A DNA stretch of 59,501 nt, filler included, from Sphacelaria rigidula (taxonomy: Eukaryota): NCBI GenBank assembly GCA_964200075.2. It is 7 parts of 7 records of this genome, joined end to end, with 100 filler letters (N's around TTAATTAATTAA, not from the genome) between each part and the next. Parts side by side here need not be neighbours in the genome. Positions count along the whole stretch, not along the records: positions 51,089 to 59,501 come from CAXNAA020011224.1; 6 more parts are not named here. The stretch is one strand, 5' to 3'. Both the position numbers and the translations under genes were made by a program. A model generated the notes under the pieces. The model was given only the letters and a program-made list of their open reading frames with translations. It had not been told where the DNA came from and did no database searches. Numbering within the stretch: position 1 is the first letter of the stretch; every line of letters starts with the position of its first letter. Of this stretch, positions 1 through 59,501 are shown piece after piece.

Positions 1-633
1 GCTCCTCGATAAACAGGATCGGTCGAAGAGGGCGCCTACCAGGGCAGGGGATCTGGGTGGGTTGGGTTGGTACTCATTTGTTGCTTGCCTTAGTCATTTG
101 ACCATTGACCACGCATCCCTTTCGAGACGGAGCAATCTCACAGGGGGGGGGGGGGGCATAATTTCTGCGAGACGGGTTGCACTGTACTATGCTGTGCTGT
201 CTGCAGCATTAGTCACAAATACCTCACCTCCCGTATAGGCGAGTTCAGTATGCTCTGCTTCAGTGTGATCACATTTCGGTTCAGTGAGGCACCCTATACC
301 ACATTTGAGGCAACTTCTACGTCGATGGGTTTCAATTCTCCGACACAAAGCGGTCGCTGCGGGTGAATTCGACGATGTTTTTCTTTCACATTTTCGGGTC
401 TCGCTAAAACATGACCTAGAGGGCTGAATGAAGGTCACAACACATTCGACAAAGAAACAGATGACAAAAAATAGGGCGCACCACGAAAGCGAGATCGTGG
501 TCCGCTACTTTGTATCCGAGTTGTCGTTGTCATAACACAACAATCGTACGACACCAGTAAGAGCGGAACTTGACAGCGTTCCCCCGAACCAGTCAGCAAG
601 TACACATGAAAAAATCGCCCGTGAAAGCGATTG

Positions 634-634
<1 letters not shown>

Positions 635-671
<37 letters not shown>
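635..671. repeat. (TA)n microsatellite; others at ~8831, ~25357 and ~58662
   Basis: Direct reading. Confidence 0.9.
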
Positions 672-1111
672 CCGCACACAAACGCCACACAACATATTAC
701 GGTCATTGAGTAATCTCTACATGCAGCGACGAAACAACGCACCTGTCATCAGTGGACACGGTGAAGAGCAACACGCGGTGTTCGCATTGCTGTCAAAACC
801 TGTCGAACGAAATCATTTCTCAAAAGATGCTGTAAACATGCCACCAGTAGTTCACCACTAGGTAGGTATTTGACTTTAGTGTAGTGGAAATCCAGATCTT
901 TGAGGGGAACGCTGTGCTCCTGGCGTGCGCAGAACGCGTTTTTGTCTGTAAATCGGCGACTGGGGCACCGATTTGAGGTCTGGCAAAGTACACTTTGCCT
1001 AGGAAATACTTTGCACCCCCCTAGCCCGAGGGTTTTCGGTATGCCTTCGTTGGGCTTGGGGTCAGGGTTAGTGTTATTCGAAATCATAAATCTCCGAGAA
1101 ACTTCCGATAC

Positions 1112-1440
1112 CTGCCAAGTGGTGAACTAGCCTCCATACCACAGCCTTGTAGGTTGAACCTTCGTAAAGGAATGCATCCCAATACACGGGGACTAGACGG
1201 TTATGTCCAACCCTTGCTCCAGTATAGACTCGCATACAGGAATCGGGATAATGCACTGCTACCGACTCAAATATGAAACGCACCGTCTTGGCATCCTTCT
1301 TGTCATCTTCCACGGTAACTTTCCCACCAAGCCCCCCAGAGTTTCGGATATCGGCACCGTGTACGGCCCTCGCAGGGATTTTTCTTGGAACTTTTTGCGG
1401 ATCTTCGCACCATACTTTGCCTCCCTCGGCCATCGCCCAT
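1112..1440 (-). CDS. Possible exon or degenerate coding segment of unknown function
   Basis: CAG| acceptor and CAG|GTATCG donor inside ORF 1074-1502. Protein-like composition but no family recognised. Confidence 0.25.
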
Positions 1441-3494
1441 CTGCTGTTACAGTTTGGGTACCTGTCGCGCAGAGTGATACAAAAATGCACAGGGGCCAAC
1501 AATTACGCAGTTGGTTATCGACGTGAAGAGAAACGTTTTAGTCGCAAGAGATCTGAGAGATCTGAAGTTTAGCCTGTACTCATCACACCATTGCAGGCTG
1601 TTCAAATTGTTTCAACTTCGTTGCGTTTTGCGAACCACATGTCGCCTCAAGCGCACCGCGCCAGCGTGGCTGTCTTGTGCGCGAAACTTTCGTAGTCGGG
1701 AAACGTACTCATGCCCGTCATATGGTTTTCTGGGAAATATGTGCCCTCATGAACGCGGCGTCTGTGTGCGGGCTGAACATCAGGCTTACACGAAGTTGGC
1801 GAAAGAGCGGACTATCAGTGGTGAGAACAAGAGGACAGCATTAAGGATTAAACTACGCGGGGCACTGAACAACTGCGCCAACAGCTGAAAATGTCTCACC
1901 CGCCGAATGGGGGTGATCGAACACACGAGCAGAGGCGCGGCATTGTGGCGTCCTTCCGTTTTGACAAGAATCATCCATAGTTCGCCAGAAATTTACCTCA
2001 GCCAATCCGACACGCCTCTTCCGTTCCCATAGCAAGTGGGTGCGCAGTGTTTGTGAAAGCCAAAAAACAGCAGTGCCATAACGGTCCCTGCTTTCGTCTC
2101 GAAGGTTTTACAGGGACACAACGTTTCCCCCGGCCCTTTGTTGTCTACGACTGTATAAGTGGGGTTCTGCGCAAGACCTTTTCCCGAAGCCATGTGGTAG
2201 CTGGCCGGCCAGTCACATATTTTTTCCTTCGTCTACTCTGTTGTTCACCTCTTCTGTTTTTCTTCTTTTTTCTTCGGCGAGTGTTACAGTTTTGTTTTGT
2301 CTCGGGTACGTCATATTATGTGACTACGGCTACATCCGTGGGGGATGATACTCAGTGTGCGGCAACCAGACAATCGAATAATTGATCAAACGAAGCAGTG
2401 CACTCCCTAGAGCCGCCAAACAACTGTGGTCGGTCTTGGCCATGTACGGTCAGACTTGGAGCGTGGCTTACCATCGACGCTTTACACCAACGTATTCGAA
2501 GTTGAGGTGAAAAGTGCCTGACATGGGCAATGATGACACCTTTCAATGCTGGCGTGAAGAGTGCTAGAAATTACACATGTACAGACCTTCCTAATTCCCC
2601 ACATATCCACATACATCTTCACACCTGTCCCACACAATCATGAACATAGAGTATGGTCCAACCTCTGATTTCGCAAACCCAATATCCCGATACATGCTCA
2701 GCCATCGAAATCACCGCCGGACACGGCTCTAATGGCACGCACTGATCGATTGAGTGATGTTATCACACATTGATGTGGTTAGAATTGAGCCGCAGTTACA
2801 AACATAGATGCATCGAGGGTAAATAAGCGGAAATGCTCACTCAAGGATACTCAAAGAAGGGGAAAATATGAAAAAGAAAGAAGGACGAACAGGTTCAACT
2901 GAAGAACGAAAACAGAAACAAGAAGAAAGGAAAAGCGGCATAGAACAACAATAAGAAGGTTAGGCTAAGATCTAGCTCTCGTGCCAGCCCCAAAAACTAC
3001 CGGAGGCCTCTTTGGCACAGCTTCAGTGAGGGAGGCCGAATGCAAACAAAAAGACAAACTAAAATGGAAAAGACTGTGGAAGCAGCTTGTGACTGAGCTA
3101 TCTGGGATCGATGTCACTTTAATCATGTGTGTATGACGAATGAACGAGAGAGAAGGAAAATAAAAGAGTAGAAGATTGGGGAGAGACGAAAGGGACGGAA
3201 AGAAAACCAGGTAACCCAGAGACGAAGTACAATGTGTACAGAAACACAGCGAGGGAGCATCGCTAAGGTTACAACCAAAGGAAACTAGCAAAAACCCACA
3301 GTTTCCGTGATGCCCCCACCTCCCCCGTCAATTTCTGGTCAGGCGCCAAATAGGTCACTTTTTCAACCGTTCTTCCTTGGATTCCTCACCCACTACTGTA
3401 TTTGCTGTGCCAGTGGTAGCCGTTTTCCCATTGGTAGCTCTGAGAGCAACAGCCTCTTGCTTGTGGCGGTGATTTCCGACCCCAAACTTAGATA

Positions 3495-4790
3495 AACTGT
3501 GGTGATCAATCATATTCGGATCAGATCTGATCGATCTAGAACAAATATTCCGAGATATGTCCCGGCGGGTCGGCTCGCGCGCGCGTCTCGGAGCCCTACA
3601 TCGTGGCAAAGTGATTATCGACCGGCCGTTTCGACTCCCGGTGACGTTTGGGACCACGCCGGACCCGATGCGGCGAAGACCCGCGGTGACCAGGATTAGG
3701 GTTAGGGTTCTCGACGGCTAGGTCTGTCCAAGTCTGGGGCAAAAAATGAAAGTGTTCTGGCGACCTTCTGGCACGATCGCGGGCGCGACGGGAGCCGATT
3801 GGTTCCTGCTTCTGGAAGTCACACTTGATTTTCGAAGTCCGGCGGAATCTTCGTTTCGGACGTAACTCTTGACATTTGCCGCTGAATCAGGTATCAAACG
3901 ACGCGTCTCGACGAGAGCTTTCATTTGGTACCCAGTTTGTTAGAATCGGAGGTGTTGGCGGGAACTTAGGCCGGTTTGAGTGTATCGGTCATTGTTCAAG
4001 GCTGGTTCGAGAATTGTGGTCATTGCTCAGCACGAAAAAGCGCCGTTACTGTAGCCAAGTGACTAAATATGCAACTCTGAAGGCCAGTAATTAGGTTTGG
4101 GTTCATTGTCTTCAAGTCATTCGACCTGTGCCGCGCCGGCGGTGACGTGGTGATCTGCGGTCGATCTGGTGTCGGTCTGTGGGAGCGCCATCGTGTCCGA
4201 CTTAGAGTTAGTCGTCGACCTGAGGGTTTCAGAGCGCTACACTGCACTTACGTCAATTAATGGGATCTAAAGCGATCTAGATTAGTTTCGGACCTGACCT
4301 GTGCGATCTCTATCACTTTTCGGGTGATCTGAGGGCTCTGGATCAGGTCGCGCGCGCTATTATCTTGGTTGTAGAGGGGTACACTGTAGCCAGGTGATTG
4401 GCGACCCCATACTTAGATCAAGTGACGTGATGTGACGCGTTTCAAACCAAATTCGGATCTGATCTGTTCGATCTGGATCACTTTTCGGGTGATCTGCGCC
4501 CCGTCGCGTTCGTACGAGTATTAGAATGGTAAACTGTATCCATGTGATTTCAGACGTCATCCTTGTATCAAGTGTGGTGATCTGAAGCAATCTAGATCAT
4601 ATTCAGATCAGATCAGATTGATCTGGAACAATTTCTTCGAGATCTATCCCTGCGGGTCGGCTTGCGCGCGCATCTCGGATCCCAACACTGTGGCCAAGTG
4701 ATTATCGACCTGTCATTTCGACTCCCGCGACGTTTGGGGCCACGTCGGACCTGATGACGTACGTCGGACCTGATGACGTACGTCGGATTG
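3495..4790. repeat. Degenerate GATC-rich repeat region with a ~180-bp direct repeat (~3500-3675 and ~4575-4755) and diverged ~160-bp subunits
   Basis: ATCATATTC.GATCAGATC...GCGGGTCGGCT.GCGCGCGC.TCTCGGA...AAGTGATTATCGACC...TTTCGACTCCCG occurs twice. TCACTTTTCGGGTGATCTG occurs twice. Confidence 0.7.
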
Positions 4791-5520
4791 ACGTAGGTCT
4801 TCGCATCGACACGCCCTCTTGAATTCCTCCGCTTCTTTTTTGACCCAGGGTGCCATCTGCCCACGTTCTTTCCGCCAGTGACCCAATTTTGCAAGTCTCT
4901 GACGTTCATACCGTGAGACAAACCAGTACGTTCTCCCTTGGGTCAGACAGCTCCTGAGGCACGTAGGCTCTCACTTCAAGGGAGCCCTCCCAGTGTTTGA
5001 AAGGCCAGCCAGCCTCCTTGGGCCCTCGTATAGCCAACCGCCCGATTATGGTGCGCTTTAGGAGACGCTTCGTCCTGTCGACTTGGGGTCCCCGGGAATC
5101 ACAGTAGATGCTTGCGGTTGGTCGTCTCGATACGTTTGCACTTGGCAATCTCGAGCGCACGTTTTCACGAAAAGAGTCTCGTGTCCACTGCGACCCTTCT
5201 TGCTGGAGCCAACTCGTGCGAAAGGTTGTGGTGACCATAGCGCAAGCTTCCGAAGCTCTCTGGGCACAACATCAACCGAAACTGTTCAGTATAGCTTCCA
5301 CGACCTCCGCTCCCGTACTTGGAGAGCTGGGCGTTGAGCCTTTCGTAAAGCTACTAACTATCCATGCGGAGGCATGCCCACGCAGCGCTGGTGCGGCGCT
5401 CGCTTTTGACCGTATAATTGCATTCGCGCTAGCAGCACCGAGGTGGACAAAGTCAACCGTCTATTTATACCGTTGGCCTGCCGCCTTGGTGTTTTGGGCG
5501 GTTTCAGATGAGCTGGGTAC

Positions 5521-6110
5521 TTGGAGTAAACGTCCCTATTATGGAACAGTACCAAGTAAGGAACCCTCTTTGTGAATCGTCCATAACTCCGCGAAATATT
5601 GATCGTGTTCCATTGTGTTTTTTGCTTCGTGCGCACAAGAGCACGACGATTCTTTTGAGCCACCGCACGTGCCCACAGCATCAGAAGAGACTATCCCACA
5701 GCACTGCGAATAAGCGCGTGTGTGCCTTTCTCCAAAGGCAGAGTTTTGGTCGATCGGCTGCTAAGCATGCAGAGAGCAAGGGTGGACCCAGAACGTGCAG
5801 CAGAGGCCGTAGAAGCGGCACGCAGCGGTCGCATGACCTTCTGTGCTGCTGCAAAGACCCTTGACATCTCCGTTGGCTCGCTGCAGAAGCGCGTCAGTGA
5901 TAGCGTGGGCATAGCTGGCAGGGTTGACCTAGGTACTGTACTGTCGGTGGAGGAAGAAAATTCCATCGAAGATAATATGCGGAAATTTGCCGCAGCTTGT
6001 CAACGGGCCTGAATAGAGATGGCCTGAAAGAGGCGGTTATGGCACTCTGCAGCGACAACCGACCGGTGCCACAGGACCCGACAGTAGGCTAGGGTCGAAA
6101 ACGGCTCGAC
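5521..6110 (+). pseudogene. pogo/Fot1-type (Tc1/mariner superfamily) transposase remnant: HTH-psq/CENP-B N-terminal domain
   Basis: From ATG 5767: AAEAVEAARSGRMTFCAAAKTLDISVGSLQKRVS...GTVLSVEEENSI, an HTH_psq-like pattern, followed by a frameshift. An upstream TIR-like GGAGTAAACGTCCCTATTATGGAACAGT lies at ~5523. Confidence 0.7.
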
Positions 6111-6593
6111 TTATTTCTTCGGAGGCACCCGCGGCTAGGTGAGCGCAGCAACCGCATCTACAAGGCCGACAGGGTGGTGCGATACACCTTTGTGTGGGTA
6201 GGGACTGCACCAAAGGTTTCGCATGGCACTGCCCGCCAAGGCGGTGGCGATGCCCATCATGTCTTTTTCCTGCGCCCATACAAGGTGTCAGATGTCATCA
6301 GCGCCCGAGGAACGGTTCCCTCACGATTGTGAGTGGCGCAGGCGCACAGGTAGAGCACGCCATTGGTTATTAGCTCGCACGGAACATAGGTGTCAGATAC
6401 ATAGACTCACAGTTTTTTCTCCGCCGCTTCCTTTTCTTTTTCCCGCTTGCCTACGGTGACACATCGCTCGAAATCTCTGAGGGCAGCAGTTGGGTTCCCC
6501 TCCTGATCATAGAACGTTCCAGCGAGCACGCCCCTTCGCTTGTACTTGTTGGTGTCACCTTTGTAGAACCCTAGCCAGTCCTGACAAAAGTCA

Positions 6594-6602
6594 CAACAAC
6601 GA

Positions 6603-6633
<31 letters not shown>

Positions 6634-6645
6634 CAAAACGACGAC
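6594..6645. repeat. (GAC)n microsatellite
   Basis: Run of GAC triplets. Confidence 0.9.
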
Positions 6646-7914
6646 CAAACCATCAACCACAACAGCAACGAAGCGTGAGAGCCGCATCAAGCCACAACAA
6701 CCGAACAACACGTGGAGGTTAAACCAGTATACACTCCAGTTACTTGACTACACGAAGACATATAGCAGATATAAAGCTACCTCACCACAGCTTAGATGGG
6801 CCGATTCCACACCCTGTCCCGCTAGTATAACAAACAGACGCCAAGAGGCCATCCAACATCCAAAGTGAAATCGATTCTACTCGTATATTATGCACGAGAA
6901 ATGGTCTCCTGAATGGTGGCGCGGTGCGTTTTGAAGCCGACAGTGAAACTTCAATACGAGCATGCTCTGCCAGAAAATCAGGCTCACCTTAATTCCTAGG
7001 CACTGTGATGGTTCCAACCCGGTCACATCATCTGTAAGTCCCGCCTGCACAAAGGGTAACGGTAGAACTGTTTTGAAAACGGTATCATAGAACTCGTCGG
7101 TGACTACTTCGAGCGCTGACAAATCAAGTCAAAGATCCTTCGTTGCCCCAAGCATCTATCTGCATCTTTGAGCGCCGCTGATTGTTACCCGCATGTTGCC
7201 GTAGTGTCCAGGAAATCGCGATTCGGCAGCGCCTTAAGCGAGCTGCTCTCCCACGTAACAGAAACGTTACGGTCAATGCTTGATGCCGCTATGCGAGATT
7301 CGATCCGAATGCGTAGTTTGATCGTTTATAGTGCATACGGGGTCTACTCTCAATATCAAAATGGATCCATCTCGTTTATTTTAGATTCATGGTAGCATAT
7401 GCTTCGACAAAAAGCAGGATACGATTCGAAGCCCTAAACTTTCGTCGGCCATGGAACGCAACATGCATGTCAACATTTGGGGCTATCTTGCGTTTAAAAA
7501 AATTCCTGCAGGGAGCGAAGATGTGAGGCCTCACTGATTTCGCTCGCTGTTATGAGGCTTAGATCCGGGTGAATTTTCAAAAGCACCCCGAGAAACTGAG
7601 ATGGACGCCACGAACCACAACAAAAATCACCCCGACCTCGAAGTTCTTCACACACTGATCACGAGATACGCGGCGCGCGACAAAACGCTTGATAGCACGC
7701 AGCGTAGCTATCAATCAGCCGTTCGACTGCGTGTTCGATTGTGTTCCAATCGACCGTGACTCAAAGCGGCGTTGCCTGTTTTCGGACACCTGCGTCAGTC
7801 AAAACTGGCGGTTTCGTAAGAAAAGGAACCACGCATATTACTGTTGCTCGCTCAACATTGTACCGTAGGTAAGGAACCGTACCGAGCGTAACTCCGGTAT
7901 TTACCGGGGTATCC

Positions 7915-8345
7915 CACACCATGGTATGCGGAGGTATCGTAGGTATGACATTTCAAAATACCGGATTGGGCCGGTACGGTAGGTATTGAAATCTCGAAAT
8001 ACCGTGGTATCGTAGGTATCGTAGGTGTGAATTTTGAAAATACCGGATTGGGTGGGTACGGTAGGTATTGCAATCTCGAAATACCGTGGTATCGCAGGTA
8101 TCGTAGGTATGAGTTTTGAAGATGCCGGAGTTGGCAAGTACGGTAGGTATTGAAATCTCGAAATACCGTGGTATCGCAGGTATCGTAGGTATGAGTTTTG
8201 AAAATGCCGGAGTTGGCAAGTACGGTAGGTATTGAAATCTCGAAATACCGTGGTATCATAGGTATTGTAGGTATGATCTTCGAAAATTCCCGATTGGGTC
8301 AGTATCGGTAGGGTATGAGATGTCCCAAATACCGGTACCGGGTAT
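7915..8345. repeat. 82-bp tandem repeat (~5 units) built of GGTAT/ATACC motifs, probably the interior of a non-autonomous TE
   Basis: TACGGTAGGTATTG recurs at 7975, 8057, 8139 and 8221. Confidence 0.9.
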
Positions 8346-8415
8346 CTTCCTTACCCTCTATACCGAATTCAAAACTGTCATCTGGCAGTGCGAAGCGTTT
8401 CAGATCTGGGTGCAA

Positions 8416-8515
8416 NNNNNNNNNNNNNNNNNNNNNNNNNNNNNNNNNNNNNNNNNNNNTTAATTAATTAANNNNNNNNNNNNNNNNNNNNNNNNNNNNN
8501 NNNNNNNNNNNNNNN
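8416..8515. other. Artificial scaffold linker (N44-TTAATTAATTAA-N44); same linker at 16931-17030, 25446-25545, 33961-34060, 42475-42574, 50989-51088
   Basis: Six identical 100-bp spacers with a six-frame stop core. They separate pieces of 8415, 8415, 8415, 8415, 8414, 8414 and 8413 bp, i.e. length-sorted contigs. Confidence 0.98.
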
Positions 8516-9399
8516 CTCAATCGTATCATCTACACTCTCAATCTCACGAAAACACTGTTTCATGCGTCCCTGACTCACACGTTGAAATTGCAAAGAAATA
8601 CATAGTACGTTATTGATGTACGATAATCAGATAGTAGTGAGATACCAAGATTCGCGCAGGCCATGATGTACACATACGAACGCATGTACTACAGATCATA
8701 GATACATACGTTAGTGATACCTGGTAGTCGGTTGGCATTTTGTAGGACACGCAACACATAGCAATCGAGTTCTCTATTGTTATAATTATTTGCTCTCTCA
8801 GCAGGGCGTGTATGCAGAAGATCTATTTTCTATATATATATATATATATGTTGTATAATACACACGAACTGATGATCCGGTACGAATCCCGCCGTGTTCG
8901 CGGGGCGGACATCATGAAGGTAGAAATACATCATGACTCAGTGTGCCAAGAATAGAGACAAAAACTTACACAAAACCGTTCGAACAGAGACGGACGGCAG
9001 AAAAACAGAAAAACAAAACAACCCCAACATAAGAAAACAAAGCGAAATCAACGAAATAAAGAACAGAACTACAGAACAGCAGTGGGGCCACCGAATTTGT
9101 CCACGAGCTCACAAGCTCGTGTCACCCTTCGCACCTCTTCAAAGGCACAAGGTCTCTGATTACTTCGTGGTCCATATTTTGATACTGGTGACACCAATAA
9201 GTGAAGCGCAGCAACTCAAAATAATGCACACTATGGTTGGGTGTGGTGTGGCGGTGCATGCTGCCGTGGCGCTGAACTTGCGCTCACATCGCGTGCGTAT
9301 AATGATGGCGTATGCACACTCTTCTTGAACCCATGTATCATATTATGCGAGTATCACATATGCTGATCTTACACTAATTGTGGTACAAGTTGAGCGTGT

Positions 9400-9730
9400 G
9401 ACGATCGTGACGTTCGTTCAGACGTCACACACGTGTAATAATGTGACGTGTAACGTATTTGTAACGTGTAACGTATAAAATACGTTATACGTTACGGGAA
9501 ACGTTTCAAAATACGTTACTGTGACGTATAAAAAATATACGTCACGTCACGTCACATTTGTGACGTATTGAAAAAATAAACGTCACGTCACGTCACATTT
9601 TTCCAACGTTACGTTACCTTACGTCACATTTATGACGTATTCGAAAACCATACGTTACGTTACGTCACACCCTTGTGACGTACGTTTGTGACGTGTAGCC
9701 TACGTGTAACGTGTAACGTAAAGAGCCCTG
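9400..9730. repeat. CGTCA/CGTTA-rich subterminal-repeat region ending in a hAT-like terminus (AGAGCCCTG)
   Basis: Dense TGACGT/TAACGT motifs in both orientations. Confidence 0.6.
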
Positions 9731-12700
9731 AAAAAGTCGGGATTCGTTTGCCATAAAAGTGGGTCTAACAAGCGGCCTGAGACCATCTTTTATGGTAACA
9801 AATATCGATTTATTTGCACAAGAATAAGGATTTCAGTCCGTGTACTACAGGTGATTTTCTCCTGTGGATTTATTTTTCGGACCCCAGTCCGTTAAGCGAT
9901 GTTTTTCATTGAGCTGTGAGACTACCCGATCAATTCTCCGATTCTCTGGACGTTCAATTTCGGTTTATCACGTTCCTGCTCAAATCGGGACAATTCCGCA
10001 TCTCCCTGGATTTTTTCCCAACTGTTTTCAAGAATCGGGGGAGATAGGGGAGTTTCCCGATTCGAGCGGGAAGGTGATGTCTCAAAAGTCAGCGTCCAGA
10101 GAATCGGAGCGTTGATCTGGTTTTCTCACAACTAGCCGAAAAACATTGCACAACGGACTGGAGTTCGAAAAATCAATCCGCGGGAGATAATCGCCGGGAA
10201 ACGGACCAAAATCCTCACATTTGTGCGAATCGAGATTCGTTGCTATCATAGATGATGAGAGTGATTTCGGGAGAGATGAGAATCTATCATCAATTCATCA
10301 GGCGGGGTCTTATCGGAAGTGATTGCCCCCACAACGACCAGTGCTGCGTTTTACGTATCGACAAGCAGTTTTGTCCAGATCGAAGCCCAGATCTGCACAC
10401 AGGTAAAAATGCGGCGGTTCTGGAAGTGGCGGTCATTCTAATATGTCTGTACTGCTGCGGACAAGGCGCAACGAGGTAACATAGCGCCGACACACCAAGC
10501 CACGAAAACCGACGCAAATACACCCACCACTCACGCGCATTAGTTCAAGCGCTAGCCTTTCATCATCTACACCCGACAGCCTTTGTTTGACGGAAATCCG
10601 TCCAGTATTGGATGAGAGGCGGCCGCGTGCGTGTCAAATAGCAATCGAAAACCTGCTGTTGCTGACTGTTTTTGAGCGTGTGCTATGCGCGTCTCACGCA
10701 AATCATCATTTCTCACTGAATTCTAAACCGATTTGAGCAATGTCACGCACAGCATGCCCAGCTGACCAGCAGCAATGAATGGAGCGGTGTGTTTTGGTTT
10801 GGGAGGGCAATGCGATCCTCAGGTTCGCGTTTGATTGTGTTGATGTCTGTCAAGCCTTCGGTTTTGCCCCTGTCAACGGGATGTTGATGATCTTGTTCGA
10901 GGTGTCACAAATTCACTTTTGCAAAAGTGATTTCATTCAGAAGTCACAAGTGTTTTTTTACTTCCTGAAATCACTTGTGCGAAAGTGATTTTTGGGCCTT
11001 TTTTGGGGGGGGGGGAGGGGGGGGTATCGCACCAACCAATCATCGGCCGTTTTTTACCAAAGTTTTTATTTGAAAAGTGATGATCACTTCTGATGAGACA
11101 CCGCCTCAACTCACAACCCATCGGAATCACAAAAAAGAAATTAACCTCACTCGCGACAATCACCGTCAATGTCACGTCGCGTATCCGCATTATTTCTGGA
11201 CTCGACAACACGGGCCCTAAACGCGGTCCACTTCAAAAAGGCGACACATACCTGCTGTATAGATGGGTCCGTTCCGCTGTCCAAAAAAAGTCAGCTACCG
11301 GCTTCCCTGCCTGTACCCGTGCGCTCCTGCCCTCTCGGAAGCAAAATGGCGTGGAGTGGCGGACGACTACTGCCTGAGGAATGACATTTGTCGAGAGGGG
11401 GGGGGAAGTTTTCACCCGATTGCATCGTGTCGTGGTACGTGGTCAAGGAACGACCAGCGCGGCCAGTTGGAAACACACGAGCGGGTGTGACCAGTGCGTC
11501 TTCTTCCCGACCGACTAAATTTGGGTTTTTTACCCGTATCCCACTTTTATGGCAGGCACGGATCTCGATTTTTTACAACTTTTTTCAAAATCGGGGGGGG
11601 CGGGGCAATCGGGGAACTCATTCGATGATCACGGATCTGGATCGAGTCAGGGACGAAAAAATCGGGGGGAGAACACAATCCCGGATCGATTTCCCCCGAT
11701 TTTTCGGCCCGAAAAATCGAAAAATCGAGGGAGATCGTTCCGAGATCGTGACCCCTCCCGATTTTTTTTAAGTGACTCACGTACATTGAGGTGTCATTCT
11801 AGAGTACTAGGCGTTTGATATTTTTGCAACGGCAGCAGAAGACAGTCTCGTTACAACACAAGGCGTGCCCACTGCCCGCTCCAGCTGCTGAAGCAACTTC
11901 GCACGGGGTTTGACGAGCAGATAGTAAGAGCTAACGCTGTACCCTGCGGCGATGATAATATTTTATGCTGCGCTGCGCTGCCATATGCATCACTATAACG
12001 AACGCTACTGTACTTACTCTCCTACAACGGTAGTAGCTCTTGTCGGTGTACTTGAGGGGTGATGCACGGCACTGCACTGCTGAACTCTGCTCGCGCACTG
12101 TTTGTTCTCTGTTCTCACAATACCGGCTGTGCCATCATGTACTACCACACGGTATTATCATGTGCTGTACTGATGTATTGTCCTGCACACTATCACCCTA
12201 GGATATCAAGGTACAACACTGTACTCGAAGGATTGTTTATTGCCTGCCTGCTCTTCTCCTTCATGCACAAGTACGGAGTACCACACTGATGCAGAAAATT
12301 ACCGTCTGTGTACAGGACAGTTTCACAAATCTGTGATACTGTTCGTACCGTCTGTGCCATGAAACGATTCCTCCGATTTTGCGTTCACGATTTTGAGTCC
12401 CCGCGAATTTGTCAAAATCGGGGTCCCAAAAAAATCCTGGTGCGTTTCAATAAAAGTGGGTCTCAGTAGTGGCGCGTGGCTCACGTGCCCTTCGTGGGGC
12501 GCATGGCTTGTCACTGCGAGTAGAGGGCCATCGACACGTTTTTTTCGGAGATCGCCAAGATTTTTGGCGTTTTCGCATGTGGTGCTTGGCGTTCTCCGAA
12601 AATGAAGCGGGTAGATTTTTCCGCCAAGCCTTTACCAGATGGTCGGAAAAAAATGGTTGACACGAATAATGAGGTGCCTGGCAACAGACGTCGGCATAAT

Positions 12701-14589
12701 TATTCAACCATATGATTCTGAAACTAATGGTTGACCGTCTTTTCGGATCTTGTGATCGATGCTGTTAGCAGCAGGCGATCATTGTGCAGGTACGACTGTA
12801 CCACTATCGGGAGTCCGCTGAGTTGGTTCGAACCAAAACAAAGATAAACTATAGCGATTACCTCGATAGTACAGTGAACCGCACCGTGGTAGGCTTCCTG
12901 CATTCGCTAGTGCGGCTCCGCCCATGTTGTTCTTCTTGTGGTATGTCTTGCACACGCACAAAATTCCATGCATACGCACCAGGTTTTTTACCGCGACCAT
13001 AAAGCCACCGCAGTTTGAAAACACCACTCACGCCATATATGATTTGAGACGGAGATACCACCCTGGTAACAGTCAGGGAATTAGGAATGTGCAATGAGAT
13101 GCAAACGTAAATTTCTCTCGACGAGGCACCCGTGTCTTGGCAGTCGCACCCTAGACGTCGATGCACTGACGCAATCTGAAGCATATGCCCGCACGTTCGA
13201 TTGACAAGTAATGTACAGTACAGTACCGCTACAACAGCCGTACACAAGCACTTATCACCTTCACATCAGCCCTGTTGTGCAGACCCGCGTCCGAACGATA
13301 AGACGGAGGACAGCGAAATCGCCTCAGTGTTGTGGTGCTGACGCACAGGTGGGCTGTGGATAGCGGAGTCATTGATCCATTGCGCGTACTGGCAAAAAAA
13401 CGCAAAGAAAAGGGCTTCCTCGAAGTATTTTCATCTCTACCGACCGAAAAGAAGATCCCGGTATAATTCAGTTCCCTGGCATACAAAACAGTACCGCACA
13501 CTCAGCAGGATTTGTTGTTTGAATCTGACGGTTGCAAAACCAGGAAGCACTTGCCCGCATGATCAAACTTATGGTCGATTAGTACGGGTATAGTACAATA
13601 CCGCTGCAGACAGTCAGTCTTGAGTATACACGAGCACGTGTTTTCTTCACATCAACCGTTTTGTTCAGACCCGCGGCCGAACGGTTCATCCGAAAGGCAG
13701 CGAAACGTCGTCGGTTTGGGGCTTCAGACAGCAACAACTCGTCATTTTTTAGCAGTTCACCTGCAGGTGGGCCGTGGGCGGTGAAGGCATCGCTATATTG
13801 TGCGTACCGTTCAAGAAACAGGGAAAAGAACATTTACTCAAGGTACTTCCCCATTATCGAGAGACGGGCGTGGGCTGGGTACCGGCCTGAAGTTGATGAA
13901 GTCCCTTCCTTAAATGTATTGATTTGATACATTTATCACACAATAATTTATCCGCTACGAACTCAGCTATGGTCACAAGACGACCGCAATGATCCGGATA
14001 AAAAACACGACCCAGAGGAAGGAACGTTTGAACCATCGAATACAGAAAAGGAGCACGAAGGGACAAAAGGCAAATGAAAGTCAAATTCAAAACCAGGGAA
14101 AAGTTCGAAATGAATAAAAGGGCAACGGAGACACAAAAAAAACACTCGCCTAGATGGCGACGGAGACATCCCAGAGAATACTTGACTGAATACCCGAGCC
14201 AAGTAGGACAAGACCATACAGGAAGTGAGGTCAACAGAGCAATATATTAAACATTATCCCAAGGTGTGCGTCGTCATGTCGCCCCCCCCCCCCCCCCCCC
14301 CCGGGGGTTTCCCAGGGGGGGGGGGGGGGGGTTATTCGCCCTTTTGCCGTTGAGGCCAAAAGTTTTCATTACGGGGGANNNNNNNNNNACAGAGACAAGA
14401 AAAGAGTATGAAAAATAGAAGATATATTAAAACTACCCCAGGGGTGTGGCGGGCTATTGCCCCCCCCCCCCCCCCCCCGCGCGAGGCTATCCTAGGGGGT
14501 GTGGAGGGGTGTAATGCGCATTTTGCCGTATGAGTCAAAAGATCTCATTACGGGCGAACTACAAAAGCATATCCCACGTAGGCCCACAC

Positions 14590-15100
14590 TTCATTGCAGC
14601 AAACTGCCTGATGAGAGGTGGCGTGATCCCTGGTGCGTCCAAGCATCAAGTGTGATGAGCGCCGGTTGATGGAGGCGTTCTCCAACTCGTTCAGCAAGAT
14701 CGTGGCGAACGTGAACGCGTCGAGCGTCATACCGGCGAGGCTAGCAAAATTCTTTGGGAGCTTGGAGTGGTGCTTTTCGTGCACGTTCAGGTTCGCCCCG
14801 GGCAATCGCCGAGAACTACTGAGCTCGGCGTACTTCTTGCGGTAGTCCTCGTTGTGGATTTCCCTCGTGAGGCCCATCGGGTCCGAGGAGCATTCCGCTA
14901 TTCCAACACGAGTATGGGCGGGGTCCGCCAGCCCTCGACTCTCGCCAGAAGTTGAACGAGATGCCATAGCCGGGCATCACGCGGTTGACGTTCGTTCCAC
15001 CTCCTCCTGAATCCGGACAAAGATATTTGCAGGGCCTGCGCAGAATGTTCGGCCACCCCAAGCTCTACTCCAGCTCGGATGAAGCGCTCTGTGATGACCA
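14590..15100 (-). pseudogene. Coding-like GC-rich segment with apparent frameshifts, unidentified
   Basis: Overlapping ORFs 14548-14967, 14816-15061 and 14898-15107 have protein-like stretches (REIHNEDYRKKYAEL...TILLNELENAS). No family recognised. Confidence 0.25.
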
Positions 15101-17114
15101 AACGCACGACCGAAAACGGGAGTAGCGATCCGCGAACGCAGCAGTATCACAAGTAATGAAATTGCTGGTCAAACGCAACATACCCCGAAGTCCGATCCCG
15201 CCCGGATTACGGCGATCAACAGCAACAAATTCGCGAAAACGTAAAACGTGAAACAAACATCGCAAAAAAGAACAATGTTGAAAAGTAAGAGGGGCGAGGA
15301 GCGAGGTGTAAAGAGGATGTACAAAAGGCGTCAAAATTACCCCGGGCCCGCGTAGGGCCGAAGTGCTTGGTTACTGAACGTTAGAATACATGCAAGAGAA
15401 GCACTACTCCCGTAGAATGAAAGGCGTTGTCGTCCCATCAGAGTAACGCTCGTCATTCCCACCACCTGACTGCTGCCGAGATAGCCCCCCCACCAAACCG
15501 GCCAAAAATGTGCACGGAGGCGATGATCGTAAATGCCGTTAGAGGTGGTTTCGTGTTCCACGACGCGACTTATTTGGGCGTCATAGCTGATTTCGTACTG
15601 CTACAAGCCTTTCATGTGGGCGGCATTGCTGCAAATGAGCCCAATAGTGGGATCGCAGCCGGTTTGTCGGATGGTCTCCCGTGCACTTCTTGAGGGGGGG
15701 GCTATCTCGGCATTAGTCACCTTCAGCCTGAAGACTATCCGCGATACACTCAACTTTCAACTGGCGGTTTCAGTTCGAACATCGCGCCGGGGGGAGGGGT
15801 GGGTGTACTCATTTGTTGCTTGCCTTAGTCATTTGACCATTGACCACGCATCCCGTCTCGAAAGGGGTGGGGGAGGGCGGCGGGAGGTAAATAGCATTAG
15901 ATAAATAGCTTCAGAATTCCAGAAAAAAACTGCGTAGGTGAAGGAATATATCCACCATCGGCAATGAACCATCTGCCTAACCCAAACTGCTTGCACCAGT
16001 ACCACAGAGACTCTAGCCAACCCTCTACCGTAAAAAAGATAGCGAAACTAGAGAGAATAGTACCGGTTGTTACAACTCCAACACCACATAACCCAACCAC
16101 TATCGAAACGTACGTAAATGTATGGCGAGCATAAACGATAAACCGAATAGTGTCTAGAGATAGCATGACATTAACCACCTTTCAATAAGCAACTTAGGTT
16201 ATTCAGGTAGTGCGACAACACATGCCGCAAAATCGTAGAAAGTACGTGAAACATATTAGCTTTTCATCGGAAGTGTAGATGTTTCAAGGATCGGCCCGGT
16301 ACCGTATACCCGATATCCTCTGTAACATTTCTTTTGGGTAAGTCATTGCGATTGTACTTCACCACCACTACCACCTGGGAATGTTTACCGCATAATAGTT
16401 TGTCGTGGCTTCTCCCGGCGTGTGCACGGTGTGCCCTACACTGCGGCATGTCATGAATGGAAAATGAAAAATGTGTCACGGTCACTGCTGCAATTCTGGT
16501 GTTGTAGACGAGGACGGGTTGAAACCTACGCACGACATGTCACGCATTCATGATACAGGGTACACGAGCCGCACATTCTTATAAGGACCAGCCGGTTCAA
16601 GACCTTTACTGCTCACCTGACGCCATCGGTCCGAGAGCATAGCATGCGGGCACCGTTCTCGATCACAGCGGCGCGCATCAAGTTTGTCGATATCGACATG
16701 GGATGCGTTATGCCTCCGTTCCGCCCCGTTGAAAACAAGAACACTTACTGCCGAGCCCTGTGCCTCTTGGCGATCCGAGAACGTTGCATTGCACTCGTTG
16801 AGCTTTTCTTCCGACTCGCACCATTTTCCTGTATGCATTTCGATATACATAAATGCAGTTTCCACGGATAGGAAGGGAGGGAGGGGGGGGGGGGGGGGTG
16901 GGCTTCTTGAGTATGCATTCCTAAGACATANNNNNNNNNNNNNNNNNNNNNNNNNNNNNNNNNNNNNNNNNNNNTTAATTAATTAANNNNNNNNNNNNNN
17001 NNNNNNNNNNNNNNNNNNNNNNNNNNNNNNTGTGGATGTTTGGGTTATGGGTATACGGTGGTATGCTCCTTTCACTCTGTTGACCACGGGTTAGAGATCG
17101 AGCTAATGTGATGG

Positions 17115-17116
<2 letters not shown>

Positions 17117-17171
<55 letters not shown>

Positions 17172-17177
17172 TAATAA
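17117..17177. repeat. (TAA)n microsatellite
   Basis: About 20 TAA units. Confidence 0.95.
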
Positions 17178-18177
17178 GACCCTAACCCCTAGACCGCGAG
17201 GGCAGTCCATCTGGACCATGCATATTTTTCTCAAGTGAAAATTGATGCCGATTCAGCAGGTGACCAACCCTCGCGGTCAAAGGGTCAAGCTTTGGTCCAA
17301 AACCCATGGTTGAAAGTATGACTACTTGATTCTAGACCGAACACCGACATTCGGATCTTCGAAGGGGCTGAGTGCTGCTGGCTTGCTCAGAACGTGCTTT
17401 TGTCCAAATCGGCGCCTGCTGCGTCGACTTGAGGTCTGGTAACGCACACTTTGTCTAGGGCAACCTCTGCGCCCCCTTACCTGAAGGTTCCCGTACCACT
17501 TGGGTCAGGGTTAGGGTTAGGGTAAGCGTTAATGTTACGGTTAGTGAGTTCAAAATAATCAACCAAAGCTACAGGTCGCCAGTTCTGATCATGGACACTT
17601 CCATTTCTCTCTCCAGTGTCATTTACAACGTGCACAGGCATGGTCTCGCGGTCAAGAACTCGGACAGCGAAGCAGAAAGTGACGACGCGCAACGCTCGAT
17701 CGATTGATAAATTTATTTTACTTGACTGTCGCACATAACTGACCACCCAGGGGTCCAGCCGTGGTCACATACTGAACCACTCGCCGAATAAAAAGAAGTA
17801 TCAACAGAAAACGCTGCCATTCGAATTGTATCAATCAATTCCTAGGCTTTGTTTTCAGCGTTGCAACCCAGGTACACGCAGCCCAGACAAGTGGAATGAC
17901 GCAAAAGTTGCGTGGATACCGCTTCGACCAGCGGTCATTTTTTTTCTCCCTTTTGGGCAATCATGCCGAAGAAATCGTGGATTTGGCGATTCGAACCCGT
18001 GATGATTCGTCCTAACCGTGGTACATTCGGCGTTCCGCATCCTCCAGGACGAGAACGTGCCTGTAATGGTACTTGTGCCGCTCATCGTGTTCGAGCATTG
18101 GCGCAGCACTTCCGCACCCCGACGACGTGTCACTGAAATGTTCAAGTTCTTGACTATCAGATATTTTAGGTACGTCT

Positions 18178-18250
18178 CATGAGACCGTGGCTGGACCCCT
18201 GGGGGGTCAGTCAAAGTGCGACAATGAATCAATCAATCATCAATCAATCA
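18178..18250 (+). mobile_element. Short LINE/SINE 3'-end fragment with (AATC)n tail
   Basis: CATGAGACC.TGGCTGGACCCC.GGGGG.TCAG..AAAGTGCGACAATG(AATC)n. Copies at 58880-58948, ~17700-17770 (-), ~36280-36312 and ~59097-59148. Confidence 0.7.
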
Positions 18251-19559
18251 CAATACAATGCGAAGTGATCCTATATCCACAGGCGTACGAGTCTTCTGGT
18301 TGTCGCAGACATTTGCAATGCGCACAGCTCTCCTGGCCATGAAGCTGATCCGGCCCACCACCGAGCAAACTAACGGACTCTCTTTGCCGTTGGCGTCGGC
18401 TGGTGATGACGCTGTAAAACACGCCACTCCCTGCGAATACTAGACAACCAGGTTACCGATTTTTTTCTTGCGCGCTCGCGTTTTTTCGCGGTGACCGTGA
18501 CGGCGGTCGAGCTAGACCTTGCTGTGCGGGCTGGAAGAACCTCAACTCCGCGAAAAAGGGATAATCGTACTACGTAGTACTTTAATCGTGAAACGCCCAT
18601 GAGGCAGTGTATAAGCCGTGGTAGTCGCTGCAAGTGACGATACCAGAAAATGAAGTAACTCATTGCAGAATGTCATCCACATGCAAGATCATCAGTACGC
18701 TTCGGGCCGAACAAGCTTAGCAGGATGCGGCTCACCCTTCATGCGATGCGACTCGCCGAGCACACCACGGCGCTTCGTGCTTGGTGATTGATTTCAAGCC
18801 TGGTCCGCCGAAAACCCGGCGTGCTCTGTCCCGGCTTTGTAGGGATGCGAGGTCAATGGCCAATGGTCGAACGACTAAGGCAAGCAACAAATGAGTACGC
18901 CCCCCCCCCCCCCCCCCCCCCCCGAAGAAAAAATTGACAACCGACAGCTAGGTTCAACACCAGCTCTCTGGAAATCTTCGACGTTCTTCGGATTGGAAAA
19001 ACTCACTCCGTCACCCCAGCGACTCCGAACTGGGTCCAATACACGTGTCAGAGCAGCCTCCATGGTGTTCTTTTGACCGCCAAGACTTTTTATTTTGTTC
19101 TCAGTAAATTTGCTGCTTTGGGGGAAGGGCTACTGTACAAACCCTTCTCTTCGGCTCCGTCTCTTGGCGAGTAGGCGTTTGGAACGACGGTGACGAGAGC
19201 ATGACGCAAAAGTCCCGAGGCGCGGGAGGTAGCCCATCGACACCGTCAAGAGAGAAGACAGTCGAGCGCCTCAACAAGTCTCCAACCATGAAGGTGTGTG
19301 CAAAGTGTGACTCGGAGATGAATAGTGTGGTGGTTTAAAATTTTCTGCACTTGCCTCTCGTGAGAGCGCAGGAGTGGCGTTTTTGGTTGTTTTTCATACA
19401 AGAAACGTCAATGACTGATTGCTTTGCTCCTTCGATTCCCACCGTGGCACAAATATTCGACAGTTAGCACTCCACCACGTGCATGCTTTGAACAATACTT
19501 CTCCTTCAGCCGTCAATTAGGTCCTCGTGTACGTTCAATCTGACACTGCCCTCGTTCAT

Positions 19560-20561
19560 CTTGGCCTACCCACACGTTTCCCCCGCTGAATCACGTCAGA
19601 TTCCAGAGCGTTCATGACTTCCTCTACGGCGACTCCACGAAGCTCGTCAACGACGTGTCCCGAAGCTGGATTTCCATGTGTGGAGTGACGGAAACGGTCT
19701 TGCTTGATTGGGCCACTTTGGAACATGACTACGCCGAGAACGAACAGGTTACGTTCCCGCTCGACGCGATAAGCTTTATTCCATCATGAAAATCCGGAGC
19801 AACACTCATCAGAGACTGACTGTCAACAGACGGGTGTGCCGACTGGTCTTTCAAGCTACCATCGCTTCGTCGCGCTGAGGTCAAACACCTTGGACCCTCG
19901 CAAGCCCCTTCAGACCCACTCTCGAAGGGGGGCTGCGGCAAGGGATAGCAATGCGGCACCTCCCTCGTCGACGCCGTCAGTAATTCGTCGAGAGGAAGCC
20001 GCGCTCCAGTCCGTGTCGGCCACAACGAGAGTGATGCTGGGAGAAGCACTCGACAAGCAATTCTTCACGCCTCGGTACGGCCCAGCCTCGTCAACCTACC
20101 GGACTCTGGCATCTTCGAAGAGAGTATGGACCCGGAGCCCGATGTGCCCCTGACGATGAGCCAACGATGCATCGAAAAATTCGACAAGTTCGTTGTCGCC
20201 GGTGTGAGGGAGACACTCGAAACGAAGCCGGTGTCTCTAATGCTGGAATATTGGAGGTCAGAATGGAAGTATCCGAACATGGCACGGGCCGCCGGAGCCT
20301 TGCTTTTTCGTACCAGCTTCATCAGCCGTGCTGGAGCGAGACTTCAGCGCGGACGGACGGCTCATCACCGACTCACGGAGCCACATGGATAGCAACTTTG
20401 TGCAAATGATAATATCACTCAACGGCAGCAGAGACGTTATCCCCGAAGAGATATCTGTCTTGACTGACAGTCATGCGAAGGATGCACTTCCCCGCCAGCT
20501 TTCCCATCCGCGTAAGGAAGTGAAGTTGCTGTCGCACAAGCAACCAGAAGGGGATGAGTAG
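19560..20561 (+). pseudogene. hAT-family transposase pseudogene (catalytic and C-terminal dimerisation regions)
   Basis: KLVNDVSRSWIS (degenerate DVxTRWNS) at ~19640. MLEYW...KYPNMARAAGALL then, after a frameshift, PASSAVLERDFSADGRLITDSRSHM (hATC dimerisation motif). Multiple frameshifts and stops. Confidence 0.88.
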
Positions 20562-20721
20562 CCGGAGGAGGCTGTAGACTCGTCGACTTTTTCCCGACGC
20601 TTTTCCGAACTTTCCATCGTGGAGGCCTGCTTCACCTGGGAGCGTTTTTCTCGTGTGCTCTTCGCGCTCAACGTCGTGGCGGAACGTAACTTCTTGTAAA
20701 CCCGTGGGACTTCTTCACTGA

Positions 20722-21027
20722 GGCGACCTAACGTTTTGGTCATATGTCTATGGTTGCTTTCTTCGAACAAAGCAACATAACGCTAACCCCGACCGAAGGC
20801 GTACGAGACCCTCGGCCAAGGGGGGTGCATAGGTTCTTCTAGGCATGGTGTGCTTTGGCAGACCTGGAACCGGCGCCTGCGGCGCCGGTTTCGATACAAA
20901 CATGTTCTGGACGAGCTGGGTCCACTGCTCACCTGCCCCAAACCAAAACGTTTCTCAGAACTTTCTTAAGTCTAGAATCAAGTAGTCATGTTGTCAACCA
21001 TAGATATACGACCAAATCATGAGGTCT
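20722..21027 (-). mobile_element. ~300-bp TIR-bounded MITE family carrying internal telomere-like repeats
   Basis: TIRs GACCT..TTTGGTC.TAT.TCTATGGTTG / CAACCATAGATATACGACCAAA..AGGTC. Related copies at ~910-1085, ~17290-17580, ~23845-24090, 37621-37942 and ~38930-39120. Confidence 0.75.
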
Positions 21028-22004
21028 ACTGTTTTCACTTCGGTAGCAGCAGTACATGGTCGGCGTTGATGAAGCACGGGTGGCTAACGCAAGCCCGTCC
21101 GACGTTCAGCCGTACGAGCTTTGCTATCTGCGAGTGGTGTGATATCCGTATTACCTGCTTGACCTACACGCATTTCTCGGCTAGTGACCGGAAGAACCCG
21201 GTTGAACTGCACACATTGCTTGATGAACGATCTGTATGACCCGTGTGATTCGTACAAGTCCGCATGGCGGTGATCTATATGACACGAGTTGCTTGTACTA
21301 GGGTTTTCACAAGTGACTCGTGTACTCCGTTTTATCCGTACATCGTCTCCGTAGAAACACCTGCGTGGTCCGAACCAGGTGTACCCAAAACGCCGGTGAC
21401 ATCCTGTGATACCCTCATGACCCGTACGAGATACCTCCCTCGTGATCGCGAACACCCGAAACGCAGGAACCGTTTCATAACTTGTTGTACTGTGTCATCC
21501 GAATCGTGAACACAAACGTATTCACAATCTACCTGTATAACCCGAATGCCACGGATAATGATCGGTCCGCGGTGTGGGATAATGGCAAGATTTCGAACGC
21601 TGTATCCTCCACCACCTTTGTCACTTTTTCGTTGCCCCCTTAGCTTCGGGAGGATTTCTTCGAGGTTTTCGGGGAGCGGAGGGAGCGTATTCATTTTGTT
21701 GCTTGCCTTGGTCGTTGACCATTGACCATGCATCCCTTCCGAGACGAAGAACCGTTCCTGCTCCTGATAGGGGCACCCCCAACATTTGGGTGCTCATTAC
21801 GTTTCTTCCATACATTACACAAAAACTTTTTACATATCTCATCCCCGTCCTGTTTCGCCGCCTATGCCCACTATCGATCTCCTAGTATAGCCATCGTTTT
21901 TTCGTTATTGTAGGGGGGTGGGAGGTGGGGGGGGATATTCGTAAGATTTTAAACTCTGCTTTTGCTTATCCCCCAACACGCTTGCGAGTTCTTTTTGCTT
22001 AGTC

Positions 22005-22280
22005 TTCTGACGGTTGGATGGTGGGTTCAAATCTCGGAGCGATCTGGGATTTTTCCTCACACCATGCCCTATAGTGGAGAGCGACGAAGCCGTGGGTACA
22101 ATAAATTTGACTTCACGGTCGACGAGGTAAAGGGAGTGCTGAACCCCTCTCGCGATAAAAAAAAGGGGGCAAGGACCGCAGAAGGAAGATCGGGTACTAA
22201 AAAAATATATAAAAAAATAAAAAGCTCCTGTGTTGACCATACTCCTGTGTGACCCCGGCTGGTGCGCCCGCACTCACCGA
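22005..22280 (+). mobile_element. tRNA-derived SINE copy
   Basis: B box GGTTCAAATC, body GGAGAGCGACGAAGCCGTGGGTACA, tail TGTGTGACCCCGGCTGGTGCGCCC. Aligns with 58250-58545. Confidence 0.78.
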
Positions 22281-25200
22281 AACGTGTAAACCGGCGCCCA
22301 GAATAGATGGGACAACAACACACACATGCTAAACGATAAACAACAATGACGACAACGATAACACGCCGTTATCTGCCCGAGTACATTGTTTTTCCGCGTA
22401 TTGGCTGCGGCGATTGTATTTACATGATCGCACACGCACGTCAGGATTCACAATTTAAACTCAGCTGAAACATTTTACCAAGACGCCGCAACTCCCCGCC
22501 TTTTTGTTTTCGCTGCCATGAATAAGGCCGTGTCTAATCGAGACGCAGGAAGGAAGCGGGAAGGGTAACCAAGGGAAAAGTAGCACGTTCATTGGTCGCA
22601 GCGATACCACCCCCCCCCCAAAAAAAAAAAAAAAACGGCGGCGCTTCTTTTTCCGCAGCGGCGCTTTTTTGAATGAACGATTGTAGAATTTTTCAGGCTG
22701 TTCGCCAGGACTTTTTTGGGCTGTTCATCATGAGGGGCAACATAAATCAGCTACGGAATGACCCTTGCTGTAGTACAAACCTGTCAGACAGCCCAGACCC
22801 GACGCGCAAGCTCACATAGAAATGTGATCTCACGTCCTGGCATAGACGATGAATAGCTCGAGTTGTAGCTATTGATCGACTACGTACGACGTTTTGTAGT
22901 CCGGGGGAAATCGCTCCAAAACATATTGAGATGTCATTCTTTCTGTCAAAATGGCGCCGAGTAACACACCCGCAAACGGTCAAAGACTCCATCTTGACCA
23001 AGTTTTTGTGGCAACGACACGGCCAGCCCTCTTCCAACAGCAAACGGATTGCCGTGAAACACCGAGCACCGTGTATAGATTAGTAAGAGCTAGCGCCAGG
23101 TGTGCTGCGCTTGTGCCGTAGACGTCTATGCGTATTTGCTCGGGTCGTGTTGTGAAGGTATATTGTGGTACAGTCATGTGCTTCAGTCACGCCCATTGAG
23201 ATTTCCAGACCAGTCTCCGACCGCGTCCAGTGCGGAAAAAATCACCGCTCTTCCCAGAAAGCCAGTTCTGCGGATATTCGTTTGGATCCAAGGTGTTTTT
23301 CTGCGGGTGAGCAAGCTGCATACTTGTTATTTTTCCTGCTTTTTTCTTCCTTGTCTCGATAAGGGACGGCCTAAGAAGTGGTAGAACCAGAAGGACAACA
23401 ACAACAAAAAAACACACACACACTCACTTTTTGGCGAATAAAAAAATGACTGAAAATGTTCTCATCCAAGGGGTGATTTTTTGTTTGCCACGAGAAGCGG
23501 CCTCAAGGGACAGTTTTCGGCGACGTGTTTTCCCTCTTCCTGCATTACTGTACATGTGCAAGCAGGTGTTCGTCATCACACCTTGTACAACACATGACAT
23601 GGTAAAAAAAGTGTACTGCGTGTACAGTATGGAATATATTGCCATAGACGCAATCGTCGATACTGCACGCAAGCACACTTTTTGACAGCGTGATTCATTG
23701 TCCAGGCTGTGTTCGTCATGCGCACAAAAGTGTCTCCTACTCCACAGTACCGACACACAACTATCTTGCAAGTGTTTGGACCCCAACGAGTGAGGTGAAT
23801 TTGTCCCAGTTCGGCGACATGCTGCCCATACATCACATATTTCGTAAAATAACGCCAACCCTAACCCCACCCTCAATCCAAGGCATACCGAGAACACTTG
23901 ACCTACAGGGATTCAAAGGGTCCCCGAGGTAAAACGTGAGTTTGCAGGCAGCCCTCGAATCGATGCCCGCAGGCGCCGATTCGAACAAAAACGTGTTTTG
24001 CGCATGCGAGGACGTACTCAGGATTGTCAGCCATACTATGGATTCCGAAGTCCACACACTCAAAATCAAGTACGGTACATAATATCGACCATGAATAATG
24101 ATAGCATGCACACTCTGGATAATGACGGTAGATTATACTGTCAAAAATGAACTATGTACAGAATGGATATATTGTCTACCGCAACAGACGCAATAGTCGA
24201 TAATGTACGCAGTATACTTGTTGACAATACAACCCTTTGTCCAGGGCGTGATAGCATGGCCCCGACGTAGGACAAACTCTAAACAAAAAAGTCATCATCC
24301 GCGGGGTTTCTACCGTCTGTGACGTACGTTACCTTTCTTTGGGTAACTCTCGGAAGCTGCTCCGTATTTTAGCATGGATGGTCTGCGCAGCGAAGAAGGT
24401 CACATTCATCTCCGCAGATTCCGTCCTCAATAGCGCATCTGACACCTTTGAAACGCACAAAAAAATAATGAAAACAAAAAAAAATACAAATTAGTACACA
24501 CACGTATATACTCGTACGGCGTAGGTGTCTTTTTTCGCGTAGAGTTTATATTTCTAGCTTTCCTTCGTTAGTCTTTTGATTTCATGGGTATATGGATGCA
24601 AGGGCCGGGCAAATCACACAGGTGGATACTTCCCTCTCGCCGCAGGATACATGGAAGCGGCACATTATGGAGAGTGTGTATAGGGTCGAAAAAAAGGGTT
24701 CTATATAGTGGTGTGAACTGGCTGCCAGTTCAACTGACCAGTTACAGTTCACTGGTACAACTGGTTAACTCATCTATTTCGTAACCAGTTGAACCACTCA
24801 ATCCACCCGACATACGTGTCATACTCCAAAGTGCTCTGTGTACATATGTGTCATACTCAAGTCAATATTTCTGAAGCATTGCCATACTACAATAACCGTG
24901 GGGACGCTGGTACAGAGGTGAGTACATGACCGCATAGCACACGCACCTAGACGTAAACACGAATATCGCAGACAACATATTTTAACACACACAAAAAATA
25001 CAGATTGGGCACGGACAGTTGTTAATTGAGCGGATCTGCAATGTGAAGCAAGACTGCGTTCCGTAGCGTTGTTGTGTATGCTTTGCTTTATTCTGTCGGC
25101 ATCAAGCGTTAAGCGTTCAGTGGTTGCTGATTAATGTCATACCGAAGCATGAAGTCGAGATTTCTGTTCTACTTTCCTGGCTGATGGAGTCACACTCAAT

Positions 25201-26831
25201 AACGTTACCAAGTTGTCTTGCTACTACGTAGTAGTTTCTGGTGCTTGGGTGGTACACGCGTAACGCTATGTATGCTGCACTACTGTCTCACCGTTTCGTT
25301 CTTTGAATTCACGTCGCAAGTTCAGTGATATTTCCTTTTCCCCCATACTGTACATGTATATATATATATATATATATTTCCTCACACTTTGAACCCTTCC
25401 CCTTCCTCGGGATGAGTCCGTGGTCTCAAAGGATCAACCCGTCTCNNNNNNNNNNNNNNNNNNNNNNNNNNNNNNNNNNNNNNNNNNNNTTAATTAATTA
25501 ANNNNNNNNNNNNNNNNNNNNNNNNNNNNNNNNNNNNNNNNNNNNGAAAATCAAATCGGACACCGTTAAGGGCTCGTATAAACATAACCGACTTTACTTA
25601 TGGGACAGAGGAAGTATGTATATATTTTGCGGCCCTACACATGTACAGTATTTCACAACCACGGTGGCTCTTCAGCCTACAGTGCACAGATTACTCCGAC
25701 AACACAACAGTACAGCACAGCCATCTATATGGCGAGTATTTTCTTGCATAAAATCCAGCTGTCGGAATTCTGCTGCGATTCCCAAGCCTTGCACGTGCTT
25801 CCCATGTCGGCAACAGAACTGTACTACACACCATGTACTGTTGATGTTGCATACGCATGCATGATGACCGCCTGCATGGTGAAGCTGGGGAACACGGGAT
25901 AATGCTTATGCCGCGCTGATGCTTGTTGAACACAAGACAAGGCTGCCGCCGATACAATCAAAAGGATGATTGGATGGTTGGGGCTGGGCACAAGGTGTGG
26001 CTGAAAGTGGAACTTCAGCTGTGTCTGCTAAATAGTCGTGTATGGTCTTCGGGAGTAGTCGCTGTTTTTATTCGTCGTGCTTTTTTTTAACTCGATACCT
26101 GAACCGTCGACGGCCGGAAATCTCGATATGATTGTCTCAAGTGTGAGACTAAAAACCCTGGAAATAATGGGAATGGTCGCTATACTAGATGCAAGTTTAT
26201 AGCCGCCAAGGGTGAGAGTCCTCCATTCTGAAAATGAGATGATGGGTAACTCGGCACCTTCACTCCCCTGTGCGATACCGTGGAATGTGGTGGTGTTTTT
26301 TACGAGTGATCAATTTAATGTCAGTTTTTCGTTTGTCATTGTCCTTGGATACGAGTTCCTCGACATGGGATAGGCGACGAGTGAACACATCATATAATTT
26401 CGTGACTTGTCATTTTGAGTGATGTGACGAGATGCGTCTGCATCGGCCTTCGCATAATGCGTACACGTATTGTGCCAGACTGTAATGGATATTCGAATCA
26501 GCAGATTGCCTACCATATGTCTTGTTTAAATGGTACTGGGCGGGTGGCATATATCACTAGATGCAGCACATATAGTGCGCGATGATATTCGATGATGCAC
26601 CGTGTGTGACACCAGGAAAATACGGCATTCAATCGTACTAATGCAGGTAGGTAGTACTTCGTATATATACAACGTGCATGTAGTGACCGGTGGGTCTGTA
26701 TCCGGTCGAAAATGGCACCCTTGTGGGTTATCATGAGCATAAATCGAGCATACATTCCACTTCACGAGTATGATTTTTGGCGAGATTACTAGCATGAAAG
26801 AATGACTTCACTAGTATAAAAAGTAGAAGTA

Positions 26832-27248
26832 GACACCATCCAATAATGACCCCTTTTGGCCCGATTTGGTCACTCTGAGAGTTGAGGGTTCCAGGGGTAC
26901 GCCTCCAGGAGTGTTATGCCGCTTCCGTGCCCCGAGACGAGTCCGTAATCCGAAGGGATCATCCCTTCTCTCCCCGATACGAGTATAAACCTGACAGTTG
27001 ATGATTCAAGCAGTAGATCACCACTTCGACATCCCATCGGCTCGTGTGACCGAATAGATACAGTATATATATATATTGTCACACACGGGTTGATGGACTG
27101 CAGAAGCGGTAATTCACTGCTTAAATCATCTGTCAGGTTTGTACTTAACCTAGGGGAGAGACGTGCTGATCCCTCCCGAAGCCGGACCCCCGAACCCGTC
27201 CGAGTGGCGAATTCGGGGCGTGGAGGTGGTCATTATCGGATGGTGTCG
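26832..27248. repeat. Inverted repeat pair around a (TA)n centre
   Basis: GACACCATCCAATAATGACC / GGTCATTATCGGATGGTGTC, AAACCTGACAG / CTGTCAGGTTT, CGTGTG arms. Confidence 0.75.
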
Positions 27249-27896
27249 CCAATTACAAGAATTATTCCCATCTTGAGACGGTGGTTGAATGCTCGAACAG
27301 TGGGTAGGTGTACTTTATCGCCTGAAAACGCCAAATTCAACAGTATCCCACAGGAGAGTGAAGTATCTATTCACCTTGGTTGCGAAAGCCTTCGGATTTC
27401 ACTTGAATTTAGTATGGCGTTATTTTTTTGTAATTTCCAGGGTTTATATTTAACCTAGACTGGGGGCAAGTAATATGTTGATTGCCGGCCGCTAACGATA
27501 CGTAGTTTGGGTTTGAGACAGCATCACGACGAACAAATGGCGTCCACTCCAGGGATAACTTGAGCATTCAAACCCAGCAGATTCGCCCAAACTATCATCT
27601 CCGCCCTCCCCGACGTCGTCGGCAAAGCCACAACGATGGGAGTGTCCATATCAAACAACCAGAGAGCACCGAAAAAATAACGCACCCTGGATGATGACGA
27701 CATATCGCATTGTCGAAAAGTGTACTGCATATAGTATTGACTGCAGCCTCTATTGCAATAGACCATAGATTCTACACTGGACGCGGTACAATTTTTGACT
27801 GAAAGTTTTTGTCCAGGGTGATGAAAAGACCCATGTTGGATCGTGCTAAGCTCCGGCGATTGTTGATGCGTATATGTGTTCAATGACGTACTGCAG

Positions 27897-28040
27897 GTTA
27901 GGAACACCGTGATGACGTTCGAGCCCTTCCACTGCACTTTCGTTGGTGACACCACCGGCTTCGGTGTAGAACCCGCTGAAGGCACCTTGGCACGCCGAGG
28001 CGGCGAACCTACCGTCCTTGACGTGAAGTACTTGGGAAAG
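27897..28040 (+). CDS. Internal exon of a hypothetical protein with a probable Ig-like beta-sandwich domain
   Basis: CTGCAG| acceptor and AAG|GTGAGC donor, 48 codons, phase 0: VRNTVMTFEPFHCTFVGDTTGFGVEPAEGTLARRGGEPTVLDVKYLGK. Confidence 0.75.
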
Positions 28041-28497
28041 GTGAGCAGGTAGTGAGCTAGGGTGGGGGCTGGAAGAATGGACCCACAAGGTTTATGGTCT
28101 GCTTTTCGAATCGTGGATGTCCTGTCTCACTTTTGCCCAACTCCCGGTTGCGATTGTGGGCCCCGGTTCGAAGGGCTGCTATTATAGTAGAATTTGTAGG
28201 TGCACTTCAAACGTGGGGCTGCCAACACCCTCTTACATCACGGGAAATTACATGGTTGAACGTCATTATCCGAGCATATGGTTGCGTGCAAAAAATCCAT
28301 CTATTTGATTTGTTCACCCCCGCCTGATGTTTTTCGAACCATTCATTGCAGAAGGCCTTCATCCATGCATGCTCGAGTTGGATGAGTTACTCAAAATTGA
28401 AATTTGTGCACACACTCTTGGTTATTGTTGATGGAAAATAAACGCTGCGCGCGACTTGATTTCGTGTTTTCGGGGCGCTTCCTTGCTCATTTCACAG

Positions 28498-28563
28498 GGC
28501 CCTGCCGACAACCGTATTGGCACTCTCGTTGTTGAGACGGAGGAAGACAAATGGGTCTACAAG
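28498..28563 (+). CDS. Penultimate exon of the same protein (GPADNRIGTLVVETEEDKWVYK)
   Basis: TTTCACAG| acceptor after a pyrimidine tract, AAG|GTGAGG donor, phase 0. Confidence 0.75.
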
Positions 28564-28865
28564 GTGAGGGAAACACAAATGAAATATGAGGAGAATGACC
28601 TCACATGTATGTGCTGTTTTCCTTTTGTTTTTCCGAATGGTCACACAAGAGTCGATGGGCTGCGCTGTGCCCGCCGGAAATGTTGTCCGGGGAAAAAATA
28701 GTTTCCAAAATGTGGGGGATTTCAGCAAACGACGTGTCTCGTTGTATTTTGAACACTTGAGCTGTCAGCTATTAATGTGGAAAGATGGAAGCTTTCGTGT
28801 CTATGCTGTAAACCATCTTGCTGCACCACGTGCTTGTTACTGCCCCGGATCCTTTTCTACTGCAG

Positions 28866-28886
28866 GTTGAAGGCGTCATGCAGTAA
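28866..28886 (+). CDS. Terminal micro-exon (VEGVMQ*) of the same protein
   Basis: TTTTCTACTGCAG| acceptor, then an in-phase GTT GAA GGC GTC ATG CAG TAA. Confidence 0.6.
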   Translation, partial: VEGVMQ

Positions 28887-30647
28887 GAGTGATCGGCGAC
28901 ATTTCACCCGGCGTTTAGCGTGGAGCACTGAGCGTGCAGAACATGGGGTAGGGGGGCGGGGGGGGAGGCGTACTCATTTGTTGCTTGCCTTAGACCATTG
29001 ACATGGGGTAGGGGGGGGGGAGGTGTGCATACATCACAAATAGAAAGATGCAAAGATATTTTCTGTAGACGATGGACCANNNNTGTCTTTGCTCGTTCCC
29101 ACATTGTATACTTTTTTGGTGTCCCTGTTTTTGTTTTCCAGGGGACGGGTGGAAGGAAGTGTGCATACATCACAAATAGAAAGATGCAAAGATATTTTCT
29201 GTAGACGATGGACCACAGAAAGGGGTGAGCAAGACGCAGGGTTTGTCTCTTTTGCTGTCCGGATGAGCTTGACGCGTGAAGACACTCGCATTATGTACTA
29301 TGGTGGGCAGGAACTGTTGTGTTGGCTCTGGCATGTTGCACTTGGTGGTTCTTGGGAAGGCCTGTGACATGCTCCATGTCGACGGCAAATTTCGACGGTG
29401 TGCGGGCGAGATCGTCGAAACCAACCACGGGTCTCATGTTTTTTTTTTTGTAACATCCCCTCCCTCCCCTTCCACGCTGTCTTTCCACAAATCGCATGCG
29501 ATGTGCTTACTGGGCCACGCCTCGTATTTTTTCTCTGGCCTGAGGGTCGTGTGTCCAATATACCAAGTAGTGTTTTTTGGTGAGTTTGATTTTGTGTACG
29601 ATAGATCTGCAAGAATACATTCTAATTGTTGCAGTACTAAATTTACGACTGTTTTTTTAGCAAATTTGATTTGAATGTAATTTGCCACTGGAAACCGTGC
29701 CGCGATCGCTGGAATACGGGTGGGCGATTGAGGAAGACCGATTCCGTCGAAACCAAGTGGCACTGTGCTGTCTTCGTGTGTTTCAGGCGAGGCCATCTTG
29801 CTGCCTTCTGCGTGCGCACCGTGGCTCCTCGCAACACGCCCCCCACCTCCAAGAAGGCGTGGGTTCATTTCAGACAATGTCTTGCGTATCGTGCCGGATC
29901 TACTTCACTGGAAACGGTCGACCCTTGATTATACAGCCAAGAAGGCAGTGAAGACATGAAGAAACCGGTCAGTCCCCAGCGGAAGAACACCTCTGCATTC
30001 CGGCGAAAAATACCGCTATCATGGAAGCAATTTGTTCAAGAGTACAATCTGGTCGTGCCGTTCGTACATGCCCATTTTTGCACGAAAGAACTAAGGCGTA
30101 AACCGTTTGGCTGAGGGATAATGGTTGACATCGAACGGTATGCAGCGTCTTCCGAGTACCGGATTGTTTCATGAGGTTACTTGACGGTGTAAAAGATTAC
30201 CGTCTCCTGAAGGCGGGTGGTCTTCGCCGTAGTCTTTGACTTCCTACTTAAGCCTACGCCTAATTCACCGAACAACAAATCGTGAGCCCAAAAAATGAGC
30301 ACTTTCTGAGGAAGGGAGATGGTTTTTTACTGATGGCAACTACTTCGACCGTTTGATGACGTCTTGAGCGTGACAAAACAGTAGAGCAACTATCAGTGCC
30401 GCCTCAAGATGAACGGGTGTGCTAACTGGGAGGATTCCAATACGCTAAGTCAGCCGAATTCACTTGAGGACAGATTGATTCGACAGTTAGCATGAACCAT
30501 GTATGTAGATGACCGAATGCACGATGTGTGCGAAGACGTGCGGGGAAACTACAACTTCGTTCTCGGAACACGAAAATTCGGTGATAGCATTTTGATGAAT
30601 GGTCGTTTGGTTCATCTCGAGACTGCAGCGCTGCACGTTCGTTTGTT

Positions 30648-33600
30648 CTCCTCGCACAGCAATTTCACACGCCCACACATCACCAATCGTGTACAGCATG
30701 CTGCCGACTGCAACCCCTTGCTTGGTGATGGTTCGCTGGAGCCATCTCCTCTGCTCCGCCAGTGCCCATGTTACCAAGAAGCTGTTGTTAAGCGCTGGTA
30801 CCGACGACAACAGCAGCACACGCGCGATGTGAACGTTTGGCTCTACACGGGGACAACATATGAAAACGTGGAAGAAGATCGCTCGCTCCTTTTCGCCCAG
30901 GGATCATTTCTCCATCACGCCAAGCAAGTGCACACACTCGAACATCGAAGATCGTGTATAACATGCTACCGACTGCAACACCTTGCTTTGTAATCGCTCG
31001 CTAGCGCCACCTCCTCTGCTCCGCAAGCGCCCGTGCTACTAACAAGCTGTTGTCATGCGCTGGTACCAACGACAACAGCAGCACACGCGCGGGGTAAAGG
31101 TTCCGTTCTACGCGGCAACAAAACATCGAAACCCGAAGAAACATCGCTCGCTTCTTTTCGCTCGGGGATTCTTTTTCCTCCTCGCCAAGCGATTGCACAA
31201 GCACGCATCACCCATCGTGTACAGCATGCTGCCGACTGTAACACCTTGCTTGGTAATCGCTCGCTGGAGCCACCTCCTCTACTCCGCCAGCGCCCGTGCT
31301 ACCAACAAGCTGTTGTCAAGCGCTGGTACCAACGACAGCAGCAGCACACGCGATGTGAACGTTCCGTTCTACGCGCCGACAAAATATGAAAACGTGAAAC
31401 AACATCGCTCGCTTCTTTTCGCCCACGGATCGGTTCTCCATCACGCCAAGCGATTGCACATGCCCATGCATCACCGATTGTGTACAGCATGCTGCCGACT
31501 GGAACACCTCGCTTGGTAATCGCTCGCTGGAGCTACCTCTTTGCTCGGCCAGTGCCCGTGCTACCAACAAGCTGTTGTCAAGCGCTCGTACCAACGACAA
31601 CGGCAGCACACGCGCGATGTGAGGATTTCGTTCTACGCAGCGACAAAAAGTCCGAACGTGAAGAAATATCGCTTGCTTCTTTCCGCCCACGTATACTGTT
31701 TCTTCCTCGCCAAGCGATTGCACACGCCAACGCATCAAAAATCGTGTACAGCATGCTGCCGACTGCAACGCCTTGCTTGGTGATCGCTCGCTGGAGCCAC
31801 CTCGTCTGCTCCGCCAGTGCCCGTGCTACCAACAAGCTGTTGTCAAGCGCTGGTACCAACGACAACAGCAGCACACGCGTAATATGAACGTTCCGTTCTA
31901 CGCGGCGACAAAACTTTCGGACGGGAAAAACATCGCTTGCTTTTTTTGCCCACGGATCGTTTCTTCATCACGCCAAGCGATTGCCCGCATCCACGCATGA
32001 CCGCTCGTATACAAAATGCTGCCGACTGCAACACCTTGCTTGGTGATCGCTCGCTGTCCACATCTCCTCTGCTCCGCCAGTGCCCGTGCTACCAACAAGC
32101 TGTTGTCAAGCGCTGGTACCAACGACAACGGCAGCACACGCGCGATATGAACGTTCCGTTCTACGCGGCGACAAAACTTCCAAACGGGAAAAAATATCGC
32201 TTGCTTCTTTTCGTACGGGAATACTTTTGCCCCCTCGCCCAGCGATTGCACACGCCCACACATCACCGATCGTGTACAGCATGCTGCCGACTGCAACACC
32301 TTGCTTGGTAATCGCTCGCTAGAGCCACCTCCCCAGCTCCGCCAATGCCCGTGCTACCAACAAGCTGTTGTCAAGCGCTGGTACCAACGACAACAGAAGC
32401 ACACGCGCGATGTGAACGTTGGGTTGTACGAGGCGACAAAACTTTCGGACGAGAGAAAACATCGATCTCTCCTTTTCTCCCACGGATCGTTTCTCCATCT
32501 CGCCCAGCGATTGCACACGCCCACACATCACCGATCGTGTACAGCATGCTGCCGAGTGCAACCCCTTGCTTGGTGGTGGTTCGCTGGAGCCATCTCCTCT
32601 GCTCCGCCAGTGCCCGTGTTACCAACAAGCTGTTGTCAAGCGCTGGTACCAACGAGAACGGCAGCACACGCGCTACGTGAACGTTTGGTTGTACGAGGCG
32701 ACAAAACTTTCGGACGGGAGAAAACATCGCCCTCTCCTTTTCGCCCAGGGATCGTTTCTCCATCACGCCCAGCGATTGCACACGCCCACGTATCACCGAT
32801 AGTGTACAGCATGCCGGCTACTGCAACACCTTACTTGGTGATGGTTTGCTGTCCACATCTCCTCTGCTCCGCCAGTATTCGTGCTACCAACAAGCTGTTG
32901 TCAAGCGCTGGTACCAACGACAACGGCAGCACACGCGCGATGTGAGGATGTCGTTCTACGCGCCGACGAAAATCCAAAGGTGAAAACAAATCGCTTGCTT
33001 CTTTTCGTCAAGGAATATTTTTGCCCCCTCGCCCAGCGATTGCACACGCCCCAACATCGAAGATCGTGTACAGCATGCTGCCGACTGCAACACCTTGCTT
33101 GGTAATCGCTCGCTGTCCACATCTCCTCTGCTCCGCCAGCGCTCGTGCTACCAACAAGCTGTTGTCAAGCGCTGGTACCAACGACAACGGCAGCACACGC
33201 GCGATGTGAAGGTTCCGTTCTACGCGGCGACAAAAATTCCAAACGTGAAAAAGCATCGCTTGCGTCTTTTCGTCAAGGAATACTTTTCCCCCCTCGCCCA
33301 GCGATCGCGCACGCCCGAACATCGAAGATCGTGTACAACATGCTGCCGACTGCAACACCTTGCTTGGTGATCGCTCGCTGGAGCCACCTCCTCTGCTCCG
33401 CCAGTGCCAGTGCTACCAACAAGCTGTTGTCAAGCGCTGGTACCAACGACAACAGCAGCACACGCCGATGTGAACGTTCAGTTCTACGCGACGACGAAAT
33501 TTGAACACGTGAAAAAGATCGCTTGCTGTTGTTAACCCACGGATCCGTTCTTCGTCACGGCAAGCGATTGCACACGCCCACACATCACCGATCGTGTACA

Positions 33601-33960
33601 GCATGCCGCCGACTGCAACCCCTTGCTTGGTCATCGCTCGCTAGAGCCACCCCCTCAGCTCAGCCAGTGCCCGTGTTACCAACAAGCTGTTGTCAAGCGC
33701 TGGTACCAACGACAACAGCAGCACACGCGCGATGTGAACGTTTGGTTGTACGAGGCGACATAACTTTCGGACGGGAGGAAACATCGCTCTCTCCTTTTCG
33801 CCCACGGGTCGTTTCTTCATCACGCCCAGCGATTGCACACGCCCACGTATCACCGATATTGTACAGCATGCCGGTGACTGCAACACCTCGCTTGGTGATC
33901 GCTCGCTGGAGCCATCTCCTCTGCTCTGCCAGTGCCCGTGCTACCAACAAGCCGTTGTCA
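30648..33960. repeat. Satellite array, ~264-bp unit, about 12.5 copies, running off the scaffold end
   Basis: GCGCT(G/C)GTACC recurs at 30792, 31057, 31320, 31582, 31847, 32110, 32375, 32640, 32905, 33169, 33434 and 33697 (spacing 262-265). Confidence 0.97.
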
Positions 33961-34539
33961 NNNNNNNNNNNNNNNNNNNNNNNNNNNNNNNNNNNNNNNN
34001 NNNNTTAATTAATTAANNNNNNNNNNNNNNNNNNNNNNNNNNNNNNNNNNNNNNNNNNNNCTTGGTGCCCCCCATACAACCTCTGCCCCCAGACCCCCCC
34101 CCCCTGGCCAGACGGCGCCGGGTGGGGGGGGGGGGGGGGAATGGGATTTGATTGTACGAAAGAAGGGACTGACAGGTGTGTCAGACGACAGTACTCCTCG
34201 CGGTGCATTTTTATGTGGGTGAAAACGCTGTCAAGTGGTATGAATTAGTGTGTCTTATTGCTTACAAGCGTGTTGGAACAAGTGCAGCTTTCAACGACAA
34301 TTTGAGGTGGAATTTTGTGGAAATGGCTCGGGATACGCCCCCGCCCCCGGCGTGCTCAGATACCAGTAGTCGAGAGGAGGAGGAAGTAGATGATAGAGTT
34401 GCCCCTGTGGTGAAGCAGTAGAGGGTAGACCTCATATAGTGGCAGAATGTGAACTGTACAAGGAGGAACGGGACGTGCTAAAGGGGGAAATGCGGGACGT
34501 GAACGCGGGTGGTATGAAAAATCGTTTGATCCATTACAC

Positions 34540-34770
34540 AGTACGGGAAAAAACGATAGGTATTCTAGGAGGTAGATGATGACCGGAGACGGCGAAACAG
34601 GACGGGGATAAGATATGTAAACGGTTTTTGTGTAGTGAACGGGAAAAACGTGATGAGCACCGGAATGTTGGAGGCGTGTCTATTAGGAGTAGGAACGGCG
34701 CTCAGTCTCGAAAGGGATGCGTGGTCAATGGTCAAACGACGAAGGCAAGCAACGAATGAGTACGCCCCCT
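34540..34770 (+). mobile_element. Longest visible copy of a retroposon-like family ending ...GGCAAGCAACAAATGAGTACGCCCCC
   Basis: Aligns (inverted) with 21684-21910. Shorter copies sharing the same end at ~68-130, ~15803-15862, ~18830-18925, 28969-29000, ~34783-34852 and ~37175-37220. Confidence 0.75.
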
Positions 34771-35520
34771 GGCGTGCTCCTTTCCGGCTTTGTAGGGATG
34801 CGAAGTCAATGTACATATGACGACGGCATGCAAGATCATGAGTACGCCCCCGCCCTTCCCTGCCATAGCAACACTTCGGGAAAGAAAAATGCTGATTTCA
34901 TAGATCAAGATAGATGGTCGTTTATGTCCATGCCCTTCGTGTTGAACTATCGACTCCTCAGATCGGAATTTTCCTTTTCCACCGCACTTTTTTTATCGAA
35001 AAAATTGTTTGCTAAGACATGGTCGTCATTTTTGTCCACGTCATTTGTATTAAAATAACGACTATCTCATATCGATTTTTTTTATTTTCCAGTGCATTTT
35101 CGGTCTGAAACATGAGTTGCTAAGACACGCCCTACAGAAGCGGTCCAAAGGTCGAAAGTAAATATACCTGATTATATAGTGCGTCATCGTGAAACCCTAT
35201 CACCCTGTCGCCGCTAGGATGGGTGATCTGTTGAATCGGCATCATCACCGCTTGGAGGATGATGGGGAGACCCAGATCGCCCATCCCGTCTCCTCCCTCC
35301 GAGAGTTGTTCACCATCTCATGCGCCTATTGGATCATAATTCCGGCTAACCTGACTACGCCCCAACCCTAACCCTAACCCTGACCCTAATCCCAACGGAG
35401 GTAGACCTTGAACCTTCGAGCACAGCGTGCGTATATACATCCTACGTGAGCAAATCGTACGCCGTACGACACGACCCCTGCCCAGTAGGGAGAAAAGGAT
35501 TTCACTGAAGGTCAAGTTAA

Positions 35521-35900
35521 CCCTCGGACGGCGGTGCGGGTAGTCCATGTGGATCACGCACACTTTTTTCAAGTGATTATTGATGCCGATTCAGCACGTG
35601 ACCTACCCTCGCCGTCTCAGGGTTAACCCTTTCACCACGAGGGTAGTCCATCTGGAGCATGCATAGTTTTTTCAGGTGAAACTAACGCCGACTCAACAGA
35701 TGACCTATGCTCGCGTTGAAAGGGTGGAAGCCATCTGAAGATCCAAGGGGCGCCTAGGACGGTAAAAACTCTGCTCAGAAGAAAATACGCGGAATAATTG
35801 AACCCTTAGACCGCGAGGTTAGTCTTGTGTTGAATCGGCATCAATTTCAAGTGAAATAAAGTATGCATGATCCAGGAAGACTCATCTCGCGGTCTAAAGG
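35521..35900. mobile_element. Cluster of three ~100-bp piggyBac-type MITEs (35521-35622, 35627-35724, 35803-35900)
   Basis: TTAA-CCCT...AGGG-TTAA termini and a shared core TGATGCCGATTCA/GAATCGGCATCA. Other copies at ~17186-17284, ~35194-35290, ~40130-40225, ~40410-40490, ~40788-40890, ~41540-41655 and ~48858-48950. Confidence 0.8.
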
Positions 35901-38900
35901 TTAAGCGCCCGAGCGTGCTGCTATAGTCTTCCTCGTCTACAGTATCGATATCCTCCCCTGGGCTGTCAGGCGCTTCTGGAGCAGCAGCAGGCCGTGCATG
36001 TTAAAAGTATCCACCCCTCAATCGCGAAATATCCACGTACGTGAGTTCATCCCAGTACATCTCAATTGTTTGTGTGCTGTTACTTTTGCGGTGATGAGGC
36101 CCGAGGTGTTCCTGGTCGATGGGCTGCCCTTCTCAGTAGTAGACTCAACCATCTGAGCATCTGGGGTTTGAAAAAACAAATCCGAATCTGTTGTACATGG
36201 TTTACTTCGCGAGAGTTTCCGTTCTCTTCACCTTGACAACTTCTACCGTGTGGCAACGGATCCATTGGGGATCACTCATTGTGCGACAATGAGTCAATCA
36301 ATCAATCAGTCAAGGGTTTTCTTTGGGTTTAACCGTGCCCTACTCCCTGGGACGCGAGAGACACTCCTTGACCACGGCGCGGCACGCCGCAGCGCTTCGC
36401 GCTTTTGCTCACACCGAACCCCAACTGAGGGCGAAAACAACACTGCCCTATCCTGGGGATATTTCATGCACTCCCTCGGCGGGGAGGATCGCGGTCTGTC
36501 TCCCTTGGGTTTAGGGTTAGGGCTCAAGCCCAGCGTCAGGGTTTTGCGAAGTACTAATATCTCGACTTTGCTTCCACGTCCCAGATGGTAACCTTGCCGT
36601 TCGGCGACCTAGCGGTCTGTTTGATCCCTCATGGATGCCGACGCACCACTTTTTGTCTTGGTTTTTGCACACTCTTCCACCAACCTCTCAGATGGGTATG
36701 GTGTATACAGACTCGAGCTGAGGGACGTTGCAAGGAGGTTTGCTCCATGAGGGTAGGGGGACACCCCTACTCTGTTGTCTACCCGTACAGCGGACTGTCT
36801 TGGTGGCAATCATGGTTTGAGGGCTGAATGAGAAGCGGCGGCGAGGTGGAGCGCAGCCGAAAGCCCTGTACGGAACTAGAAATAGCGAAGTGCAGGGTGA
36901 AGATTCTCATCTATCCGACGTACCTGTCTTCTGGGGACGAAAAAAAGAGAAAAAAAGCGGTTCTCCTACAGTCAAGATTCCAAACTTTTGGTTGTCAAAG
37001 GGTTGACACTTCGATCGCCTCTAGCAGTCCCTTCGCGTCCGTGGATTGCCAATTCGCCACTTTTGATGGTGATTTTTCATGAATCGTTTCTGTCGCGGTA
37101 AATATCTCAGACTCTCTGTGGTTGAAAGGCTATAACCCCCCATCACCCAGCTGTTCCCCCTCTTGTGGCTCTCGTGGTCAACGGTCACACAACTACGGCA
37201 AGCAACAAATGAGTACGCCCTGGCTCTCAAAGGGTCGACCGTTGAGAGTGCTGAGCGAGCAACTTGAGCTCGATGCATTCCATTCCGGATGTTTCCGTGT
37301 TTCAGTTTTTGACATGCAAGATAATTCTTCAGTAAAATATCCACAACGGTTCGCAATCACCGGCTTTCCCTTGGCCCTTGTGCTCGTAGCTCTTCACGGG
37401 CATACTGAATTTGCTTTCTCTTCTCTTTTCGACCATTATTATCGACACTGCATTATCGGAGATGTCCGGTTGTATTGGGACGTTGATAACTGACGACTCT
37501 CGCAAGCTTGTTAGTGCCCCGGCGTACACACGGGGTAACTCTCGGAGTGCTTGGCTGTAGTCCTAAATAGTCATTCTTGTCCCAGAATAAAAAATTCGGA
37601 GAAATAATCAAAAGCCGCGAGGCGACCTATAGTTTTGGTTTTCGGTTTGGTCGTTTATCTATGGTTGATATTTTCGAACGAACTAACGATAACCCTAACC
37701 CTATCCCCGACCCAAGGCGTATGAGACCCTCGGGCAAAAGGGATGCATACGTTCCGCTGGGCAAATGGTGCGTTTGTAGACCTGAAATCGACGCCATAGG
37801 CGCCGATTTCCACAAGAACACGTTCTGGACGAGCTGAGTGCACTGCTCACCTGCCCCAAACCATATAATTTCTCAGAGCTTCCTCAAGTCTAAAATCAAG
37901 TGGTCCTGTTGTCAACCATGGATGTACGACCAGAGCTTCAGGTGTGCTGCAATCACACGCTTCCTTATTGGAGATGCCCGAAAGCACAGTCTGACATGTC
38001 TGACAATTTCGGAGGTCTCCGCAAACAGTGTGGATAATGATGAGTCTTAGGCAGGGGTTCGGAATGCATCATCTCTTGGTGGAGAGAAAGCGCTGACGTG
38101 AAAGAAAAGCTCGCTATCGATAATCCGCGCGTCACAGTACAGCACAGTACAGTACAGTTATTCGTGCATAAGTCGGGGCCAGCGGCATGTTGTTGTTGCT
38201 GTTGTTGTTGCTTTCACATTAAAGATCGTTCCGATATCTGCGTGGTCCATTCGTACTGGGCACCTGATGCGAACGCCTTCCGTCGTCGCAGGCTAGCTAC
38301 CTATAATAAAGTATGGTGAAACAAAACAAAAAAAAATGGACCCAGATGAAAAAAATGTACACCGGTAATTTCCAGCCAACAGTACAGTACAGTCCGGTAG
38401 AGTAGAGTACAGTGCACTACAGCAGTAGTGTATAAGTCGTGATTTCGCCGAGACGGAGTGATGTATTCGTGTGGTCAACGCTCACAACTGTTTGTTGCTG
38501 AACAGCTGGAGGGCATGGGGTGCGCGGTGGAGGGTGTAGGTGCTCCAGCAAGCGACGCGAACGGATGTGGTTGGGTTGTTGCTGTCTTGATTGTGGCTCG
38601 GAAGTCTGCGGGGATTTTGCTCCAACCCCCGACAACCAATTGAGTACGATGGCGGACAAATGTCGCCACACACACGACAGACAGACAGACACACAGACAC
38701 ACAGACACACACACACACACGAGCAACACGCATGGAACTGCAATGAAACTGTCCTTGCCACAACTCCCTGCTTCCATGATCGGTTGTTTGCTGAGCCTTC
38801 GGCCAGACAGGCTGAAAAAACAGAAGGTAGAGTTGACCCCAGTTGGGCTACAATTAACCCGTTGTTGATGTTACTCCATCTGAGTTTGAACAACCGGAAT

Positions 38901-39345
38901 CGGATCTTTAGTGGAGAGGATAGTCCCGTTTGCTCCTGGCGTGCGCTGGACGCGTTTCTGTTCGTGTTGGCTCCGCAGGCCCCGATTTAAAGTCTTCCAA
39001 CGCACACTTTGCTCAAGGAGCACAACCCTATGCAGCCCCCTCTCCCGAGGGTTCTCGTTATACCTTGCTCGGGGTCGGAGTCAGGGTTAGGGCTAGGGCT
39101 AGGGCTAGGGCTAGGGCTAGAAATAGTTGCAAAATATGTCAAGCAAGGGTGGATTGTAGCCCAGCTGGGGTTAACCCTCCTCAAGAAAATCTGAACCTGC
39201 ACTATCAAACCACTTTGCCATGTAGTCCTCTTATTGGTGAAAATAATCCCGGTAAAGAAATTCTGCAAGGGTGTGTTGTGTAGGGCATCTTCCTGCATTT
39301 GGGTACAGTATTTTGAAAATCGTATTCCAACAGAGCCACATCTTT

Positions 39346-39795
39346 GGTGTGAAGAACTCATTTTCTAAACGGCTTTTTTGCCACTTCTCCGTCCTTTTAC
39401 GCCCGAAAAAAGGGTTGGTTAGGCGGGTGTTGACACCTTGGAGTGGCTTGCTCTGTACTGGTTGAGACCGTTCTATTGTAGGGTACCTTCGCGCTTTCCG
39501 TAGGTTACAGCCTTGTTTTCGGCGAAACTTGCAATTTCAACAATAAACGGTCAAGTTATAAAAAAACAGGCGGTTTTCCTCTTTCTTTATGACTTGACCG
39601 TTTGTTATTGACGATGCAAGTTTCGCTCGAAACAAAGACTATGGCCTAGGGCAAACGCAAAGGTGCTCTGGAGCGGTCTCAACCATTACAGAGGCAAGCC
39701 ATTCCAAGGTTCCCGCCTAACCAACCCTCTTTTCGGGCGAAAAACGATAGAGATGAGCCAAAAAGGCACTGCTTGACAAATTTATCTTTCGACAC
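39346..39795. mobile_element. Foldback MITE (long imperfect palindrome)
   Basis: GGGTTGGTTAGGCGGG/CCCGCCTAACCAACCC, GGTTGAGACCG/CGGTCTCAACC, AAACGGTCAAGT/ACTTGACCGTTT. Centre at ~39570. Confidence 0.85.
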
Positions 39796-40556
39796 ATGAG
39801 GAGTGGCCGAATAGGCACCCAAGAGTTGAGTAGAGTACTGAGATCCTACCACCTATATTTGCCATTACTTGGATGGAATTTGGATATCAGACCATCTGAA
39901 TACAATATTCGGGAGAGTAAATACCCACGAAAAAACTCTGCGTGCAAACCACATGTTTATGGGCGTCCGGTCCCATAAGGGTAAATTTTATCCAACACAC
40001 CCTCTCAATTTTTTGAAGGACCCTGATGAGCAACTAGCGGCCATGTGAGCCCACTCTACTGTCATCCTTCTAGGATCGGCGAGGCTGTCCGATCAATCGG
40101 TTTCCCGCGGCGAGCACTGAGGGGGTTAACCCTTCGACAGAGAGAGTGGATCATTTGTTGAGTGGGCATCATGCACGAAAAATCACCAAGGCCCACATGG
40201 GTCCACCCTGGCGGTCAATTGGTCAAAAATACTGTCGCCGCTAAAAATCCGACCAAATACGTGGTGTATGAATAGTGAAGGTGCCCTCACGAGGACCCTG
40301 ATACCCTGGCGTCCTAGCTTCCCTCGGATAATCCCTCGGGGAAAATTGCCTTATTTATTTTCTGTTGATGCCACTGCGTATCTCAAGTTGATTTTTTGAC
40401 GTCAGCATAGGTCATCTGTTGAATCGGCATCGAGTTCACTTAAAAATAAAATACATGACCCGCATGACTACTTACCCTCGCGATCTAACGCCTTTCGCCT
40501 CCGCCTTTCGTTTTGGTGTGTGGACCATGACATCATTTGGTAATTTGGTACTGCAG

Positions 40557-40732
40557 GCGACGTGGACGAGGCGTTGGCGCTGGTGCACGCGTCGGATGGG
40601 ATAGCTCGAGCTCGGGACGTTGCTGTGGTGCAGGCGGAGAAGGCGATGGATGCAGTTCTAACTTTGCAACAGTCTCCGGCGAGAGATGCTTTGGTGCAGC
40701 TGGCGCACAAGATCGTCAACCGCAATCACTGA
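40557..40732 (+). CDS. Terminal exon of a long-chain trans-polyprenyl (solanesyl/decaprenyl) diphosphate synthase, COQ1/PDSS1/SPS family
   Basis: CTGCAG| acceptor (phase 1). Reads (G)DVDEALALVHASDGIARARDVAVVQAEKAMDAVLTLQQSPARDALVQLAHKIVNRNH*, the typical C-terminal helices of this family. Not in the ORF track. Confidence 0.82.
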
Positions 40733-42262
40733 TTGCTGATATCACTGCGGAAGCCGGTGCCAACTTTGTCGATGGAGATTCAGGAATCCCTTTAGTCGCC
40801 AGGGATGTTCATCTGGGTCTTGGAGTGATGCTTCAAGTGAAGATGATGCCGATTCATCAGATGATCATCTCCACCTGGCGGGGAAACGTTTAAAATATTG
40901 CAGGTGGTGCATTTTATGATTTGTCAACCGCAATTAGTCACTGGTCGATTCTTGATGCCAACCCCAATGTTGATGAAACCTCTTTTTTTGAAAGAGTGCT
41001 GCGAATATCGAATTATTTTCAAGATTTTGTTGGTGGCACATTACACCATATGTCATCCGTAACCATGGGAGAACATTTTTGGTCTGGGGGGGGGGCGGGA
41101 GTTGGGCAGGCAGTAGCAAAGCCGTCTGCAGCTCCCGGTTCATGCTAAGAGTAGTGCAGAAAGTTTTGCACGTTCCTTTGAAAATGAAAACCGTCCGGTG
41201 TATATCGGCCGTCTTGTGTGTACCCGCGTGATACTTGGTGTTTGCTGCTGCGTTGCACGTATTTTTTTTTGTTACTGCTGCAGTCGTGGTAGAGTGCGGC
41301 CTAGTTTGGGGATAGTGTGTGCAGTCTTTCTCTGCTCCTCCTGCTTACAATGATACGGGATATTAGCGGGTTCAACGGAGGTTTCTAAAACTCGAGACTC
41401 CCGTTTTGTTTTCACGATAGTTTGCAGTTTAATATGTCGGGAAGCTCGTGTTTGAGATAGCGTTTCTGATAACTATTTTCATACAATCGTTTAATCGCCA
41501 GGGTGGGTGATTTGCGTCTTGTCACTCATGCCAAGCCCTTACTTCACCGCCACCCTAGGTCATCTGCTGAATCGGCATCAATTTCGCTTGAAAAATCAAT
41601 CCATGACCCTTGCATGACCCAGATTATCACATGACCCACGCGGTCAGTGGGTTGTAGCGGAAATGATATGATGCGCACGTATCCAAGAGATTACCCACTC
41701 CGGCGGACAGAGGGCCCTCGAACGCCACACCTCTTTTTGGAGTAACAATTACCAACTGGTCTATGGGGCCGCCAACCCCCGGCGCTGCTGTACTGTCTGT
41801 AGTTAACTACAATAGTCATCCCCGCTTGCGGGCACGGCCTCTGGTGAGAGGATTCCAATGAAGTATGTAGTGCATACCGCATACCATGTATTCCGTGGGT
41901 GCCAATCCCTCACTTGTGTAAACTGTTAAATTGAAGCAGCTGTTGTCGACAGGTTTCCAGGCCTTCAACTAGATACGACGAGTATGGCTCATCTGATGAG
42001 GTGGTTAACGAGGCCCAACGGATGGGTTACATTCTTGCGTGTCGGCTGCTACTTGTTGTGCTGTTTCGGGTTGCGGCCTCGCTCTCTCTGTGTGTACCTG
42101 TCTTGTTTCTCCCTCTAGCTGGCTTTGCATCACCGCATCACCGTATCACCGCATCACCGAGGGTTTCAATACCTTGCTGGTGTGCAGCCAGAGACTCGAC
42201 CAGGTGTTCACAACCCAACAGACAGTGGCGCATCTCCTCATGCTTGTAGAAACACTCAACGG

Positions 42263-42474
42263 CAGTGTTGTGAACCGAAGCTGAAAATGGCTCGGTCGGT
42301 TTTTCGGCTTTTCTCGAAAAAGTCGGTCGGTTTCGGTCGGTTTTTTTGAAAAAACCGAAAAAAACCGAAACCGAAACCGAGCACTTCTCGGTCGGTTTTT
42401 CGGTCGGTTTTTCGACGAAACGAAAAAACAAAAATATTTTTTCGAATTTTTGAAGAGCTCGTTGCGCAATACGG
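42263..42474 (+). mobile_element. Left end of a hAT-like element (CAGTGTTG terminus, ACCGA/TCGGT subterminal repeats)
   Basis: CAGTGTTGTGAACCGAA followed by many CGGTCGGTTTT/AAAACCG motifs, truncated by the scaffold end. Confidence 0.6.
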
Positions 42475-42813
42475 NNNNNNNNNNNNNNNNNNNNNNNNNN
42501 NNNNNNNNNNNNNNNNNNTTAATTAATTAANNNNNNNNNNNNNNNNNNNNNNNNNNNNNNNNNNNNNNNNNNNNGACGAGACTCAAGGCCCCAAATACCG
42601 CCAACCAAATAACTAAGAATCACAACGTTCCATCTTGCGGCCTCTTACCAATGCAAATATCGATTCTTCTCTGCCTCTCTTTTTGGACAGGACGCGCCTC
42701 TGTGCGGTGCAGAACACGTCGCTAAAAGACAGGGCGATGTTCCCGTCACCACTACTATTCTCTGTCACAAACATGCCAGCAAAGATAGTGTTGCGGCAAT
42801 ATCAGATCCAACC

Positions 42814-43059
42814 TGTAGCCAAGACATACCAAGGCGTAGTAAATGTAGCATGTAAGATCCTGGATGATGACCAGGGGAGAAGGGCATCCTGTGGATGATG
42901 ACCCCTGCTGTGTAGCCCATGCCTGGAGGTACAGGCCGCAGCTGTTTACTCCGAGGTAATAACAAGTAAGTGAGAAGAAAGGACTTGTTGAGCACGAGGC
43001 CAGTGCTACTGGAGGAGTCCCTCGTGGATAGTCCTCTTGTCCAGATCGTCTGGCAGAGG
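42814..43059 (+). repeat. 5' LTR (last few bases and PBS missing)
   Basis: Direct repeat of 46657-46898. Confidence 0.93.
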
Positions 43060-46000
43060 GAATAATATTGAGATTTTATTTTTCCGGCACTCTGTTAGAG
43101 GAGCTTTGGCTGAGGAGAGATCGGGCAGCAGCATAGAGCCAGTTCAGGCCGCAGACGGAAGACAGCTTACAGCGCACAGCGTTTGGAGGAACACACTCCG
43201 CTGGAGGGACGCTCAAGTAGGGCAAGAGTCCATCCGTGATTTTTTAGTCATAGAGAACATGGCTCAAGCGGCAACGAAGCCGCTGGTTTAGGATAAACCG
43301 TTAGAAACGTCAAAGTATGGCAAGCGCAAGCAACAGGAACAGGTGCCGACGTCGCGAGCGTTTTTCACTCGTTCGTGTTACAATTGTGGAGACCATGGGC
43401 ATATTTTAAGAAGTTGCCCCAAGCCTCGCGCTAAAGGCGCTGCGCAAGGAAATGCGCGAGATGGGTCAAGATCTCGAGGCGGTCGTTATGGCGGACAAAG
43501 TCGGAGCAACCAGAGATACGGGTGCAGGGGCAGGGGCCAAAAACGAAACCAAGCGACGGAGAAGTGTAAACCCTCCGCTACTGTATCCCTAAGTGAGTTT
43601 TCAAGTGATGACGCTAGCTCTCCAGGTTCGTCTGTGTCGGGATGGCTAACATATGTGGGAGGAGGTAGCACTTTGGTGGGGAGTGCTGGAGCGGAAGGCT
43701 CACAACTCATAGGCCCGGCAGGATTCGTGTCGGGTGTATCTTCCACTGTTGCGACGAATGCAAAAGCATCGATGTCAAGTGCTGGAGCGCTGCCTTGGCG
43801 TCGAGTGGCTCTAGGTACTAACCAGAGTTTTTCTTCGGCAGATGTGGTACCTGTCGACCGTAGCGCAGAATGCTTGCGCGCCGATCTATGATTACCCGGT
43901 TCTGTTGGTTCATTTATGGCTCGCGTTTTTCTCGACTCTGGATCAGCACTCACATCAATAAGTGTGGGTTGCTGCAACATATGTCTTCACAGTTTGGATG
44001 CGCCCAGCTACAGCTACCATTTGAAAATGGACTGCAAATAGCACAGAGCCCCACGGGTGCGCCCGTGTCTGTTTCTCATAAAACGGGGTCTATTGCTGTA
44101 AGTGTGCGAACGCCGTGGGGCGCTGTGGAGATGTCGCCAATCACTTTCGTGATCATGCCTGGCAACGATGACGTGGTGTTGTTTGGCATGGTGACTATGA
44201 AGGAACTCGGAGTAGGTTTGTATCCGCTGGCTTTGAAAAAGTTACGCCCGCGTGCTGTGCCGGTGCAGACCGGCGTGAACAACCCTAGTTATCTTTCGAC
44301 TAGGCGGGTGATCGTCACTGAGTGGTCGCTTCAAAGTGAGAGCAAGAAGGATACAGGTGGGAAGGAAGAGGAAGCTCCTGAGAGTGGAGCCGTACCGCCT
44401 ATGAGGGGGCAGCCACAGTCACAGGCGACGGCTGCGAAGGTCCAGCCCAATTGCAACGATCCGGTGAAGGCTGGGTGGCTAGCTTCGTGCGTTGCAGTTT
44501 TGATGGCGTTTGGGTTACTATACTGCAGTTTGCAGTCAAGCTTGGAGAGAGCGGCGATGGACATTCCGGAAAATTTATGCTCTCGGCGGGTGAGCGAATC
44601 CAATTTGGGGGCGCACATTCCTCTTCCCCACGAGGGTATGGTGCATGGTGGGGATAAGGTGCACGTTACTCGCCCGGAGGAGGTGATGAAATTCAATTTC
44701 CTCAGCGATGGAGCGAGTGGTCAGCTGGAAAATGGTGGGTTGGACGACGGAGATCCGATCCAAGATAATTTGGGTATCACAGACGATGTGAGCAACTTCG
44801 TGTGGTAGGAGCCCGCGGAGTCTAATGTGGAGGCGAAGAAGGTGGAGCATTTTCTGACATGGTTCAAAGCAAAAGCGATGGGGTCGCCGGAGGTATGGGT
44901 CGGCGATACGGGAGGGCATGTGAAGAATTGTGCGGTGAGAGCGTTTAGTAAGGCGCTGATGGATCGTAGATTTCGGATGGTCAATTCGCCGTTGTCCCAT
45001 CGTGAATGTAAGCGAATTATGCGTGATATTGCTCATATGATGTCAGGTCAGGTGCTTAATGAGGATGGTGTGATGCCCTCGAGAGCTGTTGCTATGCGGG
45101 ACTGTATAGTTATTCCCATTCCACCTCTTGTTTTGCCTAAAAAACGACTGAAACAGGAGAAGTCGTCGATGCGCAAGCTTTTGTAGAGGCAGAGTATTAG
45201 TCGCATTGGTTCGGCAGTACGGATATGCTGTTTGGTGGCATGCTGAGATGCACTATGGGGGCGCTAGTTGTGGCTACTACGAGCTACCGTACGAGAGGAA
45301 TTGTTGCTCTATGGTTTGCAGAAGGTAGTGGTTCCAGTGCTGCTACTTCGCAGGAGCGGACTGGAAGCCTACAAAGCGGGGATCATCTGAGATGAGTGAT
45401 ATAGTGGTGAGCTCTGGATTGAATATTGTTGAGGAGCAAGTACTTGTGAGGGTGCTTGTTGGGCATGAGGACACACATGATGACTGGTATTTCCGAATCG
45501 TTTTCTGACGATTAAAGGTTGTCATAGTGTGCTTTTTGGGCCATATTTGTGTTGCTATTCGTGCATGAAGCATGGCAATAGAGCGGGTGTGCTCGGGCTG
45601 CGTTCGCTGGAAAATGCCGGTGTACGCGTGGAATTTGGTATGCGTGTGTTGTGCTGCTCTGAATAGCATGCATGATGCATGGTTTGTGCAACACGGGTTG
45701 CATTGCAGGTCCTGAGTCAAATATTGGCATGCATGTACGAATTTTCGTATGCTGAGTGAGATCTTGGCATGCATGTGTGGAATTTTCGCTCAAATGCTAC
45801 TGACGTGCATGGTGTCTGATGATCGTCAGGGTGAGGCAGTTAACGAAATACTGCTGAATGATGTATGTAATAAGGCTCGTATTGACTGTAGGGGATGGTG
45901 ACTGCTGCTGATGACGTGAAAATGGGCTGAAACTACGAAATGCGTGGGCTCGTTGTCTGAGCAGAGATCACACGAGTTTTCGTGTTTTTGGGGATCGAAG

Positions 46001-46656
46001 AATGATGCACGTATGAACACTGATCCTTGCCCGTGGCACGTTTTTGGCGATACTGTTCATGGTATTGCGCCAGGTGAGGTTGTTCGATTTGATTTTTGTA
46101 TGTCGGAAGTAGCAAAATTGACGGTACTAACTGCCTGATGGTTTGCTGTACGTTTGTTATCCCGGATGATTTGACGGATTTCGTTTGGTTGGAACCAACC
46201 GAGGCTTGCACTACCGAGGTTACAGCTGAGCATTTGTTGCAATGGTGCAAGAGTTCGGGGGTGCGGCGTGTGTGGGTTAGTGATACCGCCACGCAATTCA
46301 AGAACCAAGTACAAGAATCGCGCAGCAGAGCGACGCGCTGGAGGTGCAACACCCATTTGATGTTGCGGATACCCATTAGTCGAATGGTTCTGAAGCAATG
46401 GTCATGTGATTGTTTTGGTCGATTGAGATGGATTCGGTGCTGAAAAAAGTACGTAGAAGTCTCTTCGGAAGATCAATATTTCTGCGCCTGAAATTCTTGC
46501 GCAGGAATTGCGTGAACTGAGGTCGACTCGGGCGCTGACAAGTGAATTAGCGTCCGAGTATGGCATTTCTTTGTGATTTGGAGCATGCCAATTCGCCTTG
46601 TTTTTGTTGTTGTTTGTTAAGCTCGTTCGTTTGTCTTGAACTCGCTTTGGGGGTGC

Positions 46657-46903
46657 TGTAGCCAAGACATACCAAAGCGTAGTAAATGTAGCATGTCGGA
46701 TCCTGGATGATGACCAGAGGACAAGGGCATCCTGTGGATGATGATCCTTGCTGTGTAGCCTATGCCTGGAGGTGCAGGCCGCAGCTGTTTACTCCGAGGT
46801 AATGACAAGTGAGAAGAAAGGACTTGTTGAGCACGAGGCCAGTGCTACTGGAGGAGTCCCTCGTGGATAGTCCTCTTGTCCAGATCGTCTGGCAGAGGCT
46901 ATA
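46657..46903 (+). repeat. 3' LTR
   Basis: Follows the PPT-like tract, has inverted termini TGTAGCC/GGCTATA, and is followed by AACC. Confidence 0.93.
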
Positions 46904-46961
46904 AACCGCAACTTGCGGGGTGTTATGAATCGTCAGTTTTATCCGACATGTGCACCTAAGG

Positions 46962-47396
46962 CGGGATTTTACAAATTCGGGATAATTTTTTTATTGAGGA
47001 TGAGTACCGGGATGATTAAAAGCTTCGTATCCACACTTTATCTTCAAAATTAAGTTGCATTCCTTCACCTACTGGCAGCTACTGACAACTACTACACGTC
47101 ATACAATTTTGGATCATGATAACCGACATGTTTGGCTCCTAGGTGAAAAAACATTTTTGGAGAATCTAGATGATCCGATCACATCGCAGAAATTCCCCCA
47201 AATTGGTCTTTCACCTAGAACCCCAACATTTCGGGTATCGAAATCTAAGTTTTTATGGTGTGTAGCAGTTGTCAATGGCTACCAGCAAGTGAAGGAATGG
47301 AACAGTATTTCGAAGATTTGGTGTGGACACCAAGATATTAATTTTCTGGGTTTCTAATCCTCAATAAAAACTCCATCCCCAATTCATTAAATCCCG
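46962..47396. mobile_element. Foldback MITE (long imperfect palindrome)
   Basis: Arms pair along their length, e.g. ATTGAGGAT/ATCCTCAAT, CATTCCTTCAC/GTGAAGGAATG, CTAGGTGAAA/TTTCACCTAG. Centre at ~47179. Confidence 0.8.
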
Positions 47397-47816
47397 TGTT
47401 ACCTGTGCGTGCACGGCAAAAGCGTGCCACACGCCAGTTGGGGGGATGTATGAAATATCAAACACTTGTGGACACCTTCTTATCATGCAGAGTGGAAAAA
47501 GATACCTATGGTGGTGACCTAACTGTTCTTGACGTGGCGCATGGGGGTGCCTTCATGCTGAAGTCTGGAGAATCACCCGCTGCGTGTATGTCGCGGTATC
47601 TTCCGAGAACTCCCATTTGAGTAGGTCATTCATTACAAGCTATGACTAGATATATTTTACGAGGAACAAGAGTGCTCTATGATCAACCACCTGTCGTTGC
47701 ATTCGAGGCCCACGCTATCAAACGCCGATTCCAAACATTTTGCGGCTTTCGAGTAACGCTGGCGGCGGTGCACCAGACGAAACCGGTCATAGCTAGCTTT
47801 CGCTGCTCTACTGATA

Positions 47817-49264
47817 TGGGCGCGCCTGACCCCCCAAAATGAGCCCAAAACGTGTCACCGACCAAATGCACGAACAGACCGGAGATCTCGTTCATCCCCT
47901 GATTATGCACGCCGTAGAATCCCCCAAACTACTTGTGACCTGAGTGCGGTTTTCACTCGACGATTTCCTATTTTCGTTGTCCCGGGCTGCGAGCCATGGT
48001 GTGCCTAGGCTACTCACCGGCGTGTACTTGTCCAAGCTACAATCTGGAAGCATTGTGGAACCAAAGGAGTCATGGTGATCGAGAAAATCGCAAAAAAAAC
48101 ATGTTTTCCCCACTTGAATTGTTGTAAACCTTGGATCGCGATGGTATATGAAAAATCGACCACGGGATTTGTAGCTGTTGTCTCGGCGCAGATGATGCAA
48201 AAAATCGCATCCCAATCGATGACCTTGGCGATGAGTAATGGGGGCAACCGTTTGGGCTATGAGCGCAAACCAGCGCCTCCAACCCTCGCCGGTTTTCACG
48301 ACATGCGAAAATGTCACCCCGTCCAAGGGCTCAGAATAGATTACACCCATGAATGACTTTTGATAGTGGTACGGACGACAGTGAAAAATAGTGCAGATGG
48401 TTGATACATCGCATGTCTGGAATGTTGGAAAAGTGTACAAGCTGGACATTCGACTGACCCCCCATAATAAGCTGTGTCGGGGAGACACATACCCCTGTTG
48501 TCTGTGCATCGCTCGTGTCGACGGAAATAGTAGCGCTCGGTCTCCTGCACCGAGTGCAATCGCCTATTTATCTATAGCGCACGTTGGTTTTTAATCTTAC
48601 TTGGTGTCAAGTATGGGAACCCACCCGTACTACAGATATGGGAATCTTCGGGTTCATCCCGGTCACGGGGACGTGCCCCTGCTCCTCCTACCGGTGCACC
48701 GTCCTGGTTTTGCGGACCCCTTGGAAGCGACTGCGCAATGTTAGCGGCTTCGCCCGACATGATTCGCCAACACTCATGTAGAGTATTTCGCGTTCTACGT
48801 GCCTATCTGCGAGTGCTCGCAAGTAGACACGTCGGCTACAACGCAACACGGGGTTAACCCTTGGATGGCGAGAGCAGGTAATCTGCCGAATCGGCATCAA
48901 TTTATCTTGCAAACAGAATGCATTATCCAAATGGACTACCCTCGCAGTTGGCTTTGTTTTCATGGCCCATTCGTTTTTGCTCTAACCATAGTTTCCGTTT
49001 TGGTTTCTGTACACGCCATGCCACTGCGTCGTTTTTTCGTCGGCAGTTTGGGTACGTTGTGATGCCACTACGGCGATGTTGGGGTTCTGAGTTCAGAATG
49101 CACTCAGCATTTTCTCGATGTGGATTTTGGATTTATGTCGTTCTCTTCCGATGACGTCACGCGCATTTTGCCCCAAGAGGCAGGATAAGCCGCAAAAATC
49201 GGTCTGTTCGTGCTTTTGGTCGGTGACACGTTCTTGGCTCATTTTGGGGGGTCAGGCGCGCCCA
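47817..49264. mobile_element. Non-autonomous DNA transposon with ~65-bp TIRs and TA flanks (Tc1/mariner-like)
   Basis: TA-TGGGCGCGCCTGACCCCCCAAAATGAGCC...GCACGAACAGACCG at the left end and its inverted copy ending GGCGCGCCCA-TA at the right. Confidence 0.85.
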
Positions 49265-49296
49265 TAACTGTACTCACTGTGGTTTGTACAACCACC

Positions 49297-50960
49297 TGTG
49301 ACGTCAGCCAGAAGAACAACTGGTGAACCACAGCTGTTGAGAGACTCCCTAGTCTCGCTGGCCTCAGTTTCAGTTGCTTCACAATCTTCCATTCCCCACC
49401 AGGCACCAACCTTCCAGAATCCTCCCAGAATCCTCTAGAGTCCCCGTGCCCCCGGTCATTATCCAGACCATCACTACCAATTCAGCGTAACGACGTATTT
49501 TCGTCACAGCACCCCCAAAGCACGTTGGATGAAAATCGATCAACAAACTTGACATATAGAAACGCCAAAAAGATGAGTAAGTCACAACTTAATACCAAAC
49601 TCACTCGTAATGCGAGCAGCAACGGCACGAGTCACGCGTAATTCACGCAACTCCCTCGTGAGAAATTCCGGAGCGACGTCAAAAATATCCTTGAAAGGCT
49701 CCAACGTACGCTCCTGAATTTCGAAACCAACCCAGTCGACCAGCACGATCAACGAACGATCGTCTGCTTCTGCCACTCGGACAATACCAACCATCTGAAA
49801 TTGCCCCTGATTGAAAGCGTGCTGGAACATGTCCTCAACGTCAGCCGTAGCATTAAGCTGCGAGCCTGCAAAAAACGCAAGCGAGCTACATGGGCGATCT
49901 GAACACGACCTGAAATAATGTTCTGGATCTCAAACACGTGCGGTTGGTGACCACCAACCACTCTCCACGGACCCGTCCACGTCGCCATCAACCTGGGCGT
50001 AACGCCTGGACGACGCACGCGTGCATACAAGACATAGTCGCCTGCCTCAAAGTTCGGCAGTTCCAGCCCCGACGAGGACCCCTCACGTCTACGCGTACGT
50101 TCAGCGGCAACACACTCCTGCACTTGAACGTGGAAATGTTCTTGCAAGTTCAAGACTTCTTGCAGTGCACGCATAATTTGACCATCATCCTACCATCACA
50201 ATTCCATTCCCCCGCCGACGAAAACGCCAACGAGTGATGCTGCGGTAGGGTCAGCACTTTTACGGCCTGAGAGTAGAATTGTTGGGAACCCTTTATCTAA
50301 TCCAAAACATGACTTTCGAAAAAGGTGAGAGTACGCCAGGGTTTTTCTTTCAATTTGCTAGGGATATCCCGAATGAATTTGCAAACGGGGATATCCTGGC
50401 CCATATTCTTGTGTAGTTCCTAATTTTAGGAACCCCTGAATCAGGACGGTTTTGGTCCCAAAAGTGCACACCCTGTCGCAGCATCACTTCGACACTGAGA
50501 AAGACGTCCGAGGAGCACGACCAAACATCACGTGATACGGCGTACTATCGTAACGACGACGATACGCTGTATTGAGCGCCCATTGCACCGCAGGCAACAC
50601 GTCAACTCACTCGGAAACCGCTCTACGCTGCTCGAGAAAAGTAGAGCGAAGGGCCCGAATTACTTCCTTGACCATGCATTCGCACGTGCTGTTAGACCAC
50701 GGAGAATACGACACCGCAAACTGGTGATCAACGCGCAAAGCCTCTCGCAATCGGGCCAAGATCGCATTCTTGAAATGCGTGGCGGTATCACTCACCCACA
50801 TACGCGGCATCCCCAAAGGTTTGCACCAATTCAGCAAAGATGCAGCAGTCGACCCAGTAGTACACACCACTACTGGTTCCAGAGACACGATGATTACCAA
50901 AATGTATCGAAACCCAGCATCCTCCGACAAACCTTGGGAAGCTAGCGTGCCACTCTAGCC
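49297..50960 (-). mobile_element. 3' part of a second Ty3/gypsy (chromovirus-like) element: degenerate integrase, chromodomain, 3' LTR
   Basis: LTR 49297-49508 with perfect TGTGACG...CGTCACA termini and PPT-like CTTTGGGGGTGC. Integrase core WVSDTATHFKN...SPWSNS, GPY/F-like WTGPWRV, chromodomain-like LVDWVGFEIQERTLEP. Confidence 0.9.
50233..50488. mobile_element. MITE inserted into the gypsy integrase
   Basis: ~29-bp imperfect TIRs AGTGATGCTGCGGTAGGGTCAGCACTTTT / AAAAGTGCACACCCTGTCGCAGCATCACT interrupt the integrase frame. Confidence 0.8.
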
Positions 50961-52109
50961 CAGACACTTTCTACGATAGCCCCCCCCCNNNNNNNNNNNN
51001 NNNNNNNNNNNNNNNNNNNNNNNNNNNNNNNNTTAATTAATTAANNNNNNNNNNNNNNNNNNNNNNNNNNNNNNNNNNNNNNNNNNNNGAAAACGGTAAA
51101 AATGGCGTGTTTGGCTGTTTTCGCGTTTCTGGCCATTGCCCTTAGAAAAAGTCGGGAATCTGAGCCCGACCAATTCTCCTTCCTTTTGCTTCGAAGGCTT
51201 TTTTGTGGGCCAGGGACCGGGTACACCAACTTTGCAGTGACATCATCACTCCCAGCGACAGCCCCCCTCCACTGGTTGTTCGGATGTGGTCGATAAGTTT
51301 TGCCTCGCGGTGATTGGGCAGGTCGCTCCCGGACTTGTTGAGTTTTATTTTACTGATACATGGTGAACCCCTTGTTACTGAGCCTCATTCCCAAAGGGTT
51401 AATAAAGGGCCTCGGGGGAACATATTCTACTGGGGGTATAGAACAACCGGTTCAAACCTACTTTCTGAAAACATACAACACGTTGGGTGTACGCTGCAGG
51501 TTCACGTGAATGCGCATCATAGCAGACTGCACGAAAGCAAGGAATTTCTTAGCGCAAAACGCATACTGCTTGTAGTGTTGGCCCTCGCGCATCGAATAGG
51601 CCCCACTGGCGCACTGCTGCTGGACGACTAGGTCGGTGCAAGTGTGAACCGGCCCGCCGCGATGGAGAAACAATCATGAGCGGCAGCAAACACGTTTTAC
51701 ACATCGATATCCTGAGGACCGTCATCGGCCATGCCGGCGGAAAAAATGTGCTTGGGAAGGAATTGCTGATATGATCTGTGGGCGCTACCGGAATTGACTA
51801 GATCGTGCCCCTCGAGAAATCGTAGCTGCGAAAAGCATTATCGGGGGGTGTTATGCTACGTCATGTATGGTTCGGACACAGGCATGTTTAGTTGTGTGCC
51901 GGTGCTGTGTCGTCAGTTGATCGGCCTCAATTTTTCGGAAACCAACCTGAATTCCCCACTCTCTGGCAGTTTCAAGAAGCGACTCCTGAAATACATAAGT
52001 CCTCCCGGCGTTCCCGCCACGGTCTTTCAGAAAACCGAGATCAAAAGCTCATCAGCCGGGGGTGTTATACTCTGTAACTACTGTGTCTGCAGTACAACAT
52101 AAACAGCAC

Positions 52110-52304
52110 CTCGTAAAAGATGTCGACCGAGCATGTAGCGGGGCGCTCGTCTTTGTTAGGCACACCATGTTCCATTCCTCCTGGGTCTTGGGAATCATCG
52201 AGAGTCTGAGATATTACTCTGCTTCCATCATCAAACTCGATTTTCACGCTGGCAGCCATCTTCTCCGTGCATTGATTGTAGAACGGGTGGTGTTCACCAG
52301 GATT
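52110..52304 (-). CDS. Possible exon of an unidentified gene divergent from TOP6A
   Basis: TTACAG| acceptor and GAG|GTGCTG donor enclose 65 open codons (NPGEHHPFYNQCTEK...CSVDIFYE). No recognisable homology. Confidence 0.3.
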
Positions 52305-52716
52305 CTGTAATGTTTTTCGTTTGCTGTATATGTTTATATACATGACTTCAAGTCCCGTGTGTCTGAGAATACGATTGATCGATGGGAAACAAAGGTTACG
52401 ACAAAAGAGCTTTTTCGTCATAACCTTTGACGGGGCACAGTAATTTTCTGTGTAACAGGTAATCCATACCTCTTCTGCATCATTTCGCTGGTGATATTAT
52501 CGGCTTTTTAAATTACATACGTACAGAGTACTGTACAAAAATCACGCATCTATTTATATTTGTGAAAATCTTTTGATCTCGGGTCGGCACTACGGTTCTG
52601 AAGCGATATGTTGTAGAGGCTTGGGGGTTATTTCAAATGATTCAACTGTAGAGAGATCTGGGGGCGCGTACCGTCGATCGGCTTTGAGCCGGCTTTAGTG
52701 CTACCGCCACTCGATC

Positions 52717-52794
52717 ATGGCATCTCGGACTGCAAAACGAAGGTCTTCCGCTGGTGCTGACCCGATAGATCTAACGTCCAATTCCCCATCCAAG
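52717..52794 (+). CDS. TOP6A: Predicted exon 1 of DNA topoisomerase VI subunit A / SPO11-3 (MASRTAKRRSSAGADPIDLTSNSPSK)
   Basis: ATG at 52717 and a strong donor AAG|GTAAGC at 52794/52795. Phase 0 matches the acceptor at 53968-53969. Confidence 0.6.
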
Positions 52795-53969
52795 GTAAGC
52801 ACGACGTGTATCTGTAGACCCATACTCCAACCTCAAAGTCTCAAACACATCGAATGCAGCATGTACTGTAATACAACAGTACAGCCAATACAACATCGCA
52901 GCTACGAGAGCACAGCAATTTTTGAATTTCATGAACAGCAGCACACCCACGTCACAGTAGTAAGAGGGTAGACGTCGAATTGCATCCCATGTGGGGTACT
53001 GCGCGTGGTGTTAATTTGGCAATGCCAAAAGACTGCAAGAATGTGTGGGGTACGTAGATGTTGGCATCTCCAGCGAAATACCTTCCAACGATGTGATTGG
53101 TACTCTGTTCCCGCTGCGGCTCGACTGCGGCGCAACTTGTTTTTAAATTTGCGCCAAAAATAAAAGATGGTGGGCCATAGGTGGGCCATAGGTGAGCCAA
53201 GCTGCGCCTTTTGCAGAGAAACTAGTATTTTCAATGCTGGAACAGCGGTATTTTGCGCTGCGACGTGCACCGAGTCGCCCTGTTTGCTCTGCGGAGTAGG
53301 GTGTGCGCTGCCACCGTTGTCATGTGTGCTGATTGTCGTTTGAGGTCGCCATGCTGACTACTGTGTGTGCTGTCCCGCACTACTGCTACGGGTGCATGGT
53401 TGGCCCAGCTTACTCATTGTTCATCTCTGGAGCAGACTAGACCCAGAAAGGGTGCGCCTACATAGTCGACGTGAAAGGAATGAAATGCGGTGGTCTTAGG
53501 CGGACTACAGCGTCAGAAACAAATACACACGCGCGCGGAGCCTTGCACCACAGTTTTTAGGGGAGATAGCACCCCTGTTGATTTGTTTCAACTTCGATGT
53601 TTAACGACAAGAAAGGCGCTTGACGGCCGGAAGATTCCGTACGTAGATAGATTTCTTGGAGATCTCGCCGATGACACTGCTCTGGCGTCGATGTAGTACT
53701 ACAGGAATAACTCTAGAGAAAATGAGGCTGATTATTTTTTTGCCGGCGGCTGCCGAAGGTGCCATCAGGCGCAATCTACGGTACATGATTAAGTCGTGAG
53801 CACAAAACACGCTGCTTATCCACAATGTAACTGATATTTTACAGTACTGTAGGAACAGTCGCTCAAACCTATCTCATCTCGCTCACCCCAATTTTTTCAC
53901 CCGTCTTCCCTGCTGTGCATCTCCACCTCTTCTCCGCCACATATGTATGTCCTCGCAACAACACCTAAG

Positions 53970-56453
53970 GAAAAAGCCACATCTAATAAACGTTCCAACA
54001 TGGGGGCGGCGGCGTCAACCAGCGCATCCTCTCCTACCCGAGTCGGACGCCCGCGCGTCTACTCCTCTCCTAAAGCCAAATCTTCGGTAGGCGCCACCCA
54101 TGCCGGCAGCGATGATGATGACGATTTCGACTTCACTTTCGACGAGAGCGGTAGCGACGACACCTTCTCACCGGTCAAAACCTCCGGCTCGGGAAAAAAA
54201 AGAGGCACGAAAAAGAAGCTGACCAAAACCACCATCGACCCGGCCGCGAGAAAGAACAACAGCTCGGCGCAAAAATCATCATTGTTGTCGTCGCCATCGA
54301 GTGCGACAAAAAAGGGTGCAGGTAACGCCGCCGCCGCCGCCGCCTCAAAAATATCAGAAGCGGATCCCGCCACCAAGAAGGCTACCGTTAGCACTAGCAA
54401 CAGAGCAAGCACCGCCTCCGAGCAGGATAGAGGGTCAGGAGCTGATCCCCCGGGCCGCAGAGCGGCAACGAGTGGCGCCAACAATAAGCCTACAGCCACC
54501 GCCAGCGGCAACGGCGGCAGCGGCGCCGCTGTCGCTGATGGGGACCACGCTACTCCTTCGTCGGAAGTGAAAAACACGACTGTTGGTAGCAGCGGCAAGG
54601 TTACCGTTAACAGCGAAAACGGCGAGACTAATGAGACCCCGCAGGCAACGGAGAAATTGAGTAGCGCCACTGCAACCGCGAAACCCAGTTTAGCAGCGGA
54701 GACGACACCGCCAAAATCCCGCGCCCCTGCTGCTACTGCAATGTCGACCGGTACGGGCTCCGCCGTAAAAGCATCCGCTATTCGGACACCGCAGGGGAGT
54801 AGTGTTGGCGTCGGCCCCGCTTCGGCTTCGAAGCGAGCAAAAATGGCGCCGAAAATACCGGCCGAGCGCAAATTTCCGGCGGAGCCAAAGAGCACGCCAA
54901 GCAATGAGAAAGAGAAAGACGCGGACACCACCGGTGCTTCGGCGGAAACGGCCACAGCCGCCCGCACTGCTGCCTCTGTGGTTGTGATGGACGAAAGTGA
55001 CAACGGCGAGAGCAAAAGAGACGTTAAGACGAGTGGTAGCGGTAGTGGTTGCGACGACAAAGAGGGTTCAGCAGTGTCAAGCGCGAGAAAACGAAGTGAA
55101 ACTTCGGGGGCTTCAGCGGCAGAGGTAGAGGAGTCCTGGCGGGGGCGGCAACGGCCGTCGCGAGCGGTGGCGAAGAAGTCGTACGCGGAGGATTCGGATA
55201 CTGGTAGTGGTGCCTCTGAGAAAGATCGCATGGATGGTGAAAGCGACCGTGACGATGAAAGTGGCAGTGACACTGACAAAAGAACAGGCAAGAGTAGCAG
55301 TAAGGGCCGCAACACGGCAAAAGGCGGATCGAAAGCATTGGCTGCCAACGGGTCTGGCGGGAAGACAACAGCTGCTGCGGCTAGCTCTACTGCACGCCGA
55401 CAACGAGCGAACAAGAAGAAAGCGGTCGACGATATCGTCGACATCGACGACGAGGATGGCGGAGAAGAACCAGAGATGGGGACCCCGCAGAAGGGTAGAA
55501 AAGCAGCTGCCAGCGGCAAGGGAAAAGGTAAGGCGCGCGCAAACTTCAAGAAGCAGGATAATTACGATAGCGATAAAGACGGGAGTCCTCCCGTGAAGAA
55601 AAAACACGGATTTTCCCGTGCGTCGTCGGGCGTTAAAGGCGGCGGCAGCGCGGAGGACGCGTTAGCACTAGGAAGCGATGGCGACGACGACATGGGGGTC
55701 CTCGAAAATGATGAAGGTAAAGGCGATAGCGATGGAGAAGACTTGTCGCTTTCGGCGCTGGTAGAGAAAAAAAGAAGAGATGAGGGCGGCACGACCGGGT
55801 CTGCCGACGGGGTCGGCGGTAGCGGCGGCGGTGGCCACCGCCGCAACGGTAGCAGCAATACAGGGCGGAGGGGTGGCGGGGCGGTGGTGGGAAGATCAGC
55901 CAAGAAAAAGAAACAATCGCCAGTATTGTCGGAAGAGGAGTCGACGTCCGAACTAGATTATTTAGACGCCGACAGCGACAACGAGGACAACGATAGCGAG
56001 GACCATACAGGGGTCTCGGATAGTGAAGACAGTTACACCCCGACAGCAAAAAAGACAACGAGCAGAAAGAAGAAACAGGCGGCGTCGACGGCGTCGGCGG
56101 CGTCGAAACCGCGCACGTCTGCTAAGAAACGCCGGAAAGAAAGCGCAGGAGAAGGAGCGCGACGAACAGGGGCAGGAGAAACCGACGAGCCTTCTTCGTC
56201 CGGGTCGAGCCTCAGCGACAAAAGTAAAGGAAAACGAAAAGCTAGAGCGACCGACCGTGGAAGTGGTGCTCTTCCGTCGGCTAAACCTACCAAGCTTGCT
56301 GATGATGAAAAGGCCGTGTTGAAGAAGTTGCGGAGACTGAGGGATGGCATGGAGGGTGGGTCAAGTCGCTCCGGGGCGGCCGGCGGCGGAAGGGACGGAG
56401 CGGAGAGGGCTCTCACTCTGCACGAGCTTGGTCTCGGCAGTGATGTCACGGAG
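53970..56453 (+). CDS. TOP6A: Large exon 2 (828 codons) of TOP6A/SPO11-3: low-complexity S/A/K/D/G-rich disordered region ending in the start of the Top6A N-terminal region
   Basis: Lies in the 886-aa ORF 53943-56603. AG at 53968-53969 is the first AG after a pyrimidine-rich tract. Ends ...KAVLKKLRRL...ALTLHELGLGSDVTE with donor GAG|GTGGGT at 56453/56454, phase 0, in frame with the next exon. Confidence 0.8.
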
Positions 56454-56649
56454 GTGGGTTGGTACGGTACAAAATTGATGTCATGGTTGCCCGTGTTTTT
56501 CTGCATTGATCGGGTTGGTGACAAGGTTGTCGATCGCAGTTATCGCGTGTTTGTGTGTGGATCGTCGTGTCGCAGTGGTTGGTATGTGTATCGGATAGTA
56601 TAGTACCGTGTCGTCGTTGGTTAGCAGTTTTCTTCCGTGTTCCAAAAGC

Positions 56650-56890
56650 CCCCGGGGCTCACTAGTTGACCTCGATTCCTTCTAACGGTCGGGACGTGAT
56701 TTCGAATCTCGGTAAAGTCACGCTATCTGTTTTTTTTTTCATCACGTCATGCCCAGTAGTAGAGAGCGACTATGTCGTGGGTACACAAAATTCGACTTCA
56801 TGGTGGACGAGGGAATGAAACAGCTGAACCGGGATTTCGTGACTAGGAAGAGAGGTAAAGTGCGGCAAGGAAGGTGGAATGTCGTAAAAG
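56650..56890 (+). mobile_element. Degenerate SINE copy in TOP6A intron 2
   Basis: Shares the core GAGAGCGACTATGTCGTGGGTACACAAAATTCGAC. Confidence 0.7.
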
Positions 56891-57666
56891 TGCGAGTCTT
56901 CACACAGTGTGCGGTCGCTTCTGAAAATTATCTCTAACTTGTTTTTATCGCACGCCTGTGCGATACCTCCGATCCCTGTGCCGAAACCAAGTGGAATCAT
57001 CTACTCTACTTTTTTAACGCGCACGCCTGTGCGATAACTCCGACATGTTCGATCTGAACAAATCCCACCATGGGCGATACTCTTTTTAACCGCATTCCTG
57101 TGCGATAGCTCCGACACATGCGATACTGAATAAATCATACCGCTGGCGATACTGGTGTTTCATCTCACCCCTGTGTGATAGCTCCGATACGTGCGATACT
57201 GAATAGGTGTGTACCCCGGGGTCACACGAGACAGCACGACCTCACGCTCGAAAATCAGATATTCGTCGTGGTCATCGCACCCCTGTATGATGACTCCGAC
57301 CCCCTTTGCAAAAACTACATAAGACTATTCCTAGTTTGGATGCTCATCGCACAGTGCGACCAGTCCGACCGACCTGTGTGATCAGTCCGACCTGTGCGAT
57401 GACTCGCACTTTTACGGTACATAAGTAGCAAAGTATCTCCAGACCTGTAATGACGGGGCCAGCACAACGGTACACGGGAGTTGGCCCATAACACTGCTCG
57501 AGGCAGGCGTTCTCGCTGCGCTCGCCGATATTTTTGCCTGTATGCCGATGTTTTTGCCATATATGACGACATTGTTTTGCAACATATACCGACATATTCG
57601 CTCTTAATGTTTTCGTTTATTGCTACCGATTCATAACAACCCCAACAATCTTGAAATGCTGTATAG

Positions 57667-57834
57667 GTGAGGGAAATGGGAGCAGCAGGCGTGATGGACG
57701 AAATCGAACGCATAGCCGTGGAAGTAGCGCAGAGCATCATGGACGGGAAGGGGTTCAGCTTCAGAGTCCCTACGCGCAGCAGCGGCAACCAGAAGTATGT
57801 GGAGGAGCTCGACCGCATTGTTTTGGGAGACAAG
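57667..57834 (+). CDS. TOP6A: Exon 3 of TOP6A/SPO11-3; no further exon found before the scaffold ends
   Basis: TAG| acceptor and AAG|GTGCGG donor. Peptide VREMGAAGVMDEIERIAVEVAQSIMDGKGFSFRVPTRSSGNQKYVEELDRIVLGDK matches the plant/algal SPO11-3 signature G.GFSF.VP.R...NQ.YV.ELDRIVL.DK. Confidence 0.92.
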
Positions 57835-58249
57835 GTGCGGCAGTCACAAACGGTCATATTCCAGTCACATTAAGTGCGGAAGTCGTGGGACTCCCCGTGA
57901 CGGTAGAAACCGTCTAAGGTGGCCGATGATTTTCCTCGGGTTATGTAATCAAGGATTGACCGTAAGTCGTGGGGTTGAAGCAAGTGGATCACTCGGGAAA
58001 GCTCGACGAGCGCGAGCGAGGTAGCCCGGAGACGAAGTCTGGGAGTCTAAGAGAAAGAGTGATCCCCAGGGATAACCAGCAGTTCGCTTGGGAGATCCCT
58101 GTTACCTTGGGGTCCCAGATCCGTCTGTACAGATATGGGAATTTCGGGGCTCCTGGGAAAATAACCCTTATAACAGCCGTTCACTAGCTTGTGTGTGTGT
58201 ATTTTTTTTTTGTGTTGTCTCATTTATTCTGGGCGACAGTCTACACCTT

Positions 58250-58545
58250 TCGGTATATGTGGGCGCATCAGCCGGGGTCACACAAGAGGAATGTCAACAC
58301 AGGAGCTTTTACTATTATTTTTTTTCTAGTATCCCACCTTCCTTCTGCGGTGCTTGCTTTTATTTTTTGTCGCGAGAGCAGCCGTCCCTTTCCCTCGTCG
58401 ACCGTTAAGTCGAATTTTGTGTACCCACGACATAGTCGCTCTCCACTGTTGTGCATGGTGCAAGAAAAAATCCCAGATCGCTCCGGGGATCGAACCCCAC
58501 TACTCCACCGTCAGAAGGTCACGAGGTTACCAACTGAGCCACCAT
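58250..58545 (-). mobile_element. tRNA-derived SINE in a TOP6A intron
   Basis: Minus-strand head has A box TGGCTCAGTTGG and B box GGTTCGATCC, followed by the body GAGAGCGACTATGTCGTGGGTACACAAAATTCGAC. Copies at ~22005-22280 (+) and ~56650-56890 (+). Confidence 0.8.
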
Positions 58546-58658
58546 CATGAAAGGAAATCTCTCTGTACATGCCCAAATGGCAATCTCCACACAAGCGTTT
58601 TTTCGGGAGATACTTCGTGTTTTTGTCCGTCACGATTTTGGGCACCACAATATATATG

Positions 58659-58689
<31 letters not shown>

Positions 58690-59501
58690 TCTCCGGTGGC
58701 CTAGTCGTCCCACTGACACCATTTAGGGTGAAGAGAAGGTGGAGTCGATTCCTGCCAGATGCGTCAGGTTGTCTCTTCAAAGTGTCTGATTTCCACCGTC
58801 CAAAGTTTTTCCTTTTTTTCCCCTGTTCCTTCTTTTCTTCAGAGCGTGTTTCAGCTTCGTTTTTGTTGGATACGTCTATCATGAGACCACGGCTGGACCC
58901 CGGGGGGTTCAGTTAAAGTGCGACAATGAATGAATGAATCAATCAATCATCGAAGCGCGATGGTGTGAGAGGACAAAACGTCGTTGATTGAGTATGTGTG
59001 ACGAGAGTTGCCGCGGTATGGGAGGAGTGTTGACCCAATCCGCGAGACCAAAATGCAAGGTATGTACTGGGGGGGGAGGGAAATGGGTTGATCACCTGAG
59101 ACCACGGGCTCGTCCCGACGGGGGGGGAGCTTGAGCCTGTGACAATGAGTGCTGCCGCGATAGCCCCCCCAAAACAAAATCAAAAACAGCCAGAATACGC
59201 TCCGAACCAGCCCCAAACCTGTATTGAAAAAACATGGTAATACAGCGCATGATAGCTGGTTTCAGACTACTTAAAGTGCCTCATATTGGGGACGTTGTCG
59301 ACAACGATCCCACGGGTGGGAGTCCCCTACTGCTCGGCGTGATCCGCTCTTGTCATTTTTTATTTACATGTAGATTTTGCCTCCTCAAACCGACCACTTT
59401 TCTGTGTGTGTGTGGGGGGGGGGGGGGGTTACTACTTTTTTGCTTTCTTTTTTCTTTTGCCCATTGCTATAGCTTCCCTTCTGTTATGGGGGGGGGGGGG
59501 G

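What the first reader, a model, noticed from the sequence alone, without database searches (positions are those of the whole stretch)
52717..57834. TOP6A/SPO11-3 with a ~800-aa intrinsically disordered N-terminal extension in one giant exon
Seen: three phase-0 exons join into ~800 residues of S/A/K/D/G-rich low-complexity sequence, followed by the recognisable Top6A N-terminus (LTLHELGL...GKGFSFRVPTR...ELDRIVLGDK). Established: plant SPO11-3 and archaeal Top6A are compact (~350-430 aa), and plant Topo VI relies on separate accessory subunits (RHL1, BIN4). Inference: this lineage may have fused a chromatin-targeting or condensate-forming disordered module onto the catalytic subunit. The 2.5-kb exon is also far larger than the other exons seen here (21-176 nt).
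Basis: partly seen in the sequence, partly recalled or inferred. Interest (0 to 1): 0.7.

Follow-up and report, generated by a model that had tools for sequence, protein, structure and literature searches.

The report
Topoisomerase VI-A with long disordered tail
This is the start of a brown-alga-type topoisomerase VI subunit A gene whose transcript really does encode about 850 floppy, low-complexity residues ahead of the enzyme; shorter versions of the tail sit unremarked in gene models of other brown algae.

Summary
Exons 52717-52794, 53970-56453 and 57667-57834 (+) join in phase 0 into 910 stop-free codons. Assembled contigs of three RNA-like runs carry exactly these two GT..AG joints in one contig of about 4.1 kb. 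The DNA run is colinear with the genome.

Exon 3 is 82-91% identical to brown-algal DNA topoisomerase VI subunit A models. A full-length orthologue matches archaeal Top6A far better than yeast Spo11 (4e-52 against 2e-14).

The 854 residues before exon 3 are S/A/G/K/D/T-rich and 10% hydrophobic, with no Pfam family. They are predicted disordered except for one conserved helix.

The tail is not unique to this genome. Ectocarpus sp. 6 (808 aa) and Undaria (868 aa) models carry homologous tails of 453 and 513 residues with the same ordered short motifs. The one diatom model read, a Thalassiosira protein, has the end motifs about 35 residues apart. So it is an expanded linker, not a fused foreign module.

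Ectocarpus keeps BIN4 and RHL1 (PMC9665070), which argues against replacement of those partners. The function is inferred: nuclear, DNA or chromatin tethering and regulation.

This scan earlier noted N-terminal arms on Asgard Top6A in other DNA, not this algal tail. Interest is moderate.

The parts
52299..52645 (.). Short divergent intergenic region, the presumed shared promoter. It lies between a minus-strand neighbour transcript and the TOP6A transcript.
   Evidence: the neighbour's contigs (2730 and 2230 nt) end at 52269 (X1, X8) and 52298 (X3). The TOP6A contig of X3 begins at 52646.
52646..52716 (+). 5' UTR, minimum extent.
   Evidence: X3 contig 9 reaches 52646; no ATG in this stretch, and an in-frame TAG at 52696-52698.
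52717..52794 (+). Coding exon 1, 26 codons: start codon, a basic cluster and an I-D-L-T motif.
   Evidence: It aligns with the N-terminus of the Ectocarpus sp. 6 model P0177.
52795..53969 (+). Intron 1, 1175 nt, GT..AG.
   Evidence: table 5: skipped in X1, X3 and X8, present in DNA run X5. RNA-like depth is zero in four of its bins (52835-53635); one low-depth 219-nt piece (53655-53873) lies inside the intron in X1 and X8.
53970..56453 (+). Coding exon 2, 828 codons: the low-complexity, predicted disordered tail.
   Evidence: No Pfam family.
54114..54161 (+). Acidic-aromatic short motif (D-rich with F-x-F-x-F, then S/D), at spliced residues 75-90.
   Evidence: BLASTP match to Undaria P0170 residues 88-103, E 0.014 for the pair; it aligns with a like motif in Ectocarpus sp. 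6.
56268..56453 (+). Conserved end of exon 2: the helix (exon-2 residues 776-795, nt 56295-56354), a G-rich linker, and the T-L-x-E-L-G-L..D-V-T-E segment.
   Evidence: Searches give 44-48% identity for this piece alone and 62-69% with exon 3 included; helix 776-795, pLDDT about 81; the equivalent helix 401-425 in orthologue P0177 has block-mean pLDDT of about 75 and 91, falling to 55 at its last residues.
56454..57666 (+). Intron 2, 1213 nt, GT..AG. It holds a high-copy repeat near its 5' end and a 73-nt tandem repeat.
   Evidence: tables 2 and 5; 57007-57205, period 73, 2.8 copies.
57667..57834 (+). Coding exon 3, 56 codons: start of the folded Top6A, comprising the helix that precedes the 5Y-CAP domain and the first strands.
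   Evidence: 82-91% identity to brown-algal Top6A models; equivalent residues 459-509 of P0177 have block-mean pLDDT of 90-97.
57835..59501 (+). Intron 3, incomplete. The rest of the gene lies beyond the window's end.
   Evidence: the RNA-like contigs have a further 1362-1366 nt that do not lie on 57838-59501.

Best explanation
**Shown.**
- This is the 5' part of the orthologue of DNA topoisomerase VI subunit A (TOPOVIA / SPO11-3 type) in a brown alga or close relative.
- Its mRNA joins a 26-codon first exon, a 828-codon exon and a 56-codon exon. The enzyme is therefore preceded by 854 residues.
- About the first 790 of these residues form a low-complexity, predicted disordered polyampholyte.
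- The last roughly 60 residues hold a conserved helix and a linker.
- The tail is a lineage-wide brown-algal feature that has grown here to nearly twice the length modelled in Ectocarpus and Undaria. Growth occurred between a conserved N-terminal basic motif and the conserved helix.

**Inferred.**
- The conserved helix and linker belong to the eukaryotic TopoVIA fold.
- The tail is a flexible arm that is dispensable for catalysis.
- Its nine basic clusters give nuclear import and non-specific DNA or chromatin tethering.
- Its acidic serine clusters and 14 S/T-P sites make that tethering switchable by phosphorylation.
- Its few conserved short motifs dock partners.
- It would thus work like the disordered charged tails of eukaryotic topoisomerases I and II (recalled knowledge) and like the structured HhH arms on some Asgard Top6A.
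For: **Transcript.** One contig per RNA-like run carries both GT..AG joints and runs on for a further 1362-1366 nt. The DNA run has no such joint.

**Frame and start codon.**

**Identity.**
- Exon 3 is 82-91% identical to brown-algal Top6A models.
- Orthologue P0177 has TP6A_N and Toprim domains.
- P0177 hits archaeal Top6A at 4e-52 against yeast Spo11 at 2.3e-14.

**Disorder.**
- Composition is S 15%, A 14%, G 12%, K 10%, with 10% hydrophobic residues.
- No Pfam family is found.
- The AF2 mean pLDDT is 43.9, and helix 776-795 is the only secondary-structure element.
- In P0177, with a 35-sequence alignment, the ten-residue block means are 34-51 and there is no secondary structure over residues 1-400 (383 residues under pLDDT 50 in the whole model). 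The enzyme core is mostly above pLDDT 90, and the helix block means are about 75 and 91.

**Homology of the tail.** Ordered motif islands are shared with Ectocarpus sp. 6 and Undaria. The Thalassiosira model P0016 has the N-terminal basic motif and the helix about 35 residues apart.

**Charge pattern.** There are nine basic clusters, and 40-residue blocks reach net -15, +12 and +9 in the last third.

**Precedent.** Asgard Top6A P0035 has seven HHH_5 stretches ahead of the enzyme.
Against: - No functional data of any kind exist for the tail.
- Most of the tail is unalignable between species. The open frame must be kept anyway, because the enzyme lies downstream, so an intact frame does not prove that the tail has a function.
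- Contigs cannot show transcript starts or minor isoforms.
- The runs are only guessed to be RNA by the tool. My call that they are cDNA rests on the missing introns.
- The AF2 run on the window's own exon used only 5 sequences.
- The catalytic exons lie outside the window and were not seen.
Confidence: 0.55

Rival explanations
1. The tail is mostly neutral low-complexity growth. Only the terminal basic motif, a few short motifs and the helix matter, and the rest is tolerated spacer with no role in targeting or regulation.
For: - Outside about five short islands, nothing aligns between the window, Ectocarpus and Undaria.
- Length varies from 453 to 513 to 854 residues.
- The Thalassiosira model has only about 35 residues between the basic motif and the helix.
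- The frame is protected merely by the essential enzyme downstream.
Against: - Composition is kept across the three tails: S/A/G/K-rich with 9-10% hydrophobic residues.
- No recent tandem or slippage repeats explain the length.
- The charge blocks and basic clusters are dense.
Confidence: 0.3
2. The long form is a minor product. The working protein starts at an internal methionine or from an internal promoter near the end of exon 2 or in exon 3, as the 352-400 aa gene models of other brown algae imply.
For: Several public models start there: P0011 at 352 aa, P0005 at 393 aa and P0169 at 400 aa. Contigs drop rare variants and cannot show starts.
Against: - The only assembled form in the RNA-like runs contains all of exons 1-3.
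- The first ATG follows an in-frame stop, with no upstream ATG.
- The N-terminus of exon 1 is conserved with the Ectocarpus sp. 6 model, and the basic motif with the Thalassiosira model.
- A start in exon 3 would delete the conserved helix.
Confidence: 0.1
3. One reading: the tail is an acquired chromatin-targeting or condensate module that takes over the job done in plants by the separate subunits RHL1 and BIN4.
For: The tail has a blocky charge pattern and high predicted disorder. Structured DNA-binding arms have been added to Top6A in Asgard archaea.
Against: - Passages of PMC9665070 report BIN4 and RHL1 orthologues in Ectocarpus siliculosus that bind each other in yeast two-hybrid assays, and a predicted interface on TopoVIB.
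- Ectocarpus also has the tail.
- The end motifs pre-date the expansion.
- No family or look-alike was found for the tail.
Confidence: 0.05

Closest known systems
Brown-algal TOPOVIA gene models: Ectocarpus sp. 6 CAN0171414.1 (P0177, 808 aa), Undaria pinnatifida model (P0170, 868 aa), Ectocarpus siliculosus CBJ26510.1 (P0007, 639 aa), Ascophyllum nodosum CAM9150412.1 (P0013, 563 aa)
   Same: - The helix-to-exon-3 region is 62-69% identical.
- The exon 2/3 junction residue pattern is the same.
- The motif islands occur in the same order in the tail.
- The tail composition is the same.
   Different: - The tail here is 854 residues, against 453 and 513.
- The 639-aa model starts at a methionine that is internal to the 808-aa model.
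- Most of the tail is unalignable.
- Over 112-115 conserved columns the window is about 70-72% identical to each species. Those species are 75-82% identical to one another.
Canonical Top6A: archaeal chains 2zbk_A (389 aa), 2q2e_A (369 aa), 1d3y_A; plant SPO11-3 (the plant length is recalled, not from a call)
   Same: The orthologue has the same catalytic architecture, TP6A_N plus Toprim, and matches at E 4e-52 to 2e-37.
   Different: These proteins are compact. Among 63 relatives whose match starts in the first 30 query residues, the median N-terminal offset is 65 and only 4 reach 200 or more. Here the offset is 857.
Asgard (Loki-/Thorarchaeota) Top6A with N-terminal helix-hairpin-helix arms (P0035 950 aa, P0034 746 aa)
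   Same: A long N-terminal appendage of about 400-600 residues lies ahead of Top6A and is plausibly a DNA tether.
   Different: Those arms are made of folded HHH_5 repeats. Here there is no fold and no family. The origin is independent.
Disordered charged N-terminal domain of eukaryotic topoisomerase I and C-terminal domain of topoisomerase II (recalled knowledge, not tested here)
   Same: They are long, charged, poorly conserved tails on a topoisomerase. They carry nuclear localisation signals and phosphorylation sites and are dispensable for catalysis in vitro.
   Different: The enzyme families are unrelated and there is no sequence similarity. The parallel is one of working principle only.

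Membership tests
DNA topoisomerase VI subunit A (TOPOVIA / SPO11-3 type) | N-terminal segment homologous to accepted TopoVIA proteins | tested here: met
   Exon 3 is 82-91% identical over 95-100% of its length to 12 brown-algal proteins, including 'DNA topoisomerase VI subunit A [Ectocarpus siliculosus]'. The spliced protein's residues 789-910 (start 789-794 by pair) match four models at E 1e-38 to 1e-41.
DNA topoisomerase VI subunit A (TOPOVIA / SPO11-3 type) | 5Y-CAP domain with catalytic tyrosine (Pfam TP6A_N) | not testable with these tools
   These exons lie beyond the window's 3' end and no genome is held. Orthologues P0177 and P0170 have TP6A_N at 4e-22 and 1e-21. The RNA-like contigs continue for a further 1362-1366 nt, enough for about 300 codons, but their letters were not available.
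DNA topoisomerase VI subunit A (TOPOVIA / SPO11-3 type) | Toprim domain (Pfam TOP6A-Spo11_Toprim) | not testable with these tools
   This domain is outside the window. It is present in orthologues P0177 and P0170 at 2e-67.
DNA topoisomerase VI subunit A (TOPOVIA / SPO11-3 type) | Closer to archaeal Top6A than to meiotic Spo11 | tested here: met
   This was tested on orthologue P0177. It matches 2zbk_A at 4e-52, 1d3y_A at 2e-44 and 2q2e_A at 2e-37, against yeast Spo11 8urq_A at 2.3e-14. No tree was built.
DNA topoisomerase VI subunit A (TOPOVIA / SPO11-3 type) | Partner subunits (TopoVIB, BIN4, RHL1) encoded in the same genome | not testable with these tools
   No genome is held for this window. 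They are reported for Ectocarpus siliculosus in passages of PMC9665070.
Intrinsically disordered, low-complexity region | Low hydrophobic content, no recognisable domain, no predicted stable structure | tested here: met
   Hydrophobic residues make up 10% and no Pfam family is found. In the model, 729 of 828 residues have pLDDT under 50 and there is one helix only. The equivalent tail of P0177 has ten-residue block-mean pLDDT of 34-51 and no secondary structure over residues 1-400. pLDDT is a proxy for disorder, not a measurement.

The most novel reading that the evidence does not exclude
Brown algae have turned the N-terminus of TopoVIA into a long, phospho-switchable chromatin or DNA tether with conserved docking motifs: a basic tip, an acidic F-x-F-x-F patch and V-V-D-I-D-type acidic-hydrophobic patches. 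This tether would couple the decatenase to replication or endocycle machinery or to condensates. The organism in this window would carry the largest TopoVIA known, about 1200 residues. It would be a eukaryotic, disordered counterpart of the HhH arms on Asgard Top6A.
Probability: 0.2. Interest if true: 0.6.

Novelty: new variant of a known kind. Interest (0 to 1): 0.4.

Why it matters
Topoisomerase VI is the enzyme from which the meiotic DNA-breaking protein Spo11 derives, and in plants it is needed for endoreduplication. How the eukaryotic enzyme is brought to chromatin and regulated is largely open.

A lineage in which the catalytic subunit carries a tail of 450-850 residues with a few conserved short motifs offers a natural handle for finding its partners and regulation.

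There is also a practical point. Public brown-algal models of this gene range from 352 to 868 residues. At least the 639-aa Ectocarpus siliculosus model begins at a methionine internal to the longer Ectocarpus model. Many annotations are therefore probably truncated at the 5' end.

The matter is of moderate, specialist interest. Long disordered tails on nuclear enzymes are common in eukaryotes.

Tried and rejected
- **Pfam on exon 2 and exon 3 alone.** It gave no family; there was only a sub-threshold THUMP match.
- **PDB sequence search with exon 3.** It gave only chance-level hits, E 0.23 and above.
- **Word-indexed homology search with the whole of exon 2 (455-1449 aa).** None of the 8000 candidates scored reached E 1e-3. 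Low-complexity words crowd the candidate list, so this is no evidence of absence.
- **ESM Atlas look-alikes of exon 2.** There was no usable hit.
- **Whole-genome search for RHL1, BIN4 and TopoVIB.** This was impossible because no genome is held.
- **Sequencing runs.** No RNA holder is listed on record. The RNA-like nature of X1, X3 and X8 is the tool's guess plus my reading of the missing introns.
- **Tandem or dispersed DNA repeats inside exon 2, as a source of the length.** I found only two short arrays (15 nt x 2.2, 9 nt x 3) and chance-level 18-23 nt families.
- **tRNA genes and Rfam families in 56400-59501.** None were found, although parts of it look tRNA-like by eye.
- **Bacterial-type promoter scan of the intergenic region.** It is uninformative for a eukaryote.
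- **Codon-position GC.** There is no strong third-position signal (0.51-0.70), so it neither helps nor hurts the coding call.
- **Supplements of PMC9665070.** These may show the Ectocarpus TOPOVIA construct and its length, but they could not be read.
- **Literature.**
  - 'topoisomerase VI' + 'brown alga': 8 papers hold both terms and 7 were listed. I read passages of two.
  - 'topoisomerase VI' + 'intrinsically disordered' + 'N-terminal': 24 papers, 12 listed, seen as a listing only.
  - 'TopoVIA' + 'Phaeophyceae': 0 papers.
  - None of what I saw describes this tail.
- **Considered and dropped.** A PCNA-docking box at the tip, as earlier scan notes proposed for Asgard arms. I saw no Q-x-x-[LIVM]-x-x-[FY][FY] pattern among the 13 aromatic residues listed. 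This was by eye only.


Full report
**What is in the sequence.** The + strand holds a stop-free frame of 916 codons at 53853-56603. In 1000 shuffles of that stretch the longest open frame was 291 codons. They have GT donors and AG acceptors and join into 910 codons without a stop. The ATG at 52717 is preceded by an in-frame TAG at 52696-52698. The 71 nt of known 5' UTR contain no ATG. Exonic G+C runs at about 0.56-0.61 over exon 2, against 0.48-0.49 in the two introns. Third-position G+C is unremarkable.

**Transcript evidence.** No run is on record as RNA. However, runs X1-X4 and X8 held about 0.53-0.55 of the sampled words of a stretch in which the exons make up about half. I laid X1, X3, X8 and the full holder X5 on 51500-59501. 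That is 4 of the 8 runs listed.
- X1, X3 and X8 each have a single contig (4099, 4166 and 4099 nt) that covers 52717 (52646 in X3) to 52791, then 53967-56451, then 57665-57837.
- Both skipped parts are GT..AG once the tool's stated cut shifts (+3, +2) are applied.
- The contigs then continue for a further 1362-1366 nt that do not lie in the window.
- Six of the intron bins (52835-53635 and 56840-57640) have zero depth in these three runs. One low-depth 219-nt piece (53655-53873) lies in intron 1 in X1 and X8.
- X5 has even depth and a contig colinear with the genome from 51500 to 56787, with no such joint.
Independent support is therefore two samples of one study.

I read these runs as cDNA because of the missing introns; the tool only guesses. 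Contigs cannot show transcript starts, levels or rare isoforms. A neighbour transcript on the minus strand ends at 52269/52298. The two genes therefore diverge from an intergenic stretch of about 350 bp, which fits a transcription start close to 52646.

**Identity.**
- Pfam and PDB searches with the window's own exons found nothing.
- A database search with exon 3 found 13 proteins at E 0.01 or better among 50 candidates. Twelve are 82-91% identical. They include 'DNA topoisomerase VI subunit A [Ectocarpus siliculosus]' (639 aa) and models from Ascophyllum, Ectocarpus fasciculatus and Ectocarpus sp. 12.
- Full-length orthologues carry TP6A_N and the Top6A/Spo11 Toprim domain in their last 290 or so residues and nothing else.
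- The Ectocarpus sp. 6 orthologue matches archaeal Top6A chains at 4e-52 to 2e-37 and yeast Spo11 at 2.3e-14. The family is therefore the TopoVIA type, not the meiotic Spo11 type.
- The catalytic exons of this gene lie beyond the window and no genome is held. Those defining features could not be tested on this organism.

**The tail.** The 854 residues ahead of exon 3 have the following properties.
- Composition is S 15.3, A 13.9, G 11.8, K 10.2, D 8.3, T 8.1, R 6.7 and E 6.1%, with 10.4% hydrophobic or aromatic residues.
- There are nine basic clusters, 14 S/T-P sites and 28 S/T-x-x-D/E sites.
- The last third is strongly charge-blocked, with 40-residue blocks of net +9, -15 and +12.
- AlphaFold2 on exon 2 with a five-sequence alignment gave mean pLDDT 43.9. 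In that model 729 of 828 residues are under 50, and the single secondary-structure element is helix 776-795, at pLDDT about 81.
- In the Ectocarpus sp. 6 orthologue, with 35 aligned sequences, the ten-residue block means are 34-51 and there is no secondary structure over residues 1-400. The equivalent helix 401-425 has block means of about 75 and 91, and the enzyme core is mostly above pLDDT 90.
- Exon 2 is not built from recent DNA repeats.

**Is it unique?** It is not.
- The clusters behind the first hits contain longer models: Ectocarpus sp. 6 (808 aa) and Undaria pinnatifida (868 aa). Their tails are 453 and 513 residues with the same composition.
- The 639-aa E. siliculosus model begins at a methionine internal to the 808-aa model.
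- BLASTP of the spliced window protein finds strong similarity only from about residue 790 onward: 62-69% identity, E 1e-38 to 1e-41. It also finds the acidic F-x-F-x-F motif in Undaria at E 0.014 for the pair.
- An E-INS-i alignment places further islands in the same order: the very N-terminus (M-A..R..K-R, then [IL]-D-[LV]-T), R-x-Y-S-S-P, the acidic-aromatic patch, and a V-V-x-[MI]-D-[ES]-[SE]-D-N-G patch. Everything between them is unalignable. These islands are short, so their homology is likely but not proven.
- In the Thalassiosira model (P0016, 494 aa) a like N-terminal basic motif and the K-L-A-D-D..V-L..L-R helix lie about 35 residues apart. I therefore read the brown-algal tail as growth of a linker between two older elements, not as a fused foreign module.
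- Over 112-115 conserved columns the window is 70-72% identical to Ectocarpus, Undaria and Ascophyllum. Those three are 75-82% identical to each other. This is a weak hint that the organism branches outside them, which would make the tail old within brown algae.

**How unusual is the length?** A full HMMER scan with the 352-aa core found 5282 relatives at E 1e-3 or better.
- Of the best 150, 63 have a match starting in the first 30 query residues. Their N-terminal offsets have median 65 and maximum 599. The window's offset is 857.
- Only four reach 200 or more:
  - two Asgard archaeal proteins with arrays of helix-hairpin-helix domains (P0035, with seven HHH_5 stretches; P0034);
  - Capsaspora SPO11, with an acidic tail (offset 306);
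  - an unnamed S/A/P-rich relative (offset 231).
- The library collapses relatives at 50% identity, so the brown-algal long models do not appear in it as such.

**Literature.** I read passages of PMC9665070 (Mol Biol Evol 2022).
- The paper reports that TopoVIA, TopoVIB, BIN4 and RHL1 co-occur.
- E. siliculosus BIN4 and RHL1 interact in yeast two-hybrid assays.
- Eukaryal and Asgard TopoVIA have an extra N-terminal helix, of unknown function, that is modelled against the Toprim domain.
- The conserved helix at the end of exon 2 is probably that helix. This is inference from position; contacts were not available.
- In the passages shown I found no mention of a long brown-algal tail. Its supplements could not be read.
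- PMC11835965 (passages) states that endoreduplication occurs in brown algae and that its control is little studied.
- Three searches turned up no description of the tail.

**Mechanism.**
- Shown: a transcribed, in-frame, predicted disordered, charge-blocked tail with a few conserved islands, attached through a conserved helix to TopoVIA.
- Inferred: the basic clusters give nuclear import and non-specific DNA or chromatin affinity. The acidic serine clusters and S/T-P sites allow phospho-control. The conserved islands dock partners. The arm raises the local concentration of the enzyme on chromatin without taking part in catalysis.
- The parallel with the disordered tails of eukaryotic topoisomerases I and II is recalled, not tested.
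- The main rival is that most of the length is neutral spacer. A minor-isoform rival cannot be excluded with contigs.
- The idea that the tail replaces RHL1 and BIN4 is disfavoured, because Ectocarpus has both the tail and those proteins.

**Earlier notes of this scan** describe N-terminal HhH 'tethering arms' on Thorarchaeota Top6A in other genomes. I met the same kind of protein independently (P0034, P0035) and confirmed only the HhH repeats. They serve as an analogy, not as support.

**Verdict.** This is a known enzyme with an undescribed, lineage-wide and here exceptionally long disordered tail. Its function is open. Interest is moderate.

Noticed in passing
window 56573-56839 and 57908-59242: There are very high-copy repeats in introns 2 and 3. 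Summed contig depth reaches about 63,000 and 950,000 in DNA run X5, against about 25 for unique sequence, and the repeats are also abundant in the RNA-like runs. Parts look tRNA-like by eye (for example around 58470-58545 on the minus strand), but ARAGORN and Rfam find nothing. This may be a SINE-like family.
   Followed up: partly
window 57007-57205: A 73-nt tandem repeat, 2.8 copies at 79% match, lies inside intron 2.
   Followed up: no
window 52110-52298 (minus strand): This is the first exon of a neighbouring gene transcribed away from TOP6A. RNA-like contigs of 2730 and 2230 nt end here. The two genes share an intergenic stretch of about 350 bp. The neighbour was not identified.
   Followed up: no
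proteins P0035 (950 aa) and P0034 (746 aa), not in the window: These are Top6A proteins with about 400-600 N-terminal residues made of helix-hairpin-helix repeats; P0035 has seven HHH_5 stretches. Members of the P0035 cluster are named Lokiarchaeota and Thorarchaeota; the P0034 cluster carries no name. It is the same kind of protein that earlier notes of this scan describe.
   Followed up: partly
proteins P0007, P0011, P0005, P0169, P0013 (public brown-algal models): Public models of this one gene range from 352 to 868 aa. At least the 639-aa Ectocarpus siliculosus model starts at a methionine internal to the 808-aa Ectocarpus sp. 6 model. The shorter ones are probably 5'-truncated annotations.
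   Followed up: partly
window 54059-55561 (minus strand): A 500-codon open frame lies antisense to exon 2. I take it as a by-product of the purine-rich, stop-poor codon make-up of the sense strand. The RNA-like contigs give no strand information.
   Followed up: no
window 53655-53873: A low-depth (3.6) 219-nt contig inside intron 1 appears in X1 and X8. It is probably unspliced precursor or trace DNA. An alternative upstream piece of exon 2 is not excluded.
   Followed up: no
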